This document shows positions 1-64,000 of a stretch of DNA of 64,000 nucleotides, one piece after another. The stretch is taken from contig CAVSQW010000006.1 of assembly GCA_963730185.1 (NCBI GenBank), positions 1 to 64,000 of the forward strand. The letters are read 5' to 3'. Below the pieces are notes generated by a model. It was not told the origin of the DNA and did not search any database. It saw only the letters and a list, made by a program, of their open reading frames with translations. This DNA comes from an uncultured Gemmatimonadales bacterium (GTDB lineage: Bacteria > Gemmatimonadota > Gemmatimonadetes > Gemmatimonadales > GWC2-71-9). Every line of letters starts with the position of its first letter. Position 1 is the first letter of the stretch. Both the position numbers and the translations under genes were made by a program.

Positions 1-439
1 CCGGCCCGAGGTCGTCTACTCGCTGACCGACCAGGCCGAATCGCTGTTTCCGCGGCGTGAGGCGGAAACGCTGCGGGAGCTCGCCGGCTACCTGGTCGAG
101 AACGGCGAGGAGCGACTGCTCCGCGACTTATCAAGCGGAGCATCGCCGCTCGCCGACCGGGAGCCCTGGCCCGGGTCGCCGGCCTGACCGGCCGGCCCCG
201 GATGGAGGAGGCGGCCCGGGTCCTGTCGGAGCTGGGCTTCATGGCCGAGGTCGAACCGACCGACCGCGGCGCCGCAGCTGCGACTCTGCCACTGTCCGAT
301 TCGGTCGCTGGTCGACGCGACTCGGGTCCCGTGCGTCCTGGAAAGCCGGTTGGTCACCGAGCTGCTGGGCAAAAAATCACACCGGACCTCCTACATCCCC
401 GATGGCGCCCCGGCCTGCTGCTACCGGGTCGACGCCTGA
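1..439 (+). CDS. SufR-like HTH metalloregulator (5' truncated by window edge; frameshifted)
   Basis: From nt 2 reads [19 protein letters not shown] (the GRP..Y.LT...FP signature). After frame changes it reads [41 protein letters not shown](437-439), a SufR-type Cys pattern. The stop overlaps the next ATG. Confidence 0.7.
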
Positions 440-1517
440 TGCTGACAGACGCCGACGTCCGCTCCGCCTTGACCGAGGTCCCGTACCCGGGACTCACGCG
501 AGACATCGTCGCGCTCGGGCTGGTTCGGTCGATCGCGGTGCGAACGACCGGGTCCATGTCTCCCTGGTCCTCGCCTCCCCCCGGCCCGACGTTCCCGAGC
601 TGCTCCGCTCGGCCATCCGCGACCGGCTGGAACGGGCCGGGGCGGTCAGGTCCGAGGTCCAGATCCTGGCTCCCGACCGGACCCGCCCTCCCGACCCCAT
701 CCGGCGGCGGATCGGATCGGCATGCCTCGGGTGCGGCACGTCGTGGCCGTCGGCGCGGGCAAGGGAGGCGTCGGGAAGAGCACCGTCGCCGTCAACCTCG
801 CGCTCGCCCTCGGCCAGGCCGGCCGCCGGGTCGGTCTGCTCGACGCCGACATCTACGGCCCCTCGGTCCCGGTCCTGGTCGGGCTCGAGGACGGGCAGGC
901 CCGGGTCAGGATGACCGCCGAGCACCAGATCGTCCCGCTCGACGCGCTCGGCCTCTCCGTGGTGTCGTTCGGCTTCTTCCTGGGGGAGCGGTCGCCGGCC
1001 GTGTGGCGGGGGCCGATGGTCGGCAAGGCCGTCAAGCAGTTCTCGCGCGGCGTGGTCTGGCCGGACCTCGACGTCGTGGTGGTGGACCTCCCGCCCGGTA
1101 CCGGCGACGTGCCCATCTCCCTGAGCGAGTCGGTGGTCGTCGACGGCGCGATCGTCGTCACCACGCCGCAACGCCTGGCGGCGATCGAGGCCGCCAAGGC
1201 GGTCGACCTGTTCCGGAAGCTCGAGGTGCCAGTGCTGGGACTGGTCGAGAACATGAGCGGCACCGCCTGCGAATGCGGTCGGCGGTTCCATCCGTTCGGC
1301 CGAGGCGGAGGGGACACACTCCATCGGACCACCGGCTGCCCGCTCCTGACCCGGGTGCCTTTCGACGACCATGGTGGCCGGCGGCGACTCGGGACTGCCG
1401 GTGCTCCTGGAGCGCCCCGAGGCCGAGGCGGCCGTCGCGTTTCGGGACCTGGCCCGCCAGGTGCTCGAGGCGCTCGAGGGCCGGGCCCAGCCGCCGGAAG
1501 AGGCGGCGGCCCGATGA
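439..1517 (+). CDS. mrp: Mrp/NBP35 (ApbC) Fe-S cluster carrier ATPase with N-terminal DUF59-like domain; frameshifted
   Basis: N-terminus [29 protein letters not shown]. ATPase motifs [49 protein letters not shown]. Pieces lie in different frames (shifts near 540, 720, 1370). Confidence 0.9.
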
Positions 1518-2770
1518 CCGGCGCGGCTCCTGCGGCGGCCGGCCCGCACGTTCCGCCGCCGTTGCTCCCGGGCGAGCACTTCGGCGCCGGGCTCGCGTTC
1601 CTGCTGGCCGGCTCGATCGGAGCCGTGTTCGTGGCGCCCGACCTCGCTCGCGGCCTCTCCCTGGCCCCCACCGTCGTCGCGGTCACCCACCTGTTCACGC
1701 TGGGCTGGATCACGACCTCGATCATGGGCGCCCTCTATCAATTCCTTCCCGTGGCCCTCGGCACGCCGATCGGGTCGGTCCGGCTCGCCCACGCCTCGTT
1801 CGGCCTCCACGTCGCGGGGTCACCCTGTTCGTCGCCGGGATGGCCTGGGCCCCGCTCCGTCCTGCCGGTGGGGGCCGCGTACTAGGCACCGGGTTGCTGC
1901 TGTTCACCGGCAGCCTGGGGGCCGCTCTGGTCCGCGCACCCCGCCGCGACCTCACCTGGTGGGCCCTGGCCGGCGCCGGCCTCTTCCTCGTCGGTGACGG
2001 TCACCCTGGGGGTGGCGCTGGCCGGCAACTACCGCTGGGGCTATCTCGGCGCCGCGCGTTTACCGCGCTCGGGGTGCCACCTCCACGTCGCGCTGGCCGG
2101 GTGGGTCCTGCTCGCGGCCGCCGCGGTCCCCCGCCGGCTGCTCCCGATGTTCCTGCTGAGCCATGGGGTCGGCGAGGGGCCGATGCGAGCGGCGGTCGGC
2201 CTTCTCGCGGCCGGCGCCGCCACCCTCACGCTGGGACACCACGGCCCACCCTGGCTCAGCCGCTGGCTCCCGGCCCTGCTCCTGTCGGCCGGTCTGGCCG
2301 CGTTCCTCGCGCAGTCGGCCCGCTACTTCCGCCATCGCAAGCGACGGGCGCTGGACCCGGGGCTCCGGCTCGTCGCGGCGGGCCTCCTCCTGCTGGCGGC
2401 CGGGTTGGCCGCGGCGCTCGGCGCCCTCGCTGTCGGCGGGCCGCGCCCGATCGTCGCCTACGTGACGGCGCTGATCCTGGGCCTCGGCCTGTTCGTCGCC
2501 GGGCACTATTACAAGATCGTGCCGTTCCTGGTGTGGCTGCACCGGTTCGGCCCCGAGGCAGGCAAGCGGCCGCTGCCGACGGTCGGCGACCTCTTCTCCC
2601 ACCGGCTGGCGACTGCCGCGGGCGCCGCCCTCGCGACCGGCGCGGCGCTCCTGGCGGGCGCCGTGGGGCTGGCCAGTCCGACCCTGGCCCGGGCCGGCGC
2701 CATGCTCCTGGCCGCCGGCGCGGCGGTGGAGGCCGGCCAGATGGCGCGGCTCGCCCGGGTGACGCCATGA
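1514..2770 (+). CDS. Polytopic membrane protein, NnrS-like/heme-copper oxidase subunit I-like; frameshifted
   Basis: ATGA overlap at 1514. Multiple hydrophobic segments, repeated His motifs [19 protein letters not shown] and [20 protein letters not shown]-terminal [16 protein letters not shown]. Confidence 0.65.
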
Positions 2771-3054
2771 CCGCCCTGACCGAGGCCCTCGTCCGCGACG
2801 CCCTGCGCACGGTGATCGACCCCGAGCTGGGCGTCGACATCGTCACCCTCGGGCTGGTCTACGACGTCGAGATCGACGGCGGCGTCGTCACCGTCCGCTA
2901 CACCCTCACCACCCGCGGATGCCCGATGGAGCGGATCATCACCACCGCGATCGTCGAGACCGTGACCCGGTTGCCCGACGTCGGCCGCCTGGTGACCGAC
3001 CTGGTCTGGGACCCCGGTTGGCATCCCGGCATGATCGCACCGGAGGCTTCATGA
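2767..3054 (+). CDS. Metal-sulfur cluster assembly factor (DUF59/SufT/PaaD family)
   Basis: [26 protein letters not shown]...TLTTRGCPM...LVWDPGW gives the DPE, TxxGCP and WxP motifs. Confidence 0.92.
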
Positions 3055-3368
3055 GCGACAGGCGCCCGCCCGCCGTCTCGGCCATCGACCCCGACCGCAT
3101 CGTCGAGATCGACGTCCGTGACGATCTCCGCAACGGCCGCGAGCCGTTCAGCCGGATCATGACCGCCAGCCGGGAGACGCCGCCCGACGGCGCGCTCGTC
3201 GTCCGGGCGATCTTCGAGCCGGTTCCCCTGTATGGCGTCCTGGCCCAGCAGGGATTCGGCCACCACACCGAGCGTCTGGCCGACGACGATTGGCGGGTCT
3301 GGTTCGTCCGCCAGCCGGACGTCCGCGACGGACGTTCGTCCCCATTCACCTCCGAGAAGCGACCATGA
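3051..3368 (+). CDS. DUF2249 domain protein (copy 1)
   Basis: [18 protein letters not shown]...[10 protein letters not shown]...GF...WRVWF; ATGA overlap. Confidence 0.85.
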
Positions 3369-3601
3369 GCACCGAACGAACCCTCGACGTGCGCGTCATC
3401 CCACCCCGCGAAAAGCATCCGGCCATCTTCGAGACCTTCGCGTCGCTCGCGGAAGGCGAATCGTTCGTGCTCGTCAACGATCACGATCCGAAGCCGCTCA
3501 AGTATCAGTTCGACTTCGAGCAGGCCGGCCGGTTCGGCTGGCGGTATCTCGAAGAAGGGCCGGCCGTGTGGCGGGTCGAGATCTCCCGGACCGGGGCATG
3601 A
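3365..3601 (+). CDS. DUF2249 domain protein (copy 2)
   Basis: LDVRVIPPREKHPAIFETF...LVNDHDPKPLKYQF...YLEEGPAVWRVEI. Confidence 0.9.
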   Translation: MSTERTLDVRVIPPREKHPAIFETFASLAEGESFVLVNDHDPKPLKYQFDFEQAGRFGWRYLEEGPAVWRVEISRTGA

Positions 3602-3878
3602 CCCGCCTGGCTCTCAGCTCGGGAGCGGCGCCGTCCATGGCGCTCCCGGAGCTTCTCGACGCGGCGGTCGACCGCCGGTCCAGGCGGGCGCCGGGATTGG
3701 CGCCTTGATCCGCACGCTGGCTCACCGGGCCTTTCGGAGCACGCTCGTGGTGAAGCCATCCTCCCCCCGCTTTCGGACGGCGTGGGCCATGTGGCTCCGG
3801 CAAGGCCGGTGGGGCTGCGGAAGCCGACTGCCGCTCGCCACGGTCGGCGCGCCGACCGCGGCGGGAGGCATGCCATGA
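3598..3878 (+). pseudogene. Internally deleted hypothetical gene (N- and C-terminal remnants)
   Basis: ATGA-coupled start MTRLALSSGAAPSMALPELLDAA. A different frame gives GAGIGALIRTLAHRAFRSTLVVKPSSPRFRTAWAMWLRQGRWGCGSR, whose TGA overlaps the next ATG. Confidence 0.45.
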
Positions 3879-4117
3879 CGAGAACCGTGACGCTCGACGT
3901 CCGCCCGGTCGATCCCAAACACCGGTACGACCGGATCATGACGGCCTACGAACGGCTGGCCACCGACGAAGCGCTCGATCTGACCGTCGATCACGACCCC
4001 AAGTGCATGTACTACACCTTGCGAGCCACCCGCGGCGACCAGGCCTTCTCCTTCGAGTATCTGGAGGCGGGCCCCGAGACGTGGCGGGTGCAGATCCGCA
4101 AGGCCAACCCGAGGTGA
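3875..4117 (+). CDS. DUF2249 domain protein (copy 3)
   Basis: LDVRPVDPKHRYDRIM...VDHDPKCMYY...FEYLEAGPETWRVQI. Confidence 0.88.
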   Translation: MTRTVTLDVRPVDPKHRYDRIMTAYERLATDEALDLTVDHDPKCMYYTLRATRGDQAFSFEYLEAGPETWRVQIRKANPR

Positions 4118-4121
4118 CGTA

Positions 4122-5050
4122 ATGTCCTCGCTCGAGCGCCCACTCACCGGCGACGTCCTCGTCGTCGAGCTCCGTCAAGACGACCTGCCCGACGGCCCGG
4201 CCTCCCGGGACCGCCACGCCCGTACCCTGATCAAAGGCGAGCAGCTCCAGTCACCCTGGTCACGCTCGCGCCCGGGGCGGCGATCGCCGAGCATCGAGCT
4301 GACGGTCCGATCACGGTGCAGCCCCTCTCGGGCCAGCTGCGATTTACCGCCGCCGGAGCCACCCACGACCTCGAGCCCGGACAGCTCCTGGCGGCGGCGC
4401 GAGGGATTCCCCACGCGGTGGCCTCTCCGACCGGAGCGACCTTCGTGCTTACCGTCTCGCCCAGCGCTCCGGCCGGCGGCCCGAGCCGAACCCCACCCGA
4501 GCCGATCGGGCGCCCGAGCGCCCAGCCACCGGTCGGTCCCGAGGCCTGGCTGCGAGGCCCGATCGAAGGCATCTCCGCGGTGATCGTGCCGGCCGCCCAC
4601 GCGCTGGTCCAGGCCCGCGACGACCTGCACCGCGCGGTCGCGGACCTGACAGCCGAGGAGCTCTGGATCTCGCCCGGTGGCGCCGCATCGATCGGCTTCC
4701 ACCTGCGCCACATCGTCGGCAGCCTCGACCGACTTCTGACCTATGCTCGGGGAGAAGCGCTCACCCCCGACCAGAAGGCCGCCCTGGTCCGGGAGGGCCA
4801 ACCCGGCAACCCGCCGGACGGGCCCGTCCCGCTGCTGGCCGCCGTCAACGAAGCCGTGGATGCCGCCCTTCGAGTCCTGCGAGCGACGTCGTCCGAAACC
4901 CTGCTCGATGGCCGGCAGGTTGGCCGAGCCCGGCTGCCGACCAATCTGCTCGGCCTGCTCTTCCACGCCGCCGAGCATTCCCAGCGACACACGGGTCAGG
5001 TGGTCACCACGGCCAAGATCGTCCGCGGCCTCGGGCTCGGCACCCGGTGA
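4122..5050 (+). CDS. Cupin domain fused to DinB-family domain (one frameshift near 4250)
   Basis: Cupin: ARTLIK..TLVTLAPGAAIAEHRADGPITVQ...GIPHAV. After a Pro-rich linker, DinB: EAWLRGP...SIGFHLRHIVGSLDRLLTYARG...LLFHAAEHSQRHTGQ. Confidence 0.75.
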
Positions 5051-5933
5051 CCACGATCCTCGACGGGAGCCGACTGGCAGGAGAGCGCCTGCCGGCCCTC
5101 CGGTCGCGGGCCGCCCGGGTGAGCACGGCCCGAGGGCACGCCCCGCGGCTGGCGCTGATCGCGTTCGCCGACGACGACGGCCGGGCCCGGTATTGCGAGC
5201 GGAAGCGTCGCGCCTGTGGCGAGGCCGGCGTCGACGCCGGGCCCGTGGTCCTGCCGGCGACCGCGACGACCGCCGCGGTTCGGCGGGCCATCGCCCGGGC
5301 CACCGACCTCGAGGCTGCCGACGCCGTCTTCCTCGAATTCCCCTTCCCGCCCGGCGTCGACGCCGACGAGGTCGCCTCGGCCATCCCCGACCCGTTCGAT
5401 GTCGACGTGATGGGCGACAGCGCGGTCTCCCGCTTCTTCGCCGACCCCGCCGTCGAGCCGCCGCTGACCGTCTCGGCCGGACTCGCACTGCTCGACCGAT
5501 TCGAGGTGGAGGTCGCGGGCCTCCCGGGGATCATCGTCGGCGAACCGTCGCCGTTCGTCTCGATGTTCATCGAGGCGCTCGCCCGCCGAGGGGCGTCGCT
5601 CGCGACCATCGTGTCGCCGGTGGCCCCAGAGCTGAAGAGCCTCGCCCGAGACGCCAGCCTCTTCGTCTCCGCGGCCGCCCGGCCTCACCTGATCAGGTCC
5701 GGCGACTTGGCCCCGGGCGCCGTCGTCATCGACGCCGGCTACTTCAATCCCGGCGGTCAGGGCGACATCGATACGACAGACGGGTCGAGCACCTGGCGGC
5801 CATCGCACCGGTGCCGGGCGGCATCGGGCCGATGACGGTGTCGATGCTGGTCGAGCGGGTCGTCGCCTTCGCTGAGCGCCGAACGGCACGGGAACGGGGC
5901 GAGACCTCGGTGCCAAGCCAGCGGGGAGCATGA
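5047..5933 (+). CDS. folD: Divergent FolD-like methylenetetrahydrofolate dehydrogenase/cyclohydrolase; frameshift near 5790
   Basis: TILDGSRLA, RYCERKRRAC, PGAVVIDAG..GDID, PVPGGIGPMTVSML. Confidence 0.75.
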
Positions 5934-6018
5934 AGGACCCGTTATCATTGGACGCCCGATTCAGCCAAGTTCCCCGGCGCTCGGCCGTCGATCCTCCCTC
6001 GATCACCCCGCGTCCCTG

Positions 6019-7803
6019 ATGATGGATCCTCAAGTGCCGCCCGCTCCGACCGCTCGCGATGCGTCCAGGCCCGCGGATCGGCGGCTGCTCCTGATTTCCG
6101 GTCTCGCCATCCTGGTCGCTTTGGGTGCCGGCGCGCTGGCCGAGGTGCTGGTGGCCCTGATCGGCCTGATCACCAATCTGGCCTTCTACGGCCGTTGGTC
6201 GCTCGCCTTCACGTCGCCGGCCGGCAACCATCTCGGTCTCTGGGTGGTCGCGATCCCGGTGGTGGGCGGGATCGTCGTCGGGCTGATCGCCCGGTGGGGA
6301 TCACCGGCGATTCGGGGGCACGGCATCCCCGAGGTCATGGAGCGGGTGCTGGTGGGAGAGAGCCGGATTGCCCCCCGCGTTACGGTTCTCAAGCCGATTG
6401 GGAGCGCCATCGCGATCGGCACGGGCGGTCCCTTCGGCGCGGAAGGCCCGATCATCGCCAGCGGGGGCGCGCTCGGCTCCCTGATGGGTCAGGCGCTCCG
6501 GGTCACGGCCGATGAGCGAAAGACCTTGCTCGCGGCCGGGGCGGCGGCGGGGATGGCGGCCATCTTCGGCTCCCCAATCTCGGCCACGATCCTGGCGATC
6601 GAGCTGCTGCTCTTCGAGTACCGGGCCCGCTCCCTCGCGCCGGTCGCGCTGGCCTCGGCCACCGCGGCCGCGTTTCGAATCGCCCTGCACGGCCCGGGCG
6701 CGGTCTTCCCGATGCCGGCCCTCGGGACCCCGTCCGGCTCGGCCCTCCTGGTCTATACCGTGATCGGGGTCCTGGTGGGCGGGTTGGGCGTGGCGGTGAC
6801 CAAGGGCCTCTATCTCATCGAGGACGCTTTGAGCGGCTCCCGATCCACTGGATGTGGTGGCCCGCGATCGGCGGGTTGGTCGTGGGCGTGGTGGGGTACT
6901 TCTCCCCGCGGACTCTCGGGGTCGGTTACGACAACATCACCCAGCTCCTGGACGGGACGTTGGCAGGCACCGCGCTGGCCCTCCTGGTGGTCGGCAAGGT
7001 GATTTCGTGGTCCATCGCCCTCGGCAGCGGCACCGCGGGGGGAACGCTCGCTCCGTTGTTCACCATCGGCGGTGGGGCCGGGGTGCTCGCCGGGGCCGGC
7101 GCCGCGGCCCTGCTCCCGAGATTGGGGATCGATCCCCGGGTCGCCGGCCTGGTCGGGATGGCGGCCGCCTTCACGGGGGCGTCTCGGGCCCTCCTCGCGT
7201 CGGTCGTGTTCGCCTTCGAGGCGACTCGTCAGCCGATGGGACTGCTGCCCCTCCTCGCCGGCTGCACCGGGGCCTATCTCATCTCGCTCCGCACCATGAA
7301 GCACACCATCATGACCGAGCGGCTGGCCCGGCGCGGCGCCCCGGTCATCACCGAGTACTCGGCGGACTTCCTCTCCCGTCGTCTAGTGCGCGAGCATGCC
7401 ACCCCGGATGTAGTCACCGTGTCAGGGGCGACGACGGTCGCGGCGGCCCGGGTCTGGCTGAACGGCGAGACGGCGCCAGGCCACCAAGGGTTCCCCGTCG
7501 TCGACGGCCAGGGCCGGCTGCTGGGCGTACTCACCCGGCGGGATCTCCTCAGCCCAAAGCCCCAGCCGACGCGCCGGTCGCGACCTTGGTCACCCGGGCG
7601 CCAATCGTCGTCGCCGAGCAGAGCTCGCTCCGGGAGGCGGCCGACCTGATGGTCAGGGAGAAGGTCGGGGCGGCTGCCGGTGGTGTAGCGTCCGACGGCT
7701 CCGGCCGGCTGACGGGATCATCTCCCGGAGCGACATCCTCGCGGCCCACGAGCAGCGGCTCGACGAGACGGCTCGGGTCTCGGAGGCAACGCTCTGGTCC
7801 TGA
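6019..7803 (+). CDS. ClC-family chloride channel/transporter with CBS domains; frameshifted
   Basis: IRGHGIPEVME, GTGGPFGAEGPII, GAAAGMAAIFGSP, GSGTAGGTLAP. CBS motifs HQGFPVVDGQGRLLGVLTRRDL and IISRSDIL. Stop TGA at 7801-7803. Confidence 0.9.
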
Positions 7804-7853
7804 CCTCGATTCGCTAGGTCGATCGCGGCCCGGAGGATCGTTCCGCACTCGGC

Positions 7854-8018
7854 TCACCGGAAGGTCCTCTGAGCGACCGGGCCGGGCGTGAGACCCGGGA
7901 AGGTCACCGTGATCCGGGCTTCGTGGTGGACGGCGTTGGGGAACTGGACGTCGTATCGAACGGTGTCGCCCGCGGGGGCGGGCGGCATGATGGCGAGCAG
8001 GGCGGCAAGGAAGATCAC
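7854..8018 (-). pseudogene. 5' fragment of an M61-family glycyl aminopeptidase
   Basis: RBS GGAG, GTG start, signal peptide, then DTVRYDVQFPNAVHHEARITVTFPGL, typical of the M61 N-terminus. Stops after about 54 codons. Confidence 0.6.
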
Positions 8019-8132
8019 TCTCGTTCTCCGGCAAGGGCGAGCGAAGGGTACATCGGGGCCCGGCATGGTGCCATCCCGCGCCCGGCGGGCGCCTCCTCTT
8101 GTGCCACGGGCGGGCGCGCCGGACTATTGGCC

Positions 8133-9452
8133 ATGCGCCTCCGCTTCCCGCACCCGCTGATCCTCCTCCTGGGCGCCGTGCTGGTCGCCGCCCTGCTCAC
8201 CTGGATCCTGCCCGCCGGGGAGTATCAGCGCACGCCCGATCCCGCCACCGGACGTGAGGTGGTCGTGGCCGGCACCTACCACGAGATCCCGGCCCAGCCG
8301 GTCTCGCTGCCGGCCGCCATGCTGGCGGTGCCGCGCGGCATCGTCTCGGGCGCCGACGTCCTGCTCGTGATTCTGATGGTGGGCGGCGTGTTCTCGATGC
8401 TCGAGTCGACCGGGGCGCTGGGACGCCTGGTCGGCGGGACGGTGGGCCGCGGGGGCCATCCGCTGCTGGTGATCAGCCTGGTGAGCGCCGCCTTCTGCCT
8501 CCTCGGCGCGCTCGAGAACATGTACGAGGAGATCGTGGCCTTGATCCCGGTGATGCTCCTGCTGAGCCGGGGACTCGGATTCGGCGCGATCACCGCCCTC
8601 TCCATGAGCCTCGGGGCGGCCGTCGTGGGCGCCACCTTCAGCCCGATCAATCCGTTCGGAGTCGGCCTCGCGCTCAAGCTGGCCGACCTCCCACCGCTCG
8701 CGGGTGCCGGCCTCCGGACGGCGATGACCGTGGCGGCGCTCACCCTCTGGATCGGGTGGACCTGGCGGCAACGAGCCCGGGACGACGTCCGCCCCGAGGC
8801 GGCGCCGCTCACGCTCGATCCCCCGACCGCGCGGGACGTGCTGCTCCTGACCCTGGCCCTGGTGCCCTTCGCGCCCTACGTCTACGGGGTGCTCCGCCTC
8901 GGCTGGGGCTTCAACGAGCTCTCGGCCCTCTTCCTGGTGGCCGCGTTCGCCCTGGGGCTCGCCGCGCGGCTGAGCCTCCGGGAAACGGCGGAGCGGTACC
9001 TGGCCGGCATGGCGACGATGATCACGGCGGGGATCTACGTCGGGGTGGCGCGGGGCATCTCCGTGGTCCTCACCGACGGGGCCATCATCGACACCATCAT
9101 CCACGGCCTGGCGACACCGCTGGCCGGTGCTCCGCCGCTGGTCGCCGCGCTCGGCATGGTGCCGGTGCACGCCCTGATCCACCAGGCCGTCCCGAGCAAC
9201 AGCGGGCAGGCCGCGCTCACCATGCCCATCATGGCGCCGCTGGCGGACCTCCTCGGCCTCTCCCGCCAGGCGGCGATCGTCTCCTACCAGCTCGGCAGCC
9301 CGCTGCTCGACCTGGTGACCCCGACCAACGGCGCCATGCTGGCCATGCTGGCCGGAGCCGGCGTGTCGATGGGACGGTGGCTCAAGTTCGCGGTGCCGGG
9401 GACGCTGCTGGTGGCGGTGGTCGGGCTGGTGGGGCTGGTCCTGTTCCGGTAG
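8133..9452 (+). CDS. YfcC/DcuC-family transporter
   Basis: FPHPLILL...LTWILPAGEYQR, SPINPFGVGLA, VPSNSGQAALTMPIMAPLADLLGLSRQ, TPTNG. Confidence 0.9.
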   Translation: MRLRFPHPLILLLGAVLVAALLTWILPAGEYQRTPDPATGREVVVAGTYHEIPAQPVSLPAAMLAVPRGIVSGADVLLVILMVGGVFSMLESTGALGRLVGGTVGRGGHPLLVISLVSAAFCLLGALENMYEEIVALIPVMLLLSRGLGFGAITALSMSLGAAVVGATFSPINPFGVGLALKLADLPPLAGAGLRTAMTVAALTLWIGWTWRQRARDDVRPEAAPLTLDPPTARDVLLLTLALVPFAPYVYGVLRLGWGFNELSALFLVAAFALGLAARLSLRETAERYLAGMATMITAGIYVGVARGISVVLTDGAIIDTIIHGLATPLAGAPPLVAALGMVPVHALIHQAVPSNSGQAALTMPIMAPLADLLGLSRQAAIVSYQLGSPLLDLVTPTNGAMLAMLAGAGVSMGRWLKFAVPGTLLVAVVGLVGLVLFR

Positions 9453-9478
9453 AGCGCCGCGCCCAGGCGGGGGGACTC

Positions 9479-9790
9479 CTAGAGCAACCGTGCCAGGAAG
9501 AACAGCGCCACCGTCCCGACCCAGAAGCCGAACATCCACCTGACCAGCTCGGCCTTCGTGCCCGCCAGGCGTTGCTCGAACTGCGCCAAGCGGTGTTCGA
9601 CCTTGAGCTCGAACTCCGCGAACCGCTGCTCGACCTTCGCGTCGAAACGCGCAAAGTTGAGCTCGTTCAGCTCCCTCAGGTCGGTCCGGTAGGTAGCGTC
9701 CACGGCGTTGAACCAGTCCACCAGCTCGTTGGCGATCTCGTCGCCGAAGGTCTCGTAGAACCTCCGCGACAGCTTGGCGGTGACCGGCAC
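9479..9790 (-). CDS. Small coiled-coil protein with C-terminal TM anchor (DUF1640/CCDC90-like)
   Basis: Heptad-like NELNFARFDAKVEQRFAEFE..., C-terminal KAELVRWMFGFWVGTVALFF; RBS GGAGG. Confidence 0.7.
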   Translation of the reverse strand: MPVTAKLSRRFYETFGDEIANELVDWFNAVDATYRTDLRELNELNFARFDAKVEQRFAEFELKVEHRLAQFEQRLAGTKAELVRWMFGFWVGTVALFFLARLL

Positions 9791-10053
9791 GAACCCTCCA
9801 GGAAGGCGACCGGCACCACCATAAGGTACGCTCGGCCCAGCCCGTCAACCAATCCCGCGCGGCCGGTGACCAACGTCGCGCAGGAGCTCCAGGCGGCCGG
9901 TAGCTCCGCTCACCCGACCGCGCTCTTTGGGCACCGCCCGGCGGTAATCGGGTTGCCGGCCGCTCGTCCGCGGGCGTCCCCCACCTTCGTCGACGCCCCG
10001 GCTCTTTCGGGAGGTCTGGGGCGAGCGGAGCGAGGGGTAGGCGCCGAGACCGG

Positions 10054-10611
10054 TCACGCCTCCGACGAGCGGACCGCGGGGTATTGAAGCGTCCCGTCGG
10101 CCATGACCCGCACGCCGGGGGTCGGGGTAGCCGGGACGATGTTCCCCGGCCCGAGGATATGCTCGACCCGCGTCCCAGCCGCCAGCAGGTAGTCGGCGAT
10201 GATCCGGCGATGGCATCGCCACCAGACCGCCTCGGCGCACATGATCGCGCACTGGGTGTCGCGTGCCAGCCCCCGCAGCTCGTCCAGGCCGCCTCGAAAC
10301 GCGTCCGTCTCCGCGTAGTCGGCGTAGTTCCGGAAGGCGGCGACCCGCCAGAAGCCGTTGGCCGACGGCGGCGCGTTCTTGCGGTGGTGCCGGCGCCCGC
10401 CCAGGGCCGGAATGTGGCGGTAGCCGATGCCGTAGCCGGCGAGGGCCGCTCCGAGCCCTTCCTGGTTGAACTGCGGCACCGCTCGCGATCGCGGGATCGA
10501 CCGCACGTCCACCACCGTCGAGACGTCCGCCTCTCGGAGGAGCATCACGAACTCCGACAGTCCCCGGGTGGAGTGGCCGATCGTGAAGACGGGAGTGCCC
10601 GAGGCGGGCAT
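10054..10611 (-). CDS. DUF488 family protein
   Basis: VFTIGHSTR, VDVRSIPRSR..PQFN, LGGRR, FRNYADY, MCAEAVWWRCHRRIIADYL. Confidence 0.92.
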   Translation of the reverse strand: MPASGTPVFTIGHSTRGLSEFVMLLREADVSTVVDVRSIPRSRAVPQFNQEGLGAALAGYGIGYRHIPALGGRRHHRKNAPPSANGFWRVAAFRNYADYAETDAFRGGLDELRGLARDTQCAIMCAEAVWWRCHRRIIADYLLAAGTRVEHILGPGNIVPATPTPGVRVMADGTLQYPAVRSSEA

Positions 10612-10829
10612 CAGCGCGGGAGCCGGGTGAGGGCCGACCCCTTGTGCATCGCAAGGTGATCGGTCGTGTCGCTCCGTATTTCGTATTGGGGCTCGTCACG
10701 GCTGGCATGGACGACGTACCCCTTGAAGGTCGTGGGCGCCGTCACCACACGGGTGATGTGGCCGCTCACTCGGCCGGCCTCCGAGTTCCACGCGACGTGG
10801 TCCCCTCGCTTGAATCGTCCGGACCTCAC
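10611..10829 (-). CDS. DUF2945 (HVA1/Tudor-like) small protein
   Basis: FKRGDHVAWNSEAGRVSG...HASRDEPQYEIRSDTTDHLAMHKGSAL. Confidence 0.85.
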   Translation of the reverse strand: MRSGRFKRGDHVAWNSEAGRVSGHITRVVTAPTTFKGYVVHASRDEPQYEIRSDTTDHLAMHKGSALTRLPR

Positions 10830-11031
10830 GGGATGCCTCCTGCGAAGATTCCCAAGACTTGGTGCACGTCGTCAAATCGCGGCGGTTGAGGGGCCGGGTC
10901 ACCCCTTGCAGGTCGTCCCCATGACCCGGACGGCGTTCCCACGGCGAAGCTATCACCGGGGCGATTGAATGGCGAAGAGGTCCTTCCCGGCTGGCCCCTT
11001 CACCATTTCAGACGGGGTCATAAGAGTGCTA

Positions 11032-11060
11032 TTGCTCCCGAACGTCGCAACCCATATGAT
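11032..11060 (+). promoter_or_regulatory. Candidate sigma70 promoter for the OleA-like gene
   Basis: TTGCTC(11032-37)-N17-TATGAT(11055-60) in an AT-richer intergenic stretch. Confidence 0.45.
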
Positions 11061-11119
11061 TGCCACTCCGATCGCGTATTCCACCCCAACATCATCAATT
11101 GTTGTCCTGGGAGAAGGCC

Positions 11120-12136
11120 ATGTTCTTCGACAATGTCGCGATCGCGTCGTTGAGCTATGTAGATGCTCCCCATCGGATATCCTCCTCAGACCTTGAGGCG
11201 CGACTGGCGCCCGTGATGGCTAACATTGGCAATCCCCAAGGCATTATCGAGAAGCTTACCGGCATCAAAGCGCGCCGTTTCTGGGATTCCGAGGTAATGC
11301 CCAGCGATGTCGCGACCCTCGCCGCCGAAAAAGCCATCGCCGCAGCGGGCATTTCCAAAGACACAATTGGCGTCATTGTAAATACGTCGGTATCCAAGGA
11401 TTGTATTGAGCCCTCGGTCGCCAGCCTCGTGCATGGCAACTTGGGACTCAACGAGGATTGCCTGAACTTCGACATCGGCAATGCTTGCCTCGCCTTCCTC
11501 AACGGGATGCAGCTCTTGGGCAATATGATCGAGCGCGGCCAGGTCGATTACGGCCTGATTGTCGACGGCGAGGGCTGTCGCGACGTGGTCGAAGCCACCA
11601 TCCGGCGCCTGGTCGAATCCGGTGCCGGCGAGAAAACCTTCCGCGACAATTTCGCGACGCTCACCCTCGGCTCCGGCGCCGCGGCGATGGTGCTCACCCG
11701 TGGCGATCTCGCCCCTGCTGCGCCGCGCTTTCATGGCGGCGTCACCTTGGCCGCCACCGAGCACAACCGCCTCTGCATCGGCCAACCGACCGAGATGATT
11801 ACCAACGCCAGCGCCCTGCTCGTCGCTGGTATCGGCCTCGCCAAGAAGACCCTCGCCAAAGCGGTAGACGCCCTGCAGTGGAAGCTCGACGAGATCGACC
11901 ACTTCATCATGCACCAAGTCGGGCATACCCACATGGCCAAGCTGTGCGCGGCCCTCGGCGTGGACCCTTCCAAAGTGTTCATGACCTTCGAGGAGTTTGG
12001 AAACATTGGCCCGGCAGCGGTTCCGATTACGCTTGCCAAGGCTGTCGAGGCCGGACGCATCGAGAAAGGCGACCGCATCGCCCTCATGGGAATCGGTAGT
12101 GGCATCAACTGCTCAATGATGGAAGTCGTTTGGTAG
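11120..12136 (+). CDS. oleA: OleA-type 3-oxoacyl-ACP synthase III/thiolase (head-to-head acyl condensation family)
   Basis: MFFDNVAIASLSYVDAPH, NTSVSKDCIEPSVAS, FDIGNACLAFLNGM (catalytic Cys), ATLTLGSGAAAMV, HQV, GNIGPA, GIGSGINCSMMEVVW. Collinear along its length with the OleA sequence as I recall it. Confidence 0.8.
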   Translation: MFFDNVAIASLSYVDAPHRISSSDLEARLAPVMANIGNPQGIIEKLTGIKARRFWDSEVMPSDVATLAAEKAIAAAGISKDTIGVIVNTSVSKDCIEPSVASLVHGNLGLNEDCLNFDIGNACLAFLNGMQLLGNMIERGQVDYGLIVDGEGCRDVVEATIRRLVESGAGEKTFRDNFATLTLGSGAAAMVLTRGDLAPAAPRFHGGVTLAATEHNRLCIGQPTEMITNASALLVAGIGLAKKTLAKAVDALQWKLDEIDHFIMHQVGHTHMAKLCAALGVDPSKVFMTFEEFGNIGPAAVPITLAKAVEAGRIEKGDRIALMGIGSGINCSMMEVVW

Positions 12137-12144
12137 TGGACGTC

Positions 12145-14952
12145 CTACCCGCTCCCGACGCCAGCCGCGAGACCAACAAGCCGGGAATGCCATAGGGCCG
12201 CGACGCGGGTCAGCTCTCGCCGCGCGTGCTCCCACGACATCGCCTCCAGTGCGCGTCCGGTCTCGGCGTTCACTTCGAACAGGCCGTACGAACCGATGGC
12301 CGGCGTGAGCAGGCACATGTTGTCCCGGGCGGCCAGCGCGGCGAGGCTCGCCATCTGCTGAAAGCTGGGAATCGCCATCGTGTGGTACAGGATGTCGACC
12401 AGCCCCGGGGGTCGCGCCGTGCCCGAGCGGCGGATCCGGCGACCCAGTTCTTTCCAGCCGCTCAAGACGGTCCCGTAGTCGAGCGCCCCCTCGAATGCCG
12501 GCGCACCCGATCCGGCGGATTCATCGAGGTCGCTGGCGACGACCAGGCCGTCGTCGGCCTGATCGCCGAAGACTTCCGTCGGGAGGTGGTTGATGATGCC
12601 GCCGTCCACCAGCAGGTCGCCCTCGTGCCACACCGGTGGCCAGAGGAGCGGTAACGAGCCGCTGGCCCGCACCAGCTTCCAGATCGGACCGCGGGTGAGG
12701 TGCACGGCGCGATGACGTCGAATATCGACCGCGGTCAGGACCGCCGGGATCAGCTGATCCTCGAGTCGCCGATCACCGAACACCGCCTGCAACGCACGTT
12801 GGGCAGCGGCGCCACTGGTGAGCGCCGTGATGGGAGGCTGGAACTGGCTGAGTCGGGGCGAACCGTTGGTGATGATCGAGATGGCTGCCGCCAATGCTTC
12901 CTCACCGCGCAGGCCGATAGCCACGAGGGCGGCAACACCGGCGCCGGAACTGGTTCCGCTCAGGAGGTCAATCGGCAAGTCGTGGTCTTGCATCGCGCGC
13001 ACGACGCCCAGATGGGCCGGCGCCCGCGATGACGCGCCGCTGAAGGCCAGGGCCACGGCGCGTCCGGTCAGACGGCGCGCGATGCTGCCGATGTCACGGG
13101 TGTCACCGGAACGGACGTGGTGGTGCGCGTGCTGCGGGCGCTCGGCGAGCCAGCGGTTCGTCCCGGTCGCCTCGATGATTCCCCGGGGCTGCAGGAGGAC
13201 GAGGTGCCGGGCGCCGATGAACGCCCGTTCCGCGCCGTCGTTCGCACCGCGGGGACCGTCCGAATCGGCCGTGGCGAGGGCGGCAAGGGCATGCTCGATT
13301 GGCCGCAGCGCGGGCGAGCTGCTGGCGTCAGCCACCAGCAAGACGTGATCGCTCTGGCGGATCGCGCGTCGGGTCCACGAATCGACCGTCGCCTCGCAGA
13401 TGAGGATGACCGCATCGTGACGGCGCTCGAGTTGATCGAGCCAGCGGATGATCGCGTCCTCTCCGACGTCGCCACGTCGGGTGCGGGAGGCCTCCGGCTC
13501 GAGCGTCGCATTCAGGCGCCCCGCGTCGACGACGGTCGCGTCGAATCGCATCTCGCCGCACGCGGCGGCAAACAAGGTTACGAAATCACGGACGCAGTCC
13601 GGGGCCGCCAGGGGCACGATCGCAAAGGTGCGGGCCCGCCGGGTCTCGGATGTGGTCTCACCGGCCGCGCGCCGGGCGAGGATGCGGGCCACCGCGCGGG
13701 TAAATCCGAGGGAACGCCCCAGCAGCGAACTGATGGTGGCTTGGTCGACCCGCGCCACCGTGCTGTCGCGAACGGCGCGCACCGACGTCGATCGTCGCCC
13801 TCCGCTCAACAACGCGGTCTCACCGACGAAGGCGCCGGGTCCGATCCACGACTCATGCCGCTCTCCCGCCGGCGTCTGGCGCACCACCTCCAAGCGACCG
13901 GCACGGATGAGCCAGGCGTCGTCGGCCGGATCGCCCTGTCGGAGCAACAGGCTGCCTCCATCGACGCGCTCCCATTGCAGGGTGCCTTGAAGCCAGGCGA
14001 GTTCGGGCGCGCTGAGTTCGGCGAACACCTCGAAGTCGCGCAGCGATTCGAATTCGCGGGCACCTTGGCGCAGTGCCGAGAGCAGCAGTTCCAGCAGCTT
14101 GGCGGATGGATCGGGGAGCATGTGAATCTGCTTCACCCTCGGCGGGAGCCGCAGGCGTTGGGTCGCTTTCGACGGCGCCTCCTGTTCGCTGCGCAGGTAG
14201 ACGATTTCCGTGTGACGTCGTGCCGAGCCGTCGCACGCCACCTGGTACGCGACGGAACTGGCCGAGAGGACACCGCGCGGCTGGAAGATGAGCACCCGAT
14301 CGGCGTGGGCGACCACCTGGGCGGATCTGGTGTCATCGCCGCCATGCCCGAGGTAGACCACCGTTGTCGCATCCGCCTCGTGCGTCGCCAGTTCCTGCGC
14401 GAGGTCGCCGACGGAGGTCGGTCTCGTCTCCGTCAGGCGAACCAGTCGCGCGCCGGTCAGGGCCTGCACGGCAGTCTCGAGATGCCCCGTGATACTGTCG
14501 GCCATCGCCGCATCACAGCTCTCGAGCAGCGCCATGATGATGAGCGGGTCGGGTGGCAGCGTCAGGAGATCGTGATCGGGGAGCTGGGCCAGCCGGGCGA
14601 CCGCCTCCACCGATGCCCGCACATCGCCGCCCGTATCCCAGAGCGCGCGGGCGGGGAGGCGCGAGAGACGTCCGTGACGCAACGCGGTGACGGCCACATG
14701 GGAAAGGGCGCCGGAGAGTGACGCCGCAAGGCCGATGATGGCACCCGGGGGTGCCCATCGTAACGGCTCTCCCGGGGTGGCCACCTCGAGCAGGCCGCGT
14801 TCGACGATCAACACGTCGTTGACCGGCTCACCCAGCGCACGCACCGACGTCCCCGGTGCCACGGTCTCAGACGACGCCCGACTGGTCAACCGGTCCCAGT
14901 CACCCGTGTCGCCAAGAACCGACTGCAGGGCAGTGCGCAGACTTTGAAGCAT
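12145..14952 (-). CDS. cNMP-binding domain, patatin-like phospholipase (NTE-like)
   Basis: Two cNMP-like domains (second: LLRQGDPADDAWLIRAGRLEV..GAFVGETALLSGGRRSTSVRA), WTRRAIRQSD, patatin GTSSG and LLVDGGIINHLP. Confidence 0.88.
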   Translation of the reverse strand: MLQSLRTALQSVLGDTGDWDRLTSRASSETVAPGTSVRALGEPVNDVLIVERGLLEVATPGEPLRWAPPGAIIGLAASLSGALSHVAVTALRHGRLSRLPARALWDTGGDVRASVEAVARLAQLPDHDLLTLPPDPLIIMALLESCDAAMADSITGHLETAVQALTGARLVRLTETRPTSVGDLAQELATHEADATTVVYLGHGGDDTRSAQVVAHADRVLIFQPRGVLSASSVAYQVACDGSARRHTEIVYLRSEQEAPSKATQRLRLPPRVKQIHMLPDPSAKLLELLLSALRQGAREFESLRDFEVFAELSAPELAWLQGTLQWERVDGGSLLLRQGDPADDAWLIRAGRLEVVRQTPAGERHESWIGPGAFVGETALLSGGRRSTSVRAVRDSTVARVDQATISSLLGRSLGFTRAVARILARRAAGETTSETRRARTFAIVPLAAPDCVRDFVTLFAAACGEMRFDATVVDAGRLNATLEPEASRTRRGDVGEDAIIRWLDQLERRHDAVILICEATVDSWTRRAIRQSDHVLLVADASSSPALRPIEHALAALATADSDGPRGANDGAERAFIGARHLVLLQPRGIIEATGTNRWLAERPQHAHHHVRSGDTRDIGSIARRLTGRAVALAFSGASSRAPAHLGVVRAMQDHDLPIDLLSGTSSGAGVAALVAIGLRGEEALAAAISIITNGSPRLSQFQPPITALTSGAAAQRALQAVFGDRRLEDQLIPAVLTAVDIRRHRAVHLTRGPIWKLVRASGSLPLLWPPVWHEGDLLVDGGIINHLPTEVFGDQADDGLVVASDLDESAGSGAPAFEGALDYGTVLSGWKELGRRIRRSGTARPPGLVDILYHTMAIPSFQQMASLAALAARDNMCLLTPAIGSYGLFEVNAETGRALEAMSWEHARRELTRVAALWHSRLVGLAAGVGSG

Positions 14953-15125
14953 TCGTTGCCTGGCGGCGAAGGTGGGTGTGGCGTCGCTGGAATGTCATGC
15001 GCGCCCCCGAAATCTAAGTTGCCAAGCCGCTGGAGAGGCGGCGGGGCATGGTATCGCGAGTTGCCGAGCCGCCCCTAGGCGCCGAAGTTGTTGAGGCGAG
15101 ACCGGACGTCACGGAGGTGGAGCGG

Positions 15126-15881
15126 ATGGCAGGAGTCGAAGGCCGGATCGCGTTGGTTACCGGCGCAGGCCGGGGCATCGGACGGTCGGCCGCGATGCTG
15201 TTGGCGACCCGTGGGGCCCGGGTCATGGCCGTGTCGCGCAACGAGGAGCAGTTGGCCGCGCTCGGTCTCGAGTACGCGGTGGCCGATCTCGGCACGCCCG
15301 AGGGTTGTCTCTATGCCGTCTCGGAGACGGAGGGCCGGTTGGGGCCGATCGACATCCTGGTCTGCAATCACGGGATCGGATCGGCCCACGAGGGGGTGAT
15401 CTGGGAGCAGGATCGGGCGGTCTGGCGGGAGACGATGCAGATCAACCTCGACGGACCGTTCGAGCTCTCGCGACTGGTGGTGCGGGGAATGGTCGACCGG
15501 GGCTACGGCCGGCTCGTCTACACCAGCTCGACCGCGGGCCTCGTCGCCGAATACGCGGGAAGCGCCTATTCGGCGTCCAAGCACGGATTGATCGGCTTGA
15601 TGCGGTCGGTGGCCCAGGACGCGGGCAAACACGGGGTGACCTCGAATGCCGTCCTGCCGGGCTGGGTCCGGACCGAGATGGCCGAGCAGTCGGCACGGGC
15701 CGAGGCGGCGGCCCGGGGCATAACCACCGCGAAGGTGTGGGAGGAGCGAGCGGCTCTCTATCCGGCGGGCCGGGTGGCCACCGCGGAGGAGGTGGCCGAG
15801 GTAATCGCCTTCCTGGCCTCGGAGGAGTCGAGCGGGGTCAGCGGCGAAGCGATCCGGGTTGCGCTCGGGAGTGTGTGGTAG
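15126..15881 (+). CDS. SDR family oxidoreductase
   Basis: ALVTGAGRGIG, YSASKHGL, NAVLPGWVRTEM. Confidence 0.93.
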   Translation: MAGVEGRIALVTGAGRGIGRSAAMLLATRGARVMAVSRNEEQLAALGLEYAVADLGTPEGCLYAVSETEGRLGPIDILVCNHGIGSAHEGVIWEQDRAVWRETMQINLDGPFELSRLVVRGMVDRGYGRLVYTSSTAGLVAEYAGSAYSASKHGLIGLMRSVAQDAGKHGVTSNAVLPGWVRTEMAEQSARAEAAARGITTAKVWEERAALYPAGRVATAEEVAEVIAFLASEESSGVSGEAIRVALGSVW

Positions 15882-15926
15882 AGCGCCTCGTCGCGATCCG
15901 GAGGCGGGGCTGTTCGGAGTCGGAAT

Positions 15927-15947
15927 GGCCTCCTCCTCGAGGAGGCC
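15927..15947. terminator. Hairpin between convergent genes
   Basis: GGCCTCCTC-CTC-GAGGAGGCC perfect stem; no U-tract. Confidence 0.35.
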
Positions 15948-16154
15948 CGGCAGACTGCCTACTTGAACCTGGCGGTCGCGAACGCCAGCAATCCGCGCGC
16001 CGGCATCACGAAGTCGCCGAGGCTCGCCAGTCCGGTCGGCCCGCTCCGCCATCCGGTCCCGGGCAGCTGCGTCGAGGAGCCGTCCGATCGGCGAAAGATA
16101 GTTAAAGGGGGGGAGCGGGGCGGGCGTTTGCTCCCGGCCCTTGCCGGGCCTCGA

Positions 16155-17037
16155 TCACGCCGGCCCGATCACCCGAAACCGCCGCGCCCGCTCCCCCGCG
16201 GTGTCGTCGAGTTCCCGCAAGGCGGCGAACGGCAGGGCCTCCTTGGTAGCATTGGTTATCGCCCCCGTTGCGATGATCTCCTGAAGCGCCCGCCGGACGG
16301 CCCCTAAGGCGATCATCCCGAAATCCAGGAACGCCGCGAACGCCACGTTGACCGCCCGCATTTCCTCGATGGTGCCGCCGATCGACATGATCGGCTTCTT
16401 GACGAGCGCGAATGCCTCCCGGTTCTCCGCCATCGGCAGCCCCGGGAACCAGAACGCATCGGCCCCCGCCTCGGCGTAGGCGGCGGCCCGGTCCATCACT
16501 TCGGTCTTCGGGCGCCCCTCCCGGAGACCGACCGAGGCGGCCATCACCACGAAGTCGGCATCCCGGCGCGCGTCCACCGCCGCTTTGATCTTGTCCACCA
16601 TCGTGGCCGCCGGCACCAGGTTGCCGTGCGGGGCGCCAGATGCGGCACCAGGTCCGCGTCCTCCATCAGAACGGCAGAGAAGCCGGCCCGCTCGACCAGC
16701 TTGATGCCCCGATGGACGTGCATCGCCGTGCCCTTACCGTCCTCGATGTCGAGCAGGGCTGGGAGGTCGGTGCCGCCGGCGATCGGGGCACCGACCGCGA
16801 GAAGATCGCTGAGCGTGACGAGGCCGACGTCCGGAATGCCGAGCATCCGGGACGGCGCCTGCCCCGACACGCAGACCAGCGGGAACCCCTCCTGCTCGGC
16901 CAGCCGGGCGGAGAGGAGGTTCTCGATCACCGGCGAGTAGAACGGGTCGCCCCGGAGGAGCTGCCGGAGGCGCCCGGCCCTCGTTGGAGCCGGCTGGATT
17001 GGCGGCGCGGCCGCGGACGGACGTCCCGGGTCGTCAC
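16155..17037 (-). CDS. Isocitrate lyase/PEP mutase family protein; frameshifted, start uncertain
   Basis: LSARLAEQEGF, GIPDVGLVT, PALLDIEDGKG, AVLMED, then MVDKIKAAVDAR, RAAAYAEAGADA in another frame. Confidence 0.8.
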
Positions 17038-18206
17038 CCCTTCCAAATCGTCCCCATGACCCGGACCACGTTCCCGCCCAGGATCGCCCGGATATTGTCG
17101 TCACTGTACTTCCGCCGGATCAGCCCCTCGGTCAAGTCGAACATCCGCTTGGGATGGTCCAGCCCCTTGATGGTGAGGATCGGCTTTCCGTCCGGACCCA
17201 GGTGCAGCATGTAGCGGTCGAAGTTCGGGGTCGACGGCACCCCGGTGCCCGGCGGCCCGTTCACCGGGTTCGGATTCCCCACCACGTCCATGTCGCTCCC
17301 CACCGCCAGATACTCCACCCCCACCAGCTTGGCGACGTAGTCGAAGTGGTCGAGCACGTCGTCCACCGTCACCGGCTCCTTGAGCGACACCATCATCCGG
17401 AGCATCGCGATCCCCATCACCCCACCCGACTTGGCCATCTTCCGGATCATCTCGTCGGTCTTGCAGCGAAGCGCGCCCGGCACCAGGGCCCGGCAGGTCG
17501 CGTGCGAGAAGACCACCGGCTTGGTGGATACGTCGAGGGTGTCGAGCGTCGTCCGGTCGTTGCAGTGGGACACGTCGACCGCCATCCCGACCTCGTTCAT
17601 CTTGGCGACGATCTCGCGGCCGAAGACGGAGAGCCCGTTGTCGCCCTCCTCCAGGAAGCCCGAGCCGATCCGGGTCTGGTAGTTGTAGGTGAGCTGGCTC
17701 AGCCGCTGGCCCAGATTGTAGAACGTGGCCACGTCGTCGGCGGTCCGGAAGTGGTCGGAGCCCTGGAAGGTGAGCATGATGCCCACCTTGCCCGATTGCT
17801 TGGCCCGGTCGAAGTCGCTCACGTCGTCGATCCGGGTGAACCAGTCGGGATACTCGGCCAGAAACGAGTTCCAGTCGGCGAAGAAGCGGATCCCGGACTC
17901 GTAGTCGCGGGCGCCGTGGCCCAGGGCCAGCGCGGTGTAGCCGGAGTCGCGGTAGGTGGCGAAGTCGGCGGCGGTCATCGAGCGGGCGGTGTGGAGCCAG
18001 AGCTCCGACTTGGGCGGCTGGTCGGAAAAGTCGGCGAACCGGAACTGGTTGAGGAGGTCCACCACGGTCGACTCCCTCATCAGCCGGACGGCCCGCTCGG
18101 AGTATTCCGTGGCGACGTCGGGAAAGAGCCGGTAGCGGTGGCGGAGCACGGCCGGGGCGGCCATGAGCGCGCCCAGTCGGCCGAGCATTGCGCGACGGGT
18201 CAGCAT
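17034..18206 (-). CDS. Membrane dipeptidase (M19) with Tat-like signal
   Basis: MLTRRAML; QLTYN, VDVSHCN, VFSHA, VGSDMD, ILGGNVVRV. Confidence 0.9.
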   Translation of the reverse strand: MLTRRAMLGRLGALMAAPAVLRHRYRLFPDVATEYSERAVRLMRESTVVDLLNQFRFADFSDQPPKSELWLHTARSMTAADFATYRDSGYTALALGHGARDYESGIRFFADWNSFLAEYPDWFTRIDDVSDFDRAKQSGKVGIMLTFQGSDHFRTADDVATFYNLGQRLSQLTYNYQTRIGSGFLEEGDNGLSVFGREIVAKMNEVGMAVDVSHCNDRTTLDTLDVSTKPVVFSHATCRALVPGALRCKTDEMIRKMAKSGGVMGIAMLRMMVSLKEPVTVDDVLDHFDYVAKLVGVEYLAVGSDMDVVGNPNPVNGPPGTGVPSTPNFDRYMLHLGPDGKPILTIKGLDHPKRMFDLTEGLIRRKYSDDNIRAILGGNVVRVMGTIWKG

Positions 18207-18285
18207 GAGTTTTCCGGGTGTTGACGGAACGGATAATGTACACCATTCCCGCTTCGAGGAACGGCTCCGCGGGCTGCCCCGCGAA

Positions 18286-18660
18286 TCATCGGGGCGACGG
18301 TTCGCCGCTTCGGAGCGCGCCGATGGACAGGATCAGCGAGACCAGCGAGACCACCCCGAGGAGGAGGAGGGTCCACACGAAGAAGAAGTCGGCCCGCACG
18401 CCCGCCAGCCCCCGGACGTGAAGCACGGGCATGGCCAGCCCGCCGAGCGACCCGATCAGCATGAGGATCCGGCCCGAACGCCGGTCGGCAAGCGCCAGCG
18501 CTCCGTACAGCACCACGGCGAGCACAGCCATCACGACGAGATACCCGGTCCCCGCCTGAGTCGTGCCGTCCTTGAAGTGGACGGAATCCTGCGCCAGGTG
18601 AACGGTCAACAGGAAGATGGTGATCGAGGACGTGATGGTCAGGGTGACGGTGCGTTTCAT
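18286..18660 (-). CDS. Hypothetical 4-TM membrane protein
   Basis: RBS GGAGG, ATG, four hydrophobic segments, coupled to the upstream gene. Confidence 0.7.
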   Translation of the reverse strand: MKRTVTLTITSSITIFLLTVHLAQDSVHFKDGTTQAGTGYLVVMAVLAVVLYGALALADRRSGRILMLIGSLGGLAMPVLHVRGLAGVRADFFFVWTLLLLGVVSLVSLILSIGALRSGEPSPR

Positions 18661-19103
18661 CGAGCCTTCCTCCAGCGGTCGCCTGGCGCCACCACGTAGT
18701 GGCGCCAGACGTAGCGCCAGGGAATCACCAACGGCATGACAATGACCCCGGCCGTAATGGCCGGGAAATCCTCCCCGAAGGTTGGCGGAGCCTGACCGGA
18801 CCACCACTGCGGCAGACCGAATACCAGGAACCAGATCGCCTTCCAGGCGAGCTCGAAGAGCAAGAGCGGCAGCATCCGTCTCGGGTACTTGATGCCGATC
18901 AGATCCAGGAGACACATGGCGCCCAAGAGACTCGGGATGACGCCGCGGTCCAACGGCGCATGGTGCCATAACACATTCACCATCAGCGCGCCCTGAGCCA
19001 GGCCGATCAGGGCGTACATGGCCCGCAGCAGATACAGCCGCCAGAGCGGCAGCTCGCACTCGGCGCTCTCGCCGATCGGCGGGGCCAGGGCGGCGGTGCT
19101 CAC
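18657..19103 (-). CDS. Conserved hypothetical membrane protein
   Basis: WRLYLLRAMY...GIKYPRRMLPLLLFELAWKAIW...VIPWRYVWRHYV..PGDRWR; GTGA overlap. Confidence 0.75.
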   Translation of the reverse strand: MSTAALAPPIGESAECELPLWRLYLLRAMYALIGLAQGALMVNVLWHHAPLDRGVIPSLLGAMCLLDLIGIKYPRRMLPLLLFELAWKAIWFLVFGLPQWWSGQAPPTFGEDFPAITAGVIVMPLVIPWRYVWRHYVVAPGDRWRKAR

Positions 19104-19336
19104 GCGGCCCGGGACCGCCGGGCCCGGCGGCTGTCGGGATGGAACTCGAGCAGGTCGCCCGGCTGGCATTCCAGCACCTCGCAGATCGCCTCGAGGGTCG
19201 AGAAGCGGATCGCCCGGGCCTTACCGGTTTTCAGGATCGACAGGTTCGGGAGGGTGATGTCGATCCGCTCCGCCAGCTCGGTCAGCGTCATCCGCCGCTC
19301 GTGCAGGAGGTCGTCGAGCTTGACCACGATCGCCAT
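19100..19336 (-). CDS. Cro/C1-type HTH regulator (YozG-like)
   Basis: MAIVVKLDDLLHERRMTLTELAERIDITLPNLSILKTGKARAIRFSTLEAICEVLECQPGDLL. Confidence 0.93.
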   Translation of the reverse strand: MAIVVKLDDLLHERRMTLTELAERIDITLPNLSILKTGKARAIRFSTLEAICEVLECQPGDLLEFHPDSRRARRSRAA

Positions 19337-19860
19337 CAGACGGTCCCCTCCAGGTCTTCGCGCATCAGGGAGCCTTCGGCGAAGACCCGGGCCAGCACGA
19401 AGGTCAGGATCACCGCGAGCCAGCCGCTGGGCGAGAAGCCGGCGTCGAGGTGAAGCGGATGGGCGGGAGTGGACGCGGCCCTCCCGACCGCTCCGATGAC
19501 CAGGCTCAAGGCTTGGAGGGCAAGCAGGAGCCAGGCGATGTCTCTGAGGCTCCGGGCGTTCGCGGCCACGAACGGGTCGCCCCGGCGCACCGTCTCGACG
19601 ACCGCCAGGAGCCGCCTCAGAATGGCGTAGTTGATCGGGATGACCACGAGGCCGAGCCCGGCGATCGCGCGCATCCCAGCGATCTCGGATCGGGTCTCGT
19701 CCGAGGGCGGAACGCCCAGCGCCGTGAAGGTCCATTGCTCGTGGGTGAACGACCAGACCAGCAAGGCGAGGATGGCGGCTCCGAAGAGCCAGTTCAACAC
19801 GATCAGGGCGCGCAGGGCGTTGTAGGCCGTGGGCAGCGCGGGGGAATCGGTTCGGGGCAT
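19336..19860 (-). CDS. DUF2975 membrane protein (alternative start 19884)
   Basis: VETVRRGDPFVAANARSL...VLARVFAEGSLMREDLEGTV, directly upstream of a YozG-like HTH, the usual pairing. Confidence 0.88.
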   Translation of the reverse strand: MPRTDSPALPTAYNALRALIVLNWLFGAAILALLVWSFTHEQWTFTALGVPPSDETRSEIAGMRAIAGLGLVVIPINYAILRRLLAVVETVRRGDPFVAANARSLRDIAWLLLALQALSLVIGAVGRAASTPAHPLHLDAGFSPSGWLAVILTFVLARVFAEGSLMREDLEGTV

Positions 19861-19887
19861 CGGATCGGGGCTCCGGTTCGTCATATT

Positions 19888-19921
19888 GATAAACGATAAA
19901 TCGTTTATCGTTTTTCGGCAA
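19888..19921 (-). promoter_or_regulatory. Promoter with overlapping perfect palindromic operator
   Basis: Minus strand TTGCCG(19921-16)-N17-TATCGT(19898-93). Palindrome GATAAACGAT-AA-ATCGTTTATC at 19888-19909. Confidence 0.7.
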
Positions 19922-19994
19922 GACGAGGCCCCGCCCGGCAGCCGGCGCGAGCTTTCCGGAAGCTCCGGACCTCGGTAACCTACCCGATCCCCCA

Positions 19995-21695
19995 ATGCCG
20001 GGAGCCCTCGTGGTCTTCTCGCTCGCCCTGCTCGCCGCGTTTCAAATCTCCGCGCCCGGCCCGGTTCTGATGCAGTACGACGTCCGGGTCCCGATGAAGG
20101 ACGGAACAACCCTCTCGGCCGACATCTATCGTCCCCGGGGAACCGCGAAGGTCCCCACCATCCTGGTGCGGACCCCCTACGACAACGGCACCGCGGCCTT
20201 CGTCGCGGCCGGCAAGCTCTGGGCGGGCCGAGGCTACGCCTACGTCACCCAGGACGTCCGGGGGCGGGGCGAGTCGGACGGCACCTTCTACCCGCTGGTC
20301 ACCGAGGCCGACGACGGCTACGACACCATCGAGTGGATCGCGAAGCAGCCCTGGTCGGACGGCAAGGTGGGGATGATGGGCGGCTCGTACCTGGGCTGGG
20401 TCCAGGTCTACGCCGCGATCCGGAAGCCGCCCCACCTGGTGGCCATCGCGCCGAGCGTCACCCCGCCAGACCCCGACCGGAACTTCCCGGTGCAGTTCGG
20501 CGCCTACGCCCCGCCGACGCTCTCCTGGCTCGCGGCCATCTCGGGCAAGACCATGCAGGACATCTCGCAGCACGACCTCCGCGCGGTCTACAGCCACCTC
20601 CCGCTCTACGACGCCGACCAGCTGCTCGGCCGGACCCTGACCGCCTGGCGCGACTGGCTCGACCATCCGACCCACGACGCCTACTGGGAGGCGCAGTCGT
20701 TCCAAAAGGCGTTGAAAGACGTCGACATCCCGATGCTCCACCTGAGCGGGTGGTACGACGATGTGTTGATCGGCACGCTCGAGAACTACACCTCGCTCGA
20801 GCAGAAGCCCAATCAGTTCCTGCTGATCGGCCCCTGGGGCCACCACATCAACGCCGGCCGGAAGCTCGGCGCCATCGATTTCGGTCCCAACGCGGTCATC
20901 AACCTCGACAGCATCTACGTCCGCTGGTTCGACCACTGGCTCAAGGCCAAGCCTAACGGCCAGGAGAAGGACGCCAAGGTCCGGATCTTCGTGATGGAGG
21001 AGAACCGCTGGCACGACGAGCCGTCGTGGCCGCTCCCGAACACGCGGTACGTCAAGTTCTATCTCGGGAGCCACGGCAAGGCCAACACCCGCTTCGGCGA
21101 CGGCACGCTCGACACGATTCCCCCGGGTAGCCAGCCGCCGGATCACTACCGGGCCGACCCGATGAACGCGGTGCCGTTCGTGACCGACGCCGCCTTCTCG
21201 CAGATCGGCGGGCCCGACGACTACCGGAAGGTCGAGGAGCGGAAGGACGTGCTGGTGTACACCTCGGCCAAGCTCACCAAGCCGATGGAGGTCTGCGGCC
21301 CGCTTCGGGTCCAGCTCCAGGCCTCGAGCTCGGCCAAGGACGCCGACTGGGCCACCAAGGTGCTGGCGGTCCGGCCCAGCGGGTTCGTGCAGCGGTTGAA
21401 CGACGGGATCGTGCGGGAGCGGTACCACGAGGGCTTCGACCACGTGGCCTTCGTGCCGCCGGGTCAGGTCGAGACCTACGACGTCGACAACTGGGCGACC
21501 TGCATCCGGCTTGGGGTGGGGTGGCGGCTACGGCTGGAGGTGGCGTCGCATGCGTTCCCGAAGTTCGACCGGAACATGCAGACCGGGGGGCCGATCGGGA
21601 AGGAGGCCGAAGGGGTGGTGGCGGAGCAGACGGTGTATCATGACGCCGAGCATCCGTCGTTCGTCGTGGTCCCGGTGGTGATGCGGCCCCGGTAG
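19995..21695 (+). CDS. CocE/NonD family hydrolase (secreted)
   Basis: Signal peptide; VPMKDG..LSADIYRP, RTPY, QDVRGRGESDG, GGSYLG, GWYD, GPWGH, FPKFDRN. Confidence 0.95.
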   Translation: MPGALVVFSLALLAAFQISAPGPVLMQYDVRVPMKDGTTLSADIYRPRGTAKVPTILVRTPYDNGTAAFVAAGKLWAGRGYAYVTQDVRGRGESDGTFYPLVTEADDGYDTIEWIAKQPWSDGKVGMMGGSYLGWVQVYAAIRKPPHLVAIAPSVTPPDPDRNFPVQFGAYAPPTLSWLAAISGKTMQDISQHDLRAVYSHLPLYDADQLLGRTLTAWRDWLDHPTHDAYWEAQSFQKALKDVDIPMLHLSGWYDDVLIGTLENYTSLEQKPNQFLLIGPWGHHINAGRKLGAIDFGPNAVINLDSIYVRWFDHWLKAKPNGQEKDAKVRIFVMEENRWHDEPSWPLPNTRYVKFYLGSHGKANTRFGDGTLDTIPPGSQPPDHYRADPMNAVPFVTDAAFSQIGGPDDYRKVEERKDVLVYTSAKLTKPMEVCGPLRVQLQASSSAKDADWATKVLAVRPSGFVQRLNDGIVRERYHEGFDHVAFVPPGQVETYDVDNWATCIRLGVGWRLRLEVASHAFPKFDRNMQTGGPIGKEAEGVVAEQTVYHDAEHPSFVVVPVVMRPR

Positions 21696-21750
21696 GCCCG
21701 CCGGTCGAGCCGGATCCTCGGTCCCGGCAGGACGGCGCGTCAGGCGGAAC

Positions 21751-22222
21751 TCAGGGGTGCGGGCCCAGGTCGGGGTAGAGCGTCGTGGCGCAGGACGGGC
21801 AAAGGCCGTGGGAAAAGCGAGCCTCGCCCCGGAGCGTCCGCACCTCGGCCAGCGCCTGGTCGCGCTCGGCGAGCGCCGCCGCCAGCTCGCGCTCCCGGGT
21901 CTTGAGCGGGGTGGCGTCCGCCACGTGCACGAAGAAGCCGTGGACCACGCCGTCGCGCACGTCGGGCAGATAGGCGGCGATGCTGTCGCGGAACCCTGGC
22001 CCGTCGGGCCGGGGAATCTGCCGCGAGCAGCTCGCGAAGCGTGGTGCCGAGCAGCTCTTCCCGGGTCCGGCCGAACCACGCCAGGTAAGCCTGATTGGCG
22101 AACCGGCACACCTCGTCGCGATCCCAGTAGGCCATCATCGCCGGCACCCGGTCGATCACCGCGAGGGCGAGGGCCGGGAGGTTGTCACTGGGCGACAGGT
22201 CCAAGGGCGACGGCACCGGCAC
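21751..22222 (-). pseudogene. PAS-domain protein with C-terminal SHGxCPxC motif; two internal deletions
   Basis: IDRVPAMMAYWDRDEVCRFANQAYLAWFG, then frame change to RQIPRPDG..YLPDVRDGVVHGFFVHVAD, then EVRTLRG joined directly to EARFSHGLCPSC. Confidence 0.65.
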
Positions 22223-22345
22223 GGCGTTCTCCAGGAACGCGACAGCCTGCGGGAAGGCGTCCAGGTCTACCCAGGCGGTCAGGCGGGGGCCAGCAGCGAG
22301 GGGGTGCGGTCGGGCGCGGCCGGGCGCCGCGGTCAGGTGTCGCGG

Positions 22346-23932
22346 TCAGGTGTCGCGGTGGGCCGGCGTCCTGGGGGCGTCGCGCCTGGCCTTCTGGGGC
22401 GGCGCGGGCAACCGGCCGGCCACCTCCCGCCCGATCCCGCCGGCCAGCCGGTCGATCAGGCTCTCGACCTCGGTCCCCCGCGAGGCGGTCTGCCGGAGAA
22501 AGCCGAACCGGGCGATCCCGAGCGAGCCGAGGGCCAGGGTCAGGCCGGCGGCGATGATCTCCGGCCGACCCTCGTGCACCCCGATCAGCACCGTCAGCAG
22601 CCCGCCGAGCGCGCTGCCCACCGCGCCACCGATTCCCCACACGAGCCGGGCATCGGTGTTCCGCTCTTCCGCCCGGACGACCGTCTTGCCGTCCCTCGGC
22701 GTGATCGTGATCGTCAGGTCCCGGGTCAGGTCCCAGGTGGTCTTCACCCGCCAGCGGAGTGACCGGTCGAACGTGCTGGTGAGCCCGGCCAGGCCCACGG
22801 TGGCCTCGATCTCGCCGGCCAGCTCGGGATAGATCGCGGGATCCACCTCGCCCGGCACGACGCGCTCGATCAGCGTGCGCGAGGCGCTGCCGCCGCCGGA
22901 CGGCGCCGGGGGCGCGCCCGGGCCGGCCAGCTCGTCCGCGGCGGCGCGCACGTGCCGGGCCGGAATCCCCACCTCCGCGGCCAGCCGCTGCACCCCGCCG
23001 ATGGTCAGCGCCTCGTCGTCCGTCCCCTCGGCTTCCAGCTCGCTGGCCCGGGCCACGATCCGCTTCACCGCCGTCTCCCGGTATCGGGGCCGGTCGCCGA
23101 ACGCGGCCGCGAAGGCGTCGGCCAGCTCGAGCGGGCCGCCATACCGGGCCCCCTCGCTCACCGCCAGCGCCCGGGTCAGCGCCTCTTCGGCGCCGCCGGG
23201 CAGCCGGTCCAGCCTGACCCGGTGCTCGGGCGGCGCCTCTAGAAACAAGCCCACCCGGACCGCCTCTTCGGAGAGCCAGCGCCCCGGCGGCTCGCCCACC
23301 ACCATCTCGTAGGCCACCACGCCCAGGCTGTACACGTCGGTCGCGGGGCCCACCGTGGCCAGCCCGGCGGCCTGCTCGGGGCTCATGTAGCCCGGCGTGC
23401 CCAGCGACACGCCGGTCCGGGTCAGGCGGGCGTCGCCGGCCGAGCGCATCGCGCCGGCAATCCCGAAGTCGGCGATCACCGCGTGCCCTTCCGAGAGCAG
23501 GATGTTCTCGGGCTTGATGTCGCGGTGAATCACGCCCCGCCGGTGGGCGTAGTCGAGCGCGCTCGCCACCTCGCGCAAGAGCTCGGTGGCCCGAGCCGCC
23601 GGCAGCGCGCCGGTCCGCTCCAGCAGAGCGCGGAGGTGCTCGCCCGCCACGAACGGCATCACGTAATAGAGGAAGCCGCCCCGCTCGCCCGAGTCGATCA
23701 GGGTCAGCACGTGCGGGTGCTGGAGCCCGGCGGCGATCTCGATCTCGCGGAGGAACCGGTCGGTGCCGATGCTCCGGGCCACCCCCGGCTCGAACACCTT
23801 GACCGCGACGGCCCGATGGTGGCGGAGGTCTTCCGCCAGGTAGACCGTGGCCATGCCGCCTTGGCCGATTTCGCGCTGGAGGTCGTACTGCTCGCTCAGC
23901 GCCGCGCGGAGACCATCGGGGACGGGGGGCAT
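22346..23932 (-). CDS. Ser/Thr protein kinase with C-terminal membrane domain
   Basis: [35 protein letters not shown]; two C-terminal hydrophobic segments. Confidence 0.95.
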
Positions 23933-24018
23933 GTCCCATAATAGTCCGCCGCCGGAGGACCGGCACGGTACCGGACCCGGCGCCGCCCGGCCCGGGCGCA
24001 TTCGAGGGAGATGAGTTC

Positions 24019-24050
24019 TTGTGCCGTTCACAGGTATGACATATCATCCT
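24019..24050 (+). promoter_or_regulatory. TA promoter with overlapping imperfect inverted repeat
   Basis: TTGTGC(24019-24)-N17-TATCAT(24042-47); AGGTATGA-CATA-TCATCCT dyad at 24032-24050. Confidence 0.55.
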
Positions 24051-24065
24051 ACCACGGAGGCAATC

Positions 24066-24308
24066 ATGCCAAAAGCGAAAGTCGCGGTGACCCTCGATAG
24101 CAGCACCCTGAAACGGGTCGACCGGCTGGTCCGCGAGGCACGGTACCCAAACCGGAGCCAGGCCATCGAAGCAGCCATCGCCGCCCAGCTGGACCGCTTG
24201 GAGCGGCGGCGGCTGGCCGAGGAGTGTGCCAAACTGGACCCGGCCGCCGAGCGGGCGCTGGCGGAGGAGGGCCTTGGCGTCGAGGCGGCGGAATGGCCGG
24301 AATACTGA
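24066..24308 (+). CDS. Ribbon-helix-helix antitoxin
   Basis: RBS GGAGG; MPKAKVAVTLD..L..VD.LV....PNRSQAIE; acidic C-terminus overlapping the toxin start. Confidence 0.88.
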   Translation: MPKAKVAVTLDSSTLKRVDRLVREARYPNRSQAIEAAIAAQLDRLERRRLAEECAKLDPAAERALAEEGLGVEAAEWPEY

Positions 24309-24631
24309 GAGGCGAGATCCGCTGGGCGGACCTCAACCCGACCCGGGGCCACGAGCAGGCCGGCCAGCGGCCGGTGCTGATCCTGAGTCACGACGTCTTC
24401 AACGAGCGCTCCGGTACGGTGATCGCCGTGGCCCTCACCAGCCAGGCACAACGGGCCGCCTTTCCCCTCACCCTGGAGCTGACCAGCCCCAAGCTGCCGA
24501 AGCGTTCCTGGGTGAAGATCAGCCAGATCCGCACCCTCGCCGTGGAGCGGATCGGACGGCGGCTGGGGCGGGCCTCCGCCGAGGAACTGACTCAGGTCGT
24601 GGAAGGGCTGAACGAGATCATCGGCGCCTGA
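24293..24631 (+). CDS. mazF: PemK/MazF family endoribonuclease toxin
   Basis: RGEIRWADLNPTRGHEQAGQRPVLILS..FN, SQIRTL..RIGRRLG. Confidence 0.93.
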   Translation: MAGILRGEIRWADLNPTRGHEQAGQRPVLILSHDVFNERSGTVIAVALTSQAQRAAFPLTLELTSPKLPKRSWVKISQIRTLAVERIGRRLGRASAEELTQVVEGLNEIIGA

Positions 24632-24688
24632 ACGGAACCCGCCGAGCCGGTCCGCCCGGAGCTCTCCGAGCTCTTCGGCCCGCTCCAA

Positions 24689-26118
24689 GTGGCGCTCGGG
24701 GCCTCCATCCGGCTCGAGGGCGAGCTCCCCAGAGGCGGCATGTCCCGGGTCTTCGCCGGGTTCGACGAGGCCCTCCAGCGGAAGGTCGCCATCAAGGTGC
24801 TGGCCCCGGAGCTGGCCGAGTCGCTCTCGATCGAGCGGTTCCGCCGGGAGATCATGCTGGGCGCCTCGCTCCAGCATCCCAACATCGTCCCGGTGCTGAG
24901 CGCCGGCGAGACGGCCGGGCTGCCCTTCTTCGTGATGCCGTTCGTGGAGGGCCAGTCGCTCCGGGCCCGGCTCCGCCGGGGGCCGCTCTCGATCCGGGAG
25001 ACGGTGAGCGTCATGCGCGACGTGGCCCGGGCCCTGGCCTTCGCGCACGACCGCGGCATCGTGCACCGGGACATCAAGCCCGACAACGTCATGCTCACCG
25101 GTGGGGTGGCGACCGTCACCGACTTCGGGGTGGCCAAGGCCGTCGCCGCCGCGCGGGGACCGGGCCGGACCGAGGCGCGGACGGCCCGCTTCTCGACCCT
25201 CACCAGCGCGGGCGTAGCCATCGGCACGCCGACCTACATGGCTCCGGAGCAGGCCGCCGGCGACCCGGACACCGACCATCGCGCCGATCTCTATTCGCTC
25301 GGGATCGTGGGGTACGAGATGCTGACCGGCGCCCCGCCGTTCCAGGGGCGGACCTTGAAGCACCTCATGGCCGAGCAGTTCGCCGGGACCCCGCCGCCGC
25401 TGGCGAGCCGCCGCACGGACGTGCCGGCCGACCTGACCGCCCTGATCATGCAGTGCCTCGCCAAGTCGCCGGAGGACCGGCCCAAGACCGCTACCGCCCT
25501 GGTCCGGACGCTCGAGAACCCCGACTTCGCGAGTGGCACCTTCACGGCCACCGCGCCCGCGCCCGGTGGCCGCCGCCTTACCCGCCGCGAAATCCTCCGG
25601 GCGGCCGTGCCCCTCGGCCTGCTGAGTCTGGTCGCGCTCGGCTACGCCTTCTGGCCGCTCCACCTCCCCAAGCTGGGGATCGGAGCCGCCGCGGCGCCCG
25701 CCACCGCGACCATTCTGGTGCCGACCATCCGCTCGGCCGACAGCGGGGTCGCCGCGGCGCCGGCGGGCCAGGTCATCGCCGAGCAGATCGCGGCTGGGCT
25801 GGCGCGGCTTCAGGGGGTCGAGGTGGCGGGGCCGCCCACGGCCGACGTGCTGGCGCGGGGGCTCACGGCGGAGACGGCGGGGACCGGGCGGACCTTGGTA
25901 CTGGATGGGTTTCTGCAGCGGACGGCGACCCGAGTGCGGCTCACGGTGCGGCTGCTGGACCAGCGGGGGTTTACGCTTTGGGGGGAGGCGTTCGATGCGA
26001 CGTCGGCGGACCCGTTGGTGGTGCAGGATGAGCTGACGAGGGGGTTGCTGGCAGGGTTGGTGCCGCAGGTCGAGCAGCGGCTCGGGGTTCGGGACGCGAG
26101 CGGCCGCCGCCTTCCTGA
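24689..26118 (+). CDS. Ser/Thr protein kinase with TM and TolB-N-like domain (start and stop uncertain)
   Basis: GGMSRVF, AIK, HRDIKPDN, DFG, GTPTYMAPE, TM segment, LVLDGFLQR..RVRLTVRL. The ORF runs on into the next gene, so a frameshift near the end is likely. Confidence 0.85.
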
Positions 26119-26186
26119 CGCGCGCTCGGGTGGCGTCATCCGGCAATCGGGCTATCTTCGCCGCCATCCTCCTCTCCGGACATCCG

Positions 26187-27185
26187 ATGTCTCGCTCGGC
26201 CCTGCTCCTTCGCCGCGACCGTCGCCGGCTGCGCCGCGCCGCCGGCCTCCTCGAAGACCGCCTCGTCGGCCGACACCGCGGCGGCGGTCCAGCCGGTGGT
26301 CATCCCGCACTCCGAGACCCGCCGGCTCCGCTCCAAGTTCGTGGACCAGGAGTTCCAGATCTTCGTCGCCCTGCCACCGGGCGCGCAGCCGGGAACCAAG
26401 TATCCGGTGATCTACGCCCTCGACGCGAACGGCGAGTTCGGGCACCATCACCGAGACGGTCCGGCTGGCCTCGTTCGGCGCGCCCGAGATCCCGCCCGCC
26501 GTGGTGGTGGGGATCGGCTATCCGGTCGACGGGATGGAGAAGACCCTGAACCTCCGGACCCGCGACTACACCCCGACCAACGACACCGCCTTCGCGACCT
26601 ACGCCGCCTCCCTCTGGGGCAACGGCGAGAAGCCCACCCCCGGCGGCGCGCCGGCCTTCCTCCGGTTCATCAAGGAGGAGCTCAAGCCGTTCATCGAGAA
26701 GAACTACCCCGTCGATCCGGCCGACGCGACCCTGATCGGCCACTCCTTCGGAGGACTGTTCGCGACCTACGCGCTGTTCCACGAGCCCGGGACCTTCCAG
26801 CGGTTCGTGATCGCGAGCCCGTCGCTCTGGTGGGACCACCAGGTGTCGCTCCGGTACGAGAAGGAGTACGCGGCCGCGCACCAGGACCTGGCCGCGTCGG
26901 TGTTCCTGTCGGTGGGCGGGCTCGAAACGGCGGCCGAGCTCAAGAAGTCCATTCCGAGCTTTCCGGAGCCGATGAAGTCGGCTGCGCTCGGGTACTACGA
27001 TCGGAACGGGTGGCCGGAGATGGTGGAGCTGATCGAGCCGTTCGGGAGGACGCTGGCGGGGCGGAAGTATCCGAGCCTTGCGGTTGGCGACCTACGTGTT
27101 CCCTGGGGAGACGCACAGCTCGGTGATGTCGATGATTGCCAGTCGGGGGCTGCGGCAGGTCTTCAGGCAGGCGCCCAGGGAGTAG
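26187..27185 (+). CDS. Alpha/beta hydrolase, IroE/BesA-like esterase; frameshifted
   Basis: IFVALPP, YPVIYALDAN, VVGIGYP, RTRDYTP, GHSFGG, SPSLWW, FPGETHSS; pieces in different frames. Confidence 0.85.
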
Positions 27186-27481
27186 CGGCCCAGGCGATTC
27201 GGGCCTTGCTGGAGCCGCTGGTGGAACGCGGTAGGGAGGGTAGAGGATCGCCCAGGCAGCCCCATGCCGCGGCGAAGAAGGCGATGTGGCGGCTTTCGTA
27301 CTCACCCCCAGCGGCCAATCTCCGGTGCGTTGATATCCTCGACTCCCTATGTCGAACCGAGTTGACAGAGTGGAGCGAACGGTGAGTCGGCTGCGTCCGG
27401 CCTAGGGCGACGGCGACCGAATCGACATCCTCGGCCGCCTTCTGACACTGCCAACGGACTTGTGATGGTACCTACTGCGAC

Positions 27482-30133
27482 CTACAGCCCTTCCCTGTTC
27501 TCATCGAATCCGGCGGCACGGAGTCGATTGATGATATTGAAACAGTGATTGTTACCTGCTTCGCGCTGCAGCCCCAGGCTGGCGTATTTCCATGCCTGGT
27601 CCTTGTTGTTCTCAAGAAGGTAGAGCCAGGCCAACCGACTGAGCCCCGTTGCATCAAGATCCGCGGCATGGGCTGACATATGTTCCCGGAGAGTTGCGAC
27701 ATATACACTCCGCCGGGTGATTGGTATCTCCGCGGAATGATCGTTGATGTACTTGCATACTTCATAAGCGACTTCCCGAATGAGGGCCGTATCGGCCGGG
27801 TCGGCTTCAACCGCCAGGAGCCGGCTTGAGATGTATGTGGCCTCGTCACCCGCGGCTCGAGCGAGGACAGCTCGCTCAAGCATCGCAACCTTGTTTGAGG
27901 GAACTTCCTCGACCGCCCGACGTAGAGCGTAGTCCACCGCCTCATGCGAAGCCCCCAGTGCCTTGCGAACTCTTGCAAGAGGCAGCCACGCTTCCGGCCA
28001 GAGTTCCGCAAGGCTCTCCAGTACCCCCACCATACGCGCCCGATCTTGGGCGTCTTCCATGTCGAGGCCAGTCGCCACCACGGAGTCCACGAATCGCTGC
28101 AGGACCTCTCGCTGTGGCACCTGCACCGCCTGGGCAGTGGTGATGACACCAAACTTCTGAAGGACGGCGAGGTCCTGCTGAATCACAAGGCGGTCAGGAT
28201 CGCCCTCAAGCTTCTTCCGAGCAAAGACTCTCGCGAGTTGAGGCGCTGAATAGGCGGGCTGGTCGTCCAGAAAGGTTCTCGCCTCCAACAAGGAGAGTCG
28301 AACGCACTCATCGAGACCCGCATCAACGTCCACACCGCGCGGCCCGAGTACCACGAGGAGCGCGAGCTCGGAGACGAGCGAGCGCCAACAAGCAACCGTC
28401 AGGAAAACATTCCTCCCATCATCTGTCAGCTTGTTGAATGAGCGCTCGAACACGGCGTTTACGATATCGAGTCGTCTTGGTAGCATGCTCTTTGCAGGTA
28501 CGTACCGGCCTTCCTTCGCCAACTCGCCGACCAACACCCGCATGACGTACGGGTGACCTTCAGAGTACTCGAACATGCTGGCCTTAACATCGTTAGTAAG
28601 AATTGGTTCCACGCCGAGATCACGGGCCGCAAGTGTCATCAGGGCAAACGACTCCGTGCGATCCATGCCGTGGACTTCAATAGGGAAGTCTGCTTTGAAG
28701 GCACGCTCGCGGCTTGTGATTAGAACCTTGTTTGGTAGGTGAGTGTGCGTATCTAGAAAGCGGTGCAGATCCCGAATTCCTTGCATCGTCTCGAAATTGT
28801 CGAAAACAAAGAGTGTCCCGTTGCCGGGAGGAATCGGAGTCGCGAGGGCGTGGGCGAAAGCTTCGGGTGTACCCTCCGTCTCAAATAGCTGGCCGTATAT
28901 CCTGCTGACGCCCTCCAAGTTGACTGCAGCCGGTCGTACGTCCGTGGGTCCACGGGGTCGCAGATCGATGTCGCGGGCGCTAACCCAAACGATGTGCTCG
29001 AAGATGGGACCAGCCTCAGCCGCGAGCGCGTGGCACACCTTCAGCGCCAGACTAGTCTTCCCGATACCGCCGCGCCCATGCAGCGTGATGATTGGGTGAT
29101 TCTTATCGCGAAGGCGTCGGTCAAGCTCCTGCTCAAGCCCCCCGCGTGTTACATATCCTAGTGGGAGAGGTGGGAGATTGCCGAAGACGTTGCTCTGTAC
29201 TTCAAAGGCAGGCAGGCCCTGTGTCTCGCTAGGGGGGAGGGGTACAGGTGGACGCAAGAAGGCATTTACATCCTTCTTCTCCGTCCGGCCCGTGCCGTAA
29301 TCAATGAACCAGGCGTTGCCACTTGAATATCCCCCGTTCGGCAATTGAAACGTCGTACACTCTCGGTTGACGTGCAGAAGATCGGAGCAAGGTAGCGGAT
29401 GAATAGCCGCGATAGGCCAAACGTGTACTCCTAGGGCTCGTACTTGAACGTCTGCAAGCTCTGAGTCCTTCAAGTGTTTTGGGGTTTGACCCGATAGCAG
29501 AACTCCACGCTTCTTGCCATTGTCGCGCGTCATCAGGTGCACCCAGCGCCAACCGAAGAGCGGACAGTTAGCAATGAAGGACGTGACGGCCCGCAAGAAG
29601 GGACCATTCGCGCGGTCGAAGAAGTCCAAGCCAACGGCGCCGTGTGCACGCGTCTTGTTGCGTAGCTGGACGAAAGCACCGATTAGGTCACGCGCTGTGG
29701 GCCGGCGGGCGGGAAGGGGTGAATCGAACCCCAGCAAAGCAAAGATCTGAGTGAGTTCGCCGGCAGCGTCGGCAAACCAAGGATCTTCAGTGGGCTTCCT
29801 GATCTTGCCTGCCCAGGTTAACAGGTCCGCGTAGGCCGGCGGGAGGAAGCCGCCGAGTGGCTGACTTGACGCTTGACGTATCCACACGTCCCAGGTGCCC
29901 AAGCCATCAGCTCTCACCAGATCGTATGCCATCCTGTAGGCCGCATCTGGCGCCTTGTCCCTAAGCCCCGCGTAGAACGCCACACCTAGCAACTTGATCG
30001 CTGCCTCGGACACGTACGAGGTCATCAAGAACGTATCCGCGCCGGAACTGTCCCCGACAACACCAACTCGCCGGAACACCGCGCTGATCGGTGTCGGCAG
30101 TTCACTTAGGTCAAGACTTGCCTGAGGAGTCAT
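27482..30133 (-). CDS. STAND NB-ARC NTPase with N-terminal HEPN-like domain and C-terminal TPR-like region
   Basis: NLPP..YVTR, Walker A HGRGGIGKT, VWVSAR, Walker B LFVFDNFE, VLITSRER, EGHP (GxP). N-terminal GLGTW and LRNKTRAHG. Codon third positions visibly more A/T than neighbours. Confidence 0.85.
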   Translation of the reverse strand: MTPQASLDLSELPTPISAVFRRVGVVGDSSGADTFLMTSYVSEAAIKLLGVAFYAGLRDKAPDAAYRMAYDLVRADGLGTWDVWIRQASSQPLGGFLPPAYADLLTWAGKIRKPTEDPWFADAAGELTQIFALLGFDSPLPARRPTARDLIGAFVQLRNKTRAHGAVGLDFFDRANGPFLRAVTSFIANCPLFGWRWVHLMTRDNGKKRGVLLSGQTPKHLKDSELADVQVRALGVHVWPIAAIHPLPCSDLLHVNRECTTFQLPNGGYSSGNAWFIDYGTGRTEKKDVNAFLRPPVPLPPSETQGLPAFEVQSNVFGNLPPLPLGYVTRGGLEQELDRRLRDKNHPIITLHGRGGIGKTSLALKVCHALAAEAGPIFEHIVWVSARDIDLRPRGPTDVRPAAVNLEGVSRIYGQLFETEGTPEAFAHALATPIPPGNGTLFVFDNFETMQGIRDLHRFLDTHTHLPNKVLITSRERAFKADFPIEVHGMDRTESFALMTLAARDLGVEPILTNDVKASMFEYSEGHPYVMRVLVGELAKEGRYVPAKSMLPRRLDIVNAVFERSFNKLTDDGRNVFLTVACWRSLVSELALLVVLGPRGVDVDAGLDECVRLSLLEARTFLDDQPAYSAPQLARVFARKKLEGDPDRLVIQQDLAVLQKFGVITTAQAVQVPQREVLQRFVDSVVATGLDMEDAQDRARMVGVLESLAELWPEAWLPLARVRKALGASHEAVDYALRRAVEEVPSNKVAMLERAVLARAAGDEATYISSRLLAVEADPADTALIREVAYEVCKYINDHSAEIPITRRSVYVATLREHMSAHAADLDATGLSRLAWLYLLENNKDQAWKYASLGLQREAGNNHCFNIINRLRAAGFDENREGL

Positions 30134-30464
30134 GGTAGCCGTAACGAGCAAGAGCACTAGCGAGGCCTACCCTGCGGCAGCGACTTGCCGTCGCCGCTTC
30201 TACGGCTGGGCAGGCGGGAGCATACAAGCGCCGCCCTTGTCGACTCGCAAGGCCAATTCGGGGCGGGGCGCTTGTCGGTGCTAAGTCCTATTGGCAATTT
30301 GACGGCCCCAGGCCCGAAGTTTCCCCACCCCAACCACGGCTTCATCGCCCGAGACCTCCATTCACTACGGCCAAGTTCGAATGCGCCCGGGCCAACCACC
30401 AGCCTTCCGCTCCAGAGCCCCGTCCCCCCATGGCTCCTACCCGCTACCCCGCTACCTTCCCCCC

Positions 30465-31503
30465 ATGCCCGTCCCCCACGAACCCACCCTAATCGTCGGC
30501 GCCGGCCCCATCGGCCTCGCCTGCGCCATCTCCGCCAAGCGCCGCGGCCTCGACCCCCTGGTCATCGACGCCGGCGCCATCGCCGACTCCATCGTCCACT
30601 ACCCCGTGGGCATGCACTTCTTCACCACCCCCGAGCGGCTCGAGATCGGCGGCCACCCGATCGTCTGCAGCGGCCCCAAGCCCACCCGCGAGGAGGCGCT
30701 GATGTACTACCGCGGCGTCGCCCGGGCGGAGGGGCTCCGGATCCGGCCCTACACCCGGCTCACCGGCCTCGCCCGCGAGGAGGGCCGACTGGTGGCCGAG
30801 CTGGCGGCCGGCCTCGGGGCGCCCGAGCCGGAGCGGCTGGCGTGTGACCAGCTGGTCCTCGCCACCGGCTACTTCGGCCACCCCAACCTGCTCGGCGTCC
30901 CGGGCGAGAGCCTGCCCCACGTCTCCCACTACCCGGGCGAGCCCCACCTCTCGGCCGGGCTCGACGTCGTGGTGGTGGGCGGCAAGAACTCGGCGGTCGA
31001 GATGGCCCTCGGCGCCTACCGGGCCGGGGCCCGCGTTACGTTAGTGCATCGCCGGTCCACCCTCAAGCCGAGCGTCAAGTACTGGCTCCGGCCCGACCTC
31101 GAGAACCGGATCAAGGCCGGCGAGATCCGGGCCCGCTGGAGCGCCACCGTCACCGAGATCGGCCCCCGGACCGTGACCATCCGGCCCGAGTCGGGCGACG
31201 CCGAGACCCTGCCCGCCGACCGGGTCTACCTCCTGACCGGCTACCACCCCGACTTCGACCTCTTCCGCCGGCTGGGCCTCGAGCTCGACCCGGAGACCGG
31301 CAAGCCGACCCACAACCCGGCCACGCTGGAGAGCAACGTGCCGGGCGTGTATCCTGGCCGGGAGCGTGACCTCGGGCAAGTTCATCTCCGAGGTGTTCAT
31401 CGAGAACGGACGGTACGACGGGGAGAAGATCTTCGGGGACGAAGCGAGCCGGGAGAGGGCGGAGGTGAGGTTTGCGGGGGTGGATCGGCCGGAGGGGGAG
31501 TGA
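30465..31503 (+). CDS. ypdA: YpdA-family putative bacillithiol disulfide reductase; frameshift near 31350
   Basis: IVGAGPIGLACA, YPVGMHFFTTPERLEIG, KPTREEALMYY, GGKNSAVE, VKYWLRPDLENRIK, TGYHPD, VFIENGR. Confidence 0.88.
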
Positions 31504-31618
31504 CGGGGAGGGACGGGGAGGGACGGGGAGGGACGGGGAGACGGCGGACGCGCTCACGCCCGCACACGCCCCTCCGCGTCCCTCCCCGTCCCTTCACGTC
31601 CCTCCCCGTCCCCTCCCC
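31502..31618. repeat. Inverted decamer tandem array (REP-like hairpin)
   Basis: About 4 copies of GGACGGGGAG, a spacer, then about 4 copies of the complement CCTCCCCGTC (variants CCTCCGCGTC, CCTTCACGTC), between convergent genes. Confidence 0.75.
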
Positions 31619-32470
31619 AGAAACGTCAGCAACGCCTCGTCGAACGCCGCCGGCTCGTCGAGGTGTACCCCGTGCCCGCCCCCGGGATCACCACCTTCTT
31701 CGCATCCGGCATCCACCGCACCAGCGAATCGCTCACCACGCCCCAGTAGGGAGCTTCCCGCTCGCCCGAGATGAAGAGGGTCGGGGAACGTCCACCCCCG
31801 CATCTGATCGACCGTGGCCTCGGGATACGCCCCCGACTCGGGATGGTCCTCCAGCAGGTCCCGCCCGTCGTAACCCGCCAGGATGGTATCGAGCCGGGCC
31901 GCGGTCGCCGCCGTCCGGTGGGCGCCCGGCATGAACCTCGGCATCGACATCACCACCCGGAAGAGCGAGTCCAGGCCGACCTGCCGGGCGAACGGCCTTG
32001 AGCATCGCGCCGTTCACGCCGGACGGATCGGGCACCGGGAAGCCCGCCGGCGGGCCGCCGCCGTAGAGCACCAGGGCGGCCACCCGATCGGGCCAGGCCG
32101 CCGCGAACCGCATCGCGACGCCCGCGCCGGCCGAGTGCCCGACCAGCACCGCGCGCCGGATGCCGAGGGTGTCGAGCAGCGCCAGGATGTCGCCCGGGTC
32201 GGCGCTCGGGTCCGCGAACCCGGTCGACTTGCCGTAGCCCCGCCGGTCCAGCGCGATGACCCGGTAGTGGGCCGAGAGGTCCCGGACCTGGTCGTCCCAC
32301 TCCCGGAGGCTCAGGGCCCAGCCGTGGATCAGCACCACGGCCGGCCCGCTGCCCGCCACCACGTAGTTGATCCGGGCGTCACCCCGATCGAGCGTCCTCG
32401 GCTGCGCGGCCGCCGGCGCGGTCGCGATCATCAAGCCCAGGCCCGTCACCCACAGAGAAACAAGACGCAT
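31594..32470 (-). CDS. Alpha/beta hydrolase with signal peptide; frameshifted
   Basis: VVLIHGW, DRRGYGKS, VGHSAG, VPTLFISGERE, GGGHGVHLDEP. Confidence 0.85.
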
Positions 32471-32567
32471 TCGGCACCCCCTGGTCCGACGGGCCAGCAC
32501 CGGCCCGTCTTCGGTAGGTTCGGCCCCGGCGCCCCGATCGGCAACCCCACCCGTCCCGCCCCTCGCA

Positions 32568-32627
32568 TTGACACCCGGGCCCGCTGGGGCAGATTCCGCT
32601 CTGACGCCTCGCCTCCTTCCGTCAGAG
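32568..32627 (+). promoter_or_regulatory. Candidate promoter and leader hairpin of the DUF2169 cassette
   Basis: Consensus TTGACA at 32568-73 with only a weak -10; CTCTGACG(32599-606)/CGTCAGAG(32620-27) inverted repeat. Confidence 0.35.
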
Positions 32628-32719
32628 GCGCCTCGCGCGCCCGTCCGATACCACCACCCGGGATGAGGGGCCATCCGTCCGGATGTCGCTCTCCCAGACA
32701 GGCAGCCTCAGGAGCCAGC

Positions 32720-33127
32720 ATGACAGTACGCCCGGCCTACGACACCCGCACCCACGGGCCGACCTCGATCTCGGAGCCGGTCGAGATCGTCCGGCCCGCC
32801 CTCCAGGGCATCGATGCCCGGCTCGACCTCCCGTCCGGCCGCACCATCGAGTGCGCCGACGCCGAGGCCGGGGGCGAGCTGGTCACGATCCGGAGCCCCG
32901 GCGGTCAAGTGGAGTTGGAGATCCGGCTCACCGACCGGGGCCCGGTGCTCCGCTTCGAGGCCGCCAGCCTCGACCTCGAGGCCGCGGGCCGGATCCGGAC
33001 CCGCTGCAAGTCCTTCGAGGTGGTGGCCGAGGACGCCGCGATCACCGCCACCCGGGGCGACGTCCAGCTCCGGGCCAACGACGACGTCCGACTCAACGGG
33101 GAGCGCGTCAAGCTGAACTGCAGCTGA
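32720..33127 (+). CDS. Small protein resembling a VgrG/gp5 C-terminal beta-helix tail (DUF6484-like)
   Basis: RBS AGGAG; short alternating beta segments (LDLEAAGRIRTRC, AITATRGDVQLRANDDVRLNGERVKLN); first gene before DUF2169 genes. Confidence 0.6.
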   Translation: MTVRPAYDTRTHGPTSISEPVEIVRPALQGIDARLDLPSGRTIECADAEAGGELVTIRSPGGQVELEIRLTDRGPVLRFEAASLDLEAAGRIRTRCKSFEVVAEDAAITATRGDVQLRANDDVRLNGERVKLNCS

Positions 33128-33142
33128 GACGCGAGACGAGCC

Positions 33143-34201
33143 ATCGAATTCCAGAACACCGTCCCCTTCGGGGCCCGCTTCCTCAATACCGTCTTCGGCG
33201 AAGACCGCTCGCTCGGCACCGTGATCGCCCGGCCGTGCTTCCGGATCGAGGACGACCGGCTGGCATTCGACGCCGAGACCGAGATGCCGATCGAGGCCGC
33301 CCCGATGGCGACGCCGTTCGGCAATCTCCCGGCCGACACGCCGTTCGTCTCGGGCGGGGTCGACGTCTTCGTGATCGGGCAGGCCCGCCCGCCGCTGGGC
33401 AACCCCGCGTCGGAGCTCCGGGTCGACGTGAGCGTCGGGAGCTCGTTCCGGCGGTCCATCCGGGTGGTGGGCGACCGGGTCTGGCGGGCCAAGGCCTCGG
33501 CCGGCGGCAAGACCACCGCCGCCCTGCTCGAGCCCACCCCGCCGGTGCCGTTCACGGCCATGCCGCTGACCTGGGACCGGGCCTTCGGCGGCAAGACCAA
33601 GATGGAAGACTACGAGTACTTCTTCCCGGCCAACCCCGAGGGCCGGGGCTTCTACGCCACGGCCGACGAGGCCCTGGGCAAGCCGCTGCCCAACCTGGAG
33701 GACCCCGAGGCGCCGATCAAGTCGGTCGAGGACCAGCCCGAGCCGGTCGGCACCGCGCCCTACCCCCAGGCCGGCTCTCTCAAGTCGCTCGCCGCGCTCG
33801 ACCTGAAGGTCGACCAGGCCAATTCCGAGAACACCCGGATCGAGCGGATCAAGCCGCTCCTCTTCAACTCGGCCTCGCCCCGGATGATCGTCCCGCCGGC
33901 CCAGAGCCCCAAACCCGGCGAGCTGGTCGAGGTGACCAACGTCCGGACCTCGGGCCCGATCCGGTTCACGATGCCCGACCTGGCCATGCACGTCCACGTC
34001 CAGCTCGAGAACCGGCAGTACGTCTTCCCGCTCCACCTCGACCAGATCGGCATTCTGGCCGAGGAGCGCCGGGTGTTCCTCTCGTTCAGGGTGGCGTTCA
34101 AGTATCGGATCGTGGCCCGCGAGCGCCGCCGGGCCACCCTCCGGCGGGGTCCGGCGCCGGCGGAGATCCCGGCCGACTACACCATCGGCTGGGGGACCTG
34201 A
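33143..34201 (+). CDS. DUF2169 family T6SS adaptor/chaperone (copy 1)
   Basis: VDVFVIGQARPP, IRVVGDRVW, PFTAMPLTWDRAFGG, NPEGRGF, LPNLEDP, FNSASP. The frame is open upstream to ATC at 33143 (xEFQNTVPF). Confidence 0.88.
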   Translation: MEFQNTVPFGARFLNTVFGEDRSLGTVIARPCFRIEDDRLAFDAETEMPIEAAPMATPFGNLPADTPFVSGGVDVFVIGQARPPLGNPASELRVDVSVGSSFRRSIRVVGDRVWRAKASAGGKTTAALLEPTPPVPFTAMPLTWDRAFGGKTKMEDYEYFFPANPEGRGFYATADEALGKPLPNLEDPEAPIKSVEDQPEPVGTAPYPQAGSLKSLAALDLKVDQANSENTRIERIKPLLFNSASPRMIVPPAQSPKPGELVEVTNVRTSGPIRFTMPDLAMHVHVQLENRQYVFPLHLDQIGILAEERRVFLSFRVAFKYRIVARERRRATLRRGPAPAEIPADYTIGWGT

Positions 34202-34203
34202 CC

Positions 34204-35469
34204 GTGACCGATCCCGCCACCGGCCCGTCCGGCTTCCCCGCCCCGCCGACCGAGCTGCCCCCGGAGCTCGGCCAGTTCGAGACCGAGCCGTCCACCCAGG
34301 AGATCATCGACGGCAAGCCCGGGGGGGTGCCCATGGTGGCCCTGGTGCTCAAGCGCACCTACCGGATCGGGTCGCGCGGGGGCTGGGAGCCCGTGGCCGA
34401 CGACGACCAGGAGGTGGTGGTCGAGGACGAGATCCCGTACGAGGAGGCCGAGCCGCCCTTCGTCTCCCCGATCTTCCACAGCGACGACACCCTCTTCCGG
34501 CCCCGGACCGACGTCGTGGTGCAGGGCTCGGCCTGGGCCCCCGGGTCGCCGGCCCAGCGGCTGACCGTCCGGTTCCGGATGGGCGACCTCAAGCGCGACA
34601 TCCTGGTGTCCGGTGCCCGGAACGTGGAGCGCGGATCGGCCCGCGAGCTCCGGTTCACCGAGCCCGAGCCGTTCGAGTCCATCCCGCTCCGCTACGACCG
34701 GGCCTACGGCGGGGTGGACCTCCGGGCCTGGATGCTGACCCGGACGCCCCTGGAGGCCGATCTCCAGCGGGTCATGCCCGGCCTGCCGCTGGCCTCGTCG
34801 TCGCCCTACCACTACCCTCGTAACCCGGCCGGAATGGGCTTCCTGATCGAGGCCGCGCCCTACGACCTGGCCGACCTCCTGGTGCCCCACCTGGAGTACG
34901 AGCACGACCCGGTCACCGCCGACCGGCTGGCGGTGGGTAGCCCGGACCGCTGGACCAGCGCGCCGCTCCCGGCCGGGATGGACTGGCAGGGCTGCGACTG
35001 GTTCCCCCGGAAGGGCTACCTCGGCCTCCACGGGCTCCCGGCCGACTTCGCGGGGCGGGTGGCCGAGCGCGACCTGGGCTGGGCGCCGGCCGACCTGCTC
35101 CAGACCGGGTCGATGCTTCAGGGCCACCAGCCCCGGGCCGAATACGGACAGGGCGCCTCGGCGGGCATGGTCACCGACCTCTCGCTCGAAACGATCCGGG
35201 CCGGCATCCCGGTCAAGCTGGTCCACCTCCACCCCGAGCGGCCCGAGCTCACCATGGAGCTCCCCCGCGACTGGCCGGTGGCCAAGCTGGGACTCGGCGG
35301 TCCCTCGATGACCGACCTGACCCCGAAGCTGAGCGCCGTCGTGATCCGCCCGGACGACTTGGAGGTGGTGATGGTCTGGTGCGCCGAGACCAGGCGGTCC
35401 AGGGAGTACACCCCGAAGCAGTACGCCGAGATGGCCACCGAGGTGGCCTGGCGGCGAGATCCGAGATAG
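34204..35469 (+). CDS. DUF2169 family T6SS adaptor/chaperone (copy 2)
   Basis: LVLKRTY, RPRTDVVVQGSAWAP, PEPFESIPLRYDRAYGG, YPRNPAGMGF, WFPRKGYLG, LVHLHPE, VVIRPDDLEVVMVW. Confidence 0.88.
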   Translation: MTDPATGPSGFPAPPTELPPELGQFETEPSTQEIIDGKPGGVPMVALVLKRTYRIGSRGGWEPVADDDQEVVVEDEIPYEEAEPPFVSPIFHSDDTLFRPRTDVVVQGSAWAPGSPAQRLTVRFRMGDLKRDILVSGARNVERGSARELRFTEPEPFESIPLRYDRAYGGVDLRAWMLTRTPLEADLQRVMPGLPLASSSPYHYPRNPAGMGFLIEAAPYDLADLLVPHLEYEHDPVTADRLAVGSPDRWTSAPLPAGMDWQGCDWFPRKGYLGLHGLPADFAGRVAERDLGWAPADLLQTGSMLQGHQPRAEYGQGASAGMVTDLSLETIRAGIPVKLVHLHPERPELTMELPRDWPVAKLGLGGPSMTDLTPKLSAVVIRPDDLEVVMVWCAETRRSREYTPKQYAEMATEVAWRRDPR

Positions 35470-35478
35470 GAGGGCACG

Positions 35479-36489
35479 ATGGGCTGGCAAGCGCTCGCGC
35501 ATCTTCGTTGGCACCCCTTCATCGGGCTCTGCTGGCACGACGGCATCATCGCCGCCGTCCCGCCGATCCCGACCCCCAAGATGCCGCACATCACCTTCAA
35601 CGTGCTGAACGGCCTCTTCCTCGGCGCCCTGCCGTCGGATTCGCCGGCCGGCATGGTGCAGGGACCGGGCGGGATTCCCTTCATGGGCCGGACCAACGAC
35701 GCGGGGTTCATCACCCCCCACGTCTCGATTCCGCCCAACAATTTCCTGCTCCCGCTCACCATTCTCTTCGGCAGCTCGGAGTCGATGCTGGGGTCGTCCA
35801 AGGTCAAGATCCAGTGCACCAACCTGATCTTCGGGGCGGACGAGTACGACATTTCGGCCTGCACCATCCCGGTCATTCCGCTGAGCACCAACTTCGGGTG
35901 CAACGACCCGCTGTTCGTGCCGCTCGACATGGTGATCTCGCCGAACACCGTGGTGGTCGAGATCACCCTGGTCGACCTGCTGAAGATGCTGGTCGACCTG
36001 ATCATCGCCGCCCTGATCGAGGGGCTGATGATGCTGGGCGGGGCGGCCCTCAAGAAGGTCTTCAAGAAGGTCAAGGCCAAGCGCTCCGCCTCGAAGCTCG
36101 CCAAGGCGTCGGGGGCGGGCGACGATGCCTACAAGGCCGCCTACAAGCACGCCGACGACGTCGACGTCGACCACGCCTTCAAGGAAGGGCTCCGGAAGCA
36201 GCGGGCCAAGGCGACCGGTGCCCCGATCCCGCCCCCCAAGCCGAACTTCAAGGCCCGGAAGGAGGCCAAGAAGGCGGGCGACGAAGCGTTCAACAAGGAG
36301 TTCCGGAAGCAGTTCCCACCGGCGAAGCCGGGCCCGGACCTCGGCGACAAGGTCGACCACGTTTTGCAGATCGGGCGGATCGGGGCGGCCCTTCGCCACA
36401 CCGCCAAGGAAGTCGTCAGCAACGTGATCGAGGGAGCGCTGGGACACGCCGCGCCCGGCGCCAACGACATCCTGGACGTCAAGAAGTAG
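35479..36489 (+). CDS. PAAR-like N-terminal domain protein with hydrophobic segment and Lys-rich C-terminal extension (putative effector)
   Basis: RBS AGGAGG; HPFIGLCWH..PPIPTPKMPH, GIPFMGRTNDAG..PH, GSSKV, GCNDP, NTVVV; then LLKMLVDLIIAALIEGLMMLGGAAL and a basic helical tail. Confidence 0.65.
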   Translation: MGWQALAHLRWHPFIGLCWHDGIIAAVPPIPTPKMPHITFNVLNGLFLGALPSDSPAGMVQGPGGIPFMGRTNDAGFITPHVSIPPNNFLLPLTILFGSSESMLGSSKVKIQCTNLIFGADEYDISACTIPVIPLSTNFGCNDPLFVPLDMVISPNTVVVEITLVDLLKMLVDLIIAALIEGLMMLGGAALKKVFKKVKAKRSASKLAKASGAGDDAYKAAYKHADDVDVDHAFKEGLRKQRAKATGAPIPPPKPNFKARKEAKKAGDEAFNKEFRKQFPPAKPGPDLGDKVDHVLQIGRIGAALRHTAKEVVSNVIEGALGHAAPGANDILDVKK

Positions 36490-36521
36490 CGGCGCCCGAC
36501 CGGCGCCCCTGGAGGCCGACA

Positions 36522-36731
36522 ATGGACAGCGAGACCTTCGACCAGCTCCCCAAGCGCGAGCAGCTTGGCATCGCCCTGAACCTGGCGGCCAGCGTCTTCG
36601 GCAAGGAGCGGGTCAAGCGCCACTACCAGCACATCGCCCCGCTGGTCGAGGACCGGGTCGGCCACGGCGCGGTCGCCGACCCGGCCCAGAACTACTGGGG
36701 CGGGGTGTGGCAGGTTTACAATGCGGACTGA
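36522..36731 (+). CDS. Small hypothetical protein (candidate immunity)
   Basis: RBS GGAGG, ATG, 69 aa, host-like codon usage, immediately after the putative effector. Confidence 0.65.
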   Translation: MDSETFDQLPKREQLGIALNLAASVFGKERVKRHYQHIAPLVEDRVGHGAVADPAQNYWGGVWQVYNAD

Positions 36732-36746
36732 CCCGCACCCGGAGAC

Positions 36747-37715
36747 TTGATGCCCGGCTCGTCCGGTCCCGACCCTCTCGCCACGATTCGCGAGCGCGCC
36801 CCCGACCACCGGGTGTTCGGGGAGCTCGGCCGCACCAGCGACGACGACGTCTGGTACCTGGCCCGGAAAGAGGGTGAGGATCCGCTGGTCGCCCTCCGGC
36901 TCTCCCGGGCCGGGGTGGACGAGTGGGGCGATCCCCGCTACGAGCTCGCCGTCGCCAACGAGCTGGGGAGCGACGTCCCCACCGATCAGGGGAACTGCGT
37001 CGCCTGCGGCGCCCCGCTCCGGAGCTTCGCCCGGTTCTGCACCCGCTGTGGCGCCGACCAGAGCAAGGGGATGCGCGAAGGGGGCTCGGACGACGAGCGG
37101 AAGGTCCTCCTCGCCGAGGTCCGGGCCGCCGCCGCCGAGGTGTACGACGTGCTGGGCGAGATGCCGCAGGCCGACGGCGGCGGGACCGTCTACTTCGCCC
37201 TCGAGCGGCAGTCCGGCGAGCTGGTCCGGCTCCGGCTCCGCGAGGGCAACGAGGGGATGGAGCTCCACGAGACGGCCGTCGCGATGCATCTGGACCAGCT
37301 GGTGACGGCCACCCGGATTCGCTCCGGCGCCTTCCCCCGCCCCAGCGTCCGGATCTCGCCACCCCTCGGCGTCACGGCCCCGCCGCCGACCGCGCCCGAG
37401 CCGGCGGCTCCCGAGCCGGGGCCCCTGCCCCCCGAGGCGGCCGCGCCTCCGCCCGAGCCGGTGAGCCCACCGAGCCCGGTTCAGCCCGCCCCCCGCCCGA
37501 GCGCCCCGCGGCCCGTCCTGCCCGATCCCGGTCCGGCCCGGCCGTCCGGCCGACCCGCTCCGCCGCTCTTCGCACCGACCAACGAGCACGTGTCGCCCCG
37601 GGTCGCGTCGCGGCAGGCACCCCGGGCGTCCGACCGCGAGCGCCAGCTCCTCTGGGCCGTGGTGGTTCTGGCGGCCATCGTCCTGATCGAGACCACCCTG
37701 CTCCTGGTTCGCTGA
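36747..37715 (+). CDS. Membrane-anchored protein with two kinase N-lobe-like repeats, double zinc ribbon and Pro-rich linker
   Basis: HRVFGELGR...VWYLAR...LVALRL; CVAC...FCTRC; YDVLGEM...GTVYFALE...LVRLRL; Pro-rich tract; C-terminal TM. No HRD or DFG. Confidence 0.7.
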   Translation: MMPGSSGPDPLATIRERAPDHRVFGELGRTSDDDVWYLARKEGEDPLVALRLSRAGVDEWGDPRYELAVANELGSDVPTDQGNCVACGAPLRSFARFCTRCGADQSKGMREGGSDDERKVLLAEVRAAAAEVYDVLGEMPQADGGGTVYFALERQSGELVRLRLREGNEGMELHETAVAMHLDQLVTATRIRSGAFPRPSVRISPPLGVTAPPPTAPEPAAPEPGPLPPEAAAPPPEPVSPPSPVQPAPRPSAPRPVLPDPGPARPSGRPAPPLFAPTNEHVSPRVASRQAPRASDRERQLLWAVVVLAAIVLIETTLLLVR

Positions 37716-37856
37716 CCCGACCGCTTCGTTCGCGGGGGGCCGGTCCACTCGCGGGGCGGGAACTTGCCCCGGGCCTCGGCCGTACGAGTAGGGGGACGCT
37801 CGTCCGACTCGCGACCCGCCCCCTCGCCCCAGCCCGATCGCTCTCTCGAGGACGCC

Positions 37857-39047
37857 ATGCCCGAGCGCCGTGATTTCCTTCGCGTCTCCCTCGCTACCGG
37901 CGGGTTGATGATCTTCGGCCGCCGCCCCCTTGACGCCCTCGGCGCTCCGGCCAACCCACCGGCGCGGATCCCCGTGATCCCCTCGGCCCCGCGCTCGCTC
38001 AACCTCCTGATCCTGGGCGGCACCGGCCTCACCGGCCCCCACCAGGTGAGCTACGCCCTGGCCCGGGGCCACCAGGTCACCGTGTTCAACCGCGGCCGCC
38101 GGAACGACCGGCTGCCGGCCGGCGTGAGGGAGCTCAAGGGCGACCGGAACCTCCACCAGGTCGAGGCCCTCAAGGGCCAGGACTGGGACGTCGTGATCGA
38201 CAACCCCACCACCCTGCCCTTCTGGGTCAAGGACGCCGCCGAGGTGCTGAAGGACCATACCGGCCAGTACGTCTTCATCTCCACCATCTCGGTCTACGAT
38301 CCGGCCGGGCAGAGCTCGATCACGGAGACCTCGCCGCAGGTCGAGCTCAAGGCGTCCGACGGCGACCCGATGGCCATCACCATGGAGCAGTTCGGGAAGA
38401 ACCTCGAGTATCTCTACGGCCGGCTCAAGACGGCCTCGGAGCGCGAGGCGACCAAGTGGTACGGCGACCGGACCACGATCATCCGCCCCGGGCTCATCGT
38501 CGGCCCGGGCGACGGGTCGTTCCGGTTTACGTACTGGCCCTGGCGGATCGAGCAGGGCGGCGAGATCCTCGCTCCCGGCGACGGGAGCGACTCGATCCAG
38601 ATCATCGACGCCCGCGATCTGGCCGAGTGGACCATCCGGATGGTCGAGAACCACACCACCGGCACCTTCAACGGCACCGGCCCCCGGGCCCCGATGACCA
38701 TGGCCGAGCAGCTCTACGGCATCCGGGGCGCGTTCGACGGCAACAAGGATCTGCGCTTCACCTGGGTGCCGTCGGACTTCCTGGCCGAGCAGAAGGTCAC
38801 GCCCTGGGGGGAAATGCCGACCTGGATCCCCAAGTCGGACCCCGAGCATGTGATCTCGAAGACCGACGTGTCCCGAGCCATCGCCGCCGGCCTGACGTTC
38901 CGACCCCTGGCCACCAGCGCGGTGGATGCGCTGGACTGGTTCCGGAAGCTGCCCGAGAACGTGCGGGAGCAGGTGAGGAAGAATGCCGGCATCGCGGAGG
39001 AGAAGGAGAAGGCCGTCCTGGCGGCCTGGCACGTGAAGGCCGGCTGA
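37857..39047 (+). CDS. NAD-dependent epimerase/dehydratase family protein, Tat-exported
   Basis: MPERRDFL; LILGGTGLTG, FISTISVY, YGRLK, RPGLIVGPGD, IDARDLAEW. Confidence 0.92.
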   Translation: MPERRDFLRVSLATGGLMIFGRRPLDALGAPANPPARIPVIPSAPRSLNLLILGGTGLTGPHQVSYALARGHQVTVFNRGRRNDRLPAGVRELKGDRNLHQVEALKGQDWDVVIDNPTTLPFWVKDAAEVLKDHTGQYVFISTISVYDPAGQSSITETSPQVELKASDGDPMAITMEQFGKNLEYLYGRLKTASEREATKWYGDRTTIIRPGLIVGPGDGSFRFTYWPWRIEQGGEILAPGDGSDSIQIIDARDLAEWTIRMVENHTTGTFNGTGPRAPMTMAEQLYGIRGAFDGNKDLRFTWVPSDFLAEQKVTPWGEMPTWIPKSDPEHVISKTDVSRAIAAGLTFRPLATSAVDALDWFRKLPENVREQVRKNAGIAEEKEKAVLAAWHVKAG

Positions 39048-39078
39048 GTCTTGCGGGGCGGGTATCGCGGGCACAGAC

Positions 39079-39278
39079 GGCAACGGCAACAGCAACAGCA
39101 TTAACCGCAGAGGGCGCCGAGAGTTCTCCGTCCTTCGCGGCCTCCGTGGTTTTTGTTGTTGCTGTTCTTCTTCTTGTTGACCGTTTCCTCCTGTTCCGCC
39201 CGGCGCGGAGATCAGTCGAGCAAGCGATCCCTCTGCGCCCTCTGCGACCTCTGCGGTTATCGCTGTTGGCCGTTGCCC
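39079..39278. repeat. REP/MITE-like nested inverted-repeat element
   Basis: GGCAACGGCAACAGC...TAACCGCAGAGG pairs with CCTCTGCGGTTA..GCTGTTGGCCGTTGCC; three tandem CTCTGCG units on the right arm. Confidence 0.7.
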
Positions 39279-39301
39279 AACCTGGCGCGATGCCTGCCAG
39301 G

Positions 39302-39997
39302 CTATCCGCCGGCCGGAGCCGGACGCTCGACGCCCGCGAACGAGCTGAGCTCGAGCCAGTCCGGCAGCCGCCCCCGGAGGTCGGGCGGCCCGTCGACCGA
39401 GAGCGACCCGGTCCGGAGCACCTCGTCGAAGGTCAGGTCGCCCATCCACACCATCGTCATGGTTCGGACGTCGGTCTCCACCTCGAGGTCGACCCCGAAG
39501 CCGGGGTCGTTGAGGCAGAGGTCGCTCTCCTCGGGCTCGAGCACCAGCCACCAGTGCTTCTGTCCCTTGGGCGCGCTCGGAAAGGCGAAGTGCACCACGA
39601 CCCGGCCCCGCTCGATCCGCTGGGTGCGGACCCGGCGCCGGATGTCCCACATCAGGAGCGAGGCGTCGAGGTCGCCGTCGCCCATCGGCGTCCGGACCCA
39701 GCGCTGGCCCCAGACTCCGAGCATCTCGACGATCGGCCGGAGCTCCTCACCCGCCTCGGTCAGGTGGTATTCGGCGTGGCCACCGTCTCGCTCTCGCCGG
39801 ACGATGCCGGCCCGCTCCAACGCCTTCAGGCGGTCGGAGAGGAGCGAGGGTGACATCAGCGGCACTCCGCGGCGCAGGTCGTTGAAGCGGCGGCTCCCCA
39901 TCAGGAGCTCGCGAATCACGAGCGGCGTCCAGCGCTCGGTGACGATCTCGGCGGCTTTGGCCACGGGGCAAAACTGTCCATACCCATGTCGGCCCAT
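39302..39997 (-). CDS. HxlR-family winged-helix regulator with SCP2-like C-terminus
   Basis: YGQFCPVAKAAEIVTERWT, RFNDLRRGVPLMSPSLLSDRLK, YHLTEAG, LCLNDPGF. Confidence 0.93.
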   Translation of the reverse strand: MGRHGYGQFCPVAKAAEIVTERWTPLVIRELLMGSRRFNDLRRGVPLMSPSLLSDRLKALERAGIVRRERDGGHAEYHLTEAGEELRPIVEMLGVWGQRWVRTPMGDGDLDASLLMWDIRRRVRTQRIERGRVVVHFAFPSAPKGQKHWWLVLEPEESDLCLNDPGFGVDLEVETDVRTMTMVWMGDLTFDEVLRTGSLSVDGPPDLRGRLPDWLELSSFAGVERPAPAGG

Positions 39998-40059
39998 GCT
40001 GCTCAAACTAGAGTCGATTGCACCCTCCTGCCAGCACCGGCCTCGGGCCGGGCGGGGCC

Positions 40060-40076
40060 GGTACAGATCTCGTACT
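40060..40076. promoter_or_regulatory. Candidate HxlR operator
   Basis: G-GTAC-AGATCTC-GTAC-T dyad in the divergent intergenic region. Confidence 0.35.
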
Positions 40077-40137
40077 TGAGACGACCCCGGCGCGGCCCCA
40101 CCATGAAGGTCCGTACCCGTTCAACCAGGAGTCCTCC

Positions 40138-41521
40138 ATGACGACCCAGACGCTCTCGTTCGACACCCTCCAAGCCGGGATCCGGGGCTCGGTCCTCACC
40201 CCCGACGATGACGGCTTCGACGCGGCCCGCTCGGTGTACAACGCGATGATCGACCGCCACCCCGCCGTGATCGTCCGGGCCCGCGACGCCGCCGACGTGA
40301 TGGCCGCGATCCGCTTTGCCCGCGAGCACGACCTGGAGCTCGCCGTTCGAGGCGGGTCGCACAGCGCCCGGGCTACGGTACCACCGACGGCGGCCTGGTG
40401 CTCGACCTGGGCGAACTCCGCTCGGTCCGGGTCGACCCCGCCACCCGCCGGGCCTGGGTCGGCGGCGGGGCGGTGCTCGGCGATCTCGACCACGCCACCC
40501 ACGCCTTCGGCCTGGCCACGCCGGCCGGCTTCAACTCGACCACCGGCGTGGGCGGCCTGACGCTGGGCGGCGGGATCGGGCGTATCTCTCCCGAAAGCTC
40601 GGCCTCACCTGCGACAACCTGGTCTCGGCGACCGTGGTCACGGCGGAGGGAAAGCAGGTCACCGCCAGCGAGCGACAGAACCCGGATCTCTTCTGGGCTA
40701 TCCGCGGCGGCGGCGGCAACTTCGGGGTGGTGACCACCTTCGAGCTGGCCCTTCACCCGGTGAGCACCATCGTCGGCGGGCCGATGTTCTTCGACATCGC
40801 GAGCTCGGCCGACGTGATGCGCGCCTGGCGCGACGTGATCGCCAAGGGACCGCGGGAGCTGAGCGGGTTCTTCGGCTTCCACCTCGCCCCGCCGCTCCCC
40901 TTCATCCCCGAAGCGCGCCACGGGAAGCCGCACGCTGCCATCGTCCCCTGCTGGAGCGGGCCGGCCAAGGAAGCCGAGCAGGCCTTCGCGCCGCTCCGGA
41001 AGTCGGGGAAGCTGGTGGCGGAGCACGTGGGCGAGATGCCCTACCCCGTGCTCCAGTCGGCGTTCGACGCCCTGCTGCCCCGCGGACTCCAGCAGTACTG
41101 GAAGGCCGACTTCGTCGGCGAGCTGACCGACGCCGCCATCGCCGCGCACCTGAAGCACGGCCCCAAGGTGCCGTTCATGAGCTCGACCATGCACCTCTAT
41201 CCGATCAACGGCGCGGTGCACGACGTGGCGCCCGACGCCACCGCCTTCGCCTGCCGTGACGCGCAGTTCGCCTGCGTGATCGCCGGACTCTGGCCCGACC
41301 CCGCCGACAACGAGAAGAACACCAAGTGGGTCCGCGACTACTACGCCGCCATCCATCCCCACTCGGGCTACGCCGGCGGATACACCAACTTCATGGCGGC
41401 GGACGACCAGCAGCGGGTCCGGGACAACTACGGCGCCAGCTACGACCGGCTGGCCGCGCTGAAGAAGACCTGGGACCCGAGCAACCTCTTCCGGCTGAAT
41501 CAGAACGTGAAGCCGGCGTAG
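40138..41521 (+). CDS. FAD-binding oxidoreductase (BBE/6-hydroxy-D-nicotine oxidase-like); frameshifted
   Basis: [54 protein letters not shown]. Confidence 0.92.
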
Positions 41522-41595
41522 GGTGACCGGCGCCCCGACCACAGGATCCTTCTAGCACGCCTTCTCGGCGCCGGCGATACTTGGACGGATGATCC

Positions 41596-42173
41596 ACCAT
41601 CGCCGGCGCGGGTCGGTTCGTGATCCCCGGTCTCTGGGATATGCACGTGCACCTCGTCCTCGCCGGGTCCGAGGCGCTCGAAACCCTGGTCTCCCAGGGC
41701 GTGACCGGAGTCCGTGACGCGGGCGGCAACATCGACTCGATCAGAACCTGGCGGCGGCAAATCGCCGCCGGCGAACGGGTGGGGCCCTACATCGCGGCGG
41801 CGGGGTGGGTGCTGGAGAGCGCGCCCTGGCTCGAGCGGCTGCCCCGGAGGTGGCCCCGCTGGCCGAGGCCTTCCGAGCCGGGGTGCCCATCGTGACCGGC
41901 ACCGACCTGGGCGCGCTTCTGATGATTCCGGGCCGGGGCATTCACGACGAGCTCCGCCTCCTGGTCCAGGTGGTGGGGCTCCGTCCAATCGACGCGCTCC
42001 GCGCGGCGAAGCTCACCCCGGTCCAGGCACTGCATCTCGAGTCGACCCGGGGTACCATCGAGGTGGGCAAGGTCGCCGACCGGGTGCTTCTCACCGGCAA
42101 CCCGCTGGACGACATCACCAACGTCGATCGGATCGCGGCGGTGATCGCGGGTGGGCGGGTCGTCCAACCGTAA
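41596..42173 (+). pseudogene. Amidohydrolase remnant (N-terminus and middle missing)
   Basis: GRFVIPGLWDMHVH..GVTGVRDAGG jumps to GVPIVTGTD..IHDEL..GTIEVGKVAD..GNPLDDI; total under 200 codons. Confidence 0.75.
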
Positions 42174-42189
42174 GGCAGCGCCGGAGACT

Positions 42190-43014
42190 CGTCGCAGCCC
42201 TCGTCGATCTGAACGGCCAGCGGCTCCACCTGTATTGCACCGGCGCCGGATCGCCGACCGTCCTGCTCGAGAGCGGTCTGGGCGACTTCTCCGTGATCTG
42301 GTCGCTGGTGCAGCCGTCCGTGGCCCGGTTCACCCGGGTCTGCAGCTACGACCGAGGAGGCTACGCCTGGAGCGATCCGGGCCCCCGGCCGCGCACCTTC
42401 GGGCAGCTGGCCCTCGAGCTCCGGACGGCGCTGGAGCGTCTCGGTGAGCGCCCGCCGTTCGTGTGGGTCGGCCAATCCTACGGTGGGCTCGTGGTGCGGG
42501 GCTTCGCGCGGCGCTATCGGAGCGAGACGGCTGGGATGGTGCTGGTCGACGCCGTCCACGAGGATGCTCCGTCATCCGCCGCCGATTCCGTTGCCGCGCC
42601 CGACCCCCGACCGCTCGAGGCTCCGCTAGACCGACTCCCGCCGGCGGCACTGGCCATCTGGCGCTGGGCCGCCGCCCAACCGATGGTGCGCCGGGCCCAG
42701 GAGGCCGAGACCGTTTGGTCGCCGGAGGAGTTGGCCCGCTTTCATCGCGAGCGGCTCCGGAACCGGGCCACCCTCGGCGAGCTTCCCTTGATCGTGCTGG
42801 CCCGCACCGACGGTGGCTACCCCGACGGGATGAGCATCACATCCGACAGCCTCGAGCGGGAGCGCCGGTCCTTCGCTCGCGACCTGGCCCGCCTCTCCCG
42901 CCGCGGGACCGTCGTCTTCGCGGCGGCGTCGGGTCACAACATTCACTTGGAAGATCCCGACCTGGTGATCGGGTCGATTCGGACCATCGTCGAGGCGGCG
43001 CGCGCCGGCGGTGA
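42190..43014 (+). CDS. Alpha/beta hydrolase lacking a clear start (probably degraded)
   Basis: LHLYCTGAGSPTVLLESG, VCSYDRGG, VGQSYGG, SGHNIHLEDP. No start codon or in-frame stop at the expected places, so both ends are approximate. Confidence 0.7.
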
Positions 43015-43097
43015 GCCAAGGCTCGGAGCGGACCACCGGCGCGACTCCGTCCGGCGGCTGTCTTCCGCGCCGGGAGTCCGATTAGTATCCGACCCCT

Positions 43098-44492
43098 ATG
43101 CGCCCTCGCCTGCTGGCTCCGCTCGTTCTGCTGTCCCTGACCGGGGGAACCCTCACCGCCCAGTCCGGCGCCGGCCGCCTCGACGGTTCCCGATTGGTCG
43201 CTACGCTCGACTCGGCGGCGCGCGGCTACCTGGCCCGCGCCCATCTGGCCGGCTTGGCCGTGGCCGTCGTCCGCCGAGGGCAGCCGCTGCTGCTCCAGGG
43301 CTACGGCCGGGCCGACCTCGAGAACGACGTCCCGGTCACCCCGCGGACGGTGTTCCAGCTGGGGTCGATGACCAAGCAGTTCACCGCCGTCGCTCTCCAT
43401 CAGCTGGCCGAGCAGGGCAAGGTCGATCTCGACGCCGACGTCACGACCTACCTGTCCGACCTCGAGACCCACGGCCGGGCCATCCCCGTCTGGCGGCTCC
43501 TCGACCACACCTCCGGCCTGGCCGAGTACACCGGGCTTCCCGCGTTCGGACTCCTGAGTCTCCAGACCCTGCCGCGGGACACCATCGTCCGGCTGATCAG
43601 CCGCGAGCCCCTGATGTTCGAGCCCGGCGCCGCGATGATCTACGACAATTCGGGCTTCTTCCTGGCCGCCATGATCGTGGCCCGGGTGAGCGGTCAGTCG
43701 TTCGAGACCTATCTGACCGATCACCTGTTCGCGCCGTTAGGCATGACCGACACCCGCTATTGCGACAACGCCGCGATCATCGAGCATCGGGCCCGCGGCT
43801 ACTGGAACGGCCGCCAAGGAAAGCGTCGTAACGCGGATCTGGTCAACCAGACCTGGCCCTATGGCGCCGGCTCCCTCTGCAGCAGCCTTCGCGACCTGGT
43901 CCGGTGGAACGAGGCCCTGCATCACGGCCGGGTCCTGAGCCCGGCCGAGTACCAGCGCCTGGTCACCCCCCGCCCGCTCACCGACGGCCTCCCGATCCGT
44001 TACGCCGGGGGCCTGGCGATCCACGACGCCTACGGACGGCGGACCATCGAGCACGGCGGGGCGATCAACGGATTCTATTCGATGGGGTACGACTACCCCG
44101 ACGACGACGTGCTGATCGTCGTACTCCAGAACGACACGGCTCAGCCCCCGGCGATCCTGGCCGATTCCCTGGCCAACCTGGTGTTCGGCCCTCCCGCGCC
44201 GATCCGTTCGGAAGGGACGCCCGACCTGCGCGATCTGGCGGGCGTGTATCGAGGCCGACGCCGGGGCGGGATGCTGACGGTGCGGGTGGAGACGGGCCCC
44301 GGCCTTCGTCTGTTCCTCGACCAGGACCCGACCCCGGTCACGCCCGACTTCCAGCGCGGCTCGGTCTGGATCGACGGGCCCACCCGGTACACGTTCGTCC
44401 GCCAGGCCGGCTCGGCGCCGGAGCTCCACATCGAGCCGCTCTGGCGGGGCCGGTCGATCTACGGGCACTACGTGCTCAGTCGGCAGCCCTGA
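43098..44492 (+). CDS. Serine hydrolase, beta-lactamase/PBP-like
   Basis: Signal peptide; GSMTKQF (SxxK), YDNSG, HGGAINGF. Confidence 0.93.
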   Translation: MRPRLLAPLVLLSLTGGTLTAQSGAGRLDGSRLVATLDSAARGYLARAHLAGLAVAVVRRGQPLLLQGYGRADLENDVPVTPRTVFQLGSMTKQFTAVALHQLAEQGKVDLDADVTTYLSDLETHGRAIPVWRLLDHTSGLAEYTGLPAFGLLSLQTLPRDTIVRLISREPLMFEPGAAMIYDNSGFFLAAMIVARVSGQSFETYLTDHLFAPLGMTDTRYCDNAAIIEHRARGYWNGRQGKRRNADLVNQTWPYGAGSLCSSLRDLVRWNEALHHGRVLSPAEYQRLVTPRPLTDGLPIRYAGGLAIHDAYGRRTIEHGGAINGFYSMGYDYPDDDVLIVVLQNDTAQPPAILADSLANLVFGPPAPIRSEGTPDLRDLAGVYRGRRRGGMLTVRVETGPGLRLFLDQDPTPVTPDFQRGSVWIDGPTRYTFVRQAGSAPELHIEPLWRGRSIYGHYVLSRQP

Positions 44493-44540
44493 CCGGCGGT
44501 CCCCTCGCCCGCTCAGGCGGCGACCGGCATATTTCGGCCA

Positions 44541-46874
44541 ATGATCCCAGCCATCGGCACGGTCATCGACGATCGCTACCGGCTCGAGCGCGAGCTCGGG
44601 CGGGGCGGCATGGCCGTGGTGTTCGCCGCCCATGACCTCCGCCACGAGCGCTCGGTCGCCATCAAGGTGCTCCGCCCCGAGCTGGTGGCCGCCGACGGCG
44701 GCGAGCGCTTTGCCCGCGAGATCCGGATCACCGCGCAGCTGAGCCATCCCCACATCGTCGGGGTGCTCGACTCCGGCACGATCACGTCACCGGGCGACGC
44801 GCCGGTGGCCTGGTTCGCGATGCCCCTGGTCGAGGGCGAGTCGCTCCGGGCCCGGCTCGAACGCGACCGGGTCCTTCCGGTCGACGAGGCCGTCCGGCTC
44901 GCGGCCGAGGTGGCCGACGCGATGGCCTTCGCCCACGGTCGTGGCGTGATCCACCGCGACCTCAAGCCCGACAACGTGCTCCTGGCCGGGGGCCACGCCC
45001 AGGTAGCCGACTTCGGGATCGCCCGGGCCCTCGACGCCGCTCCCGGACCCCGGCTTACCGAGACCGGGTTCTCGCTCGGCACGCCGGCCTACATGAGCCC
45101 CGAACAAGCGGCCGGCGAACGCGACGTCGACGCCCGCGCCGACCTCTATGCCCTCGGGTGCATCCTCTACGAGATGCTCGCCGGCGAGCCGCCCTTCGGC
45201 GGACCGACCGCCCAGGCCGTCGTGGCCAAGCATCTAGCCCAACCCGCCCCGTCAGTCCGGATCACCCGGGCCACCGTTCCTCAGGCCCTGGACCGGTGCA
45301 TTACCCGCGCTCTGGCCAAGGAACCGGCCGATCGATTCGCCTCGGCGGACGAGATGCGGAGCGCCCTGCTGGCGGCCGTGGCGCCCCCGCCGGCCGGCCG
45401 GCGGCGGGGGCTCGGCGTCGCGGTCGGCGCGGTGGCGCTGCTCGGTCTCGGCCTCGGCGTCGCGGCTTGGTGGAGACGGACCACCTCACCGCCCGGAAGC
45501 GCCGCCCCGAGCCCCAAGCCCGTGCTCCTCGCGGTCCTCCCCTTCCAGAATCTGAGCCCCGACTCCGCCGACGCCTACTTCGCCGACGGCCTCACCGAGG
45601 AGATCACCTCCACCTTGGGCCAGGTCGGCGGGCTGAGCGTGCTGTCCCGAGGCTCGGCCGCCACGCTCGACGGGTCGAACCCGGTTCAGCGGGCCCGCGA
45701 TGCCGGGGTGCGCTACCTGCTGGAGGGATCGGTCCGGAAGGAGGGCCCCCGTTCCCGGATCTCGGTTCGCCTCTCGGACGCCACCACCGGGACCGAGGTC
45801 TGGAACCGCACCTTCGACCGGAGCGGGGGAAAGCTCCTCGGCGTCGAGGTCGACGTCGGCCATGCGGTGGCGGCCGGGCTCCAGGGCCAGCTCCCCTCCG
45901 GGGCGGAGTCCGGCCTCAAGCCGCCTCCCACCCGGAACCTCGAGGCCTACGACCTCTTCCTCCGATCCCTGTCCGGCCAGGACGATCAGGGACGGGGCGT
46001 CGACCAGCGGATCGCGCTGCTCGAACGGGCGGTGGCCCTGGATCCCGCCTTCGTGGCAGCCTGGGCGGCACTGAGCCGAGCCTGGTTGGCCAGCGCCGTC
46101 TGGGCCCGGGTTCCTCTCGGCCAGGTCATCGACTCGGCCCGCTCCGCCACCGACCGGGCGCTGGCCATCGACAGCGCCAGCGCGGAGGCCTGGTCCGCCC
46201 TGGCGCTGATCCGCTTCCGCTACGACTGGGATTGGCCTGGTGCCCTCGCCGCCCACGAGCAAGCCCTCCGGCTCAACCCCAACAGCGCGGACATCCACCA
46301 CGAATACGCCCGGACCCTCCGCTCGCTGGGCCGCTTTGCCGAGTCGCAGACCCAGTACGCGCTGGCCGACCAGCTCGACCCGATCTCCAAACGCGCCAGC
46401 GGCAGCCGGGGGCGGGCCTTCTACTACGCCCGCGACTACGAGCGGGCGCTCGAGGTCTACCGGGCCACGCCGGACGGCACCCCGCTCTTCGCCGCCGAGG
46501 CGCTCCTCCAGCTGGGGCGGTTCAGGGAGGCCGGCGCGGTCTTGGCCGCCGGGGCCGACTCGACCGACTGGTCCGGGCTCCCGCTCTGGGCCTACTACTG
46601 GGCGGTGGCCGGCCCCCGCGACCGGGCCGTCGCCGCCCTCCAACGCCTCGAAGCAGCCGCCCAAACCCGCTACGTCCACCCGGTCCTGATGGCGCTCGCC
46701 TACACCGGCCTTGGCGACCGCGACGCCGCCTTCCGCTGGCTGGAGCGCGCCTATCGCGACCGGAACGAGCGGATGGTCGACCTCATGGTCGAGCCCCGAT
46801 TCGACCCGCTCCGGTCCGACCCCCGCTTTACCGATCTGCTCCACCGGATGCGCTTCCCCACTCCGACCGGCTGA
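44541..46874 (+). CDS. Ser/Thr kinase with TM, TolB-N-like and TPR domains
   Basis: ELGRGGM, HRDLKPDN, DFG, MSPE; LAVLPFQNLS..YFADGLTEEI; TPRs; FDPLRSDPRF. Confidence 0.95.
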   Translation: MIPAIGTVIDDRYRLERELGRGGMAVVFAAHDLRHERSVAIKVLRPELVAADGGERFAREIRITAQLSHPHIVGVLDSGTITSPGDAPVAWFAMPLVEGESLRARLERDRVLPVDEAVRLAAEVADAMAFAHGRGVIHRDLKPDNVLLAGGHAQVADFGIARALDAAPGPRLTETGFSLGTPAYMSPEQAAGERDVDARADLYALGCILYEMLAGEPPFGGPTAQAVVAKHLAQPAPSVRITRATVPQALDRCITRALAKEPADRFASADEMRSALLAAVAPPPAGRRRGLGVAVGAVALLGLGLGVAAWWRRTTSPPGSAAPSPKPVLLAVLPFQNLSPDSADAYFADGLTEEITSTLGQVGGLSVLSRGSAATLDGSNPVQRARDAGVRYLLEGSVRKEGPRSRISVRLSDATTGTEVWNRTFDRSGGKLLGVEVDVGHAVAAGLQGQLPSGAESGLKPPPTRNLEAYDLFLRSLSGQDDQGRGVDQRIALLERAVALDPAFVAAWAALSRAWLASAVWARVPLGQVIDSARSATDRALAIDSASAEAWSALALIRFRYDWDWPGALAAHEQALRLNPNSADIHHEYARTLRSLGRFAESQTQYALADQLDPISKRASGSRGRAFYYARDYERALEVYRATPDGTPLFAAEALLQLGRFREAGAVLAAGADSTDWSGLPLWAYYWAVAGPRDRAVAALQRLEAAAQTRYVHPVLMALAYTGLGDRDAAFRWLERAYRDRNERMVDLMVEPRFDPLRSDPRFTDLLHRMRFPTPTG

Positions 46875-47514
46875 ACGCCCGCTCGCCGCCCGGCGACCCC
46901 GGTCCACAAGGCCCGCGACGCCAGCGCCAGGAGTCCCGCGGCGGAAAGCATGATGAAGGCATAGACCGCAGGTGCCAACGCCATCGTCGGATCTCCGAGC
47001 AGCGTGGCGGTGACGAAGGCGGCGGTGGCAACGTTCTGCATGCCCATTTCGATCCCAACCATGACGATCTCCGGGCGGGCCAGCCTCGCGATGGTCGCGA
47101 TCAGGAGGCCGGCCGTCGTGCTCCCGACGCCCAGCACCGCGAGCGGGAGGCCCAGGGCACGCAGACCCACCCGGAGACTATCGGCGTTCTGCCCGACGAT
47201 GACGACGACGACCGCCAGGAACAACATGGTCGCCAAGCCGCGCACGGCCCTGCGGAGGCGCTCCGTTGCTCCGGCGGCGCGGGCGCGGATCGTCATTCCC
47301 ACCACGACGGGCACCACCGTCACGGCAACCAGGCGCACCAGCGTCCCAACGAAGGGCAGCGACAGGCCGGACGCAGCCGGCGCCCAGAGCCGCGCGGCCC
47401 ACCCGTAGGCGAGCGGCAGGGTGACCGGGGCGACAGGACGACGATCCCGAGCGCCAGCATGATGAACATGAGGGCGAACGGAACGACCCGCACCGCCAAC
47501 CCGGCCTCGGTCAC
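46751..47514 (-). pseudogene. Bile acid:sodium symporter family, internally deleted and frameshifted (3' end uncertain)
   Basis: VVPFALMFIMLALG N-terminus, VTVVPVVVGM, IEMGMQNVATA, APAVYA. Shorter than a full BASS transporter. Confidence 0.65.
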
Positions 47515-48539
47515 CCGGGTCGAGCCGTCGGCGCGGGGGAGACCACCCGACCGAGATCGAAGAGCCGGATGGCGTTGCCGGCGAAGATCGCCTCGTTGTC
47601 GTGGTCGGCCAGGTCGAGAGACCGGACCAGATCCACGTGCTCGGCGGGACTGATCGGGACGGCCGGGTAATCGGTTCCGAACAGGATCCGGGATGGCCCC
47701 ATCACCGCAAGAAGCTGCCGCAGCATGGGCGACGAAAAACCCATCGTGTCAACGTACAGGTTCGCGAGGTACTCGCTCGGTTTCCGCCGGCACTTGGGCG
47801 TCTGGTACGGAGCATGTCCCGCGTACCCCAGACGGTAGCCCATGTCCATCCGGCCCAATACGCTCATCAGGGCCCCGCCCATGTGGGGCACCACGACCCT
47901 GAGTCCTGGGAAGCGGTCGAAGACGCCGGCGTAGATCATCCTCGCTACCGATACGGTCGTGTCGAAGACCCGCCCGACGACTTCGGCCATTCGGTAGCGG
48001 TCCATCGCTTCGTGGCCCAGCGGAACCAAGGGCGGGTGGACGAACACGGGCAGGCCGAGGGCTTCGGCGCACTCGAAGAAGGGCCAGGCCAGCTCCGAGT
48101 CGAGGTACAGCTCGTCCCAACTGGTGGGAACGCAGACTCCGTGGAGGCCGAGGTCGCCGACGGCGCGCTCCAGCTCGCCGACGTGGGCCGCTTCGAACGG
48201 GGCGACCGAGGCCATGCCGGCCAAACGGCCGCCCGCCCCCGCAACCAGTGCGGCCATCGCGTCGTTGACCCGCTGAGCGACAGCGAGCGTCCGCCGACCG
48301 CCGTATCGGCTGAGCAGATAAATTGCCTCGACGCTGCTGACGATCCGGAGGGTCACCCCCGCCTCCTCGATCACTCCGGCCTGCTTCTCCAAAGACACCA
48401 GGTCCTCGGCGGCTTGCATCGGGATCCCGCGCAAGACGGCGAGCGCGCCGCCGCCATCCAACGGGCGGAAGAGACCGGAGCTGAAGAGCCAACCGTCATC
48501 GACCCCGAGCAGGACATGCGAGTGGATGTCGATGATCAC
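47511..48539 (-). CDS. Amidohydrolase_2 family (ACMSD-like decarboxylase/hydrolase)
   Basis: IIDIHSH, PVFVHP, PHMGG, LYVDT, ILFGTDYP. Confidence 0.9.
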   Translation of the reverse strand: MIIDIHSHVLLGVDDGWLFSSGLFRPLDGGGALAVLRGIPMQAAEDLVSLEKQAGVIEEAGVTLRIVSSVEAIYLLSRYGGRRTLAVAQRVNDAMAALVAGAGGRLAGMASVAPFEAAHVGELERAVGDLGLHGVCVPTSWDELYLDSELAWPFFECAEALGLPVFVHPPLVPLGHEAMDRYRMAEVVGRVFDTTVSVARMIYAGVFDRFPGLRVVVPHMGGALMSVLGRMDMGYRLGYAGHAPYQTPKCRRKPSEYLANLYVDTMGFSSPMLRQLLAVMGPSRILFGTDYPAVPISPAEHVDLVRSLDLADHDNEAIFAGNAIRLFDLGRVVSPAPTARPG

Positions 48540-48582
48540 CAGCTCCCTCCCTGAAGAGGCGTGGGTGACGGGGGCATCGGTG

Positions 48583-49344
48583 CTATCGGGGTGCGTGGGC
48601 CGCCACGTGGACCCACCGGCACGGAAGTGGCCCGAACGCCGGCGGACCCTGGCATCCCCCTAGGAGCGTGTTGAGCTGGGCCCGGCGCAGCGGGTGTCCT
48701 TCGGGGAGCACCGGGCCCTTCTCCATGACGCCGGCGTAGAACATCATCCCGGCCGGATTGGTGACCGGGGAGCCGAAGATCACTTCGGTGGGTGTGTCGT
48801 GGACCACGTCGATCCGGAAGCTGATCCGGTCCTGCTCGGCGACCTTGCCCCCGTAGGTACCGACGTAGAAGCCGGTCGCCGGGTCGAGACCATCGAGCCG
48901 GTCGAGCGGGCCGTTGGAGCGACACGGGTACGGGATGCCGAGGAAGCGATCTTCGACGAACCGGCAGTGTTCGGGGTGATCGAACGGAGTCATGGCGTAC
49001 ACGTAGACGTTGCCCGGCGTGATGTTTTCGCTCAGCTGCACCTCATTGATCGCGGTGGCCCGCCGGCGGATGAGGATGTCGCGGCCGCGAGCGCGCTCCC
49101 GGGCGATTTGCGGACAGGCCGGAAAGCACGCCGGCGGCACCAAGGCGTACGGTTGGATCGAGACGCGCCCACGCCCCGTTCGGACCGGCCTTCCGGCGAC
49201 GTCTTCCGGATGATCCGGCAGCGAACGGACCGACCGTGCCGTCGGGGCCGGGGGGGCGGTTTCGGGAGTCGTCACCTGGTTGGAACAGGCTGCGGTCGAC
49301 GCAGCAAGGAACAGGACCACGACGGTTTCCGCGAGCTTGGGCAT
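48583..49344 (-). CDS. Hypothetical Cys-containing lipoprotein
   Basis: RBS GGAGG; hydrophobic signal ending TAAC; six further Cys. Confidence 0.65.
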   Translation of the reverse strand: MPKLAETVVVLFLAASTAACSNQVTTPETAPPAPTARSVRSLPDHPEDVAGRPVRTGRGRVSIQPYALVPPACFPACPQIARERARGRDILIRRRATAINEVQLSENITPGNVYVYAMTPFDHPEHCRFVEDRFLGIPYPCRSNGPLDRLDGLDPATGFYVGTYGGKVAEQDRISFRIDVVHDTPTEVIFGSPVTNPAGMMFYAGVMEKGPVLPEGHPLRRAQLNTLLGGCQGPPAFGPLPCRWVHVAAHAPR

Positions 49345-49544
49345 CGTTCACCTCCGGCGGCAAGGTTGAGTAGCCGGCGCTCGCTCATCCTGGGGATCCA
49401 TCGGGTGGGCGCGGGCGCGCGGCCGATCACATGCCGGGCGGGGACACCGCCCGGCGGCCTTGCCTTCAAAGCTGGGGCGGAGGGGATGGTCGACAATCCC
49501 ACGAAGCTGGGATTCTCGGGCCTCGACATCCCAGGATACCGGGA

Positions 49545-50573
49545 TTAGGAGTCGGTCGACCCTCGTTCGAGCGCGTATCGGACCGCCGCGGCCCGACCCC
49601 GGACTCCGAGCTTGTCGTAGATGTGGGTGAGATGCCGGGTGACGGTATGGAGGCTGATCGAGAGCCGCGTCGCGATCTCCTGGTTGGTCGCACCCTTCGC
49701 GACCTGGCCCAAGACTTCGCGTTCGCGCTCGGTCAGCTGGCCCAGGTTCGCGGCCGCGCCGGGGTCGAGGCCGACGAGTCGGAGAATGGCGGCGAGCGCG
49801 GTGTCACCGGGCGCTCCCTCTTCGGTCTCGCAGACGGTCAGATGGGCGCCCGCAATCGAAGCGGCGAGCTCACGGCTCCGCTCCTCGCTGGCGAGGGCGT
49901 TGGATCGATCGTGAAGCACGAGCGTCGGTGCCGTCACCCGACCGAGCCGATCCGTCACGTCCCAGCCACGGCGATCCTCGAGGAAACGCAGGAACTCGGC
50001 CTGCGTCGTGGCGTCGCGCGCCACCTGAGCCCATCGCCGAGCCGCTCGGGCATCGCGCCATCCCAACGCCGCCTGGCCGATCGATTCGGTGAACAGGGTC
50101 CAGTCCGCCCGAGCGATTCCGAAGAGAGAGCGGAGGCGCGGAGCGAGGCCGTGGTCCACGTTCCGCGCGAACGAGCTCCACAGCACCAGGTGGGCAACCC
50201 GCGAGGGGTGCTCCGCCGCATAGGCCACGGCCGGCAGGCCGCCGCTCAGCCAGCCGAGCAGGATCACAGGCTCCGACGACACGGACCCGGCGACCGCGTC
50301 GATGTCTCGCGCCAGCGCGTCGATGGTCTGGGGACCGCAGTCGCGGCTGGAGAGGCCTCCGCCGCGGTGATCGTACCGGACGACGGTGAAGCGCCGACTC
50401 AGCGCCTCGTACCAGCGCCGCATCGCCGGGACGGACCACTCGGCATGGGCATGACCCAGCTGCACGTTGGGAGAGTGCAGCAGGACCGGGCCGCGCCCGT
50501 GGCGCCAATAGGCGATATCCGCGCCGTCTTCCGTGCGCACATAGCGAATGGCCGGCGCCCCGCGCTCGGTCAC
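49545..50573 (-). CDS. Alpha/beta-hydrolase-fold sensor fused to LuxR HTH
   Basis: RYVRTEDGADIAY, VRYDHRGGGLS, APTLVLH; LTEREREVL..GATNQEIA..L.IS..TV..HL..IY.KLGV. Confidence 0.92.
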   Translation of the reverse strand: MTERGAPAIRYVRTEDGADIAYWRHGRGPVLLHSPNVQLGHAHAEWSVPAMRRWYEALSRRFTVVRYDHRGGGLSSRDCGPQTIDALARDIDAVAGSVSSEPVILLGWLSGGLPAVAYAAEHPSRVAHLVLWSSFARNVDHGLAPRLRSLFGIARADWTLFTESIGQAALGWRDARAARRWAQVARDATTQAEFLRFLEDRRGWDVTDRLGRVTAPTLVLHDRSNALASEERSRELAASIAGAHLTVCETEEGAPGDTALAAILRLVGLDPGAAANLGQLTEREREVLGQVAKGATNQEIATRLSISLHTVTRHLTHIYDKLGVRGRAAAVRYALERGSTDS

Positions 50574-50698
50574 GGCGCGGCTTCGCGCAGGCCGCCGGGC
50601 GGTTGTCCCCCGGATGCCACGGACCTCATGGCTGATGAGAGCCCGCCGCCGACCGGATGTCAAGTGGAAACGGGCGGCGGCCGGGCAGGAAGGTGTCC

Positions 50699-51202
50699 TC
50701 AGGAGCGCCTTGGGCGCGAGAGCCGGGGGAGCCAGCGCGGGACGGTGTCCCGATACTCGCGATACGGCCGCCCGAACCGGCGCTCGAGCCCGGGCTCCTC
50801 CACCAGCAGGAAGTAGACGTGGTTGAGCAGGAAGAAGGTCCCGGCCCAGACGCCTAACGTCGTCGACCGCCAGACCAGCGCCTCACCGATCAGGACGGCC
50901 AGCACGCTGGTGATCATCGGGTTCCGGACCCAACGGTAGGGTCCCACCGCCACCAGGCGGCGGGTGGGGTCCCAGGGCGCCAGCGTGCCCCGCCCCACCC
51001 TGGCGAAGAGCGCCACGCACCAGGCAAAGAGGCCCAACCCGAGGATCAGCAGGACCAGCCCGGCCAGGCGGACCGCCTCCCAGCCGAGCGGGCCCCCGGG
51101 CAGGAGCCGGGCGTCGTCACCCAGCAGCAGGCGAGGGACCACGATCGTCACCATGACCGGCAGGAGCACGATCGCGAACAGGTGCCGGAGGACCGTCATC
51201 AC
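50699..51202 (-). CDS. Isoprenylcysteine carboxyl methyltransferase/PEMT family membrane protein
   Basis: GRGTLAPWDPTRRLVAVGPYRWVRNPM, EEPGLERRFG..Y..Y...VPRW. Confidence 0.9.
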   Translation of the reverse strand: MMTVLRHLFAIVLLPVMVTIVVPRLLLGDDARLLPGGPLGWEAVRLAGLVLLILGLGLFAWCVALFARVGRGTLAPWDPTRRLVAVGPYRWVRNPMITSVLAVLIGEALVWRSTTLGVWAGTFFLLNHVYFLLVEEPGLERRFGRPYREYRDTVPRWLPRLSRPRRS

Positions 51203-51217
51203 GCCGAAGCGCCGGCC

Positions 51218-51979
51218 TCAGATGCCGTTGTACCAGGCCCATCCGTGCTGGATGTTGCCCTCCTCGCCGCCGTCGTCCCAGGTGTCGGTGACCTCGACCC
51301 GGGCCAGGAACTTCATGCTCTTGTAGCCGATCTGGTTTTCGACCCGGAGCCGGAGCGGCCCGCCGTGGGGAACGGGCAGGTCGCGTCCGTTCATGCCGTA
51401 GGCGAGGATGGTCTGGGGGTGGAAGGCGTCGATCAGGTCGATGCTGTCGACCCAGCCGTCGTAGGCGCTGTATTTCACGTATCGGGCGGTGGGGAGAATC
51501 CCGGCGGCTTGCAGCACCGTCCGGAGCGGGACTCCGGTCCACTGGCCGATGGCCGACCACCCCTCCTCGCAGGTGTGCCGCGTGATCTGGGTCCGCGCCG
51601 GAAGGGCCTTGAGCTCGGCCAGCGAGAACGACCGCGGCCGCGCCACCCGGCCCTCGACCACCAGCCGCCAATCCGCGAAGCCGCCCGCCCGAAGCCGGCG
51701 GTAGGTCTCCGCCAGCGGTTCGTCCAGCAGACCGGGATCGTACGTGCCGGTCGCCGGGAACGGGCTCAGGTCGGCGACCGAGTACTCCTTCACCAGCGCC
51801 TGGCGCGGCAGCAGAATCCGGTGGGCGGCGTAGGTGAGATCGTCACCCATCCGGAGCAGGTTGCCGTAGGTCGGCGGCAGCATTCGCGGCGCCCGGAGGT
51901 ACGCGGCGACGCCCCCGGCCGCCGCGGCCAGCCCCGCCACGATCGCGTGACGGCGGGTGAACAGTCCGTCTCGGCTCAT
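51218..51979 (-). CDS. Molybdopterin-dependent oxidoreductase (sulfite oxidase/MsrP-like), Tat-like signal
   Basis: FTRRHAI; QITRHTCEEGWSAIGQWTG, HPQTILAYGMNG, HGGPLRLRVENQIGYKSMK. Confidence 0.9.
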   Translation of the reverse strand: MSRDGLFTRRHAIVAGLAAAAGGVAAYLRAPRMLPPTYGNLLRMGDDLTYAAHRILLPRQALVKEYSVADLSPFPATGTYDPGLLDEPLAETYRRLRAGGFADWRLVVEGRVARPRSFSLAELKALPARTQITRHTCEEGWSAIGQWTGVPLRTVLQAAGILPTARYVKYSAYDGWVDSIDLIDAFHPQTILAYGMNGRDLPVPHGGPLRLRVENQIGYKSMKFLARVEVTDTWDDGGEEGNIQHGWAWYNGI

Positions 51980-52785
51980 CCTCTTCCTCCCACGGTCATC
52001 CCCCGGATCTGCGTCCGGAAGCCGGACAGCCCCACCATTGCCAAGTGCACGGCCACGAAGCCGAGCAGCAGCGCGAAGGCGAAAAAATGAATCGTCCGGG
52101 CGTACTGGTGCCCGCGGAAGATGGCCAGGATCCAGGGCCACCCGGCCGTGACCGCCGGGGCCATCGCCAGGCCGGACAAGATGATCACCGGCGCCAGGAC
52201 GAAGATCACGACGGTGTAGGCCAGCTTCTGGAGCGAGCCGTAGGCCGGCCCGCCCTGGGCCGGCGCGATCCGGAGCCGGAGGTGGTCGGCCAGCTCTCGC
52301 TTCATCACCGGGGCCGCGAGATCGGCGGCCCGGGGAACCACGTGGCGCCGGAAGTGCCCCGCCACGAGACCCAGCACCAGATACATGAGGCCCGGCAGGA
52401 CCAGCAGCCAGCCGGCCAGGAAGTGGAAGCTCCGAGCCCAGCCGTTCTGGTTCCAGGGCTCGCGGGTGCGGCTCGCCGTGACGACCGAGGCCGACAGGCC
52501 GGGAAAGGTCTCGCGGGCGGTGTAGGCGTCGGCGGGGTAGTCGGGCGCGATCGGAAAGGTGATTAGCGCCGGGGTGAGGTCGTTGCCGACCGGGCCCCAG
52601 TACAGGCGTGGGTGGACCCGCAGAATCCAGACCCCGCTCCCCGCGAGCGCGAGGACCGTCAGAGCCGTGATCCAGTGGGTAACCCGGACCCAGCGGGCGT
52701 GCGCCGGAACGTCGGCCCGGCGGCCGGCGGTTGCTGAGGTCAACGGCGGATCTCCTCGGGGAAAGGGCCGCGCCCGCTCGGGCAA
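51976..52785 (-). CDS. Cytochrome b/b6 domain membrane protein
   Basis: VRVTHW, RSFHF, YGSLQKLAY, ARTIHF, VHL; start uncertain. Confidence 0.88.
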   Translation of the reverse strand: MPERARPFPRGDPPLTSATAGRRADVPAHARWVRVTHWITALTVLALAGSGVWILRVHPRLYWGPVGNDLTPALITFPIAPDYPADAYTARETFPGLSASVVTASRTREPWNQNGWARSFHFLAGWLLVLPGLMYLVLGLVAGHFRRHVVPRAADLAAPVMKRELADHLRLRIAPAQGGPAYGSLQKLAYTVVIFVLAPVIILSGLAMAPAVTAGWPWILAIFRGHQYARTIHFFAFALLLGFVAVHLAMVGLSGFRTQIRGMTVGGRG

Positions 52786-52855
52786 TGGGGTATGCTACCG
52801 CCGTCCTCATGGGAATGCCACATCCGGCCCGCGACGAGGCGCGCCCGCGTCCGCC

Positions 52856-53935
52856 TCAGCTGTCACCGTGGAACTTCTTCTTCGCCGCGGCCGGCGCCGC
52901 CGGCGGCTTGGGCATCTTCTCCGGCTCGAGCCAGTTGGTGATCACCATCGAGAGATACTCCGCCCGGATCGCCTTGGCCGCCGGGCTGGTGGCCACCGCG
53001 CGGGGCCAGAGTCGAAGCCGGTCCAGGCCCGCCATCGAGGTCATCGCGGTGCTCTTCTCGTACCCGGAAATGAAGTCCGGCGTCGTGTAGACCAGGGTCA
53101 CGCTGTCCGCCCGCTCGCTCCCCGGCACCGAGCTGGCCAGGTCGGCCTCCAGCTTGTTGAGGTAGCTCATCTCGAACCGGTACGAGGTGGCCACCGAGAG
53201 CGGGGTGAAGGTCCCCAGCTTCCGGATGGCCGCCTCGGCCGCGCGGCGAATGTTGGCCCGGGCGGCCGCCTCGGGCAGGAGGTTGGCGTGGGCCCGGCCG
53301 TCCGCCGCCTTGACCACGGCGTACTCCACCTTGGGGAACTCCTCCGCGATCTGGGCCCGGAGCACGTCGTCGCCCGAGACCATGATCACCGGAATCCCGT
53401 AGCGCGCCGCCGAGCGGGCCACGATCGACGTCTCCGTCAGCCAGACGCCGTTGACCCGATAGGCGGGCTCCACCGTGACGGTGTGCGCCATGAACCCCGG
53501 CGTGGCCGCCCGGGCGTGCATCCCGATGCAGACGATCGCCTGGTAGCTCGAGTCCGGCGCCTCGACGTAGGGATCGAAGGGGTGGTCCTTGAAGAGGAAG
53601 GTGGCCCGCTTGTCCATCCGGTCGAGCAGGATGTCGGGCTCCTCGGAGTTGCCGCTCCCGTGGGCGTCGGTCACCACGATTTCGCCCGCGCCGCCCGCGA
53701 CCAGGCCCGCGATGGCGGCGTTGACGTCGCCCGTCAGGAGCTCGCGGGAATGGGGATACGCCGGCTGGCCGAAGAGCACCTGGCGGGGCCGGCTGATCCC
53801 CGAGATCCCCTCCATGTCGTAGTAGACCAGCACCTTGGGGCCGGCCCGGTGGCCCGGGAGGGAATCCGAGGGCGCTGGGCCGGCAGGCCCCCCGCCAACG
53901 GCGAGCGCGACGAGACTGAGAGCGACGAACGACAT
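52856..53935 (-). CDS. M55 family (DppA-like) metallo D-aminopeptidase with signal peptide
   Basis: YDMEGISG, DAHGSG, GMHARA, AHT, SGDD, VVK. Confidence 0.9.
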   Translation of the reverse strand: MSFVALSLVALAVGGGPAGPAPSDSLPGHRAGPKVLVYYDMEGISGISRPRQVLFGQPAYPHSRELLTGDVNAAIAGLVAGGAGEIVVTDAHGSGNSEEPDILLDRMDKRATFLFKDHPFDPYVEAPDSSYQAIVCIGMHARAATPGFMAHTVTVEPAYRVNGVWLTETSIVARSAARYGIPVIMVSGDDVLRAQIAEEFPKVEYAVVKAADGRAHANLLPEAAARANIRRAAEAAIRKLGTFTPLSVATSYRFEMSYLNKLEADLASSVPGSERADSVTLVYTTPDFISGYEKSTAMTSMAGLDRLRLWPRAVATSPAAKAIRAEYLSMVITNWLEPEKMPKPPAAPAAAKKKFHGDS

Positions 53936-54115
53936 CGGAACCTCGCTGGACGTGGTTGAGGGAGCGGACCGACCCGGAAGATATCGCTGGAGCCCGGTCC
54001 CGTCGCCGAGACCGGCGGGCTCCCCGACGCAACCGGACGGCCCTTCGAGTCATCCTATCTGGTGCCGAAGGCCCCCGTCCGCCATCATTGGAACCGTCCC
54101 CGGGAGAGATCGCTC

Positions 54116-55564
54116 ATGGCATCAGTCGTGTTCCGCGCCGCGCTGGCCCTGACCCTCGTACCGCCGGCCCTGGCGGCGCAGACCGCCTCGCCCGCCGCCC
54201 GCCGAGCCCACGAGCTGGTGAGCCTGATCGACCAGGCGACGCCGGCCGCGATCGAGGCCTACGTCGACAGCGCGTTCGGCGGCCGGATGCGTGAGATGCC
54301 GATGGAAGCGCACCAGAACTTCTTCATGGGTCAGCACGACCAGACCGGCGGCCTCGAATGGATCGAGGCCCGGAACGCCACGCCGACCGCGGCCACCGCG
54401 GTGGTCAAGAGCCGCCTGACCGGCGAGATCATGGCGATCGGGGTCCAGGTCGACGCCCAGAGCCCCTACCGGATCGCCGGGATCGGCCGGCAGCCCCCGC
54501 CGCCCGACCTGGCGGCGAAGGCGGTGGTCACGAGCGACGCCGACCTGGCAACCCAGCTGGCCCGGTACGTCGACCAGCTCGCCGCCGCCGACGTGTTCTC
54601 GGGGGCGGTGCTGGTGGCGCACGGAGGCAAGGTGGTCTTCGAGAAGGCGTACGGCGTCGCCAACAAGGACTTCAACGCCCCCAACACGCTCGAGACCAAG
54701 TTCAACCTCGGTTCGATGAACAAGATGTTCACCAGCGTGGCCATCGCCCAGCTGGTCGAGCAAGGGAAAGTCTCCTACGACGATCCGCTCTCGAAATACC
54801 TCCCGGGCTTCCCCAACCCCGAGGCGGCCAGGAAGATCAAGATCAAGCACCTGCTGAGCCACACCTCGGGGTTGGGCAGCTACTTCAATGAGAAGTTCGA
54901 CCGGTCGTCGCGGGCGCTCTTCAAGACTGTCGATCAGATGCTGACCCTGGCCGAAGGCGACTCGCTGGCCTTCGAGCCGGGCACCCGATGGTCCTACAGC
55001 AACACCGGGATGCTGGTGCTCGGCAAGGTGATCGAGGTGGCGAGCGGGGAGAGCTACTTCGACTACATCCGGGAGCACGTCTACGGCCCGGCCGGGATGA
55101 CCCACTCCGACTCGTATCTGCTGGACGAGGTCAATCCCAACCTGGCGGTGGGCTACGAGAAGGAGCACGAGCCCGACGGCCGGGTGCGCTACCACAACAA
55201 CCTCTACATGCACGTGATCCGGGGCGGTCCCGCGGGCGGGGGCTACTCGACCGTGGGCGACCTGCTCCGGTTCGCCGAGGCGCTCACGGCCGGCCGGCTG
55301 GTGAGCCCGGCCTCCTATCAACTGCTCACCAGCCCCAAGCCCGAGCTCAGCTCGCCGAGCTACGGCTACGGCTTCGGGGTGGACTCGGAGACCGGGATCG
55401 TGGGACACAGCGGCGGCTTCCCGGGCATCAGCTCGAATCTCGACATCTTCAAGGGCACGGGCTGGGTCGCGGCGGTTCAGTCCAACTACAGCGGGGGGGC
55501 GCAGCCGGTGGTGCAGAAGATCCGGGAGCTGGTTCGGGCCCGGGGCACCGGCCCCACGCCCTGA
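54116..55564 (+). CDS. Serine hydrolase, beta-lactamase/PBP-like
   Basis: Signal peptide; GSMNKMF, YSNTG, GHSGG. Confidence 0.93.
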   Translation: MASVVFRAALALTLVPPALAAQTASPAARRAHELVSLIDQATPAAIEAYVDSAFGGRMREMPMEAHQNFFMGQHDQTGGLEWIEARNATPTAATAVVKSRLTGEIMAIGVQVDAQSPYRIAGIGRQPPPPDLAAKAVVTSDADLATQLARYVDQLAAADVFSGAVLVAHGGKVVFEKAYGVANKDFNAPNTLETKFNLGSMNKMFTSVAIAQLVEQGKVSYDDPLSKYLPGFPNPEAARKIKIKHLLSHTSGLGSYFNEKFDRSSRALFKTVDQMLTLAEGDSLAFEPGTRWSYSNTGMLVLGKVIEVASGESYFDYIREHVYGPAGMTHSDSYLLDEVNPNLAVGYEKEHEPDGRVRYHNNLYMHVIRGGPAGGGYSTVGDLLRFAEALTAGRLVSPASYQLLTSPKPELSSPSYGYGFGVDSETGIVGHSGGFPGISSNLDIFKGTGWVAAVQSNYSGGAQPVVQKIRELVRARGTGPTP

Positions 55565-55681
55565 GGGTTCGCGCGCCCGATCGGCGGCATCGGGCAGATT
55601 CGCGGTCGGTGGGGGCGGCCAGTAGATTTTCGGCTGGCCGGTAACGGCCTCCGTCCTTCCTTCTCGCATCGGGATCTGCCC

Positions 55682-58600
55682 GTGTCCATCATATCGTCCC
55701 GCGCCGCCTTCGCCCTGCTGGTCGCCGGTCTGGTCGCCACCCCGGCCAGGGCCCAGCTCGCCACGCCGATCGACACCACCGCCCTTCAAGCCCTCCATTG
55801 GCGCCTGATCGGCCCGTTCCGCTCCGGTCGCTCCGTGGCCGTGGCCGGCTCGGCCGAGCGGCCGCTCGAGTACTACGCCGGCACTACCGGCGGTGGGGTG
55901 ATGAAGACCACCAACGGTGGCTACACCTGGAAGCCGGTCACCGACAAGTACTTCGGCGGCACGATCGGGGGAATCGCGGTCTACCAGCCCAACCCCGACA
56001 TCGTCTACGTCGGGACCGGCGAGTACACCCTCCGCGGCAACGCCTCTTACGGCGACGGGGTCTTCAAGACCACCGACGGCGGCCAGACCTGGGACACCCT
56101 CGGCCTGGCCGAGACCCGGCAGATCTCCCGGGTCATCGTCCATCCCTGGAACCCCGAGATCGTCTACGTCGCGGCCCTCGGTCACGAGAGCGGTCCCAAC
56201 CCGGAGCGCGGCGTCTACCGCTCCCGGGACGGCGGCAAGACCTGGGACAAGATCCTCTTCGTGAACGACTCGGTCGGCGCCACCGACCTCCAGATCGACC
56301 CGACCGACCCGAACGTCCTCTACGCCTCCACCTGGCGGGTGGTCCGCACACCCTGGGACATCGTGAGCGGCGGCCCCGGAAGCGGGATCTACAAGACCAC
56401 CGACGGCGGCGACCACTGGACCGAGATCACCCACCACCCGGGGCTCCCCAGCGGCGTCATCGGCAACGTGGGCCTCGCGGTCTCCCCAGCGAATCACCGG
56501 CTGATCTGGGCGATGATCGAGTCGGACTCGGGCGGGCTCTTCCGCTCCGACGACGCCGGCGCCACCTGGACTCGGGTCAACGACTCGAACAACAAGACCA
56601 TCGACGGGATGGGCCCCCACTGGCGCCCGTTCTACTTCTCCAAGGTCTTCGCCGATCCGATCGACACCAACACCTTGTACCTGCCCAATGGCGTCCTCTT
56701 CCGGAGCACCGACGGCGGCAAGCACTTCAAGGAAGTGCAGGGCTACGACGATCTCTGGGACACCCACGCCCTCTGGATCGCGCCGAACGACCCGAACCGG
56801 ATGGCCGTCGCGGCCGACCAGGGCGCCCGGGTCACCTTCGACCAGGGGCAGACCTGGAGCACCACCGGCTACGCCACCGGCCAGTTCTACCACGTCATCG
56901 CCACCAACCACTTCCCCTACCGGGTCTGCGGCGCCCAGCAGGACAACGTGGCCCAATGCGGCCCGAGCCGCACCGACGGGATGTTCGACATCTCGGCCTG
57001 GTACTACCCGGGCGGCGGCGAGGCGGGCATCATCGCGGTGGACCCCCAGAACCCGGACCTGACCTACGCCGCCGGCGAGAAGCTCGATCACGGCCGCGGG
57101 ATCGGAACCCGGATGATCGAGGCCTGGGAGCGGGCGGCGCCGCCGATGACCGCCCAGTACCGCTTCAACTGGACCACTCCGATCATCGTCTCGCCCCACG
57201 ACCGGAACACCCTCTACGAGGGCGCCAACGTGCTCCTGAAGAGCACGGACGGCGGGCAAGAACTGGCGCGCCATCTCGCCCGACCTGACCCGGCACGACC
57301 CGAGCACGCTGGTCGTCGCCGGCCGGCCGATCACCATCGAGAACAGCGGGGCCGAGAACTACGCCACCATCTTTACGGTCGCGGAGTCGCCGGTGGCCAA
57401 GGGCGTGATCTGGGTCGGCTCCGACGACGGGATGGTCCACCTGACCCGGGACGGCGGGGCGCACTGGAAAGACGTGACCCCAAAGGTGCCGCCCTTCACC
57501 CGGATGTCGATCATCGACGCCTCGCCGCACGCGGCGGGCACCGCGTATCTGGCCGCCAACCGGCAAATGCTCGACGACTACACCCCGTACCTCTTCAAGA
57601 CCACCGACTACGGCGCCACCTGGACCGAGATCGACGCCGGGATCCCGAAAAACGAGTTCACCCACGTGATCCGGGAAGATCCGGTCCGCCGGGGGCTCCT
57701 CTACGCCGGGACCGAGCGGGGGGTCTGGTTCAGCCTCGACGACGGCGGCCACTGGCAGTCGCTCCGCCGGAACCTCCCGGAGGTGCCGGTGCACGACCTG
57801 GTGGTGAAGAACGCCGATCTGGCCATCGCCACCCACGGCCGGGCCCTCTGGATCATGGACGACGTCTCGCCCCTCCGGCAGCTCGCGGCCGGCACCCTGA
57901 GCGGGAAGGCCCACCTGTTCGACCCGGAAGACACCTACCGGATCTTCTGGCGCGGGCAGCAGCTGATCCAGAACCTCCCGACCGGCCAGGACCCCGCCAG
58001 CGGAGTGCCCGTCTACTACTGGCTGGCCGACTCGGCCCAGACCGTCACACTCGACGTCCGGGACGCGAGCGGCACCCTGGTCAACCACTTCACCAGCGAG
58101 CAGGACCCGGCCGCCCGGGCCGACAGCCTCAGACTGGACCGGCTCAAAGAGCAGCGGAACGACAGCCTCCGCAAAGCCGGCGTCACGGACTCGGCCACGC
58201 TGGCCAAGCCCTACGTCGAGCCGCCCAGCGACGAGCCCCGGAACCGGCTCGGCAGCCCGCCCCGGCTCCCGGCCAAGCGCGGCCTCAACGTGTTTCATTG
58301 GACCTTCCGCTACGCTGACGGGGTGGCCCTCCGGGACAGCTTGTATCGCCTCACCCGGGTCCGGGGACCGCTGGCGGTGCCGGGTCGCTACTCGGTTTCG
58401 CTCACGGCGGGCGGCCAGACCCAGAAGGCCTCGTTCACGCTGAAGGCCGACCCCCGGATCCCGGCGAGCGCCACGGACCTGTCGGCCCGCCTGGCCTACA
58501 CCCAGCAGCTCAACGCCGCCGTCACCGAGATGATCGAGGCCGCCAATCGGTCGTTCGCGCTCCGGGAACAGATCGACCAGCGCCTGGCGACCGATTCCAC

Positions 58601-58910
58601 CTCGAGCGCGGCTCCATCCCTCCGGGCGCTCCGGGACACGCTCCTGACCTACGGCAAGCGGATGCTGCCGCTCTTCTACGGGCACAATCAGTCTCCCGCG
58701 CCCTACACCTCCACCATCCTCGACGACCTGGCCCGGCTGGGCTACGGCGACACCGACGCCGGGCCCAATGCCGTCGAGCGGAACGCCGCGACGACCATGA
58801 CCGCCCTGGCGCGCCAGGAGGTGACCCGGCTGGACGGCGCGGTTCGAGCCCAGCTGGCCACCGCGAACGAGCGGCTCGAGGCGGCGGGCCAACCGCCCCT
58901 CACCTACTGA
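55682..58910 (+). CDS. VPS10/BNR-repeat (sialidase-like) glycosyl hydrolase; one frameshift near 57260
   Basis: WRLIGPFRSGR and many Asp-boxes (KTTDGGQTW, RSRDGGKTW, RSDDAGATW); continues in ORF 57393-58910. Confidence 0.9.
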
Positions 58911-58918
58911 GGACACTC

Positions 58919-59866
58919 ATGCCCACCTCGACGATTCCGCGTCTGGCCCTGGCCGCCCTGCTGGCGGGCCCGATCGCCTGCGCCAAGACGCCGCCGGCCG
59001 CCGCCCCCAGCCAGGAAACCGTCGTCATCGACAGCGTCGGCGGCCCCGAGGGCCCGCTGGTGGTCGACAGCGATCTCTACTACGTCGCCTGGACCGGGAA
59101 CGCCTTGTACAAATGGGACGGCAAGACCAGCACCGTGGTGAACGACGAGCCGGGATGCGGACACAACGGGGTGGCGCTCACCCCCGCGAAGACCCTGCTC
59201 GTCGCCTGCTCCGCCGACCCCGGCGCCATCATGGAGGTGGACCTGGCGGGGAAGAAGCTCCGGGAGTGGAAGGCCGACCGCGAGGGCACGCCCTTCGTCG
59301 GCGGGATCAACGACATCGCCGTGGCCGCCAACGGGGGCGCCTACGCCACCGTCTTCGGCCCTTTCGCCGAGCGGCCGACCAAGATCATCGGCAAGGTCCT
59401 CTATCTGGCGCCCGAGGCGATGAACTGGGTCGAGGTGGCGGGCGATCTCAACTACCCGAACGGCGTCGGGATCTCGCCCGACCAGCACACGCTCTACGTC
59501 GCCCAGACCGCCGGCAACAGCATTCTCTCGTTCACCATTTCCCCGGACGGCAGCCTGACCGACCGGTCCGACTTCGCCTTCCTGGCCCGGCTCACCCACG
59601 ACACCAGCGACTCGTGGTGGCTCGGGCCCGACAGCATGAAGCTCGACCCCAACGGCAACCTCTACGTCGCCCAGTGGTCCGCCGGCCGGGTGCTGAAGCT
59701 CTCGCCCGAGGGCGAGCTGCTCCATGTCTTCGACATCGCGGCCGGTCGGGGCACCACCAACGTGGCCTTCAGCGCGGACGGGCGGGACCTGTACGTGAGC
59801 GTGGTACGGGATCCAGACGATCCGAAGGCCATGGGCAGCATCGTGAAGGTCCCGAACGTGGAGTAG
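58919..59866 (+). CDS. SMP-30/gluconolactonase family lipoprotein
   Basis: Lipobox PIAC; GPEGP, INDI, PNGVGISPD, GPDSMKLD, TTNVAF. Confidence 0.9.
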   Translation: MPTSTIPRLALAALLAGPIACAKTPPAAAPSQETVVIDSVGGPEGPLVVDSDLYYVAWTGNALYKWDGKTSTVVNDEPGCGHNGVALTPAKTLLVACSADPGAIMEVDLAGKKLREWKADREGTPFVGGINDIAVAANGGAYATVFGPFAERPTKIIGKVLYLAPEAMNWVEVAGDLNYPNGVGISPDQHTLYVAQTAGNSILSFTISPDGSLTDRSDFAFLARLTHDTSDSWWLGPDSMKLDPNGNLYVAQWSAGRVLKLSPEGELLHVFDIAAGRGTTNVAFSADGRDLYVSVVRDPDDPKAMGSIVKVPNVE

Positions 59867-59887
59867 CGGCGGCGGGCCGGCCCCGGC

Positions 59888-62305
59888 TTACCCACTCGAC
59901 AGGGTCCGTCGGGGGTCGATCCGCATCGCCCGGAGCGCCGAGGGCACGGCGGCCAGCGTCGCGAGGCCGACCACCACCAGCCCGGCGCCGGCCAGCACCC
60001 CGATCGACCGCGCCTCCACCCCGAACAGGAAGGCCCGAAGCGCCCCGGCCACCATCCAGGCCCCACCCAGCCCGAGCGCCACGCCGGGCAGCGTCAGCCG
60101 CGCGACCTGCGCGAATACCGACCGGCCGAGCATCGCGGGCCGGGCGCCGAACACCAACCGGAGCGCCAGCTCCCGCTCCCGGCTCGCCACCAGCTGCCGC
60201 ATCACGCCGTAGCTGCCCAGCCCCACGATGGTCACCGCCACCAGGGCCAGCGCCGCCAGCACCGCGGCCCGGAGCCTCGGCAGCGCGTTGGCCTGCCGGC
60301 TCAGGGCGTCGAGCGTGGTGGTCCGGCTGGCCGCGACGATCGGATCGGCCGTCTGGAGCGCCCGGCGGATCGCGGCGAGCCCATCCTCCGGTGGGCCGGC
60401 CGTCTCCGCCACGATCGAGAGCCAGTTGACCGAGACCTGGCCGTAGGGGACGTACACCGCCGACCCGGGCGCTGCCGTGTAGCCGCCGTCCATCACGTCG
60501 CCCACCACGCCCACGATCTCGAACGGCTCCGGCGGGGCGCTCCCCGCCACCCGGTAGAGGCGCCGGCCCAGGGCGTCGCCGTCGGGGAAGTACTTGGCCG
60601 CGAGCGACGCGCTCACCAGCGCCACCCGGCTGGAGCTGGAGTCGTCGTGCGGGTCGAGATACCGCCCCTCCAGGAGCGGGATGCCGATGGTCTGGAGGTA
60701 GCGGGGCGAGACCCGCCGGAAATGAAAGAGCTGGGGCTCGCCGGAGATCGATCCGTCCGGCGCCGGCACCAGGAAGCGCCCGCCCCAGCCCGGATCGCCG
60801 ACCGGGAGAGTGTTGCTGAACCCGAAGCTCTCGAGCGCGGTCTCCCGCGCCAGGGCGGCCTCCAGGGCCACCGCGAACCTGACCCGGTCGGCATGGCTGG
60901 CGTAGGCCGAAGTCGGAAGCGTCACCCGAGCCACCACCCGGTGGGCGGACTCGAACCCGTCCGGCACCCCGGCCAGGTTCCGGAAGGTGAGCCCCACCAG
61001 CGCCGCCGCCGCGAGCACCACGATCGAGAGCGCCGCCTGCACTACCACCATTCCCCGCTGCCAGCGGAGCGCGCCGGCCGACAGGGTGGCCCCCCGCGAC
61101 GAGGAGCGGAGCGCGTCGACCAGGTCCGAGCGCCGCCCGAACCAGATCGGCAGCGTTCCGGCCGCCAGCGCGGCCGCCACCGCGATCGCACCGGACACCG
61201 CCAGGACCCCGGCGTCGAGCCGGACGTGGACGAAGAAGGACCCGAGCTCGGGCCCGAGATCGAGCCGGCGGATCGCCCCGATCGCGACCGCCGCCAGACC
61301 CAGCCCCACCGCCAGACCGGCGCCCACCACCAGAGCGCTCTGGGAGAGCAGGAGCCCGACCACCCGCCCGCCTTCGGCGCCCAGCGCCTGCCGGACGGCC
61401 AGCTCGCGCTTCCGCTCGAAGCCCCACGCCACCAGCACCGACGCCAGGTTCAGCACCGCAAGGAGGAGGAGCACCACCGCGCCGGCCTGGATCAGGAGCA
61501 CCGTGGCGTCCGCTCCGCTCAGGAGAAGCTCGCGCAGGTTCTGGATCACGTAGCGGTAGTCGCGGTTGTCCTTCCGGTTCGCCTCCCGGGTCCGCTCCGT
61601 GAATCCCGCCAGGTCGGCCACCGCAGCCTCCCGGGTCCGGCCGTCGGCGAAGCGGCCGAAGATGGTCAGGATCCGGGCTCCGGTGATGCTGGCCCGCTGC
61701 GCGGCCGGCAGGTCGAACGGCTGCCAGACGTCGGTCGGTACCGGCTGCGCGAACCCCTCGGGCATCACCCCGATCACCGTGGTCGGCACGCCGTTCAGGG
61801 TGATCGCCCGGCCCACGGCGTCGGGATCGGCCCCGAGCGCGGTGCGCCAGAAGGTGTGACTCACCACCACCACCGGCGCGGGCGAGGGTCCCTCCTCCTG
61901 GGAGGTAAATCCCCGGCCGAGAACGGGCGAGACCCGGACCGTGGCGAAGAAGGTCGCCGTGGCCAACGTGGTCCGGAGCGATCGGATGCTGCCGTGATCG
62001 TCCCACGCCGCGATCCCCTGAGTGAAGCAGCTCACCTCGGCGAACGCGTGCTGAGTGGCCCGGAGCAGCTGGTAATTGGGATAGGCGTCGTTGAAGACCA
62101 CCGCCCCCTGCCCCGGGAGCTCCCGCTCCGGCGCAATCAGCACCAGCCGATCGGGCTCCGGCACCGCGAAGCCCGAGAAGAGGAAGGCCCGGACCACCGA
62201 GAACGCGGTGGTGTTGGCGCCCAGGGCAAAGCCCATGGTGAGCACGGCCACCAGGGCGACCGCCTTCCGGCGGCCCAGGAATCGAAGGTTCACGGCCAGC
62301 GACAT
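59888..62305 (-). CDS. ADOP-type duplicated ABC permease (MacB/FtsX-like)
   Basis: GANTTAFSVV, VIGVMPEGF, RELAVRQALGA, EIVGVVGDV, RELALRLVFGA, RAMRIDP. Confidence 0.9.
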   Translation of the reverse strand: MSLAVNLRFLGRRKAVALVAVLTMGFALGANTTAFSVVRAFLFSGFAVPEPDRLVLIAPERELPGQGAVVFNDAYPNYQLLRATQHAFAEVSCFTQGIAAWDDHGSIRSLRTTLATATFFATVRVSPVLGRGFTSQEEGPSPAPVVVVSHTFWRTALGADPDAVGRAITLNGVPTTVIGVMPEGFAQPVPTDVWQPFDLPAAQRASITGARILTIFGRFADGRTREAAVADLAGFTERTREANRKDNRDYRYVIQNLRELLLSGADATVLLIQAGAVVLLLLAVLNLASVLVAWGFERKRELAVRQALGAEGGRVVGLLLSQSALVVGAGLAVGLGLAAVAIGAIRRLDLGPELGSFFVHVRLDAGVLAVSGAIAVAAALAAGTLPIWFGRRSDLVDALRSSSRGATLSAGALRWQRGMVVVQAALSIVVLAAAALVGLTFRNLAGVPDGFESAHRVVARVTLPTSAYASHADRVRFAVALEAALARETALESFGFSNTLPVGDPGWGGRFLVPAPDGSISGEPQLFHFRRVSPRYLQTIGIPLLEGRYLDPHDDSSSSRVALVSASLAAKYFPDGDALGRRLYRVAGSAPPEPFEIVGVVGDVMDGGYTAAPGSAVYVPYGQVSVNWLSIVAETAGPPEDGLAAIRRALQTADPIVAASRTTTLDALSRQANALPRLRAAVLAALALVAVTIVGLGSYGVMRQLVASRERELALRLVFGARPAMLGRSVFAQVARLTLPGVALGLGGAWMVAGALRAFLFGVEARSIGVLAGAGLVVVGLATLAAVPSALRAMRIDPRRTLSSG

Positions 62306-62430
62306 TGCGCGCGCTCCCGGGTTTCGGCCACCCCGCCCACCGGCCCCTCGGCCGGACCGCTTGCGGAGCGGCGACGGCCAACGTATGGTCCGCCAGAGTC
62401 ATGCGTCAAATGCCTACTGATCATTGAGGA

Positions 62431-62447
62431 TATGCCCAATGGTTATA
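62431..62447. promoter_or_regulatory. Candidate LysR box (T-N11-A)
   Basis: TATGCCCAATGGTTATA with TAT/ATA dyad, overlapping the LysR start region. Confidence 0.45.
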
Positions 62448-63392
62448 CTAAGTCGGGCTCCGCGTTCGCCCGAGCCGGGGCCCGGCGCCCGGCTCGAGAT
62501 CCGCGATCTCCGGCTCCTGGTGGCGGTGTCGGCCGAGGGATCGCTCACCGGCGCGGGCCGGCGGCTGAACGTGACCCAGCCCGCCCTGAGCCGGCACCTC
62601 GCCACGTTGGAGTCCCGGGTCGGCGCGCCGCTCTTCCACCGGACCGGCGTCCGGATGGTGCCCACCGCGGCCGGGGAGCTCCTGCTCCGTCACGCCCGGG
62701 AGGTCCTGGACCGGCTGGCCGCGGCCGAGGCCGACCTCGCGGTGTTCCGGGAAGCGGTGCCGCAGGTGGTGCGGGTCGGGACCGAGTGCTACACCGGTTT
62801 CCACTGGCTCCCCGCCGTCTCCCGGCGCTTCTCGGCCCGGCGTCCAGGCTTCGAGGTAGAGATCGCCTTCGAGGCGAGCCGCCGCCCGCTCGAGCTCCTG
62901 AAGGACGGGCGGATCGACGTCGCCATCCTGACCGAGCACCGGACCGTGCCCGACGTCGCCGTGAGCCGGCTCTTCACCGACGAGCTGGTCGCCGTGGTGC
63001 CCCCGGGACACCCCTGGACCGGCCTCCCGTTCGTGCGGCCGGACGGGTTCGCGGACGTGCGCCTGCTCCTCCTGGCACCGGCCGAGGAGAGCACCGTGGT
63101 AACCCGGTTCCTGGAGCCGGCCGGGGTGACGCCGAGACAGATCGCCGACGTGCAGCTGGTGGGCGCGATGGCCGCGCTGGTCGAGGCCGAGTTCGGAGTG
63201 GGCGTCCTGCCCGCCTGGACCATCGGGCCGGAGGTCCGAAGCGGGCGGCTGGCGGCGGTCCGGCTGGGCCGGAAGGGGCTCCAGCGCACCTGGGCGGCCG
63301 CGGTTACCAAGGCCCGCGCCCGGGAGCGGTGGGTCCGGGAGTTCGTGACCGCGCTGGCCACCGAGGCCGGCCCGGGCGGGCTCGGACGTTAG
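62439..63392 (+). CDS. LysR family transcriptional regulator
   Basis: LEIRDLRLL..EGSLTGAGRRLNVTQPALSRHL..LE..G..LF.R; TECYTGFHWLP. Confidence 0.93.
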   Translation: MVILSRAPRSPEPGPGARLEIRDLRLLVAVSAEGSLTGAGRRLNVTQPALSRHLATLESRVGAPLFHRTGVRMVPTAAGELLLRHAREVLDRLAAAEADLAVFREAVPQVVRVGTECYTGFHWLPAVSRRFSARRPGFEVEIAFEASRRPLELLKDGRIDVAILTEHRTVPDVAVSRLFTDELVAVVPPGHPWTGLPFVRPDGFADVRLLLLAPAEESTVVTRFLEPAGVTPRQIADVQLVGAMAALVEAEFGVGVLPAWTIGPEVRSGRLAAVRLGRKGLQRTWAAAVTKARARERWVREFVTALATEAGPGGLGR

Positions 63393-63395
63393 GCG

Positions 63396-63749
63396 CTACC
63401 CAGCCGGGTCCGAGGCATCCTCGACGAACGCCTTGAGGCGGGCCAGCGCCCGATCCCAACTGGCCGACACCCGCTCCAGATGGGCTCGGGCCTCGTCCAG
63501 CGGCGCCGGGTCGAGCGCGTACACCCGCTCCCGGCCCTCGCGCTCGCTCCGCACCACGCCGGCCGACTCCAGGACGCGAAGGTGCTTGGTCACCGCCTGG
63601 CGGGTCACCGCCGTGCCCACGGTCAGCGTGGTGATCGAGTAGCTCCCGCCATCCGCCAGCCGGTCGACCAGACCGAGCCGGGTCTCGTCGCCCAGAGCGG
63701 CGAAAACCGGCACGGTCCGGACCGCGCGGCGAGGCCGCGCGACGGTCAC
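63396..63749 (-). CDS. ArsR/SmtB family regulator
   Basis: VFAALGDETRL, TRQAVTKHLRVLESAGVV, WDRALARLKAFVE; GTGA overlap. Confidence 0.9.
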   Translation of the reverse strand: MTVARPRRAVRTVPVFAALGDETRLGLVDRLADGGSYSITTLTVGTAVTRQAVTKHLRVLESAGVVRSEREGRERVYALDPAPLDEARAHLERVSASWDRALARLKAFVEDASDPAG

Positions 63750-64000
63750 CGAGGCTCCTGGAGGTAGCGCTCGATGTTCGCCATCTGCCCCTTCCATCCG
63801 CCCTCGTTCATCCGGAAGGCCTCCGCGCGGCGGCCGGCCGGGAGGGCGTCGAAGCCCGACTCCACCACCCGGAGCCGGGTCCCCTCGGCCACCTCCTCCA
63901 GCGTGAACTCCACCAGCGTCATGGGCTCGTCGTCGTAGCTCGTGTTCGGATCGGGCGCGCCGGGGTGCCACCGGTACGAGAAGTAACGCTCCGGCTCGAT
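63746..64000 (-). CDS. SRPBCC/AHSA1 family protein (5' truncated by window edge)
   Basis: IEPERYFSYRWHP...EPMTLVEFTLEEVAEGTRLRVVESGFDALP...NEGGW. Confidence 0.88.
   Translation of the reverse strand: MEPERYFSYRWHPGAPDPNTSYDDEPMTLVEFTLEEVAEGTRLRVVESGFDALPAGRRAEAFRMNEGGWKGQMANIERYLQEPR

Follow-up and report, generated by a model that had tools for sequence, protein, structure and literature searches.

The window, a stretch of 64,000 nucleotides of Gemmatimonadales DNA, carries a cassette of five genes for a short VgrG-like protein, two DUF2169 proteins, a spike-tip protein and a 69-aa unit, followed by a linked sixth gene (Table 1). The five are real genes. As the initial annotation had stated, they are closely packed, free of frameshifts and host-like in composition: the intergenic gaps are 15, 2, 9 and 32 nt, translation of the five forward-strand frames gives zero internal stops, and gene GC is 0.66-0.73 (GC3 0.94-0.96) next to a contig GC of 0.70. 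The arrangement is not a product of chance, since the same five-gene order recurs at loci L027 and L049. Although the first two genes share a frame in the genome studied here (G000), they do not in L027, which rules out read-through from the first into the second. Searches for a sigma-70 promoter or a forward terminator gave no match.

Table 1. Positions of the cassette genes and of the linked sixth gene in the window
Feature	Position	Strand	Basis or remark
OB-less TvpC-like protein, 135 aa	32720-33127	+	Short beta-prism corresponding to the VgrG C-terminal half; predicted trimeric decoy spike
DUF2169/TvpA subtype a, 352 aa	33143-34201	+	PF09937, E 1.2e-48; inferred ATC start
DUF2169/TvpA subtype b, 421 aa	34204-35469	+	PF09937, E 6.4e-42
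Spike-tip protein with PAAR-fold domain, 336 aa	35479-36489	+	AlphaFold2 model and structural matches
69-aa unit, a separate gene here	36522-36731	+	phmmer homology to C-termini of PAAR homologs
Zinc-ribbon protein with hydrophobic C-terminal end, 321 aa	36750-37715	+	Linked sixth gene

The sixth gene starts 18 nt after the cassette, travels with it in L027 and L028, and is absent from L049. Its zinc-ribbon Pfam matches lie below cut-off. Its only close paralog (C12:323415-324731; 41% over 165 aa, E 6e-26) flanks a T6SS cluster on contig C12, and homologs of the gene adjoin T6SS clusters of both types.

The DUF2169 pair and its surroundings

The two middle genes encode divergent DUF2169 proteins. 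Both are above the Pfam cut-off, and the initial description of them as divergent copies holds: they can be aligned over only 165 aa at 31%, and in a quick tree they fall into separate clades, one for subtype a (15 rows, SH-aLRT 99) and one for subtype b (16 rows, SH-aLRT 92). Only one DUF2169 gene is present in L054, L055 and L058, and both copies in G165 cluster together. Judged from its sequence, the second gene most likely begins at the ATC at 33143, since the first GTG, at 33221, lies downstream of position 33206, where the Pfam match already starts. L027 retains the ATC, and other loci have ATG or GTG at the corresponding site; contigs that align to the window are short fragments from relatives. 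A phmmer search of the PDB gave no match for subtype a, so the PAAR-binding loop of 8VTH could not be mapped onto it. No cassette gene matched pentapeptide repeats, and Pfam and NCBIfam detected no TvpD-like (PRK06147) gene in the cassette. The Tvp and DUF2169 literature searched makes no mention of tandem or paired DUF2169 genes or of DUF2169 paralogs.

The window has no match to VgrG, Hcp, sheath, baseplate or Rhs families, as had been reported. Of the 55 other called genes, these Pfam scans covered 44 (E≤1e-8), in addition to seven proteins; the 11 genes outside the scan are each ≤128 aa, except one kinase-like ORF. A vgrG beside the cassette is absent both here and in L027. Six-frame searches of the genome placed the VgrG hub, OB domain, TssC and canonical PAAR on contig C12 only.

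A PAAR-fold tip and a short beta-prism

In its AlphaFold2 model, the 336-aa protein has a conical PAAR fold. The PAAR-fold domain (residues ~1-162) is followed by a hydrophobic helix (162-180) and then by a basic helical tail, and pLDDT is above 90 over residues 1-180. All six structural matches at Z≥5 are spike tips, led by 4jiw_D (Z 8.4, rmsd 2.5, 93/93 aligned) and 5iv5_ZA (Z 8.3), which supports the PAAR-like domain first called from the letters of the gene. These matches came from a wider structural aligner; Foldseek against the PDB gave none. In the ESM Atlas, a cluster without a name matches the PAAR part at 0.92 and PAAR families that carry a name reach only 0.77-0.81; both serve as leads only.

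The tip belongs to a family missed by Pfam, and Pfam-based surveys would thus overlook its cargo. The 336-aa protein has no Pfam or NCBIfam match at E≤1, PF05488 is unmatched, and PF13665 (DUF4150) matches 0 of 143 PAAR-family proteins, consistent with the earlier remark that the tip is not typical DUF4150. The P[IV]P[YF] motif occurs in 15 of 135 family sequences, the G000 protein not being among them, and P[AIV]AR in one of 135. Conservation is strong at His20 (96%), His81 (99%) and Cys141 (100%); the three occur together in 129/135 sequences, and together with His37 in 93/135. The metal ligands of canonical PAAR domains are His/His/His/Cys, and these four residues form a candidate metal site.

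The 135-aa protein resembles the C-terminal half of VgrG. By tblastn it aligns at E 2e-5 with the C-terminal region of the C12 VgrG (103 aa at 30%), and its family profile matches residues 454-583 of VgrG 8gra_I (E 5e-8), that is, the post-OB part only. Among 44 homologs at E≤0.01, 20 match DUF2345, three match DUF3540 (best E 0.0012) and none matches DUF6484; the G000 protein itself has no DUF3540 match. In metagenomes, where several of the loci are near-identical, a DUF2169 gene directly follows the tail gene in 20/22. Of the 11 loci with at least 3 kb of sequence downstream, 8 have two DUF2169 genes and 10 have a PAAR-like gene. A full vgrG lies directly upstream in 7/11 loci with at least 0.9 kb there, the vgrG-linked ones representing about four independent lineages.

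The 135-aa protein is no substitute for VgrG, since relatives keep a full vgrG beside the tail gene. The idea of a tail-only protein standing in place of VgrG is thus contradicted by the relatives, and the minimal delivery system once envisaged is opposed by a tail that has no hub or OB domain for seating on the tube. The tail-only protein is instead explained by Tvp systems, which the initial annotation did not name and in which, according to Monlezun et al. 2026 (PMC13373197), TvpA is DUF2169 and TvpC is DUF6484/DUF3540.

In the modelled complex, a trimeric beta-prism carries the PAAR domain at its end. The tail trimer with the PAAR domain scored 0.65, while the best of three controls scored 0.00, in line with the trimeric tip first suggested. 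The modelled PAAR interface comprises residues 127-135 of all three copies, and the runs agree in at least 93% of contacts (partner pLDDT 61-63). The pass mark was reached by 116/157 solved complexes and 2/215 mismatched pairs, a calibration set that this job is unlike, and the pass may stem from likeness to solved VgrG-PAAR structures.

Proposed loading, partner machine and payload

The cassette probably represents a conserved T6SS module for loading spike tips, here intact but orphaned, that acts in two Tvp-like steps and has the C12 VgrG as its most likely partner. The 135-aa protein would trimerise into a short prism that mimics VgrG, and the model suggests that the PAAR-fold domain docks on the last strand of this prism. 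Both DUF2169 subtypes together may shield the PAAR cone and the hydrophobic helix, the second filling the place of TvpD (Class II) or TvpB (Class III). As the Serratia system suggests (PMC13373197), the capped tip would then be handed to a real VgrG. The recipient would most likely be the single C12 VgrG, which could then bear this tip instead of its own canonical PAAR.

C12 carries the likely partner machine, a Bacteroidota-like T6SS cluster. The initial annotation had proposed an orphan module served by a distant T6SS, together with a genome search for tssBC and vgrG, and these genes were found on C12, in the only such cluster detected in this 82% complete genome. The cluster encodes TssB, TssC, VgrG, TssG, TssK, a ClpV-like ATPase and a baseplate protein, and is flanked by vWA, FHA, kinase and zinc-ribbon genes. 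Its TssC matches PF17541 (E 1e-21; 77.8 bits, cut-off 25), is missed by PF05943 and PF04984, and has no PDB sequence match. TssL and both of the latter sheath families, which would mark a T6SS-i or an eCIS as partner, were likewise undetected in the incomplete genome as a whole, with controls matched. The C12 VgrG, with best PDB matches to 9jg8_G and 8gra_I, extends ~40 residues past its last strand. A conserved 146-aa gene between tssC and the tssE position is an Hcp candidate placed by position only; Pfam, a PDB profile and hhalign against four type-i Hcp-like proteins gave it no support. The TssD profile has no match in the cluster, PF17555 (TssN) matched 0/13 genomes and no control either, and the PF14107 search matched no control.

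The assignment to C12 is weakened because each of the six module-linked VgrGs scanned belongs to type i (TIGR03361 above cut-off), unlike the C12 VgrG. The same module might therefore be served by a type-i VgrG or T6SS missing from the assembly, or be a stranded island without current use, although we consider this unlikely. In its favour, the five genes stand behind a type-i vgrG in L049, so that G000 looks like a vgrG-loss derivative, and the genome's incompleteness leaves room for a missing partner. Furthermore, PF17541 TssC occurs in 10/401 genomes of the phylum, nine of which have no DUF2169, which argues against the module being a core component of the C12-type machine. However, a type-i sheath is absent from all four carrier genomes (G000, G401, G402 and G548, which are kin and incomplete), and the first three each have a PF17541 TssC and a single VgrG OB domain. 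The cassette genes are intact, with the GC3 values given above, and their linkage is kept in L027 and L028 at ~62-64% identity. Physical linkage of the module to the C12-type operon is seen in G548, where a homolog of the operon's opening gene is arranged head to head with the tail gene and the DUF2169 pair; TssC itself had no match in this assembly of 650 contigs. The earlier thought that the cassette might be a fragment of a standard vgrG locus stands only in part: the module is vgrG-linked elsewhere, but the cassette here is intact and vgrG-less.

The payload is the weakest step of the loading scheme. Tentatively, the best candidate is the hydrophobic and basic helical tail of the tip, which would act on target membranes, the 69-aa unit being a split-off part of the cargo. 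Structural matches of the tail are generic helices. Four PAAR homologs carry the 69-aa unit as a C-terminal fusion (phmmer: P0067, 6.5e-17; P0013, 1.6e-15; P0103, 1e-5; P0100, 1.3e-3), and the immunity role initially proposed for it is therefore unlikely. As a separate gene, it directly follows the PAAR gene only in G000, L027, L028 and L049, and it is missing from most loci. It is modelled as three helices (mean pLDDT 72) with no structural match at Z≥5 and no usable ESM Atlas match, and a near-length search found only three close homologs.

It is improbable that the tail trimer itself forms the secreted spike end, being part of a split VgrG or an extension of the spike, and bears a toxin countered by the 69-aa protein. 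The tail is homologous to the C-terminal half of VgrG and the PAAR domain docks on it in the model, which would suit such a spike end, as would a small gene directly after the gene of a C-terminally variable PAAR protein and the basic region past residue 190 (32 K/R vs 18 D/E) behind the hydrophobic helix. However, the VgrGs adjoining the tail gene in relatives are full-length with a terminal strand of their own, and in Serratia, TvpC and VgrG1 form mutually exclusive complexes (PMC13373197). The 69-aa protein is, besides its fusions, 43% identical in L049 despite a 484-aa PAAR protein there. No known toxin family or domain was found in any of 143 PAAR-family proteins; the "toxin" effector of the initial annotation is thus hypothetical, although a toxin of an unfamiliar type is conceivable. 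Least probable of all is a structural or adhesive tip, with a membrane anchor or Ig-like adhesin for attachment or baseplate-cavity filling: the lack of toxin domains across the family, Big_12 Ig-like ends in 7/143 proteins, lengths ≤350 aa in 93/146 representatives and the association of Class III Tvp systems with effector-less PAARs agree with it, but family C-termini vary widely in length and sequence, like polymorphic cargo, the G000 protein has no Ig domain, and such a tip would bear on nothing but the payload, without conflicting with the loading mechanism.

Comparison with known systems

The C12 cluster shares with the T6SS-iii of Bacteroidota a PF17541 TssC, a Bacteroides-like VgrG (8GRA is from B. 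fragilis; PMC13402684) and no detected TssL. It differs in its Gemmatimonadota-type host and its unmatched TssN and TssD profiles. In the literature found, this probable partner subtype is reported only in Bacteroidetes, yet its TssC is present in the ten genomes counted above; no paper was found on T6SS-iii in this phylum or on this module architecture.

Like the canonical PAAR tips of E. coli c1882 (4JIW) and T4 (5IV5), the domain has a predicted conical fold, a modelled docking on a trimeric beta-prism and a candidate His/His/His/Cys site. It differs in its size (~160 aa), long insertions and tie to DUF2169 chaperones. DUF2169-PIPY (DUF4150) spike complexes have been sorted into synteny types A-C, with DUF2169 strictly co-occurring with DUF4150, mostly 1:1, and DUF4150 lacking a zinc site (Sachar et al. 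2025, PMC11883445); the ~20% of genes left uncategorised there may include loci such as ours. Single-domain DUF2169 genes adjoining a PAAR-fold gene are common to both, whereas our module has a 2:1 ratio, no DUF4150 match and conserved His/His/Cys.

The module is closest in layout to Tvp Classes II and III, with which it has in common a vgrG and, after it, a short trimeric mimic of VgrG, DUF2169 and a tip of PAAR fold held by the mimic's last strand, here in the model. In contrast, the mimic here has no OB fold, two DUF2169 subtypes are present, the tip is not DUF4150, and in G000 no vgrG stands alongside. The DUF6484 OB-fold TvpC and TvpD (PRK06147) of Class II are lacking, as is the pentapeptide-repeat TvpAB/TvpB of Class III, while Class I, with TvpA as sole accessory, has neither the tail protein nor a second DUF2169. 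Thus, the module does not fit the three published Tvp classes as defined in PMC13373197. Its architecture is absent from the literature found, although Figs S11-S12 of that paper (Myxococcota, Acidobacteriota and Planctomycetota loci) may bear on novelty.

A fourth Tvp class is conceivable but doubtful. Such a class would pair an OB-less decoy prism with two DUF2169 subtypes to load a large, Pfam-missed, zinc-type PAAR family (512 representatives), and in Gemmatimonadales the module would have lost its type-i vgrG and switched to a so far undescribed Bacteroidota-like T6SS without a TssJLM or TssN membrane complex. If so, it would be a warhead loader that crosses T6SS subtypes, with a cargo class of no known toxin fold. 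The small, co-expressible protein set makes it testable what an OB-less decoy spike needs and why some tips need chaperones. DUF2169 chaperones have so far been tied to DUF4150 tips, mostly 1:1 and in three classes; this module breaks both rules.

Module genes, neighbourhoods and lineage

The five-gene cassette is intact and resembles its host in composition. It lies on contig C6 (578 kb; the window spans its first 64 kb) of a genome, G000, that is 82% complete in 17 contigs. No further T6SS or eCIS component was found in the window beyond the cassette. Small gaps separate the five ORFs, and the closest named relatives of their products come from Gemmatimonadales MAGs. Genes 2 and 3 encode DUF2169 proteins according to Pfam; genes 1, 4 and 5 have no above-cut-off match in Pfam or NCBIfam. 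Gene 2 appears to start at an ATC codon, because its Pfam match begins before the first GTG (the stop of gene 1 sets the upstream limit) and the same position holds ATC in a second Gemmatimonadales copy, L027, and ATG or GTG in other loci. Such a start could limit the amount of the first DUF2169 chaperone. A sixth gene, for a zinc-ribbon protein, lies downstream and is retained in L027 and in another locus, L028. Elsewhere in the window, an NB-ARC/STAND ATPase gene was probably acquired and is possibly defensive.

Homologs of the 135-aa tail protein have a conserved setting. In 20 of 22 metagenome loci the tail gene is followed by a DUF2169 gene, and the remaining two loci end within 160 nt. 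A PAAR-like gene is present in 10 of the 11 loci with at least 3 kb of downstream sequence, and two DUF2169 genes in eight. Full vgrG genes lie immediately upstream of the tail in 7 of the 11 loci with at least 0.9 kb upstream, although several loci are near-identical, so that the vgrG-linked ones amount to about four lineages. One locus, L049, has the same five genes as G000 located behind a vgrG. Since a full vgrG directly precedes the tail in these relatives, gene order indicates that the tail accompanies VgrG and, contrary to the initial annotation, does not substitute for it.

The DUF2169 pair is, judging from its phylogeny, old: a quick tree of 46 rows splits the two copies into one clade of 15 rows (support 99) and another of 16 rows (support 92), with the exception of the pair from genome G165, which groups together. 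Three genomes (G249, G391 and G309) have, near type-i T6SS genes, a version of the module whose tail protein is longer, at 176-199 aa; the extra N-terminal part of this protein is OB-like by eye and has no profile match. The module is rare. The PAAR-like family is matched in 3 of 401 genomes of the phylum, and the tail profile in 4 of 301 genomes of the taxonomic family, two of these via VgrG only.

Features of the window and of related loci
Feature	Location	Content
ATC start of gene 2	window 33143-33145; L027 just after 5677	apparent for the first DUF2169 gene in both Gemmatimonadales copies
NB-ARC/STAND ATPase	window 27482-30157 (-)	891 aa; low-GC stretch (58-62% vs 70%)
Type II toxin-antitoxin pair	window 24066-24631 (+)	small gene, then PemK/MazF-like toxin gene; ordinary
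C12 T6SS cluster	G000:C12:297000-341000 (L001, L080)	tssB, tssC, vgrG, baseplate gene, tssG, tssK, ClpV-like ATPase
C12 cluster, further genes		Hcp candidate, tssE-position gene, FHA, vWA and kinase genes, canonical PAAR
C12 cluster, leading and flanking genes		led by transmembrane gene (ubiquitin-like + FHA by eye, no Pfam match) and vWA transmembrane gene; FHA, TPR and kinase genes in flanks
Canonical PAAR region of C12	G000:C12:330767-341485 (L080)	canonical PAAR gene, then peptidoglycan-binding gene and several large unassigned genes; homologs adjoin C12-type clusters in G126, G147, G038 and G382
C12-type cluster of G106	L071:16424-20000	longer VgrG (862 aa); farther along, apparent start of a second vgrG
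Three-DUF2169 vgrG locus	L064:540-2142; L065:2071-3150	twin-DUF2169 module downstream; third DUF2169 upstream on opposite strand, then PIPY-motif protein in L064 (both tip types at one locus)
DUF2169 gene of a type-i T6SS locus	G302:C3:3387381-3388272 (L015, L024)	match falls in two reading frames, suggestive of a frameshift

The tail, the tip and the 69-aa protein

By homology, the tail protein corresponds to the C-terminal half of VgrG, both that of C12, another G000 contig, and residues 454-583 of 8gra_I. A complex of the PAAR domain and three copies of tail residues 28-135 was modelled with a score of 0.65; the best control had 0.00, and in calibration the mark was attained by 116 of 157 solved pairs and 2 of 215 mismatched ones. 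The modelled interface comprises residues 127-135 of all three tail copies (contact agreement between runs at least 93%; partner pLDDT 61-63). This pass may stem from likeness to solved VgrG-PAAR complexes.

The 336-aa protein is predicted to be a PAAR-fold spike tip. An AlphaFold2 model (135 sequences) has pLDDT above 90 over residues 1-180, and all six structural matches with Z≥5 are PAAR or phage/eCIS spike tips, over residues 4-162. The best has Z 8.4 (rmsd 2.5, 93/93 aligned); a Z near 8 may be generic for this aligner, but here all six are of one family and the next row stands at 4.2. A profile search recovered 512 family representatives at E≤0.001. None of the 143 proteins scanned matches DUF4150, PAAR_motif, DUF4280 or toxin families, and seven carry Big_12 Ig-like domains. 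In these seven (P0060, P0061, P0062, P0070, P0077, P0081 and P0086) the domains are C-terminal, in place of a toxin, and may be adhesin-like cargo.

His20, His81 and Cys141 are conserved at 96-100%, and 15 of the 135 sequences carry a PIPY motif. Because DUF4150 lacks a zinc site, according to Sachar et al. (PMC11883445), the present protein seems nearer to tips of the zinc type, with putative metal binding. A hydrophobic helix follows the PAAR domain (peak hydropathy 2.27; at least 1.6 in 85 of 135 sequences), and then a basic helical tail.

Four PAAR homologs have a match to the 69-aa protein at their C-termini; in G000, L027, L028 and L049 the unit is instead encoded by its own gene downstream. 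Its three-helix model (mean pLDDT 72) drew no structural match at Z≥5. Since the unit is fused to the secreted chain in homologs, cargo or a structural cap would fit better than the immunity function first suggested; toxin and immunity proteins of the cassette are candidates only.

The C12 T6SS as a candidate partner

The C12 cluster is a Bacteroidota-like T6SS, yet its host is of Gemmatimonadota type; in the literature examined, reports of T6SS-iii are confined to Bacteroidetes. Its TssC matches the PF17541 model, a type present in 10 of 401 phylum genomes, and the best solved relatives of its VgrG are 9jg8_G and 8gra_I. TssL was absent from search results in which controls were detected, and TssN gave no match to the cluster in a search that detected no control. 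The canonical PAAR gene and the genes after it are likely the native cargo region of this machine.

Several observations favour this cluster as the partner. C12-type TssC and one VgrG each occur in G000, G401 and G402, and no type-i sheath was found in the four carrier genomes searched. In G548 the module adjoins a homolog of the first gene of the C12-type operon, and the only close paralog of the sixth gene flanks the C12 cluster. Against this, all six module-linked VgrGs scanned are type i, DUF2169 was not found in 9 of the 10 genomes with C12-type TssC, the TssC search of G548 gave no match, and sixth-gene homologs flank type-i clusters too. Co-occurrence of module and TssC among kin is weak evidence, because 3 of 6 same-genus genomes have C12-type TssC regardless. 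The module probably serves an unusual T6SS.

Proposed loading and relation to Tvp systems

We document the genes, folds, homologies and conserved linkage of the module. In the proposed mechanism, a tail trimer would hold the PAAR domain, as modelled, and both DUF2169 proteins would bind the tip. By analogy with Serratia, a pre-complex would form first, and the decoy would then be exchanged for VgrG, with the C12 VgrG as candidate acceptor. The helical tail of the tip may act on membranes.

A literature search, mostly of papers outside subscription, found no account of the twin-DUF2169 architecture. By analogy, the module would operate in like manner to Classes II and III of Tvp, the published VgrG-PAAR loading systems (PMC13373197). 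It falls outside each Tvp class, being without DUF4150, DUF6484 with an OB fold, TvpD and TvpB. The module is real and conserved, and is an apparently undescribed variant of the recently described Tvp system.
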